Below, piece after piece: positions 1 through 63,065 of a stretch of DNA of 63,065 nt. The stretch spans positions 52,681,136-52,744,200 of the forward strand of contig NC_068984.1 in assembly GCF_001194135.2 (NCBI RefSeq), written 5' to 3'. The stretch comes from Octopus bimaculoides (Eukaryota). The translations under genes were made by a program, and so were the position numbers. Within the stretch, counting starts at the first letter, position 1. Each line of letters starts with the position of its first letter. The notes under the pieces were generated by a model. The model made no database searches. It saw only the letters and a program-made list of their open reading frames with translations, and was not told where the DNA came from.

Positions 1-10552: not shown

Positions 10553-11490
10553 ATATGTCATATCTCAAATAGTTCCTGCCACTGTTGATACACATCTTGC
10601 AACATTTTTTTTTCCAGTTTTGGAGAACCTCCTGCAACGCGTAGTGGCAGTTCTAGTAGCAAATTTACTTCGATTTCTTTCGTCCTCAGAAATCGGCGAC
10701 TTTCATGGCGCATTTTCACTTTGGGACTAAAACAGCTACAGGGGCCAAATACGGAGAGGATGGGTAGGAGATAAGAGTTGTCTCTTGCTTTACCAAAAAG
10801 CTACGGACAAAGAGTGACCCAAGAGCAGGTGCGTTGTTCGTTGTCCTAGTGCAGCATCCAGATTCTGTTTGTCTGACGCTCAGGCCACCTTCCTTGGTAT
10901 TGCCTCTCTCAAACGCCCCAGAGCACCCAATTAAAAGTCTTTATTGATCGTCTGCACACATGGAACAGACTCTCGATGAATGACGCAATTCCAATCACCT
11001 TCACATCTGAATGATTCTCATGTACTTTATTTTGGTCTCAGCGGCAATGATCCAACCCTCGGCGATGATTGCCGTTTTGTTTCGACATCATTGTCCAACA
11101 CACTTCAAAAAGTTTACATCATCGTTCAAACGATCAAACATCTAAGTGGTCGTATTTTGATTCTGTTTTCGTTCATAAACTTTGCTGAAAACAAAGCAAC
11201 TTCAATTTGTCTTTAAAATCAAAAGGCACGAACAACAGACCCCATACTTCAAAAATTTCAGAGATTTTTAGACGACGATTTTTACGTCGCAATGTAAATG
11301 TCGTCTCTTGTGCTAGCTTCCACAGGCCTTTTGCAATATTAAAAGGTTCCCGTAAAAGTTTTCCCAGTTTGAAACAGAATTTAACACAGGCGTGCTTGGC
11401 TGAATGGACAAATGAAAGAAGGGCACTCAGCACATTTATTGGGTATGGGCTTTGAAACTTTAAGCAGCACGGAATTCGAATCAAACTGTT
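10553..11490 (-). pseudogene. Mariner transposase remnant, internally deleted, many stops and frameshifts
   Basis: KHACVKFCFKLGK (mariner N-terminus, in ORF 11173-11589); downstream DVETKRQSS, WMLH*DN..NAPA and ..PSSPYLAP (the LHxDNAPAH and YSPDLAP motifs). No TIRs recognised. Confidence 0.85.
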
Positions 11491-11495
11491 CTGAT

Positions 11496-11537
<42 letters not shown>

Positions 11538-11539
<2 letters not shown>

Positions 11540-11760
11540 GTCAGTGTGGGCGCGCGCGTGTGTTTGTTCCCACCACCACCACTAAACAACCCGTGTTGGT
11601 GTGTTTACGCCCCCGTAACTTAGCCGGTCGGCAAAAGAGACCGATAGAATAAGTACCAGGCTTTAAAAAAAATACTGTGTTCGATTTATTCGACTAAAAA
11701 TTCTCCAAGGTGGTGCCCAGCATAGCCGCAGTCTAATGACTGAAACAAGTATAAAAGAGG
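11538..11760 (+). mobile_element. SINE family A, 3' half
   Basis: Family A tail following (TA)n. Confidence 0.85.
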
Positions 11761-12224
11761 TAAAAAAAAAACACGACGCTCTGTCAATTCTTTCGTTGTT
11801 TAACGTGTAACTGATCACCAAGTGCACTAGATACTCGTTCATTCAAACACGTTTAGTTCAACAACTCACTGACGTGGTGTGATGTGGTTTATTATTAGAA
11901 TGCAGTTGCGAACATTTTGTACCGGGTGATTGAAGAGCTAAGTCTCTGGTTTCTTTTTGGACAGACCTCGTATTACTGGAGGGAATGGGGGAAAAGTGAG
12001 ATAATTTAATGCATATAATGAACAGATAGTTTCATCTAAATGTAGACCTATGAAACTATTTCTGGCCTTGTGCTTATAGTAGAAAGGATTATTTATGCAT
12101 ACACAATTCTACTGATTCGGAAAATATATTGACATTATGAACCAATGAGTATGCCTCTACCAAATTGCTCGACTGCTAGAAATAACAGCTACGTTTTTCT
12201 CAAATCAAACCTTACTGACTAAAA

Positions 12225-12645
12225 CTACGGGAGGCACAAGGCCTAAAATTTTGTTGGCGGTGGGCGGAGCCTGATTTGTGTGCTCCACTGAACCTTATTC
12301 TATCAACCCTGGAAAGGATGGAAGATCAAGTTGATCAGCGGAATTTGTACTCAGAACGTAAAGACGGACAAAATACCGTTAAGCATTTTGCCCGGCGTGC
12401 TAACGATTCTTATTTCTTTACTACCCACAAGGGGCTACACACAGATGGGACAAACAACGACAGACAAACGGATTAAGTCGATTATATCGACCCCAGTGCG
12501 TAACTGGTACTTATTTAATCGACCCCGAAAGGATGAAAAGCAAAGTCGACCTCGGCGGAATTTGAACTCAGAACGTAGCGGCAGACGAAATACCACAAAG
12601 CATTTCGCCCGGCGTGCTAACGATTCTGCCAGCTCGTCGCCTTCG
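12225..12645 (-). mobile_element. SINE family B dimer (Tx1-tailed monomer fused to a second monomer)
   Basis: Minus-strand junction ..GCCCCTTGTGGGTAGTAAAGAAAT|AAGAATCGTTAGCACGCC.. Confidence 0.85.
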
Positions 12646-14241
12646 CGTATGCATAACTAATAACAGACGTTTTGTGATCTAGTGCACAACTCGCATCGGA
12701 ATTGACCGACTCTGCCTGACATTGTTCTGTGCTCCGTAAAATAAGTTTCTAATATATGTATATATGGTAAGAGTTATGGTTTGGTAGAATCGTTGGAGCA
12801 TCGAACAAAATGCCTTGCAGTATTTAGTTATGGCTTTTTACAGTCCTAATTTCAGATCCCACCGGGGTCGACTTTGCCTTTCATCCCTACAGGGTTGCTC
12901 AAATAAGATATCTCCTTCAAATCATAATGTACCGACTAAGAAAAGGACATGTTGAATTATGTGATTCAGGGCTACGATTAGAATGCTTTTAATCATAAGT
13001 ATACTCGACCAGGGCTGACCTAGGGCTAAGCTACAACATCAATAATTTGAATGAAAAGTGATGTACATTACTTAGGGATTCCGTAATTCTCGTAAGATTA
13101 AGGAGACTGGACCTAAAATGTTCCTTTTCAGGGTGCAGACTTGGACAAGGTCTTCCATTTTTTTTAATTTTTATGGAAGACCAGCAAGTTACCCACGAAT
13201 ACAGATCTCTTCTTTTTACATGATCGATGTTGTTCACGATAAAGGCAACTGTCAAACAGCATGTCACTAACGTTGGCACAAATTGTCAGAACATATAACG
13301 CAAGACATCTAATCCAATTCTCTAAGAATTACGCCAATCCATCACTTAAGAAAAATACTCTAGTTATCAACTCGAAAAAAAAAAATTAAAGGTAAAGCTG
13401 GCACCGACTGGATTTGAACTCAGAACCTAAAGATCCAGAGTGTATACTGAACACAGCAAAATACTCTATCTGATGATGCGGAATAACTTCAAATGGATCA
13501 TTGTTTCTGTAAACCACAATACCTTAACAACTCATTTTTTATAGAATCAGCTATTCCGTGACAGCTGGCATGAACTATAAGCAAAACAAAATATTGTGTG
13601 GAATGGGATTTTAAATATGTTACCATAATTATCTCGTTGTACCGAGTCAAGCCAACAGTCATACGATTTATTAGAAATAGCAGTCAAATCTAGAATATTT
13701 TTTTAATAAAGAAAACAGCGACGTCCAGGAATCGAACCTAATTCGCTAACTCCGTTTGGTGGAAAATTAACTCCTAATTCACGGAGCTTGTCATGTATCT
13801 GTATATATGACGCTATTTCAATGTAACCAATAGATCGATGACCGAAGGCATTTCAGTCTGACCTTCCCTTTTATTATTAGCACGGTAATTTCTTGAACTA
13901 CTCTACCTAATGAATCCTTCTGTTTTATAAGATTGTAGGATTATTGTTTGAGGGACATTTAGCTGTTATTTCGACCAGGTCATACCAACACGTTGGCTCT
14001 CAAACTATGGGCCAGTTAACACACACGCACGCACACACACACACACACACACAAATAACTCTCACGCAGACACGTGTGTATGTGCGTGCGTGCGTGCGTG
14101 CGTGCATGAAGCTGGGTGTGTTTAGTATCTGTATATCTGCTTGTGTGTATGTATATAAGTATACGTATGTACGTGTATGTATGCGTGTTTGTGTGTATAC
14201 GTATTTATGAACGCAAGTATATATATATCTGTGTGTGTGTG

Positions 14242-14273
<32 letters not shown>

Positions 14274-14405
14274 TACCTACACATATCCCACACCCTCACA
14301 CACATACACACACGCACACAAAGCCATATCCTCGCATGAGTGTTATATAATAGGATGAATGAATACCTAATTCAAAGAAGCAAAGGGAGAATAACAGACA
14401 ATGAT

Positions 14406-14449
<44 letters not shown>

Positions 14450-14819
14450 TATGTGTGCAAGATAGCGTTGGAATGCGTAGGAGTGCGTATGTGGGTGTGT
14501 GTATGTGTGTGTGCGTGAATATGTAGCAAAGTTGAAAATGCTGTGAAGACAGTGAGTGGTGGTTGTTTCAAAAGAGTAGTGGGGTGTAAAGAGAATAACT
14601 TGCGCAAGTGTTTATATGAGACTGGGCGTAGGTTTGGCTGAGTTGGCTTACAAGTTCGCCTTGCAATCATAGGGTCGCGCCTGGTAGGGAACGTCGCATA
14701 TTTTATTTTTTATCATTTATTTATGTTTTATTTGTTTCAGTCATTAGACTGCGGTTATGCTGGGGTGACCGCCTTCAAGGGTTGTCCAGGGGAACAAATC
14801 GACTCTAGTACATTAGGCA

Positions 14820-15797
14820 CATAGACCTGATTGGCGCGACATTAAAAAAATAGGAAGCAGCGACAGGAACAAAAATTAACGCGGAAAACCAGTGGGCTTG
14901 CGGAAAATCAGTGGGCTTGCAACTCGGTACCTGGAGAGGCAAGTCCATGCCATCCAACAGCGTCGTGGGGTACTGGACAGATAGTCCGGTTAAATTGCTC
15001 GGGATCTGGTTCGGTCCGGACCTCTAGGTGGAGAAAATCTGGGACGAGGTGACGAACAGGATGGCTAATCTCACCCAGAAATGGGCGGAGAAGAAGCTAT
15101 CTCTGAAAGGACGAGCTGAGGTGGCGAATGCGTACATCGCATCTGTCATCAACTACCGCTTGGCCGTTGCCTCTTGCCCCATATGCCGGCTGAACAAGCT
15201 GGTGCGCTTACTCTTCCGCTTTCAGTGGAAGGGACGCGTTCCGCTGGTCAGGCGTTCCATCTGCTGTCAACAGCCGCTGAATGGGGGGATGATGGGTATA
15301 CCGTGGTTGCTGATGCGCAGACATGCGCTCAAGCTGCGACATCTACAGCGTTTCCTTGACGATGAGTAGGTGTGGTCGCCGTTTATTAGACTCGCTCTCC
15401 CACAGCTCGTTTCTTTGAGCTACAATCATGGATTAGGCACAGACCGAGGAGGGGCGCTTGGCTCCTCGAGTGCGGTCAAGCGCTCACAGCCCTTTGCCAG
15501 TCGGGCAATGCGGTCGGTGGTAGTTCCACTCTAGCATTCTATAGAGGGTTAGTGGAGGGAAAGTGGGACGAGGTTCTCTGGGAATCTCTTGGCATCGACG
15601 AGGATCAACTTACTGGTCTGTTCCCGAGGACTTTTGGGTCGAGGCCTTTAGATAACTTCCAGAAATCCCTGGCCTGGCAGTGCTACCGTCGGGTGCTGCC
15701 CATTCGGGATAAACTTTACAAGCACGGAAGTGCCGTCAGCCGAGCCTGCCCGAGGTGCGCTCAGAGCAACGAAACCGTTCTGCATGCACTCGTCCAG
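14820..15797 (+). pseudogene. L1/Tx1-clade LINE ORF2 fragment (end of RT to C-terminal CCHC), 3' end lost in gap
   Basis: GTKINAEK, KLLGIWFG, LSLKGRAEVANAYIASVINYRL, PLNGG.MGIP, LDNFQKSLAWQCYR, CPRCAQSNETVLHALVQ. Contains stops and a 19-bp tandem duplication at 14881-14918. Confidence 0.9.
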
Positions 15798-16431
15798 NNN
15801 NNNNNNNNNNNNNNNNNNNNNNNNNNNNNNNNNNNNNNNNNNNNNNNNNNNNNNNNNNNNNNNNNNNNNNNNNNNNNNNNNNNNNNNNNNNNNNNNNNNN
15901 NNNNNNNNNNNNNNNNNNNNNNNNNNNNNNNNNNNNNNNNNNNNNNNNNNNNNNNNNNNNNNNNNNNNNNNNNNNNNNNNNNNNNNNNNNNNNNNNNNNN
16001 NNNNNNNNNNNNNNNNNNNNNNNNNNNNNNNNNNNNNNNNNNNNNNNNNNNNNNNNNNNNNNNNNNNNNNNNNNNNNNNNNNNNNNNNNNNNNNNNNNNN
16101 NNNNNNNNNNNNNNNNNNNNNNNNNNNNNNNNNNNNNNNNNNNNNNNNNNNNNNNNNNNNNNNNNNNNNNNNNNNNNNNNNNNNNNNNNNNNNNNNNNNN
16201 NNNNNNNNNNNNNNNNNNNNNNNNNNNNNNNNNNNNNNNNNNNNNNNNNNNNNNNNNNNNNNNNNNNNNNNNNNNNNNNNNNNNNNNNNNNNNNNNNNNN
16301 NNNNNNNNNNNNNNNNNNNNNNNNNNNNNNNNNNNNNNNNNNNNNNNNNNNNNNNNNNNNNNNNNNNNNNNNNNNNNNNNNNNNNNNNNNNNNNNNNNNN
16401 NNNNNNNNNNNNNNNNNNNNNNNNNNNNNNN

Positions 16432-16477
<46 letters not shown>

Positions 16478-16484
16478 GCATATA

Positions 16485-16680
16485 TGGGTACAGGATGTCA
16501 CAAAACGTAAACAACATGAAATACGAAGGCAAACTTGGGTATCCGAACAACGAGAGAAACAAATGGAAAACAAGACAAGTAACATAAAGAACGACCCTCC
16601 ATCAGTTGTCGGCTGTTCATCTACTATACATTTCGAGCAATTAACGATAATATGAGGCTTCGAAAAACAGTTGCTCTCAC
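16485..16680. repeat. Microsatellite-adjacent repeat, related to 18175-18330, with hammerhead-core-like words (Penelope-associated?)
   Basis: Both copies begin GGGTACAGGA(T/C)GT and contain CC(C)T(C/T)CATCAG(T/C)TGTC followed by TTTCGA. Confidence 0.45.
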
Positions 16681-17244
16681 GAACCAAAATAAAATTTGGG
16701 ATTGGCGGAGGGTCAAAGTTGGTAAAACAGGACAGAGGAGACATACAACAAACCAAACGAAAACAAACGTGGATGGCTGTTAGGCCAGATGAAGTAAGGA
16801 AGCGAACGCTGGAGCAATATTCTTTGACAAGAGAAAAGATATGAGAGGAGACAGATAAGAATGCGTCTGGTCTGTGCGACAGACTGAAGGAAAAGAAAGA
16901 TAATCATGTGAGGAAAAGAAAGATGGACGATGGTTACGTGTGAGCAGCGAGAGAGAGGAAAGGAGAAAGAGGGAGAGAGAGAAAATGGTGAAGGGGAGAA
17001 AAAAGAATTAGAGAAAGGATGAGAGAGAAAAAACGAAAGGGGGAGAAGGGGAGAGAAAAAATAATTAGAGAACGGAGAGAGAAAACGAAAGAGGGAGAAA
17101 GAGAACAGTACAGGGTAGAGTCGCATCAAAATTATTAAGATAAACTTACTTGGAAATGGATGCGTGGCGTTCAATCAGAAAATGTAAATAATATATATGC
17201 ATACATGTTGGACCACTGAACTCAACATGTTTCTTTCATTCTCT

Positions 17245-17384
17245 ACTCATTTCCTTTCTGTCGAAGAGCGTAGGCTCGAAACGTAAAAGATTTTTCCATA
17301 TTTTCCCGAGCGTCAAACTAATACACTTGCTTCTTTTTCCTACACCTTTCTTTGTCGTTGTTTTCCTATAAATTTGAACTATAT

Positions 17385-17385
<1 letters not shown>
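17245..17385 (+). repeat. Short repeat carrying a minimal type-I hammerhead-like motif
   Basis: CTTT-CTGTCGA-A-GAGC-GTAG-GCTC-GAAAC-GTA-AAAG at 17254-17289. Confidence 0.5.
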
Positions 17386-17540
<155 letters not shown>

Positions 17541-17544
17541 ATTC

Positions 17545-17920
17545 TTCTCTTCTTTTACTTGTTTCGGTCATTTGACTGTCGCCATGTTGGAGTACCGCCT
17601 TAAAGGGTGTAAATCGAAGAAATCGACCCCAGGACTTATACTTTGTAAGCCTTGTACTTATTCTATCCAACCCTTTTGCCGAACCGCTAACTTACGGGAA
17701 CGTAAACACACCAACATTGGTTTCAAGTGATGGTGGAGGGACAAACACACACACACACACATACATACATACACATAAACACACACACACATACACACAT
17801 ATAAACACACACACATACACATGACGGGCTTCTTTCAGTTTCCGTCTACCAAATCTACTCACAAGGCTTTGGTCGCCCGAGGCTATAATAGAAGACACTC
17901 GCCCAAGGTGCTACGCAGTG
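17545..17920 (-). mobile_element. SINE family A (head lost in gap)
   Basis: Reverse complement of tail, (CA)n spacer and body. Confidence 0.85.
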
Positions 17921-19767
17921 ATATATANNNNNNNNNNNNNNNNNNNNNNNNNNNNNNNNNNNNNNNNNNNNNNNNNNNNNNNNNNNNNNNNNNNNNNNNN
18001 NNNNNNNNNNNNNNNNNNNNNNNNNATATATATATATACGATACGTACGTACCCGAGTTTCAGGGTTATTTCCCTTCTTCATATATATATATATATATAT
18101 AATACAAAGAATAAATATACATGTATACACACATATATGTACATACTTACATCTACATGTGTATATACATGCATATCAGGGTACAGGACGTTAGAACAAT
18201 AAACTACAGACAACGGAACGAACACATAGGAAAACGGAAAGCCACTTGGAATATCCCTTCATCAGCTGTCTCTATTCTATCTAGACGTTTCGACCATACA
18301 GCTACGCTTGCTCTGGACACATATCATTTAGCGTAGGCTCTGGTTGATCTAAGTATTGGGAGTGGAATTGGATAAGACGGAAAGCCTGTTGAATTGAGCG
18401 TACCTGTTATTCTAAAATTCAATTTGGCCTAAAAAATACGCTTAGAGTACACGTGTCTGTGAAACTCGACTTCTTAACACGTCTAATTTAACGAGTAGGT
18501 AAGTAGTTCAGTTGATCGAATAACCGATTGCGCATCGTCGAAACCGATGGGGGTCCTATCATGTGTGCTAATGTGTTTATGTCCACGTGCAACGGGGAGG
18601 GAGGGAGAGAGAGAAAGAGAAAAAAGAAAGAGAATATAAAAGTAGAATAAATGTACCAAAGTGGGTGATGAAGGGAAGGGATATGGATGACTGTGGAGAT
18701 ATGAACTGATTGTAAGTAGAGTAGAGAAAGAGAAGGCATGAGTTTAGAGAAATAAGTAGATATAGTGGGTAAAAAAAAATAACTAAAACATACGAGTGAA
18801 GGAGGAAAGAGAAATGAATATGAGAGAATGACAAAGAGAAACGAAAAGAGCGAGAGAGAAAGAGGCGGAGGAGAGGGAGCGAAAGATAAAGAGGGAGAGA
18901 GGGAGATGAGGAGGTTGGTGAATCAGTATTAAAGAGCAAAGAAATCCTGCTTGCAAATCGAAGCTTGCGTAGAACAAAACGAACCAACGAATCAATTAGA
19001 ACGCATCCGTTTAACATAACTGACGAAGTTGGCCCCTTCCTATCAAAATAAAATTAAAAAATGGTGGCTGCTTAAGCAATAAAAAAAAATGAGTCCTGAT
19101 GTAAGTGTAAAGCTATAGTAATGTTAGAGAGGAATTTGGAAATAAGTACCGAGGAAAAGGTGTAACAAAATACTCTGGTAACAGGTAACAACACCTACTA
19201 CTGAACTGTTATTTAGAATAGCCTGCTACTATATTAAGGCAAAAGAATTACTGTACACAGATCAGATGTTTGCATAAGTTTCAACTGGCTGCCGAAGTCA
19301 TCGGCAAAAGTAGTCTAACTGTATTGTCAGGTCTGCTTATTGATTCCCGTGTCTTTTCTACTGGCTTACGCCAAAGGTTTAGCTTCTGCTTAGCTGGAAA
19401 ATGGAAGCTTGTGTACACATAAGAGTGTATGTATGTATGTATGTATGTACATGTATGTGTGTATGTATGTATACGTATGAATGTCTTGGCTGACTAACTA
19501 TCTGGGAGATGGAAGACTCTTAGAAGAATACAGAAAGAGAGAGTGAGAGAGAAAGAGGAGGAGAGAGATTTTTATAAGACTAGTTTACCGAGTAAAGTTT
19601 TCTTAGCTTCCTTTCACTTGGTTGCTCGTCATTATATGCACATAAAACGAAAGATCGCCGCGCGCGCGCGTGTCTGTGTGTGTGTGTGTGTATGTGTCTG
19701 TGTGTGTCTGTATGTGTGTGTGTGTACATATGTACATACGAACATATGTACACATTGTGTATGTGTA

Positions 19768-19915
19768 CCAGCGTAGCTAGAATGTGTACCGCTCGGGGCG
19801 GCCCTTCTGTTTTGCCGCTCCCGGACCCACAAAAAACACTTTGCCTTCAGCAGACCCAAAAGTGCTACCTCTTTAAAAATGCCACCCCTACTGCCCCAGC
19901 CCCCAGCTACGCTAG
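19768..19915. mobile_element. Small hAT-like MITE with AGCGTAGCT termini
   Basis: CCAGCGTAGCTAG ... CAGCTACGCTAG; the same terminus occurs at ~982. Confidence 0.5.
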
Positions 19916-19961
19916 TGTGTATGTACCTGTGTACGTTCGTATTTATATGTATTTGTATATA

Positions 19962-20035
19962 TCAATGCTCCGCAACCGGTATGCCGCGGCACACCAGTGT
20001 GCCACGAGACGATGCTAGGTGTGCCGCAGTGAAAC
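19962..20035 (+). mobile_element. hAT (Buster/Charlie-like) terminus fragment
   Basis: CAATGCTCCGCAACC followed by GCCGCGGCACACCAGTGTGCC..GTGTGCCGC subterminal motifs. Confidence 0.5.
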
Positions 20036-20170
20036 CTGAATATAATTTGTTCTCTATACTTTTAAATATATTTTTAGTTCAGGTGTGGCACCAAATTTTG
20101 AAAAGAAGATAAGTGTACTGCAAGTGAAGAAATCTCTGGTATGTATGTATGTATGTATGTATGTATGTAT

Positions 20171-20556
20171 GTGTGGAGGCGCAATGGCCCAGTGGTTAGG
20201 GCAGCGGACTCGCGGTCATAGGATCGCGGTTTCGATTCCCAGACCGGGCGTTGTGAGTGTTTATTGAGCGAAAACACCTAAAAGCTCCACGAGGCTCCTG
20301 CAAGAGATGGTGGTGAACCCTGCTGTACTCTTTCACCATAACTTTCTCTCACTCTTACTTCCTGTTTCTGTTGTGCCTATAATTCAAAAGGTCAGCCTTG
20401 TCACACTGTGCCACGCTGAATATCTCCGAGAACTACGTCAAGGGTACACGTGTCTGAGGAGTGCTCAGCCACTTAATTTCACGAGCAGGCTGTTCTGTTG
20501 ATCGGATCAACTGGAACCCTCGACGTCGTAAGCGACGGAGTGCCAACAACAACAAC
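20171..20556 (+). mobile_element. Young tRNA-derived SINE (OR-like, Arg-type head) inserted in (ATGT)n
   Basis: Head GTGTGGAGGCGCAATGGCCCAGTGGTTAGG..GACTCGCGG..GGTTTCGATTCC; (AAC)n tail; near-identical by eye to 39830-40215. Confidence 0.9.
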
Positions 20557-22383
20557 ATGTATGTATGTATGTATGTATGTATGCAAGCATGTAGGTAGGT
20601 GTATCTGTATAGTCAGAGCGTCGGGTAAATTGCCTTGTGGTATTTGTTGCGATGCTTTTCGTTTTGCGTTCAATTCGCAACGAAGTCAAATCCAAGGACC
20701 ACTATTTAAAGCACCAGTGTGTGAAGGGTGTGGGACAGAAAAAGAGATTTAATCGACTACGAATCAGTAGCAGGGGTACATAAGCTCGAGAACAGGGGCT
20801 GCGCTTGCACTCCTAAATTAAAATTTTTCTTGTCGAAATTTTTTCTATGAAAATGCTTTAAACATCCTCCTAAAAAATTGGGTTTGCACCCACTAAGAGG
20901 ATTTCGTTCCCGTACTTATACCAGAGTGCGTAAAACTCTTTGACAGTGTCTTCATTTTAGTTATGGAATCTCCTGCAAGGACACTGGTACCGAGGTGTAA
21001 TGAACCTTGCCTTTCCCTTTGGACATTATGTGCATCGTGGAAAAGGGGGGTTTGCAGCATGGGTTATCTTTATACAGCCTTCTCCAGGTCTGTAGCCTTG
21101 AGATTCGTTTGCCATCTCACCGTGGTGCTACCTAATCAGACTAAAAGCAAGACTTTCCAGATGCAAATCTGCGGCTTCACGAGATATAATAGATACGAAA
21201 GAAGAGAAACAATTGCATATGTATCTGTATGTTAATATATATATATATATATATTAAGGTACAAGCGACGATATAAACCCGGAGGGATTAAAATATCCAA
21301 GATTAGACTGGTTGAATGCCTAACAAAGCAGGCACGTACATGTATAGTATTATTAATATTATACAAAACAAGAGAGAAGATGGAGATAAAATTGAAGAAA
21401 TTTATTAACATTGACAAGACCAGACCTACAATTGTTTCAATTCATCATTTGCAGCATAAAAATTAACCAAATTTAATTGAATTTCACTAAATTAATTTGG
21501 TTAATTACTACAAGTGAGATTATCTTCAGGGAAGGATGCGCTCTCCTTCTACCCGAATCTATAGAAGCTCATTTCAACACAATTACTTCTACTTCCTATT
21601 TTGCCTTAATCTTCATATATTCTCCCTTTATCTTCCTGTTAATTAATAATTTTATTGCTTTAATCAATCTAGTATATTAACCTTGCTTAGCCTCATATAT
21701 GTATATGTGTGCGTATGTATATATGTATANNNNNNNNNNNNNNNNNNNNNNNNNNNNNNNNNNNNNNNNNNNNNNNNNNNNNNNNNNNNNNNNNNNNNNN
21801 NNNNNNNNNNNNNNNNNNNNNNNNNNNNNNNNNNNNNNNNNNNNNNNNNNNNNNNNNNNNNNNNNNNNNNNNNNNNNNNNNNNNNNNNNNNNNNNNNNNN
21901 NNNNNNNNNNNNNNNNNNNNNNNNNNNNNNNNNNNNNNNNNNNNNNNNNNNNNNNNNNNNNNNNNNNNNNNNNNNNNNNNNNNNNNNNNNNNNNNNNNNN
22001 NNNNNNNNNNNNNNNNNNNNNNNNNNNNNNNNNNNNNNNNNNNNNNNNNNNNNNNNNNNNNNNNNNNNNNNNNNNNNNNNNNNNNNNNNNNNNNNNNNNN
22101 NNNNNNNNNNNNNNNNNNNNNNNNNNNNNNNNNNNNNNNNNNNNNNNNNNNNNNNNNNNNNNNNNNNNNNNNNNNNNNNNNNNNNNNNNNNNNNNNNNNN
22201 NNNNNNNNNNNNNNNNNNNNNNNNNNNNNNNNNNNNNNNNNNNNNNNNNNNNNNNNNNNNNNNNNNNNNNNNNNNNNNNNNNNNNNNNNNNNNNNNNNNN
22301 NNNNNNNNNNNNNNNNNNNNNNNNNNNNNNNNNNNNNNNNNNNNNNNNNNNNNNNNNNNNNNNNNNNNNNNNNNNNNNNNNNN

Positions 22384-22421
<38 letters not shown>

Positions 22422-22729
22422 GTATGTATGTATGTATGTATGTATACTCACACAGACACGCAGGCATACACACACTAACACACACATATATGTATCTGTA
22501 TGCGGAGGGTGAAACTTATGTTAGCTATGTATTTGTGTCTGTTAATGTTGTGTATTTATGTACATATGTATGATGCAAGTGTATTCATATTTTGATTGTA
22601 TACATGCATGTAATCTCGAGAAAAGATAGAGTTAACTAGCTGGCTAGCTAGACAGACAGATGACGAACGGGCGGACTGACGGAGGGACGGACAGGCAGAC
22701 AGACAGACAGACAGACAAATAGATAGATG

Positions 22730-22796
<67 letters not shown>

Positions 22797-22873
22797 CGGT
22801 ATGTAGGTAACTAAACAGATGGATGGATATGCAATATTTCATTTCTTTCATACCACATCCAAATACTCCCCAT

Positions 22874-22911
<38 letters not shown>

Positions 22912-23239
22912 AACATCACGAAGTGACGGTTTCTAAGACCTAAATTTTACGTCTCTGTAACTTCTTGGAAGTCTTACAGAAGCATCAACTGACAGGGAAG
23001 TTCATGAAGACAGCTTGTATTTGCACAACAAATAATAACTCCGAATTTAATATTTCAACAAATATTTGAACAGCTGCTTGTTTTCTTTGCATGTTATCAA
23101 ACTCCATAAATCGGGTGTGTTTAGAACGCCATCACTATCTAACTTCCCTCTTGCACTTCACCCCCGCTAAAATTCTCAGTCTAGTCTTTATTCTTTGAGA
23201 ATCTGAAGGCGTCAGACACCGCTCAGATACATTCTTTTT

Positions 23240-24560
23240 TCTTTTCTCTTCGTCTTTTTTTATTTTTATTTTATAGATTCGCTACTTCAGCTGTAGGTGT
23301 CTAAAAAAGACTAAGAGCATGAATGAGGACGGCTTGGAGAAAGAGACACTTTCTAGCGACCTCAGATTTCTTCATATACATAGGATATTCACATCGAAAC
23401 CACTTCGTCTGGATCTGACCTTTGTTCTCCGCCTAATGAATTACCAAAAGTCTTTTACTTTATTAACGACCTGCAGCTCCGAAGTAAGTTAAGGATAAGC
23501 ACAAGGCTACTGTGTTGTAAAGAGCTCACTTTCCGTTGCCAATTGAGCAAAGCATTTTAATCTATTTTAGGGATGACAGGAGTGTTTAGAGGAGCATTTA
23601 TGTTGAAGTGAGAACCGATTTTAGCAAAAGAGAGTAGTTTAGTTTTCCCAGACGGATTAGAGGCTACTAATTCTTCGGCTTTAAATATCCTTGAGCTAAG
23701 CAGCAGCTGGGCATCCAGCTTCTATAGAACTGTAATTTCATTATAATTGATGGGTAAGACGAAATAAGGGGTAAGGGTTGAATCTGGATAGCGATGAAGA
23801 AATGGGGTAACAAAGCCACCACGCATTATGTAGAGGACTACTTGTCCGAAAGAAAAATGGAGACGTAGTGGAAAGTTCCATTGACTTAGATGGTAATAAC
23901 GAAGTTCGCCCTTGTCCTGCGTAGCAATATTGGACCTGCAAAAACTAGGTTTGAACATTGATATCTTTAAAAAAAGAAAGGGGGACCGTTATCGCATGGT
24001 CAGAGCTGTAATTGACTGAGGTTTAGTTGACGGTGGATTGAAAGGCAGCCCAAAACTGAGTACAAAAAAAGACAACCAGTTTGTCAAATCTAACTGAGAA
24101 TTAGAGAGAGTCGAATACCTATCTGTCGAGTAAATGTGTCAAACCCCTTCGTAAATTTAGTCCTATACTTGATTCCAGTACTTTGTTCTGAGAAATATTT
24201 AACCAAGCTGAAGTGCTTAGTATTCCTCTTTCTATAAAAGTGTTAGGTCCCATGATCAGGAGCTGCCTACAGCCAGTGTTGCATTTGCATGTTTTGGCTG
24301 CTTTGTATCCGCATGTTCTGAAAGAAGGGATGTGCTGACGCTAAAATATCTTGGAAATTGAGCAGAAGCTGTCGTCCTTAATGATATTTTCAACAGCTGC
24401 TTCCTTTCAACCGGAATCAGCCGTGAATCAAGTGTAAGGTGAGGAGGATAGGAACAAGACTAGAATGTTAAGAGCATCACTTTCCATTGTTTGTTGAGCA
24501 AGGCTGTCAATGCTGTCCTCTAGAGAACGTGACAGTAGAAATGGTGCATAAGAAAGGATA
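23240..24560 (-). pseudogene. Very degenerate CR1-group LINE ORF2 (APE C-terminus to RT start)
   Basis: Minus-strand remnants FTR.DR..SNSQLDL, SSDHAITV (~23984-24007, the APE SDH motif), KTKLLSFAK...PVIPK and GEQRSDP (GERSDP). Confidence 0.6.
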
Positions 24561-38481: not shown

Positions 38482-38905
38482 CAGGCGGCAAGCTGGCGGA
38501 ATCGTTAGCACGCAGGGCGAAATGCTACCCGGTATTTCGTCTGCCGTTACGTTCTGAGTTCAAATTCCGCTGAGGTCGACTTTGCCTTTCATCCTTTCGG
38601 GTCGATAAATAAAGTACCAGTTACGCATTGGGATCGATGTAATCGACTTTATCCCTTTGTTTGTCCCCTCTATGTTTAGCCCCTTGTGGGCAATAAAGAA
38701 ATAAGAAACGTTAGCACGCCGGGCGAAATGCTTAGCGGTATTTTGTCTGTCTTTACGTTCAGAGTTCAAATTCTGCCATGGTCGACTTTGCCTTTCATCT
38801 CTTCGGGGTCGATAAATTAAGTACCAGTTGCGTACTGGTGTTGATCTAATCGAATGGCCTCCTCCCCATAAATTTCGGGCCTTGTGCCTATAGTTGAAAA
38901 GAATA
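38482..38905 (+). mobile_element. SINE family B dimer (Tx1-tailed monomer plus second monomer)
   Basis: Junction GCCCCTTGTGGGCAATAAAGAAAT|AAGAAACGTTAGCACGCC at ~38679-38720. Confidence 0.9.
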
Positions 38906-39829
38906 TTTAAACTTTCTGTATCATTAAAATGTACCACATTAGATATATCGGTTTTTCAGTATGAGCTAATCTAAAGTTATGAATCTACATGCAATGAAAA
39001 GTAGCCAGGAGTCAATCTATTTTGTATTACTTAGTTTTTATATTCATTTAACTCCACTTTCTCGATGATGCTTGATTCGTTAGCTTTTTGCACCCTTGAT
39101 GATGTGGTGACTGTTGAACAAACACAACTTCGGACATAACACAACTGAAGCTAAAGTATTTGGAGAAAGAGCTATGTTAAGCTGCAGACGTGATGGTGAT
39201 TTCAAAAGATTTCGCTCAGGAGACAAGAATGAGCTACAAAGGAAACTAAATGAAGACCAGGAAAAGGAACTAGTGGGAATTTTTTTCTTTTTTCTTTGAA
39301 AAATAGTCTGACAGTTTACAGTAGACGTGATAGTATATCTCATCTCTGTTTCCTGCTATTCGTGAACTATCGGAAAAGTGAAAAACTTGAACAAATGAGT
39401 TCCTCACCAGTTTATTGAACATCAGAAATTACAGTACCTAGGGGTGTGTTCAACCACAATAAAAGTAAGCCTTTTTTGCACTATACCCTTATCTATGATG
39501 AGAAATGGATATTGTTTGGTGTAGGTAAAGATTACAGTCGAGTTTATTAAACATTTTCCCCGGGTAACTGCTGCGCCCCAAAACGGTTATGAGAACTGTG
39601 TGAGGGTCTCCAAAAAGTATAATCCACTATTTCTTTCTGCAACAAGGAAAATTAGTTATTGCAAACTGATATTGTCAGGAAATTGGTTGTAATCATTAAA
39701 AAACTGAAATCAAAACAACCAAGACTTGTTAACAAATATAGACCGAATCTCCAGCACAAAACTCGGTAATAAATTATTCCAATCACTATTCGAAAATTGA
39801 GATAAGATATAAAATTTTGATGCATTCGC

Positions 39830-40215
39830 TTTGTTGGCACTCCGTCGCTTACGACGTCGAGGGTTCCAGTTGATCCGATCAACGGAACAGCCTGCTCGTG
39901 AAATTAACGTGCAAGTGGCTGAGCACTCCACAGACACGTGTACCCCTAACGTAGTTCTCGGGGATATTCAGCGTGACACAGTGTGACAAGGCTGACCCTT
40001 TCAATTACAGGCACAACAGAAACAGGAAGTAAGAGTGAGAGAAAGTTGTGGTGAAAGAGTACAGCAGGGTTCGCCACCATCCCCTGCCGGAGCCTCGTGG
40101 AGTTTTAGGTGTTTTCGCTCAATAAACACTCACAACGCCCGGTCTGGGAATCGAAACCGCGATCCTATGACCGCGAGTCCGCTGCCCTAACCACTGGACC
40201 ATTGCGCCTCCACAC
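39830..40215 (-). mobile_element. Young OR-like tRNA-derived SINE with 8-bp TSD
   Basis: TSD GCATTCGC at 39822-39829 and 40216-40223; reverse complement of 20171-20556. Confidence 0.92.
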
Positions 40216-41418
40216 GCATTCGCCTTACTCATCTGATATCTCAACAGATTACCACCTTATCACACACTTAGTAGTGCTTAGACATAAAAGATTCGAGAAT
40301 TAAGAAGGCCTGCATGAGGGATTTGAGACAACCAGTCTCAAAAGACAAAGTGATTTTCTTTACAAAAAGAATATCAGATTTAACATCATATAGTAAAAGA
40401 CAAGTGAGACATAATGGAGTACATTCTAGATTAAATCAATTTGTTAAGCCCCATTTATGATGTGCTTATTTTTTTCTTTTTAAAACGATTTTTATGTAGT
40501 ACTTGAAAAACGATATTTCATGTGGTACACCGTACTATGCCAACTCAAACCATTACTAGTTTTTTTCGGATTCAACAATACGAGCAGGGGCCTATGGGTA
40601 CCACATTCCAAAAGAGGCACAACGTAAACGCCCGTTGACACCACACTAGTTTTTAAAATATCTATCTATAACAATTTCAATAAAATTCACTCTGACAATG
40701 GTCATGTAACGCTCTTGACAATGGACAACGCTCTTGACAATGGTCATGAATGGTCATGAATGTTACAACCTCCAAGTTCCTTTCCTCCAAATTCTTGGTC
40801 ATTATGCCTGTATAAAATAAAAATCAATATTAATATTTTTAAAAATAACAAAACTGAAATTGCCGACTTGTTATTAAACAATTGATTAGTAATGTAAGCA
40901 TAAGTATTCTATTGTATGAGTCTGATATTGGTTATAGTAGAAAGTAATTTAATGACGTGTACTACTTTTATAAAGAAAAGAAAACATTTTCTGTCACGCT
41001 ACAGAAAACCACTATAGCTTACCAGAGACTTCTATGCTAGGGTAGAGGCTAGTCGTGGTGGGATGAGGCTATTACTACCCCTCTGCACACTTTTCATAAA
41101 AAATAATATTAAAGTAAGGAATAAAAATTTTTACATCAGGTGACAAAACTTGGTTGCATGGATAACGATAGTTGGGCAATAGTGACGTATCTGCAAGTAA
41201 AAGAACTGGATGATTAATGGTGCTTAAATACATCATAGTAGCCACCCATATTTGTCGATTGTGGGTGAATGATGAGGAGCTAAAAAAAAGAAAAAAATAC
41301 TATTATTGTTTCATATTCAATTTGCACAGATAACGAACACTAGTGGGAAGTAAGTAAATAATTAGTCTATTTTATGAATTGTTTGTAAAGGAAATTACTA
41401 TTTATTTTAGTTAATCAA

Positions 41419-41649
41419 TTAACCCTTTCACATCTGAATTATTTCTTTGTACCGTAAAAATATTTTCATGGTTTAAAATAGCTCATGCAGTGGAATGATA
41501 ATAAAAGCACAATATTTCAACAGATAATAGTAATTGCTATAAAAGTTATTGTGTTAATTCACTAGACTTAGATTTAATGGAATAAATGCAACAAATATTA
41601 GAATCTTTATATTGTGTATATTACGCTACAAAAGATATGGAAGGGTTAA
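41419..41649. mobile_element. piggyBac-like MITE with TTAA TSD
   Basis: TTAA-CCCTTTCACATC ... GATATGGAAGGG-TTAA. Confidence 0.7.
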
Positions 41650-43145
41650 AATTTGATAGATTAATGTGATAAAATAAAGGGTCTTGTAATTAAGTTGTTA
41701 AACTACAAAATTTCAAAATTAGTTCTATTCAACAATGACTAACTTTGTTACGAGAGATTTTAATTGTGAAATATCACGAACATTATTTTCAATTAGTGTT
41801 GATGACTATACCGATGCATCCAACTTAGAACGATTTAATTAGCGTGTTCTTTGGTTGACAAACGCTTGTTGGTCAATGAGGAACTTCTGCGTTTTTTTAA
41901 CAGCTTGTTAGACATGGTCTTCAAGAATATTTTCATTTACAATAGACTGCAACCACATTTATCCAAATGAATGCTTGAGAAAAAATCTGGAGTAGTCAAG
42001 CATTTGGTAAAACCTCAGCTAAACGTTTTAACACTATATAGTCAAGCATATTCTTTATGTCTGAGTGTGAGGGAAGCTAGAACGCAATGTAAGATACAAT
42101 TTGACATGATGAGTGACAATAAGGAATTTGTTGATTTTAATCAAATGTTCACCTAAGAGGAAAAAATTATTTGGTGGGCTAAACAAAAGAACTTCAAAAG
42201 TCTGAAAGAAAATTGGTGTCTGGTCATATCCTAAGATAGACTATATGTGTTGAGTACGTTCAACAAATTCTGGAAAATTATTCGAATATTAGTACAGCTA
42301 CAATTAAATACTGATGTTCGATGCCAAAATGGAAACGCCTAATTTCTACTTTGAAATAAATCTCGGGCAATACTTGAACTCGTATACAAAGTCATTGCCA
42401 GCAGCTAAAACGTCGACGGAGAATGGCTGAAATTACTAAACAAGTTTTGAACGATATGAGGAATGAAGTTTCGTTTCACATCTTTTGTAATGGCATATTG
42501 CGAAAGGTAAGAGTCACCTGTATTTCTAGAGAAGTGAAAGGTAGCGAAAGGTCCTTGAGAAAATTAATGTGAAATTGAAGAAGCTACATTTCTGTCTACA
42601 CTATATGACTATTGCAAACTTGTATTTTGAAGCTGTAGATACGATATTCTCTTCTCTGGACTTTGATCAGACGAATTACAAGATATATTCAAGAGTGGAG
42701 ATATTGAGTCTAAAGGCAAACAGCAAAGAGAACAACTCAACAGAAAACACTTTCATTAAGGAAAGATATGCTGATGACATTGACATTAATTCTTTGATAG
42801 CTCAAATTTCTGCACTAGAAGTTTCTATGAGAAAGATCGTTACCATTTAAATGATATTGTACACTATCTGAATGAAAAAACAGCTGATGACTGTTATCAG
42901 AGATTTTTATAATTTGCTAATTTTTGCTTGGTAATCCTGCAACATATCCCATGGCTGAAAGAACAATTTCTCTAAGCAAAACAATTAAAACTATATTTTC
43001 TATCAGGATGATACAAGAGAGATTACATTCTCTTACTATACTTTCGTATCACAAGGAACGTACAGACGGAATATATCTGATTGCAGTTGCTGCGGAATTT
43101 GGTTCCCGAAATGAAAATAGCCAAAATAACTGCGGCAGATTCTGA
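41650..43145 (+). pseudogene. hAT transposase remnant (ZMYM1-like, with C-terminal dimerisation domain)
   Basis: FSISVDDYTDASNLE, KKSGV, KCSPKR, YFEAVD..FDQTNY, and NPAT..AERTIS..KTI..MIQERLHSLTIL..HKERTD..VAAEF..N (ORF 42924-43145). Confidence 0.85.
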
Positions 43146-44562
43146 CTGGCAGAAAGGGAATAGAGTTGAATAATAAAGTTTTATAATTACAACTGTTTTC
43201 TCTTTTAGAATTGCATCCTATAATTGAAATTTTACTATAGATACGTTCCAAGTTTTAATCAACACCTTCCAATCCTTCCAGTCGGGAGAAAATACAGCTT
43301 GTGATCGCAGAGAAATCATGTATTTTTGTGTTTCTGTGGTTACGTTCGATATCATTTTATCACATTTTACAATCAAACACGTAAATACGTAAAAAAAAAA
43401 CATGTTGACCATCTTCACCACCTGTTAACAGGTCAATATAAATGTTTATTACCCAACACCACCTAAAAATACTTGAGTAGTGCGTGTTTACTACGAGCTT
43501 ATGTCTCAGTGTTTCTAATGTGGGACATGCACCCCACCCTTGTGACGTGGGACTCCAGAATAGAGTGTAAGTAAGAGGTGATAACACCTGCAATAAAGTT
43601 GTAATTGGAACATTTTTGAATACACTCACACACACACAAATGTACGCGCACGTGTGTGTGTGTAAAACAAGGAAGAAGATAAGACGTCAGTATAACATAA
43701 GTGTGTAAAATAGAATTAAACTAGGTGTCAAAAAAAAAACTGGTTGTTGTTGAGTATATCAATATTATCATTGTAGTAGACTTCTGCTGAAGGGTTTATT
43801 TCATCTTGATTAGGTCGTTACCCGGCGGCGTAGCGACGATATACGACTAGTATCGATTATGATTAAGGTAGAAGAATTATCGATTATGATTCAATTAGTA
43901 GAAGAAGGCGAGGGTTAAGAGAGAGGTGCTATCCTCCAGTAAATTTGTTGAAAGATGGTGGAATGTGGAAAGGATAATAATTTTAGAAAATCGAAGTTGG
44001 AGCTCGGGGGGGAAAAAAGATCGAGAAACACTGCTCTTTCGACATACTAGAAATAGAATCCAAATCTCCTTCAAATCACACCCTACAATCTTTACAAAAA
44101 GGACACATTGAACAATGTAACACTTGATGTACAAAATGACGAGATACCATGACTGGAACGCTTTGATCATAAGTACTACAACTACTTAAATCAGTGGTTC
44201 TCTTCTCTTTGCAGCACGGCACCTTCTTTCACTGGATGGCGTTTGAAAAATGTATTTACTCGCGTTTTACAAAAAGAGAAAATTTTTTTTCAAATAGAAG
44301 TTAATTTTGCTCACAGATTAATTATCCGTGTCCTTATATTCTCCTATCCTACATGCACCACCTTTTACGTATTTGAGTGGACTATTGTCCACTACTTCAA
44401 TTTGAATGTTTATGGAAATTACTAACGAAGACAAGGATTTATATTAAGAAATTAATAAATCACCAGTCATGACTCTGATCACCAAAGAAAATATTTTGAA
44501 AACGTGTTTAAAATATAAACAGTGTACCTGGTTTAAATATTTCAAAGACAAATCACAATTAC

Positions 44563-45229
44563 GGATCTAGTTTAAAACGGGGGCACCAGTTTTCATTAAT
44601 GTTTTATGTAGTGTTTTTGGTACCGAAAGACTTTCAAACTTCGTATACTTATCTATTTTGTGTTATAGAACAGAAAAAAATTTTTGTATTCGAATTTATT
44701 TCATATAAAAAATTGTCTTATTTCGATAATTTCTACTAATCACTGACGTCTATTCAGTTGAAAACAGTTAGCGCTGTAACGGTGTATATCGTATTAATCC
44801 CCTAACCCTAACCCTAACTAGACTGTTAACCCTAACCCTAACCCTAACCCTAAAACTAACCCTAACTCTAGAATCCGAACTCTAAAATTGTTACACACAT
44901 AGATACGCACAGCGTAATTTATTATATAAACAATATATGCGTATAAATTACGATTAAACCGGATGAAATATGTCACAGGGAATAACATTTTTATGACCGC
45001 CCAGCAGTAACTATATTCAGCTGAATAGACGTCAGTGATTGGTTGAAATTACAGAAATACGACAACTTTAACATGGAATAACTTGCGAATTCCTTTTTTT
45101 TTTTTTTGTTAAGAAGACTAAGAGTAAAAGATGTTTTATATGACACATTCTACCAGTGTCCCAAGTTTCAAAGTGTTTCGTTAGTGTTTCGTTAAGAAAA
45201 TACTGGTGCCCCCGTTTTAAACTAGATCC
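44563..45229. mobile_element. Non-autonomous DNA transposon with GG-terminal TIRs and 8-bp TSD (Merlin-like), carrying telomere-like repeats
   Basis: 28-bp perfect TIR GGATCTAGTTTAAAACGGGGGCACCAGT; TSD ACAATTAC at 44555-44562 and 45230-45237; inner inverted repeat AATCACTGACGTCTATTCAG; (TAACCC)n at ~44800-44868. Confidence 0.88.
44800..44868. repeat. Interstitial (TAACCC)n telomere-like repeat inside the MITE
   Basis: Direct reading. Confidence 0.9.
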
Positions 45230-46539
45230 ACAATTACTGAAAACACCCAGTGTCCCCATATCACCCTTGACATTGCCCCTTCAGAGCTCACAAAGCACCG
45301 AAGGGTGCATTAAGTTTAAAAATCAGTGACCTAAATGATAATCTGCTCTACATAAATACCACTTTTATTTAACATCACGATCACTAAAAACACCCAGCAT
45401 TGCCCCTGGTGAGCAAACAAAGCACCCAGTTTATGAACCAATGACCTAAAAGGTAATCTATTTTACATAAATACCTCTTACATTTAACATCAATCAGATG
45501 ATAACTTTACAATTTACAGAATGTCTGGTATCGCATTACACAGGCAGGTCTCGCTAGAATATTTATTGTCTGTCATAGGATCAGGTTACACTCATATCTG
45601 TGTTTCACTAATGAAGACGTAGAGAACCACGTGTATCAAATCGTACAAGTAATAGCCTGCTGCTTGTGCCTGCTGTAGGGAGCTTCTGAGGCAGTGAAAG
45701 AAGCATCACTTGACTGGATATCTATTCACACAAACCATACGTAAACCTTGATGTATGGGATGACGAATACTAGTGTCCATAGTAACAAGAACTTGAAATC
45801 TAGTACTTTTCTACTGAATATCTGTATACTTTCTTATAATTTTCAAAAAGAACTGAATCCTAGGTATTTTACTGCAAATCTGCTGAGAAGCGGAGTAATT
45901 AGACTGGGTGTTGTATATGCCATTTACGAGAACATTGCGCTAATATGTAATGGAACTTATTTCAACAAGTAATCGAAAGCTAGTCAACAGACTTCGATTC
46001 TTTGAGTGTTTTGCTCGTACTTGTACGCTATTTAAACTTTGCTGGTTCATGGGCTAACTCTGCGTGGTTGCTAGGTCTGCTAGAAATTGCAGCCACAGTT
46101 ACCTCAAATTACACATTGGATGCCAAAGTAAATGCGTGTAATATACTGGACTGGGAAATGGTTAGTCCTAAAAACACAATGCTCGAGTAAAGGATCGAAT
46201 GGTCATTGTTGGAACGTCTTCAATCTTAGATCTGCACAATCATGACTGAATGGGACTAAACAGCAACATAATACAGGACTCGCCCGCGTTACAGGAGCCA
46301 TACGTTCCTAAAAATTTTGTCATAACGGAAATCTTGCAATGTGCAATTACTTTTCCCACTGGTTGTCATATTATAAATTGAGAATGCATTTCGCCAGAGA
46401 AAAAAACGAGCATCGCAACCGCTTTTATGAATGAAAATTATAATTTCTAAGCAGACACAGTACAATATGGATACATAAAAACATTTGAAGAGAAATACAT
46501 TAAGGAATCGATAAGAATCGTAATAGTGCAATTGGGCAA

Positions 46540-46755
46540 AGCGGCAAGCTGGCAGAATCGTTGGCACGTCGGGTAAAGTGCTTAGCGGTATTTCGTCTAT
46601 CTTTACGTTCTGAGTTCAAATTCCGCCAAGGTCGACTTTGCCTTTCATCCTTTCGGAGTCGATGAAATAAGTACGGGTTGGAAAGTGGAGTCGGTTTAAT
46701 CGACTTAGCTCCTGCCCCAAACCTCCTTGTGCCAAATTTTGAAACCAATATTGAA
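46540..46755 (+). mobile_element. SINE family B
   Basis: Head, B box and tail CCTTGTGCCAAATTTTGAAACC. Confidence 0.88.
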
Positions 46756-46889
46756 ATAGGGCACGTTCTTAGCATAAACACGTTGATTATTGAGTGAGGG
46801 ATTGTGATGAAATAAGAGTTATTGGGAGGATTTATCATCAACATCTAGCTGAGGGGCGAAGAACTTACTCAAAATTTTTTGACGCTTAT

Positions 46890-48064
46890 GATGCAGCATT
46901 CCTTTGCATTTTTTTTTATGTGGAGGGGTTCGAAACTGCTGGTGAAACGCTCTATTTGCTGCAAAGAACCGTTAAAGGGTGGACTGGGGGTGCCTTGGAT
47001 GTTGATGCGCACTGAGGTTGAGGCATCTGTGGTTCCACCTGGATGGTGAACGGGTGTGGTCTCCGGTTGCGAAACAGATGTTTCCCAAGTTCACTAGTTT
47101 CGGTGGACGGGAAACCTGGTTCTATCGTAGATCGAAGTTGTGTACATGGTTTACGGAGTGCCGTAAGGCTCTCCTGCTATTCCGTTGCTCGAGTAATGCC
47201 AGCGGTAGTGATTCAACCGCATCTTTCTATAGAGGGTTGGTAGAGTCGGAATGTGACGATACCTTAGGGGAAACCATAGGTCTCGATGATAATCAGCTGG
47301 CCAGTCTGTTACAACGTACATTCAGGCCGAAGACCCTGGATAACTTTCAGAAGTCTCTGGCTTGGCAGTGTTACCGAGAAGCTTGCCCATTCGAGATGAG
47401 CCCACAAGACACGGTTGCCACGGCCCATCGACCATCCAATATGCGAGCAGGATAGGGAAACCGTCCTGCATGCTATTGTTCAGTGCTCGGAGGTGTCGGA
47501 TGTATGGGCTTATGCTGAACAACTATTGTCGAGTACAAGAAGAGTACAGATGTCATCTGAGTCAATTCTAAAAATTGACCCACCTGTTTCCTTATCGAAA
47601 GAAGGTAAGAATTGTTTTCTCGTAGTAGTAGCAATTGCGAAAGAGGTGACATGGAAGACTTGAGTGAAAGGACTGAAGGCAGGTAGCTTCATCTCTGGCC
47701 CTTTACTGTTGAATTTTTTTCACTTTTCACCTGAAGAGAAAAATAAGGCTAGAGAGAAGATGCCTGTCGGCGAAAATGTTCGCTGGTCGATGGAGGAATG
47801 TAACACGGATGTTGCGAATGAATGTAACCACATGAATACGATCAAGGACTTAACCCAGGTATCAGTGGCGAAACGGGTCTTGCGGGGTCCAAGCTGAACC
47901 CGTCTCCCTACCCCATTTGTATTGTCTTATGTTGTTGTCCTATCATCCGATTTTATACTTATTGTAATTTTTAAACGCATTTTATATGTTGCTCTCATTT
48001 GTGTGTCTGACCCCAAATCAGATTGTATTGTCTCCTCTATGCTGGCCCCTTGTGGGCAATAAAA
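46890..48064 (+). mobile_element. 5'-truncated L1/Tx1-clade LINE: ORF2 C-terminus plus complete 3'UTR
   Basis: KRSICCKEPLKGGLGVP, LDNFQKSLAWQCYR, PICEQDRETVLHAIVQC (CCHC-type remnant); related to 14820-15797. The 3'UTR ends CTCCTCTATGCTGGCCCCTTGTGGGCAATAAAAAAT. Confidence 0.9.
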
Positions 48065-48089
48065 AATCAATTAGCTCATTTTTCTCTCC

Positions 48090-48268
48090 AAATCGACATT
48101 ACCTGTGCAGGTGAACGGTGTGTTCACACATCAGATGAAATGATCGCAGCGCAACGTGAGGCGAAGCGTTTTACTCAAGAACATAACGCACCGCTCTGTC
48201 CAGGAATCGAACCCACAACCTCGCGATCAAAAGTGCAACACTCTAACCACTAGGTTGCGCGCCCTTAA
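48090..48268 (-). mobile_element. CORE-like tRNA SINE head (degenerate)
   Basis: TACTCAAGAACATAACGC..GGAATCGAACCC..CTCTAACCACTAG. Confidence 0.7.
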
Positions 48269-49349
48269 AAGTAACACATACACACGCGAGCATACATATT
48301 GTATCAAAAGCAACAATTTATTTGCTCTTATTGTTTATCCCCAAGTCAGGTGTAACCAACCCATCTGCTTATATATCAGAGACTATATTATTCTATGTGT
48401 TCTCTGATTAAGACTGTAGGGTATAATGTAAGCCAGATTTTTACTGCTATTTCAAGAAGGTCAAGCGACCGCGTAGAAGCTCCTTTGTTAACTGGTAACA
48501 ATGTATCTTGTTTCTGTTCTTGCTCTCGTTTAAATCTCATGAAACTAAAAATCACAAATATTCTAGTTATTACAGACATGATCTAGTTTTGCAACAGACG
48601 AAATAATTTTACTGTAAAACCCGAGACAAGTCGCCTGCATTTAACTTAACCACATCTTTATACTTTCGTATAGAATTGCTCTGGTAAATTACTTTACTCT
48701 ATTTTCATATGCTTTCTTTTTCCGGGTGAGAAACTGTTGTAGGGGTGGGATAAGAGGCGTTGCTAAAAACTTTACCTTACTAGCTTTGTCCTGCTTTAAA
48801 AGCAGTTTCTTAACAGGTGAAAAGAACATCTGCTGCACTAAAAATAGTGCATGTCTTTGTCAAGTTTTTGAGCAGATGGTTAAAATATTAACAATTATCA
48901 CTGTGTGCTGATAAACACCAAAACGACCTCCCCTCCATCTTGAAGTGTTATAAAACATACAAAAAGAAAAAAACAGTATTCCAGTGGTATACATTACTTG
49001 ATGGTATGCCATTGCTGAATAAGTAATACGTTAGTTCATAGGTTGATGAATTTGTATACAAGTACTAGTTGCATTATAATGTATAAATAAACGCACTGGA
49101 ACAACAGGCGAGCCTCTAGTTGTTTGTCTTAATAAAAGTAACAGGAAAAACTTCTTTAAATCTCATTTTTCTTTTTAAAAAAATTCCTTGGATAATGTAG
49201 TCCTAGATATATCTTTAAAAAAAACATGAGATAGTAACGCTTTGAATGTATTTGATCAAAGGCCAGCAAAATGATAGTTCACCTGAGGTTAATCAACTGT
49301 AATAATATAATAAATACATAACTATTGTAGCACTTGATGATATAATAGC

Positions 49350-49564
49350 ATATAAGCTGGCTGAAACGTTAGCACGCTGGACGAAATGCTTAGCGGTATT
49401 TCGTCTGCCGTTACGTTCTGAGTTCAAATTCCGCCGTGGTCGACTTTGCCTTTCGGGGTCGATAAATTAAGTACCAGTTACGCACTGGGGTCGACCTAAC
49501 CGACTTAATCCCTTTGTCCTTGTTTGTCCCCTCTATGTTTAGCCCCTTGTGGGCAATAAAGAAA
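49350..49564 (+). mobile_element. SINE family B with Tx1-type tail
   Basis: Ends TTGTCCCCTCTATGTTTAGCCCCTTGTGGGCAATAAAGAAAG. Confidence 0.9.
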
Positions 49565-49901
49565 GAATTATATAAATAATCATTACTTCATGATATAAAT
49601 AATTGCTACTTAAGTGCTACATTATTATATGTATTACTGGCTGAGAAGCCGCCCTATCGAGGGGCTTTTAAGCTAGCTCCTGTGGAGGGCTCTTCATTGG
49701 GCCTTGAGCCCCAAAATGACACTTCATGCATTGAGTACATATTAAATTTTATTAGACTTGACCAATATTTTTCAAGCAATGAACAATTTTCATTAAAACA
49801 ATAATATAATTTGTCGACTTGGAACTTATTGCAAAGCTGCATAACAAATATCTTTTGTCTTCCCATTCGGGGATCAGTACAATTTTGTTTTTCTGTCTAA
49901 C

Positions 49902-49946
<45 letters not shown>

Positions 49947-50439
49947 TCTCTTTCTGTTGATTGTTTTCAACCATCACCAGTACCACCACCATAGCCACCA
50001 CAACTGCCATACACACCATTTAGACTTCTGACGCCACCACCATCAATACCTTTGACTTCGCCGCCTTCCCCTCCACCATCATCACCACTGTCTTTCACAT
50101 CGCTTACTATCACCGTTATCCCGTACCGCCTAGGCTAACACCACCACTATCATCACCGTCGGCTCCGCCTCTACAGCTCATACTATTATTATCACCCCCC
50201 ATTACCATCACAACCGTCTATCTACTACCGCCCTCACAGTCTCTACGCCTACTATAACTCTCACCCCAGTAAGAGGAATAGTAGAAGTGTCATTGAATAG
50301 TGAGAGAGTGGGTGAAAGTGTGACACAGAAATTCGTTTTGGCATTTATTATTATAGATATTCTGTGGTTCAAGATTATAAATATATTTATGTAGGGAATA
50401 ATTACTCAGAGATACTCTTGTTACTGTTTCCAGTCTTCG

Positions 50440-51350
50440 GACTCCTATGGCATATAAATGACCGAGATCATAGCATTGCCTCTGAACAGGACGCTAGTCC
50501 ACCGAAGGGTTATTCATTCGCAGCTGAGTGGGATTTTTGTTTGGCTGCACCTGTGGAAATTTTAAAGTTTAGTGAAAATTTTAAAATTTAGTGTATCGAT
50601 ATAATTTTCCACACTGAATGTCTGGGCTAATTCACTTTTTCCCGAAAATTTGAAAAAAAAAGTTAAACGTTTAAATTTTGATAATTTTCACCCCGTGAGA
50701 AAACAGGATTTGAAAGCTGTCATTTTGTGCTTGGCTGCATGTAAACAAATGAAATACTGGTGAAATTCTGCTTTAAACACGCCATATAATCCCTCATAGC
50801 ATTTTTTTTTTTCTGGAATTTTCAGAAAATTTTTGCGAATTTGTATTCTACACACGGGAATTCACACGATTATGTAATCCCCACCCCAAAAAGGAGAAAA
50901 GAACAAATTGGGGTGTGATTTATGGCCTATTTAGCTATTATTTCTCCCACTCTTCATATTTCATGTGTTTTAACATTTGATAAGCGAAAAATGACCACAT
51001 AAATAAGTAGCTTGGTAACAGCTTGGCTTGTTACACTGAAAATAGGCATCTATATGTGTATGACTTTTGATTGGCTAAAATTACCTATAATTTGCAAACT
51101 TTAAAAGCTATTAACTCTTTATTTATAGCGAATTTCATACCAATGATTACCATACAAAACTGCATCATTACACCAAATATGAAATCAATTGGAACAAAAA
51201 TTTAAGAAATTGAAAAGTGGCAGCCAAACAGAAAAGATCTGCAAATTGTTTTGCTCAAGAATACAACGCACTGCCCGGTTTGAAAATCGAAACTACAATA
51301 GTGCGATTGTGAGTACAACACTTTAACCACTAGGCCACGCGCATTCACAT
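50440..51350 (-). mobile_element. CORE-like SINE split by a MITE
   Basis: Tail and CAGCTGAGTGG at 50440-50531; GCTCAAGAATACAACGC and head at 51235-51350. Confidence 0.65.
50539..51229. mobile_element. MITE with GTTTGGCTGC TIRs
   Basis: GTTTGGCTGCAC ... GTGGCAGCCAAAC. Confidence 0.6.
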
Positions 51351-51733
51351 GACCTAGTGAAAAATAAAAATACAATAATTAAATTCAGTGGCACAGCATG
51401 GGTTTTTGTTGCCCTGCGCAGCAGTTGAATTGACCTTCCCCTTCCTTAAAAGTAACATAGCTTCAACATCTGTTTGCTAATAGTCCCAAGAGGCCGCGCT
51501 GTGAGGTTCATACGTCCCACACACTCTACGTTATACCACTGGCTGAGTTCATAAGTTTAACTGGAAACTCACTTGTTTTCCCGTGAGGAAGGTGCCTATC
51601 AGTAATTTATTCTCTAAACAATTTTATTTTTCTACTCCAACCGGTGTACACTCTTTTGCATTCACTTAGTGATATTTTTATCACTACCTCGCCAAGTGCG
51701 GTAAAGTCTATCCTTCGCTAATGAGGTAACAAT

Positions 51734-51948
51734 GGTTTCAAATTTTGACACAAAACCAACAATCTTAGGTGTGGGGCGTAAGTCGATTACATTGACCCTC
51801 AGTGTTCAATTCGTATTTATTTTATCGATCCTGAAAAGATGACAGACAAAGTCGACCTCGGCGGTATTTGAACTCAAAATGTAAAGACGGACGAAATGCC
51901 ATTAAGCATGTTGCCCAGCGTGGCAACAATCTGCCAACTCGCCACCTT
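51734..51948 (-). mobile_element. SINE family B with long TSD
   Basis: Flanking repeat CCTTCGCTAATG(A/C)GGTAA(C/T)AAT at 51712-51733 and 51945-51966. Confidence 0.8.
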
Positions 51949-53669
51949 CGCTAATGCGGTAATAATAAGACCGAAATCTATTTGAACTTACTTCTTTCAC
52001 TTGCTAAAATATAATATTAGTTAATGACTAGTATTGTTTTTGTTTACTCATCGCATAATTATTTCTGGTTAGCTTTTTAATGCATTGAATAGGTTAAATA
52101 TTGTAAGTATAGTACTTTTACATTATTTGAAATTATAATGAGTTATTATTATTCAAGTACTGTGCTATACGCAACAATGACTAAATTATTTATAAAGGCA
52201 TTTGAGATGTTAAACTATTTCCTTCAATACTGAATCTAGCAGATATATCACAATTAAATGTGAATTTATATAAGTATATGAGTTAAATGTTGTAAAACCA
52301 CTTTTACTGCACACCAAGTTGATATTTTTAACCAAATGTTCAGTAATATTTAAGTTTAAACATTTTTAAATTAGAATTTTTTTTTTATTTTCATTTCAGT
52401 TGGCGTTTTGTTTTCTGAAAACGGGGCAATTTTTTTTTTAATATTCACACACAATATTCAGTTAAGGCATTGTCTAATGTCCTTGATTCTTATTATTACA
52501 AGTTCTAGTAATGCAGTCAGATAGCACATATATTTCAGAAAGTTACTGACCGATTCATTAAATGTAAAATAATCTTAAAGCAATAGCTATCTTCAACAGA
52601 TATGAATAGGAACAAAAAAAAATCTGCTTGGAGATGTCAACTTACATTTAAGCGATTTCAACACGGAATCAGAAGCAGGGAACACACTTTCTCTATCATA
52701 ACATCACCCCGCTTGTGTTATTTTGTCAACAATTCTACTGATCTTGAAATTCAAATAATTCTCTCACCGAATAGTAGTTATTTATTTCATTTGGGGAACA
52801 TCCTGAATCCAAGGAAACTGGTGAACGTTCGCATCCGCAATAACGCTAATGGGGCATTCTTTCGCTATGAATATATAAATTGGTCACCAAAAAAAATTGA
52901 AAGAGATTAAAAGTGAAGGTATTTAATAATCTGTAATAATCGGCAGTGCAATGAAAGCGGAAGGATCTATACTTTCCGTGAAATTCCTAATACTGAATGT
53001 ATTTGTAATTTGACGTAATGCGGTAGATTGCCAGAATCGTTAGATTATGGAAATAAATGCCTTGCGGTATTACTTTCGGCTCTTTACGTTCTGAGTTCAA
53101 ATCTCGCTGAGGTTGACGTTAAAATAAAGTACCAAACAATTACTGGGCGGATGTAATCGTCTGTTTTTTTCCCCCTGTGTTTCTAACCTTGTGCTTATTT
53201 CGAAGCAACAACTTTGGTGGAGCGAGTTTTAAAATAATACTCAGTAATTCAATTTGCATATTCTCCCGATTAGCAAAACACATTGGCTGATCCCAATACT
53301 TCAGTCAATTATAAATTTAATCCATTGATGCAAGAAATTCAGTTGCACAATAACTATTACGAATCATGCGAACATTTCGTTCGAAGTAATGGCAATCCTT
53401 AAATTTAGAACATCACTTTCATTTTTTTCCAAACTATTAATTAACCAAAGTGAAAGTAAGTACTGATGTCGACTGGTTCGAAAAGACGGTACCTCAGCAT
53501 GACTGCAGCCCAATGGCTGAAACAAGTAAAAGATATACATCAGAACAAGATTTATGCATCGGAATAAAAATTTACAAAATATGTAATTACACGGGGCAAG
53601 CCTAGACTCCACCATACACGCCGAAACAGAGAATCTCCGCGTAAATGTTCCAATATTGTATATAGATCG

Positions 53670-53722
53670 AGGAGGAGACCTGACAGAAACGTTAGCATGC
53701 CGGTCGAATTGCTTCGCGGTAT
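53670..53722 (+). mobile_element. SINE family B head, 5' part of the copy split by E2 and E3
   Basis: GGAGGAGACCTGACAGAAACGTTAGCATGCCGGTCGAATTGCTTCGCGGTAT; resumes at 57644. Confidence 0.85.
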
Positions 53723-55341
53723 AACGGCTCTGTGAATTATTGTGAACACTGTTGTGTTATTTTGTGAAGGCTGTCTCGGTTAATAGTTGTGGTTTTTGTG
53801 GAATTATTACGGTTGCATTTCACGTGAGCTGCTGCATTTTCCCCAGCTATGGCAAGTGGTAGTGTCTCCAGTATGGAGAGCTACGCCAAAGCCACTGCGG
53901 TGAGGAGTCAGTGCCGCTAGAAACCAAGTTAATCAAGTTGGATATGGAGGAGGTGACCAGAAGCAGGAATTTGATAGAAGTTGAGGGAGACTCATACAAA
54001 TTGTGTCCCCCAAAAGAGACAAAAGAAAATTCTGAGGACAGTAGTGTATCGTACACAGGCTGTCGAAACCGGTAAAATTGAAATGGTGACGGAAGAGGGA
54101 ATCGAGGAGTGCCTGGGTGAAATTGTCATTGAAGCCACGTACATCAACAGAGGAAGAAAGTTCGGTACGGTAGAGGTGAGGTTCGCCACTATAGAAGAGG
54201 CAACCAAGCATGCGACCAACCTCTTAAGAAGTGAAAAAATAGCATTGCTACCAAGTTATAGAGGAAGAAGAAGTATGAAAATACGTATTCCCAGAGTTAC
54301 ACCATATATTAAACCAGAGTGGTTGGTTGCAACAGTGCTGGCTGCAACCAAGGAGGAGCCGGAATTGGGACCAGTGGTGAAATCAAAAGTGCACAAATGG
54401 TGGGGATTTGGACTAGAAATGTGGCTTTTTGCCACATTGGAGGACATAGAAAGAATTCTCTACCAGATAGAAGTGGAGGATGAGAGAACATTAAATGTTG
54501 TAGTCGAGGGAAGGAAACCAAATTGTTACATATGCAGGGAAAGAGGTCATATGAAGACCCAAATGCCCCTTATAGGAGTTGCCACAGCAAGAGAAAGCAC
54601 AAACAGAGGAGGAAAGAATTGTAGACCACACTGAGGAAATAAAAGAGAAAGAAGTGTGAAACAGAGAAAACAAAGGAGAAGAACGAAAATGGAGCTACTA
54701 ACCCTAAAAAGCGAAGGAAAAATAAGTCAAAGGAACGGTCAACAGAAAACAAAACAGAGATGAAAAAGCCAGAAACTAATAATGTACAAGAAGAGGGGGG
54801 GAGAGAACGGATAAAGATGTGAAATACAAGGGGGTTTTGATAAAGTACGAGAATTGCGAGCAGATGGAGAGTAGGGTCGAGAGATTGGGAGAAGTAATAA
54901 GAGTGAAAATGCCAGAGAAATGTGCTGAAAGATGCATTTTGATACCTGAGGAAGGCTGCTGGGATCGCGTAGAAGAACTTGGTGAAATTATAATGACGAA
55001 ACGGATATGGTTGGTGGAGACCCCCCCTAGACTGATTATTTGCAGTTGTTATGGACGGACGTAACAATGATTAATGGAAGAAAAGTAACGCGAGTGTTTG
55101 AATTTTTTGAGTTACAAAACCGTTAAAATGTTTACATGATGTTGAACGTAAAAGTGAAAAACTGGATAAATGTAACCACCCGACTTTGGCGATCGAGTGG
55201 ACATTGCGCCTCATTTTTTTTCATTCTTGCATATTATTTTATTTTAATTACCCCGATTTTATGTTGGCGTTTTGTACTGTCTTTATGTTTTGTGATGTCT
55301 TAAACATTCTTTGTATAACCCTTTATGGGTAATAAAGAAAT
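53723..55341 (+). mobile_element. Full-length ORF1-only (HAL1-like) retroposon E2
   Basis: 5'UTR, MASGSVSSMESYAKATA start, putative RRM-like region, CCHC knuckle, K/E-rich linker, C-terminal segment, hairpin plus T-rich 3'UTR, tail ACCC-TTTAT-GGGT-AATAAAGAAAT. No gap and no APE/RT motif. Confidence 0.88.
53981..54634 (+). pseudogene. ORF1p-like protein of E2 (putative RRM-like region plus CX2CX4HX4C knuckle), frameshifted
   Basis: TYINRGRKFGTVEVRF..LLPSYRGRR..VEGRKPNCYICRERGHMKT; the last Cys is recovered by removing one base (ACC-C-AAA-TGC). Confidence 0.8.
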
Positions 55342-55619
55342 CGGTAGTCCGTCACTGTGGAGTTATTGCTTGAGTTTATGCTGAAATATTTATCGAATTG
55401 TTATTTGCCATTGTTATTTGATTTGAATTGTTGTTAGAACTGTTGCCATTGTTAATTTGTTAATTGGGGGGGGGGTCCCATTGTGGGAAACTGGAGAAGA
55501 TGCAGGAGGGAGGTCTAAGTTATGCGGCTGCAACGAGCAGAAGAGTAGACGGTGCAAGAGTTGGAGGTCCGCGAGATAAAGGTGGAGCCTAGAAGGAAGA
55601 AGGAGAGTGAAAAATTAAT

Positions 55620-56154
55620 GGATCTATTTTAAAACGGGGGCCACATTTTTCATTAATGTTTTACGTAGTGTTTTTTGTACGGAAAGACTTTCAAACTTCG
55701 TATACTTATCTATTTTGTGTTATANNNNNNNNNNNNNNNNNNNNNNNNNNNNNNNNNNNNNNNNNNNNNNNNNNNNNNNNNNNNNNNNNNNNNNNNNNNN
55801 NNNNNNNNNNNNNNNNNNNNNNNNNNNNNNNNNNNNNNNNNNNNNNNNNNNNNNNNNNNNNNNNNNNNNNNNNNNNNNNNNNNNNNNNNNNNNNNNNNNN
55901 NNNNNNNTAGGGTTAATTGTTTCAGAATCGTTTGTTTATGTAGTCGGCACTTAATGTATATCGGCTGAATGAACGTCAGTGATTGGTTGAAATTACAGAA
56001 ATACAACTTTAACATGGAATAACTTATGGATTTCTTTTTTTTTTTTAAAGAAGACTAAGAGAAAAAGATGTTTTATATGACACATTCTACCAGTGTTCCA
56101 AGTTTCAAAGTGTTTCGTTAATGAAAAATGTGGCCCCCGTTTTAAAAAAGATCC
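55620..56154. mobile_element. Second copy of the Merlin-like GGATC-TIR MITE
   Basis: TIR GGATCT(A/T)TTTTAAAACGGGGGCCACATTTTTCATTAA; TSD AAATTAAT at 55612-55619 and 56155-56162; TAGGGTTAA at the right edge of the internal gap. Confidence 0.88.
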
Positions 56155-56245
56155 AAATTAATCACTAAGGAAGGTAATATTCTGAAGCTAACGCCACCTG
56201 AAGAATTATCGGCCAACGTGTTAAAAAGAACGGTAACTTAAAACC

Positions 56246-56848
56246 ATGAAGACAGCCACAAGAAAAATAGAGATTGCGCCTCTAGAAGCCATAGAGGAGT
56301 GTATCAAGGAGTTGAAAAGATTTACAACATACATTACGAGAGGGAGAAAATACGCCACTGTGGAGGTGCGCTTCACAACAGAGGAGGAAGCAATAAAGCA
56401 TTCCACAGAGGCTATAAGGTCAGAAGAATGGATGCTCCTGCCTTCGTACTGCGGCAAACGTGTGACCAAAGTGCGAGTGGGTAGGGTGCTACTCGAATTA
56501 AAGGCAGAATGGCAGATGACAGCAATAACATATAATATGAAGGATGGGAAGATTTTGAAGGCTACCAGGACCCAGAAAGTAAACTACTGGGGATATGGTA
56601 TTGAATTGACAGTACAGGCAACTACGGAGGATTTAAACTGTGTGGTGGATGAGATTGTGTTGCCAGAAGATGTAAGATTGAGAGTTAGTGTAGAGGGGAG
56701 GCCACCAATATGTTTCACATATGGAGAGATGGGCCACATGAAGGCGTGGTGCGCCCAAAGAGAACAACAAGCAGAACAGGTGGAGAGACAAGAGAGTGTG
56801 GACCAGGTCATTGGTAACAGAAAAAGAAAATGGATTTACTATGGTTAA
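56246..56848 (+). pseudogene. ORF1p-like protein of E3 (putative RRM-like region plus degenerate CCHC knuckle)
   Basis: TYITRGRKYATVEVRF..LLPSYCGKR..VEGRPPICFTYGEMGHMKAWC (second Cys replaced by Tyr). Continues by frameshifts into 56796-57116 and 57123-57395. Confidence 0.8.
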
Positions 56849-57643
56849 AAAGAAAAGGGGGAGGGGCGGAGGAATGAGTTCTCCGCCAGAGAAGCAGAAA
56901 AAGAAGAGAGAAGAGGTGAGAAAAGAAACTGTGATGGAGGTCAGTAAGAAGAAAGTGGAGTTACCAGTAAAGATAGCGGTTGTTCCAGTGGAGAAAGATT
57001 TGGAAATACAACTGCAGGAAGGAGAGTTGGAGAGATTATTTAGGTTAGAGGAAGGAAAAAGAGAACAAAAAGTACAAGATAAAGGAAAGAAGATACGAGG
57101 AGGAGATGGAGTGTAGCATTATGTGACATACCCAAAGAATGTTGAAACAGAAAAAAAGATAAATAAGTTTCATTCAATAGTAAGAGTAAAGGTACCTTCA
57201 TATGTCTACGCAGAGGATATGAAGGCAATACTGATGGAAGAAGAGAATTACAGAAAGTTGAAAGAGATGTGTGGAGATAGCGTTGACCCACCAGGAGTGG
57301 ATGTAGAATTCAAGGAGTTGCCTCCAGTAGTGAATCTGAGAGATTTTGAACCACTGAGAAGTTCTACTAAAAGAGGAAAAAATAATGTATGTTAAATGAT
57401 GTTATTTTTAGGAAAATAATGGTGATAAAGTAGGGAAAAAAGAACAATTGTAGATAGTACATATAATGGTTCAAATGGTACCGCATGGGAGTGGGGCCCG
57501 TGTGGCCATTTTCATTTTTTTTTTCATTATTATATAATCTCATCCCATTTACATTCGTTTTATGTTTTTTGTCTCCACTGTGGTCTTGTCTGTTCTTACG
57601 GTGTCCGCATCTCTGTTTAAGGCTTTATGCCTTATAAGGAAAT

Positions 57644-57805
57644 CAGTATTTCGTCCGTCTTTACATTCCGAGTTCGTATTCCACCAAGGTCGACTTTGCC
57701 TTTCATCCTTTCGGGGTCGATAAAATAAGTAGTACCAGTTGAGCGCTGGAATCGATGTAATTGATTTACTCTCCTACCTCGGAAATGCTAAAATTTGAAA
57801 CTAAC
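57644..57805 (+). mobile_element. SINE family B, 3' remainder of the copy split at 53722
   Basis: CAGTATTTCGTCCGTCTTTACATTCCGAGTTC..GGTCGACTTTGCCTTTCATCC..AAATTTGAAAC. Confidence 0.88.
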
Positions 57806-57904
57806 ATTGCACATAGGTTGACGTAAGCATATTTTCGAGAATGAATTATCGAGAGGCGCCATCTACACGTGAAACAATAGTTAAGTTTGTGTTACTATAT
57901 ATTG

Positions 57905-58245
57905 TAGACGCAATGTGATTAAATAGTTAAGTTCTCTCTGCAACAAGAATTCAGATTCGATTTTACAGTGTAAAATCTTAGGAGCAGTCATTTTCTATAG
58001 CCTTGAGTCGAGCCATGCCTTGTGAGTGAAACTGGGTAGATGAGAATTGTACAGAAGCCTGGCCTATTGCGTGGACTGTAACTGTAAGTCAAAAAGTACA
58101 GCCTTGTCACATACTGTGGTTCTGCCAGAGAATTGCGTTAAGAGTACACACGCCTATAGAATACTCGTGTTAATTCCAGAGCAAGTAATTCAGTTGATCA
58201 ACAACTGAATCTTCATTGTCGAACGACGGGGATCCAACAACACTA
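57905..58245 (+). mobile_element. Old chimeric SINE: family A-like head plus OR-like 3' module
   Basis: CTATAGCCTTGAG..GCCTTGTGAGTG then CAGCCTTGTCACA..GTTAAGAGTACAC..CAGTTGATC..CGACGGGG..CAACAAC; a similar arrangement lies at ~18333-18555. Confidence 0.55.
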
Positions 58246-60934
58246 TATGTAATGCAGCAAGTGTTAAAAATCCCACTAGAAATAATTATGCTTCAAGGAA
58301 AGGGTAAGTTTAGTTAATTACTGACATTGGTTTAATTATATTAACAAATATGATACGAGCCAACGAGGAAGCTTCTTGATAGTCGCTTGACATGCTAGAA
58401 ATAGCAACCAAATTGCCTTCAAATTACACTCTACTCCCTTGGAAAAGCCTTTGCAGTCTTAGATATATAAAAAGATGTAAACGAGATGGGCAGTCGCCTT
58501 CGGTCACAGATATAAGAGTAACGAAATATTTCTTTTTGCTTGCCTGTTAAATAACATAGTGTCAGCAAAATATTCTCTGACTCCAGGTCCCTTAGAAACT
58601 TTGCTTCGTCACTGCTTTGATCGTGAATTTTTTTGGTTTAAGTGCAACCAAGAGTTCAATAACATCAACAAGAGAAACAACGTTCATTTCATTATATGAA
58701 GAAGGTTAACAGGCTTTGCTAATTAGAAAATATGTTGCAACATTTCTTTATTGATATACAGATACAAAGTCTGCTCAAATTATATATATTTATATATCTC
58801 AGAAAAAGCATAACTAACAGTGTATAACAATTTTTTTTTCTTTGGTCAGTAAGTGTTATTTCTTATTTGCTTCAATCTAGAGATCAAAAGAAATGACTAC
58901 TATTCCCTTCAGGCTTTACTTTTGTGGCCCGGACATCAATGTTTTGAAACTGGCCTATTTTCCATTACATTTCAAACATTCAGTGCTGAGTTGCTGAAGC
59001 ACAAATATTGTTATAGCGAATATTCTGCTCAATACCACAGTTTTGGTTGTGAGTTGCTTAACCTTAACCACGTCTCTTAGTGGCCGACAATATGTACAGC
59101 TCTAATTACGAGCCGGAGTAGTAGGGGGAGAGCATCATAGTCATGCGTTGAGAGGAATTCTTTGGGGTTTGAATAAATGTAACAAAAGCAAAGTTTGAAG
59201 GAAACATTAGCCAGTTTTCATACTTTCTTGGGGTAAGCAAATAGGAAATAACAGTTTCTACCAAGGACAAAAATGTTACACAGTGTAATGAGCTGTACAT
59301 ATTTCTTTATTGAATATCAGAAACATCTGTAAGTCAAAAATGCATGAATAAAGACATAAAGCTTATTATTTATACCTTCTATTGTATATCACTCGCTGAA
59401 ATAAGTCTAGTTTAACTGGAGAATACAACCATCGAGTTACAAAATCAATTGGTTATGGACTACAATCTCAGGCCTTGCCTTAGGATTACGTGGAGTTCTT
59501 TACTAATCTAAAAACATTTTGTTAGCTTGGTACATTTTCCATGAACAGAGAGCCTATGAAATATTATGTCCAGATTTGCAATCCCTTATCAATAACTCTT
59601 TATATGGTACTTGTTTTTGCTCAAGGTGTCGTGCGGTGAGACTGAACTCGAAACCACGTGATTGGGAAACAAACTACCAACACTGTCACGCCTGCAATAA
59701 ATAAATAAATAAAAAGTGAGGTCGTAACTAAATGCAGCTTGAATTTTGTTTGACCTCCAACTATTATTACGGACGATGCTAACTCGAAATGGATAGGGGA
59801 ATAATTTTCTGTTGGTGATAACATTGGCAACAGATACTTTAATGACGATAAACGAACTTGTTCATAAAGTCTATAAAATTCAATTATTTACTTAGAGAAA
59901 CCATACTTAAAATGAAACTGGTTAATGTCACAATGAGTCAGAACATTTACTCTAAGTATTCTGAAGGTGGGTTCTGCATCTACTTGCTTACCATTACAAA
60001 AATGTGTATATAATATCAAGAGTTATTGTTTAGCTTTACTGACTCTTTAACAATTAATTCTTCTGTTTCTATGTTTTTAACTGTTCTAAGTGAGGTCAAC
60101 AGTTTAAATTAAACAAGTTATTACACTACAAACGCTTTAAACTGTCCCCGCATTTCTCCTATATTTCAATTTTGTTTAATTCTTTTTTTTTATATATATA
60201 TTTATACTGCCAAATTCTATTTTGTCACAATTTTTCTGTCTACATTTCTTTATACATCTTGTTTTTGACGTCTAATTGCCTTCACTCCACTTTCTGCATT
60301 TTACTGTAGCTAGCGTTTTCTGTGCCAAGCAACATTTTCAAATGACTTCTAAAATATAATTTTTTTAAAAAATTGTCTGCCTTCTAGTATAAACCTTTTG
60401 CACATTGTGTGTGTGGATGGTCTGTGTGTTTGGTGGTGGGGGTTCTTTTATTTGTTTGTCATTTGACTGTGGCCATGCTGGAGCACCGCCTTTTAATCGA
60501 CCAAATCGACCCCAGGACTTATTCTTTGTAAGCCTAGTACTTATTCTATCGGACTCTTTTGCCGATTGGAGGAAAACTCTACCTTATGCCGATGAAACGA
60601 AGGATGTGAATCGTAGATAATGACCTTTGTAAAAATCAAAGTATAATGTTTGAATAAAAGCAGATGCAAAAAGAATATTTCCGCATTAGTTGTAGCCTGG
60701 TAAAAACGTTATGAATAGTGTAACAGAAGGAAAGTTGCTCTAGGATAATGACATAGAGAAAAGTTTCTTAAAATATGTTCAGTGGGACATGAAAGTTCAT
60801 TGAGAACACTTTAGAACTTCGTGATAGACGGAAGCAAAAAGAAGTGCAAGAGGATATGAAAAAATTTAGAGCATTTTCTCAGGGAAATAAATTGAATTTA
60901 GAAATACCTCTACTTAAAAGTAGAAAAATTATTT

Positions 60935-61320
60935 TAACTCTTGTTTCAGTCATTGGACTGCGCCCACGCTGGGTCAACGGCTGGAAGGGTTTAGTCGAAC
61001 AAATCAACCTCAGTACTTATTTAAGTCTGGTACTTTATTCTGTCGGTGTCTTTTACCGAAGCGTTAAGTTACGAAGACGTAAGCCAACTAACACCAATTG
61101 TCAGGCGGGTGATGGGGAGACAAACACGTACACAAACGCATTTATAGATATACGAGAGGTTTCTTTCAGTTTCCCTCTGCCAAATACACTCATAAGGCTC
61201 TGGTCGGTCGAGCTATAGTAGAAGACATTTGCCCAAGGTGTCACGCAGTGGAATTGAATCCAAAATGATGTGGTTGGGAAGCAAACGTTTTTACTTCATA
61301 GCCATGCCTGCACCTATAAT
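60935..61320 (-). mobile_element. SINE family A, full length (further fragments at 60400-60570 minus, 61485-61625 plus, 62045-62245 plus)
   Basis: Reverse complement of the family A tail, body and head. Confidence 0.85.
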
Positions 61321-61623
61321 AGTTATTTTAATTAACAAATAATTATTTCCTGGTGATGAAAATCCGTAAGACTCATCAACAGTAATAAGTGACAGGATGT
61401 CGGGCCAAATTGTGTGGGTTGCTTTCATGAATAATGTTTACGTTACCTATAATTGTATCAACAGAAGAGAGAAGTTTTAGTAGATATGGCTATGTGGTTA
61501 AGTAGCTCGCTTTACAAACTCAGGGTTTCGGATTCAGTCCCATTGTACGTCAAGTGTCTTTTGCGATAGCCCCGGGTCAACCAATGCCTTCTGAGTGAAT
61601 CTGGCAGTGTGTGGAAGCTCGTC

Positions 61624-61667
<44 letters not shown>

Positions 61668-61751
61668 NNNNNNNNNNCAATCTCCACATTTTTTCTATAC
61701 CAGCCACAGACTGCTTGAAGCTTAAAAACTTCCTACACTTGGATCTTACCC

Positions 61752-61813
<62 letters not shown>

Positions 61814-62606
61814 GCAGCAGTATTAACACCGAATGGCAATCTTTATATACTTGGAAACGTGGTTGCATTATTAGAACGAATCCTATGATATTTGCTTTGA
61901 GAGGTCCCGTCACATATATGTACGTTACTAAGAGCACAGACATGTACCATAACAAGGAGAATCGTCTGATATGAGCGCCGGAACTGCCAGATCATTGTGA
62001 TTTCAGCGTACTGCACTTCCTCAATAGTAGGTGTCCGATCCAGCATACCATATGTATGTGTGTTTGTGTATCTCTCCCACCGGTATTGGTTTGTACCCGT
62101 CCTCGCAATCTAGTGGTTCGGCAGATAAGACCCCAAGAATAAGTACCAGACTTTAAAATAAGTATGGAGATTGATGTGTTCACCTGAACCCTTCAAGGCG
62201 GTGCTTCGGCATGGCCACAGTCCAGTGACTGTAAGAAGTAGAAGATAAACGATAATAGACACATATTTACAGTCGTTCATGACTCGAGACAGATTAAATT
62301 CTTTAGTAATTTTTTATAGAAGATTAACAGATTAATACTGGGAGTGCTATTATTTCGATAGGGAGTGTTATACAGTTTTATGAAGTGCTATTCATTTCCA
62401 GACATCTTATCAAGAAAGTTTGTTTTAGGATGTTCTATGTTTTTTCAGCCTCTATTTTGTCCATATTCTTTTATGAGGAGAAAATTCATTACATTTACAG
62501 ATCAACAACACTTTTAGGACATTCTCATTCACTCAATCGCCATCCTTTTATTTGTAGTAGAAATTGTGCAGATCATTGCCAGTCATACAGAGACGGTCTG
62601 TCAGTT

Positions 62607-62607
<1 letters not shown>

Positions 62608-62690
<83 letters not shown>
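62608..62690. repeat. (CT)n microsatellite
   Basis: Direct reading. Confidence 0.95.
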
Positions 62691-62691
<1 letters not shown>

Positions 62692-63065
62692 GTTATATAT
62701 TAATGAAAAGATTTCAGATTTTGATGCTGTGCTTTAACTGTTCTCTTTAGTTTGCATATTGTGATAAACATTTTATTCCTACATCTGGAGTCTTTCCTCT
62801 TGAAGAATATTTTTTTAATTGTAAATGTAAGGACGCCGAAATTTAGCTTGTTCGAGGCGCCAGCCAGCCTGGAGCTTCCCAGCTGCAATATAATCATTCT
62901 CCACTCCTTTTGTGTTTCAATATTAGTCTATATGTGTGTATCTATCTTCACAGAGATGTATGTGTGCAAGCATGCATGTCATTTACATGGGTGGATTTGA
63001 ATATTTTGATTCATATAAGTGTACACATTTTACTATGCTTGAATGTGAATATATATATATATATA

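What the first reader, a model, noticed from the sequence alone, without database searches (positions are those of the whole stretch)
53717..57655. Two RT-less elements inserted sequentially at the same nucleotide of one SINE head
Seen: SINE B head ..GCTTCG-CGGTAT [E2] CGGTAGTCCGTC [E3] CAGTATTTCGTC-CGTCTTTAC.. The intact head reads GCTTAG-CGGTATTTCGTC. Both elements' 3' ends (..GAAAT) join the target at the identical base, while the duplicated lengths differ (6 and 12 bp). Established: a fixed first-strand nick with variable second-strand cleavage and head-to-tail tandems is typical of sequence-specific APE retrotransposons (R1, Tx1 clade). Inference: E3 inserted first and E2 then hit the regenerated target, so the helper endonuclease appears to target the A/B-box spacer of a highly abundant SINE. 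That would be a retroelement system using another retroposon as its safe-harbour target.
Basis: partly seen in the sequence, partly recalled or inferred. Interest (0 to 1): 0.85.

Follow-up and report, generated by a model that had tools for sequence, protein, structure and literature searches.

The report
Two ORF1-only retroposons stacked in SINE
In an octopus genome, two diverged reverse-transcriptase-less LINE derivatives sit head-to-tail inside one SINE copy, and this looks more like the second landing on the first one's tail than like an enzyme that targets that SINE.

Summary
A tRNA-like SINE ("SINE-B", octopus) is split at GCTTAG|CGGTAT. It reads CGGTAT-[E2, 1619 bp]-CGGTAGTCCGTC-[E3, 1747 bp plus a nested MITE]-CAGTATTTCGTC-rest of SINE. 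The N gap lies inside the MITE and does not touch the junctions.

E2 and E3 are full-length, ORF1-only (HAL1-like) non-autonomous LINE derivatives, 39% identical in ORF1. Their 3' ends (a hairpin with compensatory changes, then AATAAAGAAAT) are shared with a SINE-B subfamily and with an L1/Tx1-type LINE.

The "site-specific safe harbour" inference is not supported:
- Ten other SINE-B heads in the window are intact at that site.
- Three LINE copies, E1, L003 and a SINE-B monomer have unrelated 3' flanks.
- Two other E-type tandems (L001, L004) contain no SINE.

Best reading (about 0.45): E2 inserted first. E3 then integrated at E2's tail (nick AATAAA|GAAAT, 5-nt microhomology). This gives a 17-bp target duplication that copies the tail/SINE junction, so "the same base" is a duplicated junction rather than a second independent nick.

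A genuine endonuclease preference for this site remains possible (about 0.25). The case is ordinary to mildly interesting: a new member of known kinds.

The parts
53673..53722 (+). 5' part of the host tRNA-like SINE-B copy (head up to the break). The last 6 nt, CGGTAT (53717-53722), are the left copy of E2's target duplication.
   Evidence: Aligns to SINE-B heads at 38704-38733 and 6726-6753. Compared with full copies. Sequence checked.
53723..55341 (+). E2: full-length ORF1-only (HAL1-like) non-autonomous LINE derivative, 1619 bp. It has a 5' UTR, a decayed ORF1 (several stops and frameshifts), a K/E-rich region, a C-terminal domain and a LINE-type 3' UTR.
   Evidence: Three-frame translation. 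No RT anywhere in it. 39% ORF1 identity to E3. Tail match by nhmmer, E=2e-7.
53981..54634 (+). Longest remnant of E2's ORF1 (217 aa): RRM-like core (GRKFGTVEVRFATIEEA...LLPSY) plus a CCHC knuckle with its last Cys lost.
   Evidence: Pfam zf-CCHC is weak, E=0.033. Alignment A1.
55317..55341 (+). E2 3' tail: hairpin ACCC-TTTAT-GGGT followed by AATAAAGAAAT. This is the proposed landing site of E3 (nick AATAAA|GAAAT).
   Evidence: 4-pair hairpin, 3 pairs with compensatory changes across 9 tails.
55342..55353 (+). Spacer CGGTAGTCCGTC. Its first 6 nt are the right copy of E2's 6-bp TSD. The whole 12 nt (plus GAAAT under the tail-landing model) is the left copy of E3's TSD.
   Evidence: 10 of 12 identical to the SINE-B consensus CGGTATTTCGTC. 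Chance 3.8e-5.
55354..57643 (+). E3: second full-length ORF1-only element of a different subfamily, 1747 bp once the nested MITE and its TSD are removed. Relatives in Octopus bimaculoides are about 70% identical.
   Evidence: Tail match by nhmmer, E=1e-8.
55620..56154 (.). Nested TIR element (MITE) carrying the assembly gap 55725-55907. It has an 8-bp TSD AAATTAAT (55612-55619 and 56155-56162) and TIRs GGATCT.TTTTAAAACGGGGGCCACATTTTTCATTAA.
   Evidence: Inverted match 55619-55656 / 56155-56118 at 97%. Second copy at 44557-45230 is collinear on both sides of the gap. Sequence checked.
56246..56848 (+). E3 ORF1, 200 aa, open: RRM-like core plus a CCHC-like knuckle.
   Evidence: Homologs P0001 and P0002 are O. 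bimaculoides uncharacterized proteins (E 1e-36 and 9e-34).
57619..57643 (+). E3 3' tail: hairpin AAGGC-TTTAT-GCCTT followed by ATAAGGAAAT.
57644..57801 (+). Rest of the host SINE-B copy. The first 12 nt, CAGTATTTCGTC (57644-57655), are the right copy of E3's TSD.
   Evidence: Aligns to SINE-B consensus positions 46-174.
3639..5266 (-). E0: a third ORF1-only element (contains gap 4136-4545). It is inserted in the head of a different tRNA-like SINE (SINE-A), with a 15-bp TSD AAGAAGCTT(G/A)CTTCC and 5-nt tail/target microhomology (AAGAA).
   Evidence: ORF1 is 36% identical to E3. Weak tail match.
2703..3017 (+). E1: 5'-truncated E-type copy with the same tail. TSD GTTGGTGTT. Not in a SINE.
46900..48066 (+). 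5'-truncated copy of the presumed partner LINE: ORF2 C-terminus with the zf-RVT region, a 3' UTR, hairpin GCCC-CTTGT-GGGC and AATAAAAAAT. Its 3' flank is caattagctc, not a SINE. The 5' limit is approximate.
   Evidence: Relatives carry RVT_1 + zf-RVT. Closest solved RT is human L1 ORF2p.

Best explanation
The locus is a three-step pile-up of mobile elements in one SINE copy.

1. A tRNA-like SINE-B copy was hit by E2, an ORF1-only (HAL1-like) derivative of an L1/Tx1-type LINE. E2 was mobilised in trans through the family's 3' hairpin plus AATAAAGAAAT tail. The first-strand nick was at TTAG|CGGTAT and the TSD was 6 bp.

2. A diverged relative, E3, then integrated at E2's own tail.
- The first-strand nick fell inside the A-rich tail (AATAAA|GAAAT).
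- The freed GAAAT-complementary 3' end primed on the GAAAU end of E3 RNA.
- The second-strand nick fell 12 bp into the SINE.
- The resulting 17-bp target duplication (GAAAT + CGGTATTTCGTC) copies E2's tail/SINE junction to the right of E3. Both elements therefore appear to join the SINE at the same base although only E2 was nicked there.

3. A MITE with an 8-bp TSD later inserted into E3.

Shown:
- the anatomy and the nested duplications;
- the shared tail;
- that the elements are RT-less;
- recurrent E-type tandems without any SINE;
- microhomology at other junctions.

Inferred: the order (E2 before E3) and the position of E3's first nick inside E2's tail.
For: 1. No general specificity for the site.
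- Ten other SINE-B heads are intact.
- The 3' flanks of three LINE copies, E1, the L003 copy and SB49 are unrelated to SINE-B.

2. Head-to-tail E tandems recur without a SINE.
- L001 (O. bimaculoides CM046615.1): copy A's tail AATAAAGAAA abuts copy B's 5' end with a spacer of 0-5 nt.
- L004: a tail is followed after about 15 A-rich nt by the next copy.
- So 3 of the 5 loci holding E-type elements (the window, L001, L003, L004, L005) contain a tandem.

3. Tail-like microhomology at first-nick sites in this family.
- E0: target AAGAAGCTT against tail ..AATAAAGAA.
- SINE-B dimers..GAAAT-AAGAAtcg on target GGCAGAATCG.
- The SINE at 5956: TSD AAAAYAAGTACTA after tail ..GAAAAGAAT.

4. The model reproduces E3's end exactly: TATAAG (from RNA) + GAAAT (primer) = TATAAGGAAAT. 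A 17-bp TSD fits the family range (9, 13 and 15 bp).

5. With many equivalent free SINE-B heads, two independent hits on one copy are improbable. A tail-attracted second hit is not.

6. E2's coding region is more decayed than E3's, which is weakly consistent with E2 being older.
Against: - The duplicated GAAAT cannot be told apart from each element's own tail, because both tails end in GAAAT anyway. The extension of the TSD into E2's tail is therefore not demonstrable at this locus.
- E2's own insertion and several others (E1, LINE48, L008) show no microhomology, so tail-like priming is not obligatory.
- Tx1 elements are known to make exactly this "two copies sandwiching a TSD" pattern by repeated site-specific nicking.
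- The sample is small: 13 junctions, 5 E-bearing loci, several different species or contigs.
- No empty or half-filled orthologous site was available.
- The L001 and L004 tandems could instead come from template switching.
Confidence: 0.45

Rival explanations
1. The partner LINE's endonuclease has a real sequence preference for GCTTAG|CGGTAT in the SINE-B head (a Tx1-like target preference rather than strict specificity). E2 and E3 result from two independent first-strand nicks at the same bond, with second-strand nicks 6 and 12 bp away. The second event used the target regenerated by the first.
For: - The exact same 3' junction base appears for two elements only 39% identical in ORF1.
- There is no tail/target microhomology at CGGTAT, as expected if the enzyme rather than annealing chooses the site.
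- Precedent: tandem SINEU-3 copies sandwiching a TSD, and graded preferences (13-90%) for Mariner-N4_AMi among Tx1-Mar partners (PMC4494074).
- The RT is L1/Tx1-like, with zf-RVT.
- Within the window, 5 of 8 tail-family junctions lie in tRNA-like SINEs that cover only 7.3% of it.
Against: - No second SINE-B copy is occupied at this site: 10 intact heads.
- None of the 3 LINE copies, and no other E or SB-L copy, is at the site.
- The other SINE hits are at different positions of the tRNA-like head: about position 12 in SINE-B, and the D-arm region in SINE-A.
- The enrichment vanishes once the ascertained locus and non-independent events are removed and the outside loci are added (2 of 10, P=0.16).
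- It does not explain why the same copy was hit twice among very many free targets.
- It does not explain the SINE-less tandems in L001 and L004.
Confidence: 0.25
2. A single-event or secondary origin. Possibilities are: E2-spacer-E3 arose elsewhere and moved as one composite unit; unequal recombination or gene conversion joined two SINE-B copies that each carried one element; or the RT switched templates from the 5' end of E3 RNA to E2 RNA during one TPRT event.
For: - Zero-spacer tandems such as L001 A->B are what end-to-end template jumps produce.
- SINE-B copies are dense and clustered, for example 7 copies in 5438-6911, which gives substrates for recombination.
Against: - The 12-nt spacer is target sequence (10 of 12 to consensus), and the outer flanks form one continuous SINE-B. 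A template jump would not create that.
- The composite-unit and recombination versions still need earlier insertions at the same SINE-B site, so they only move the problem.
- No second copy of E2 or E3 DNA exists in the window.
Confidence: 0.1
3. Assembly artefact: E2 and E3 were joined wrongly in a gap-rich draft assembly.
For: The window has 11 gaps, one of them inside E3.
Against: - The junctions lie in unique, gap-free sequence at least 370 bp from the gap.
- E2 and E3 share no DNA similarity that could mislead an assembler.
- The nested TSD logic closes perfectly.
- The gap is bracketed by the two halves of one MITE.
Confidence: 0.03

Closest known systems
HAL1 (half-L1) elements of mammals: ORF1-only non-autonomous LINE-1 derivatives
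   Same: 5' UTR, ORF1 and a LINE-type 3' end with no ORF2/RT. Copies are TSD-flanked or 5'-truncated, and mobilisation in trans by a related autonomous LINE is presumed.
   Different: These are octopus elements. ORF1 is of the RRM + CCHC type with an extra K/E-rich region and C-terminal domain. Recognition is through a conserved 3' hairpin plus AATAAAGAAAT (stringent type) rather than poly(A). Homology of their ORF1 to the partner LINE's ORF1 could not be checked.
Tx1-clade target-preferring LINEs and their passengers (Tx1L in Tx1D; Tx1-Mar with SINEU-3 in Mariner-N4_AMi; PMC4494074)
   Same: An APE-type L1/Tx1-like LINE family with non-autonomous passengers. A transposable element serves as host, and two copies in tandem sandwich a target duplication.
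   Different: In those systems most copies (up to 90%) sit at the same site in many independent target copies. Here only one SINE-B copy is occupied, and the LINE copies seen are elsewhere. Clade membership is untested.
Insertion of L1-mobilised elements into the A-rich tails of earlier insertions (Alu/L1 tail-to-head arrays; established knowledge, not tested here)
   Same: The second element lands on the first one's tail. The TSD includes tail sequence plus adjacent flank, giving head-to-tail pairs that are independent of the surrounding sequence.
   Different: The tail here is a short fixed AATAAAGAAAT after a hairpin, not poly(A). Whether the endonuclease likes this motif is inferred only from a few junctions.
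R1/R2-type rDNA-specific elements forming tandems at a regenerated target
   Different: No evidence here for a fixed nick site across independent targets. The targets are not limiting.

Membership tests
Sequence-specific (target-specific) APE-type LINE system, Tx1/R1-like | Independent copies of the target carry insertions at the same nucleotide | tested here: not met
   10 other SINE-B heads in the window (3 or fewer mismatches) are uninterrupted at GCTTAG|CGGTAT. No other E, LINE or SB-L 3' end in the window or in L001-L008 abuts CGGTAT. The sample is small.
Sequence-specific (target-specific) APE-type LINE system, Tx1/R1-like | One kind of sequence flanks a large share of copies (more than 20% in Kojima 2015, PMC4494074) | tested here: inconclusive
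   4 of 13 tail-family 3' junctions touch SINE-B, but at two different positions. Two are in the same copy and two may be one dimer family. 0 of 3 LINE copies do. After removing ascertainment and non-independence the count is 2 of 10, against 7.3% SINE coverage (P=0.16).
Sequence-specific (target-specific) APE-type LINE system, Tx1/R1-like | Tandem copies sandwiching a target duplication | tested here: met
   E2 - CGGTAGTCCGTC - E3. However, the L001 and L004 tandems sandwich no recognisable target.
Sequence-specific (target-specific) APE-type LINE system, Tx1/R1-like | RT groups within the Tx1 clade; APE endonuclease with demonstrated specificity | not testable with these tools
   Only an ORF2 C-terminus (zf-RVT) is in the window. 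Relatives have RVT_1 + zf-RVT and are closest to human L1 ORF2p among solved structures. No reference clade set and no APE sequence were available.
HAL1-like ORF1-only non-autonomous LINE derivatives | ORF1 homolog present, ORF2/RT absent, in full-length copies | tested here: met
   E2, E3 and E0 have an RRM-like + CCHC ORF and no RT in any frame. E2 and E3 have defined, alignable 5' ends (CTGTG.A.TTATTG).
HAL1-like ORF1-only non-autonomous LINE derivatives | 3' end shared with an autonomous LINE | tested here: met
   The hairpin + AATAAAGAAAT is shared with LINE 3' ends in the window (48027-48066) and in L006. 3 of the 4 hairpin pairs show compensatory changes.
HAL1-like ORF1-only non-autonomous LINE derivatives | TPRT hallmarks: TSDs and 5'-truncated copies | tested here: met
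   TSDs of 6, 12, 15 and 9 bp (E2, E3, E0, E1). The 5'-truncated copies are E1 and L001-A.
HAL1-like ORF1-only non-autonomous LINE derivatives | ORF1 derived from the partner LINE's ORF1 | not tested
   No full-length partner LINE was obtained.
tRNA-derived SINE (host element SINE-B) | tRNA-like head with A and B boxes, LINE-derived tail, many dispersed copies | tested here: inconclusive
   About 17 copies cover 5.6% of the window. One subfamily carries the LINE tail. A-box-like (TGGCAGAATCG) and B-box-like (GAGTTCAAATTCC) motifs were seen by eye only. ARAGORN calls no tRNA.
Tail-directed tandem insertion (as for L1-driven insertion into A-rich tails) | TSD of the downstream element includes part of the upstream element's tail | tested here: inconclusive
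   GAAAT precedes both copies of the 12-mer, but both tails would end in GAAAT anyway.
Tail-directed tandem insertion (as for L1-driven insertion into A-rich tails) | Tandems recur whatever the surrounding sequence | tested here: met
   E-type tail-to-head pairs occur in L001 (no SINE, 0-5 nt spacer) and L004 (A-rich spacer). Three SINE-B tail-to-head junctions are in the window.

The most novel reading that the evidence does not exclude
The octopus L1/Tx1-like LINE family with the hairpin + AATAAAGAAAT tail, together with its ORF1-only and SINE passengers, has a genuine preference for the heads of tRNA-derived SINEs. The supporting cases are E2 and E3 at the anticodon-stem/variable-arm boundary of SINE-B, E0 in the D-arm region of SINE-A, and SINE-B tails joined to SINE-B heads at positions 12-14 three times. 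It would then be a retroposon system that uses other, highly abundant Pol III retroposons as landing pads.
Probability: 0.2. Interest if true: 0.6.

Novelty: new member of a known kind. Interest (0 to 1): 0.3.

Why it matters
If the endonuclease really preferred SINE heads, this would add a retroposon-in-retroposon case to the list of Tx1-type "safe harbour" strategies. It would also offer hundreds of thousands of natural targets for studying APE specificity.

On the more likely reading the value is descriptive. Octopus genomes hold a three-tier retroposon guild sharing one 3' recognition hairpin with clear covariation:
- an L1/Tx1-like LINE;
- HAL1-like ORF1-only elements of several diverged subfamilies;
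- a tRNA-like SINE subfamily.

Its members tend to stack head-to-tail. That is useful for repeat annotation of cephalopod genomes. It is also a caution: identical junction bases in stacked retroposons can be a duplicated junction rather than evidence of site specificity.

Tried and rejected
- Self-BLAST of E2 and E3 against the window found no further DNA copies. Only the nested MITE has a second copy.
- Pfam on the ORFs gave only weak zf-CCHC and RRM_3 hits. A PDB sequence search with the ORF1 profile gave only retroviral zinc-knuckle noise.
They returned few octopus proteins, and most (UniRef or metaclust only) have no contig. Only one chromosome-level locus (L001) could be fetched.
P0016 was not on record. 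L005, L007, L014 and L015 carried no usable 3' junction (L015 was not read).
- A metagenome scan for the SINE core gave one contig holding a different SINE. A viral-contig scan gave none.
- tRNA-structure-specific targeting was considered and rejected. The three SINE-head insertion positions (about 12, 20 and 44 in tRNA numbering, judged by eye) are not equivalent.
- I considered whether L001-B's first bases (ACGTTGAGCGGCAG) are a diverged SINE-B target. This was rejected because the same motif starts the 5' UTR of L003 and aligns with E3's 5' end, so it is internal to the element.
- Relative dating of E2 and E3 from TSD divergence (1 of 6 against 3 of 12) is uninformative.

Full report
**What the window is.** The sequence is eukaryotic and repeat-rich, about 36% G+C, with 11 assembly gaps. 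The ORF1-like proteins of the finding have their best relatives among uncharacterized proteins of Octopus bimaculoides (about 70% identity). One relative maps to chromosome CM046615.1 of GCA_001194135.2. The window is therefore octopus DNA.

**Observation.**
- A tRNA-like SINE ("SINE-B") has about 17 copies covering 5.6% of the window. One copy is broken after ...GCTTCG.
- Then follow: CGGTAT (53717-53722); E2 (53723-55341); CGGTAGTCCGTC (55342-55353); E3 (55354-57643); CAGTATTTCGTC (57644-57655); and the remainder of the SINE to about 57801.
- Ten uninterrupted heads in the window read GCTTAGCGGTATTTCGTC with 3 or fewer mismatches, against 0.03 expected by chance.
- The spacer matches the SINE 12-mer at 10 of 12 positions. 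The chance of that at a fixed place is 3.8e-5.
- The nested 6-bp and 12-bp duplications are real, and both elements end in GAAAT directly before the same SINE base.

**The gap.** The gap at 55725-55907 lies inside a nested TIR element (55620-56154).
- The element has an 8-bp target duplication AAATTAAT.
- Both sides of the gap are collinear with a second copy of the element at 44557-45230.
- Removing the element restores the E3 reading ESEKLITKE found in relative P0003.
- The gap is irrelevant to the junctions.

**What E2 and E3 are.** Each has a 5' UTR with an alignable start (CTGTG.A.TTATTG). Each also has an ORF with an RRM-like core and a CCHC knuckle, a K/E-rich stretch, a small C-terminal domain and a 3' UTR of about 250 nt. 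There is no reverse transcriptase in any frame.
- They are only 39% identical in ORF1 and share no DNA similarity detectable by BLASTN. They are separate subfamilies, not a duplication.
- A third member, E0, lies on the minus strand at 3639-5266. A 5'-truncated member, E1, lies at 2703-3017.
- They are ORF1-only, HAL1-like non-autonomous LINE derivatives.

**The shared tail.** The last 45 nt or so of E1, E2, E3 and L001-A are homologous. The same holds for three SINE-B "long-tail" copies (ending at 38702, 12412 on the minus strand, and 49565) and for LINE 3' ends in the window (48027-48066) and in L006.
- The tail is a 4-bp hairpin followed by AATAAAGAAAT.
- Three of the four hairpin pairs show compensatory changes: GCCC/GGGC, ACCC/GGGT, AGGC/GCCT, GGC/GCC.
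- The LINE carries a zf-RVT ORF2 C-terminus. Its relatives carry RVT_1 + zf-RVT. The closest solved RT is human L1 ORF2p, E=1.5e-21, against 2e-12 for R2.
- So one L1/Tx1-type LINE family, the E elements and a SINE-B subfamily form one mobilisation guild. Tx1-clade membership could not be tested.

**Is the guild specific for the SINE-B site?** I collected every 3' junction available.

| Element | Where | What follows the 3' end |
|---|---|---|
| E2 | window 55341 | cggtag, the SINE-B head site |
| E3 | window 57643 | cagtat, the same site in the same SINE copy |
| SB38 | window 38702 | aagaaAcgttagc, a SINE-B head from about position 12 |
| SB12 | window 12412 (-) | aagaaTcgttagc, the same structure |
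| SB49 | window 49565 | AT-rich unique DNA |
| LINE48 | window 48066 | caattagctc |
| E1 | window 3017 | aagg + GTGTTGGTGTT |
| E0 | window 3639 (-) | AAGAAGCTT..., the head of a different SINE (SINE-A) |
| L001-A | L001 9738 | the 5' end of another E copy |
| first E copy | L004 about 1366 | A-rich spacer, then another E copy |
| LINE | L006 | C(ATT)n |
| LINE | L008 | caacacac |
| E-type copy | L003 | lies in AT-rich DNA; its 3' junction was not pinned down |

- Only E2 and E3 are at CGGTAT, and they are in the same SINE copy.
- Within the window, tail-family junctions look enriched in tRNA-like SINEs: 5 of 8, against 7.3% coverage.
- After dropping the locus that prompted the finding, counting the two identical dimers once and adding the five outside loci, the count is 2 of 10 (P=0.16).

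Tandem SINEU-3 copies sandwich a TSD in Mariner-N4_AMi, driven by Tx1-Mar (PMC4494074). Three observations argue for a different cause here.
- Equivalent free targets are plentiful. With head occupancy of 2-10%, any doubly hit head among 17 has a probability of 0.003-0.07. A double hit with no singly hit heads is rarer still.
- E-type elements form head-to-tail pairs without any SINE. L001 A->B has a 0-5 nt spacer. The motif at B's start is element-internal, because it recurs at the L003 5' end and aligns to E3's 5' end. L004 is a second such pair. SINE-B tails are also joined to SINE-B heads three times in the window.
- Several first-nick sites in this family begin with tail-like sequence. 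Examples are E0 (AAGAA shared between tail and target), the dimers (AGAAT) and the SINE at 5956 (TSD AAAAYAAGTACTA after ..GAAAAGAAT). This suggests priming by annealing of the RNA's 3' end.

An existing AATAAAGAAAT tail is the best such site.
- If E2 came first and E3's first nick fell at AATAAA|GAAAT, the primer anneals to the GAAAU end of E3 RNA.
- The second nick, 12 bp into the SINE, then gives a 17-bp TSD. The family range is 9-15 bp.
- The product is exactly what is seen, including E3's end TATAAG+GAAAT.
- On this reading the identical junction is simply the duplicated E2/SINE junction.
- E2's coding region is also more decayed than E3's, which is weakly in line with E2 being older.

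**Limits.**
- Both tails end in GAAAT anyway, so the extension of the TSD into the tail cannot be proven at this locus.
- The structure itself does not reveal the order of insertion.
- The sample is small and mixed.
- No genome-wide tally and no orthologous empty or half-filled site could be obtained with the tools.
- I therefore give the tail-landing model about 0.45, a genuine endonuclease preference for the site about 0.25, composite-unit, recombination or template-switch origins about 0.1, and an assembly artefact about 0.03.

**Comparison with known systems.**
- The elements are new members of the HAL1-like class: ORF1-only, with a LINE 3' end, TSDs and 5' truncation.
- The stacking resembles L1-driven insertion into earlier tails.
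- It resembles target-specific Tx1/R1 systems only in showing one tandem with a sandwiched TSD. The defining feature, the same site occupied in independent target copies, was tested in this small sample and not met.
- Retroelements that use another transposon as their target are in any case already known for Tx1 (Tx1D, Mariner-N4_AMi, Harbinger and LTR elements).

**Verdict.** The novelty is "new member of a known kind", and interest is about 0.3. The most novel reading that remains open is a real preference of this guild for tRNA-SINE heads (probability about 0.2).

Noticed in passing
window 3624-5281 (minus strand): E0, a third ORF1-only element (contains gap 4136-4545), is inserted in the head of a different tRNA-like SINE (SINE-A; other copies at 825-1000, 25285-25440 and 61159-61316). 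It has a 15-bp TSD AAGAAGCTT(G/A)CTTCC and a 5-nt overlap between its tail (..GGAATAAAGAA) and the target.
   Followed up: partly
window 38487-38902; 12225-12636 (minus); 6164-6420: A SINE-B tail is joined three times directly to a SINE-B head that starts at consensus position 12-14 (..AAAGAAAT-AAGAA[A/T]CGTTAGC twice, and ..CTTTGAAAC-GTAAGCACGCC once). These could be a dimeric subfamily, a hotspot at GGC|AGAATCG with in-register 5' joining, or tail-landing of 5'-truncated copies. Not resolved.
   Followed up: partly
window 5438-6911: A cluster of seven SINE-B copies lies within 1.5 kb, nested or separated only by (ATT)n/(ATC)n runs. One copy (5956-6163) sits inside another with a 13-bp TSD AAAAYAAGTACTA. 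A LINE tail in L006 is likewise followed by C(ATT)n.
   Followed up: partly
window 55620-56154 and 44557-45230: A MITE family with about 38-bp TIRs (GGATCT.TTTTAAAACGGGGGCCACATTTTTCATTAA) and an 8-bp TSD, which suggests a hAT-like origin. No transposase was seen.
   Followed up: partly
L001 8470-10410 (O. bimaculoides CM046615.1); L004 1-2335 (Logan SRR11869394): Two further head-to-tail pairs of E-type elements with no SINE between them. The annotated gene LOC128249544 (P0002) is an ORF1 remnant of one of them, spliced to unrelated downstream sequence.
   Followed up: partly
L002 6400-6613 (JGI metagenome contig Ga0066187_1002493): A SINE with a different tRNA-like head carries the same central block as SINE-B (GGTCGACTTTGCCTTTCATCCTTTCG.GGTCGATAAA). 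This block is therefore a conserved SINE core domain shared across families or taxa. Which named superfamily it belongs to was not determined.
   Followed up: no
window 61-290: A long near-perfect palindrome of two arms of about 100 nt (ctatatttattactggtgaaggccgatttatagtgttacccc... and its reverse complement), followed by (CA)n and (TACA)n repeats. Possibly a foldback or MITE-like element.
   Followed up: no
window 28560-29072 (minus); 14900-15797 (+): Two further LINE remnants. One is a 170-aa RT C-terminal fragment of a different LINE family (no Pfam hit). The other is a second copy of the zf-RVT LINE, cut by gap 15798-16431.
   Followed up: no
P0016: A 466-aa relative of the octopus LINE ORF2 is deposited at NCBI as a protein of a "Herbaspirillum sp." MAG. 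Several others come from metagenome assemblies. This is most likely animal DNA binned into microbial assemblies.
   Followed up: no
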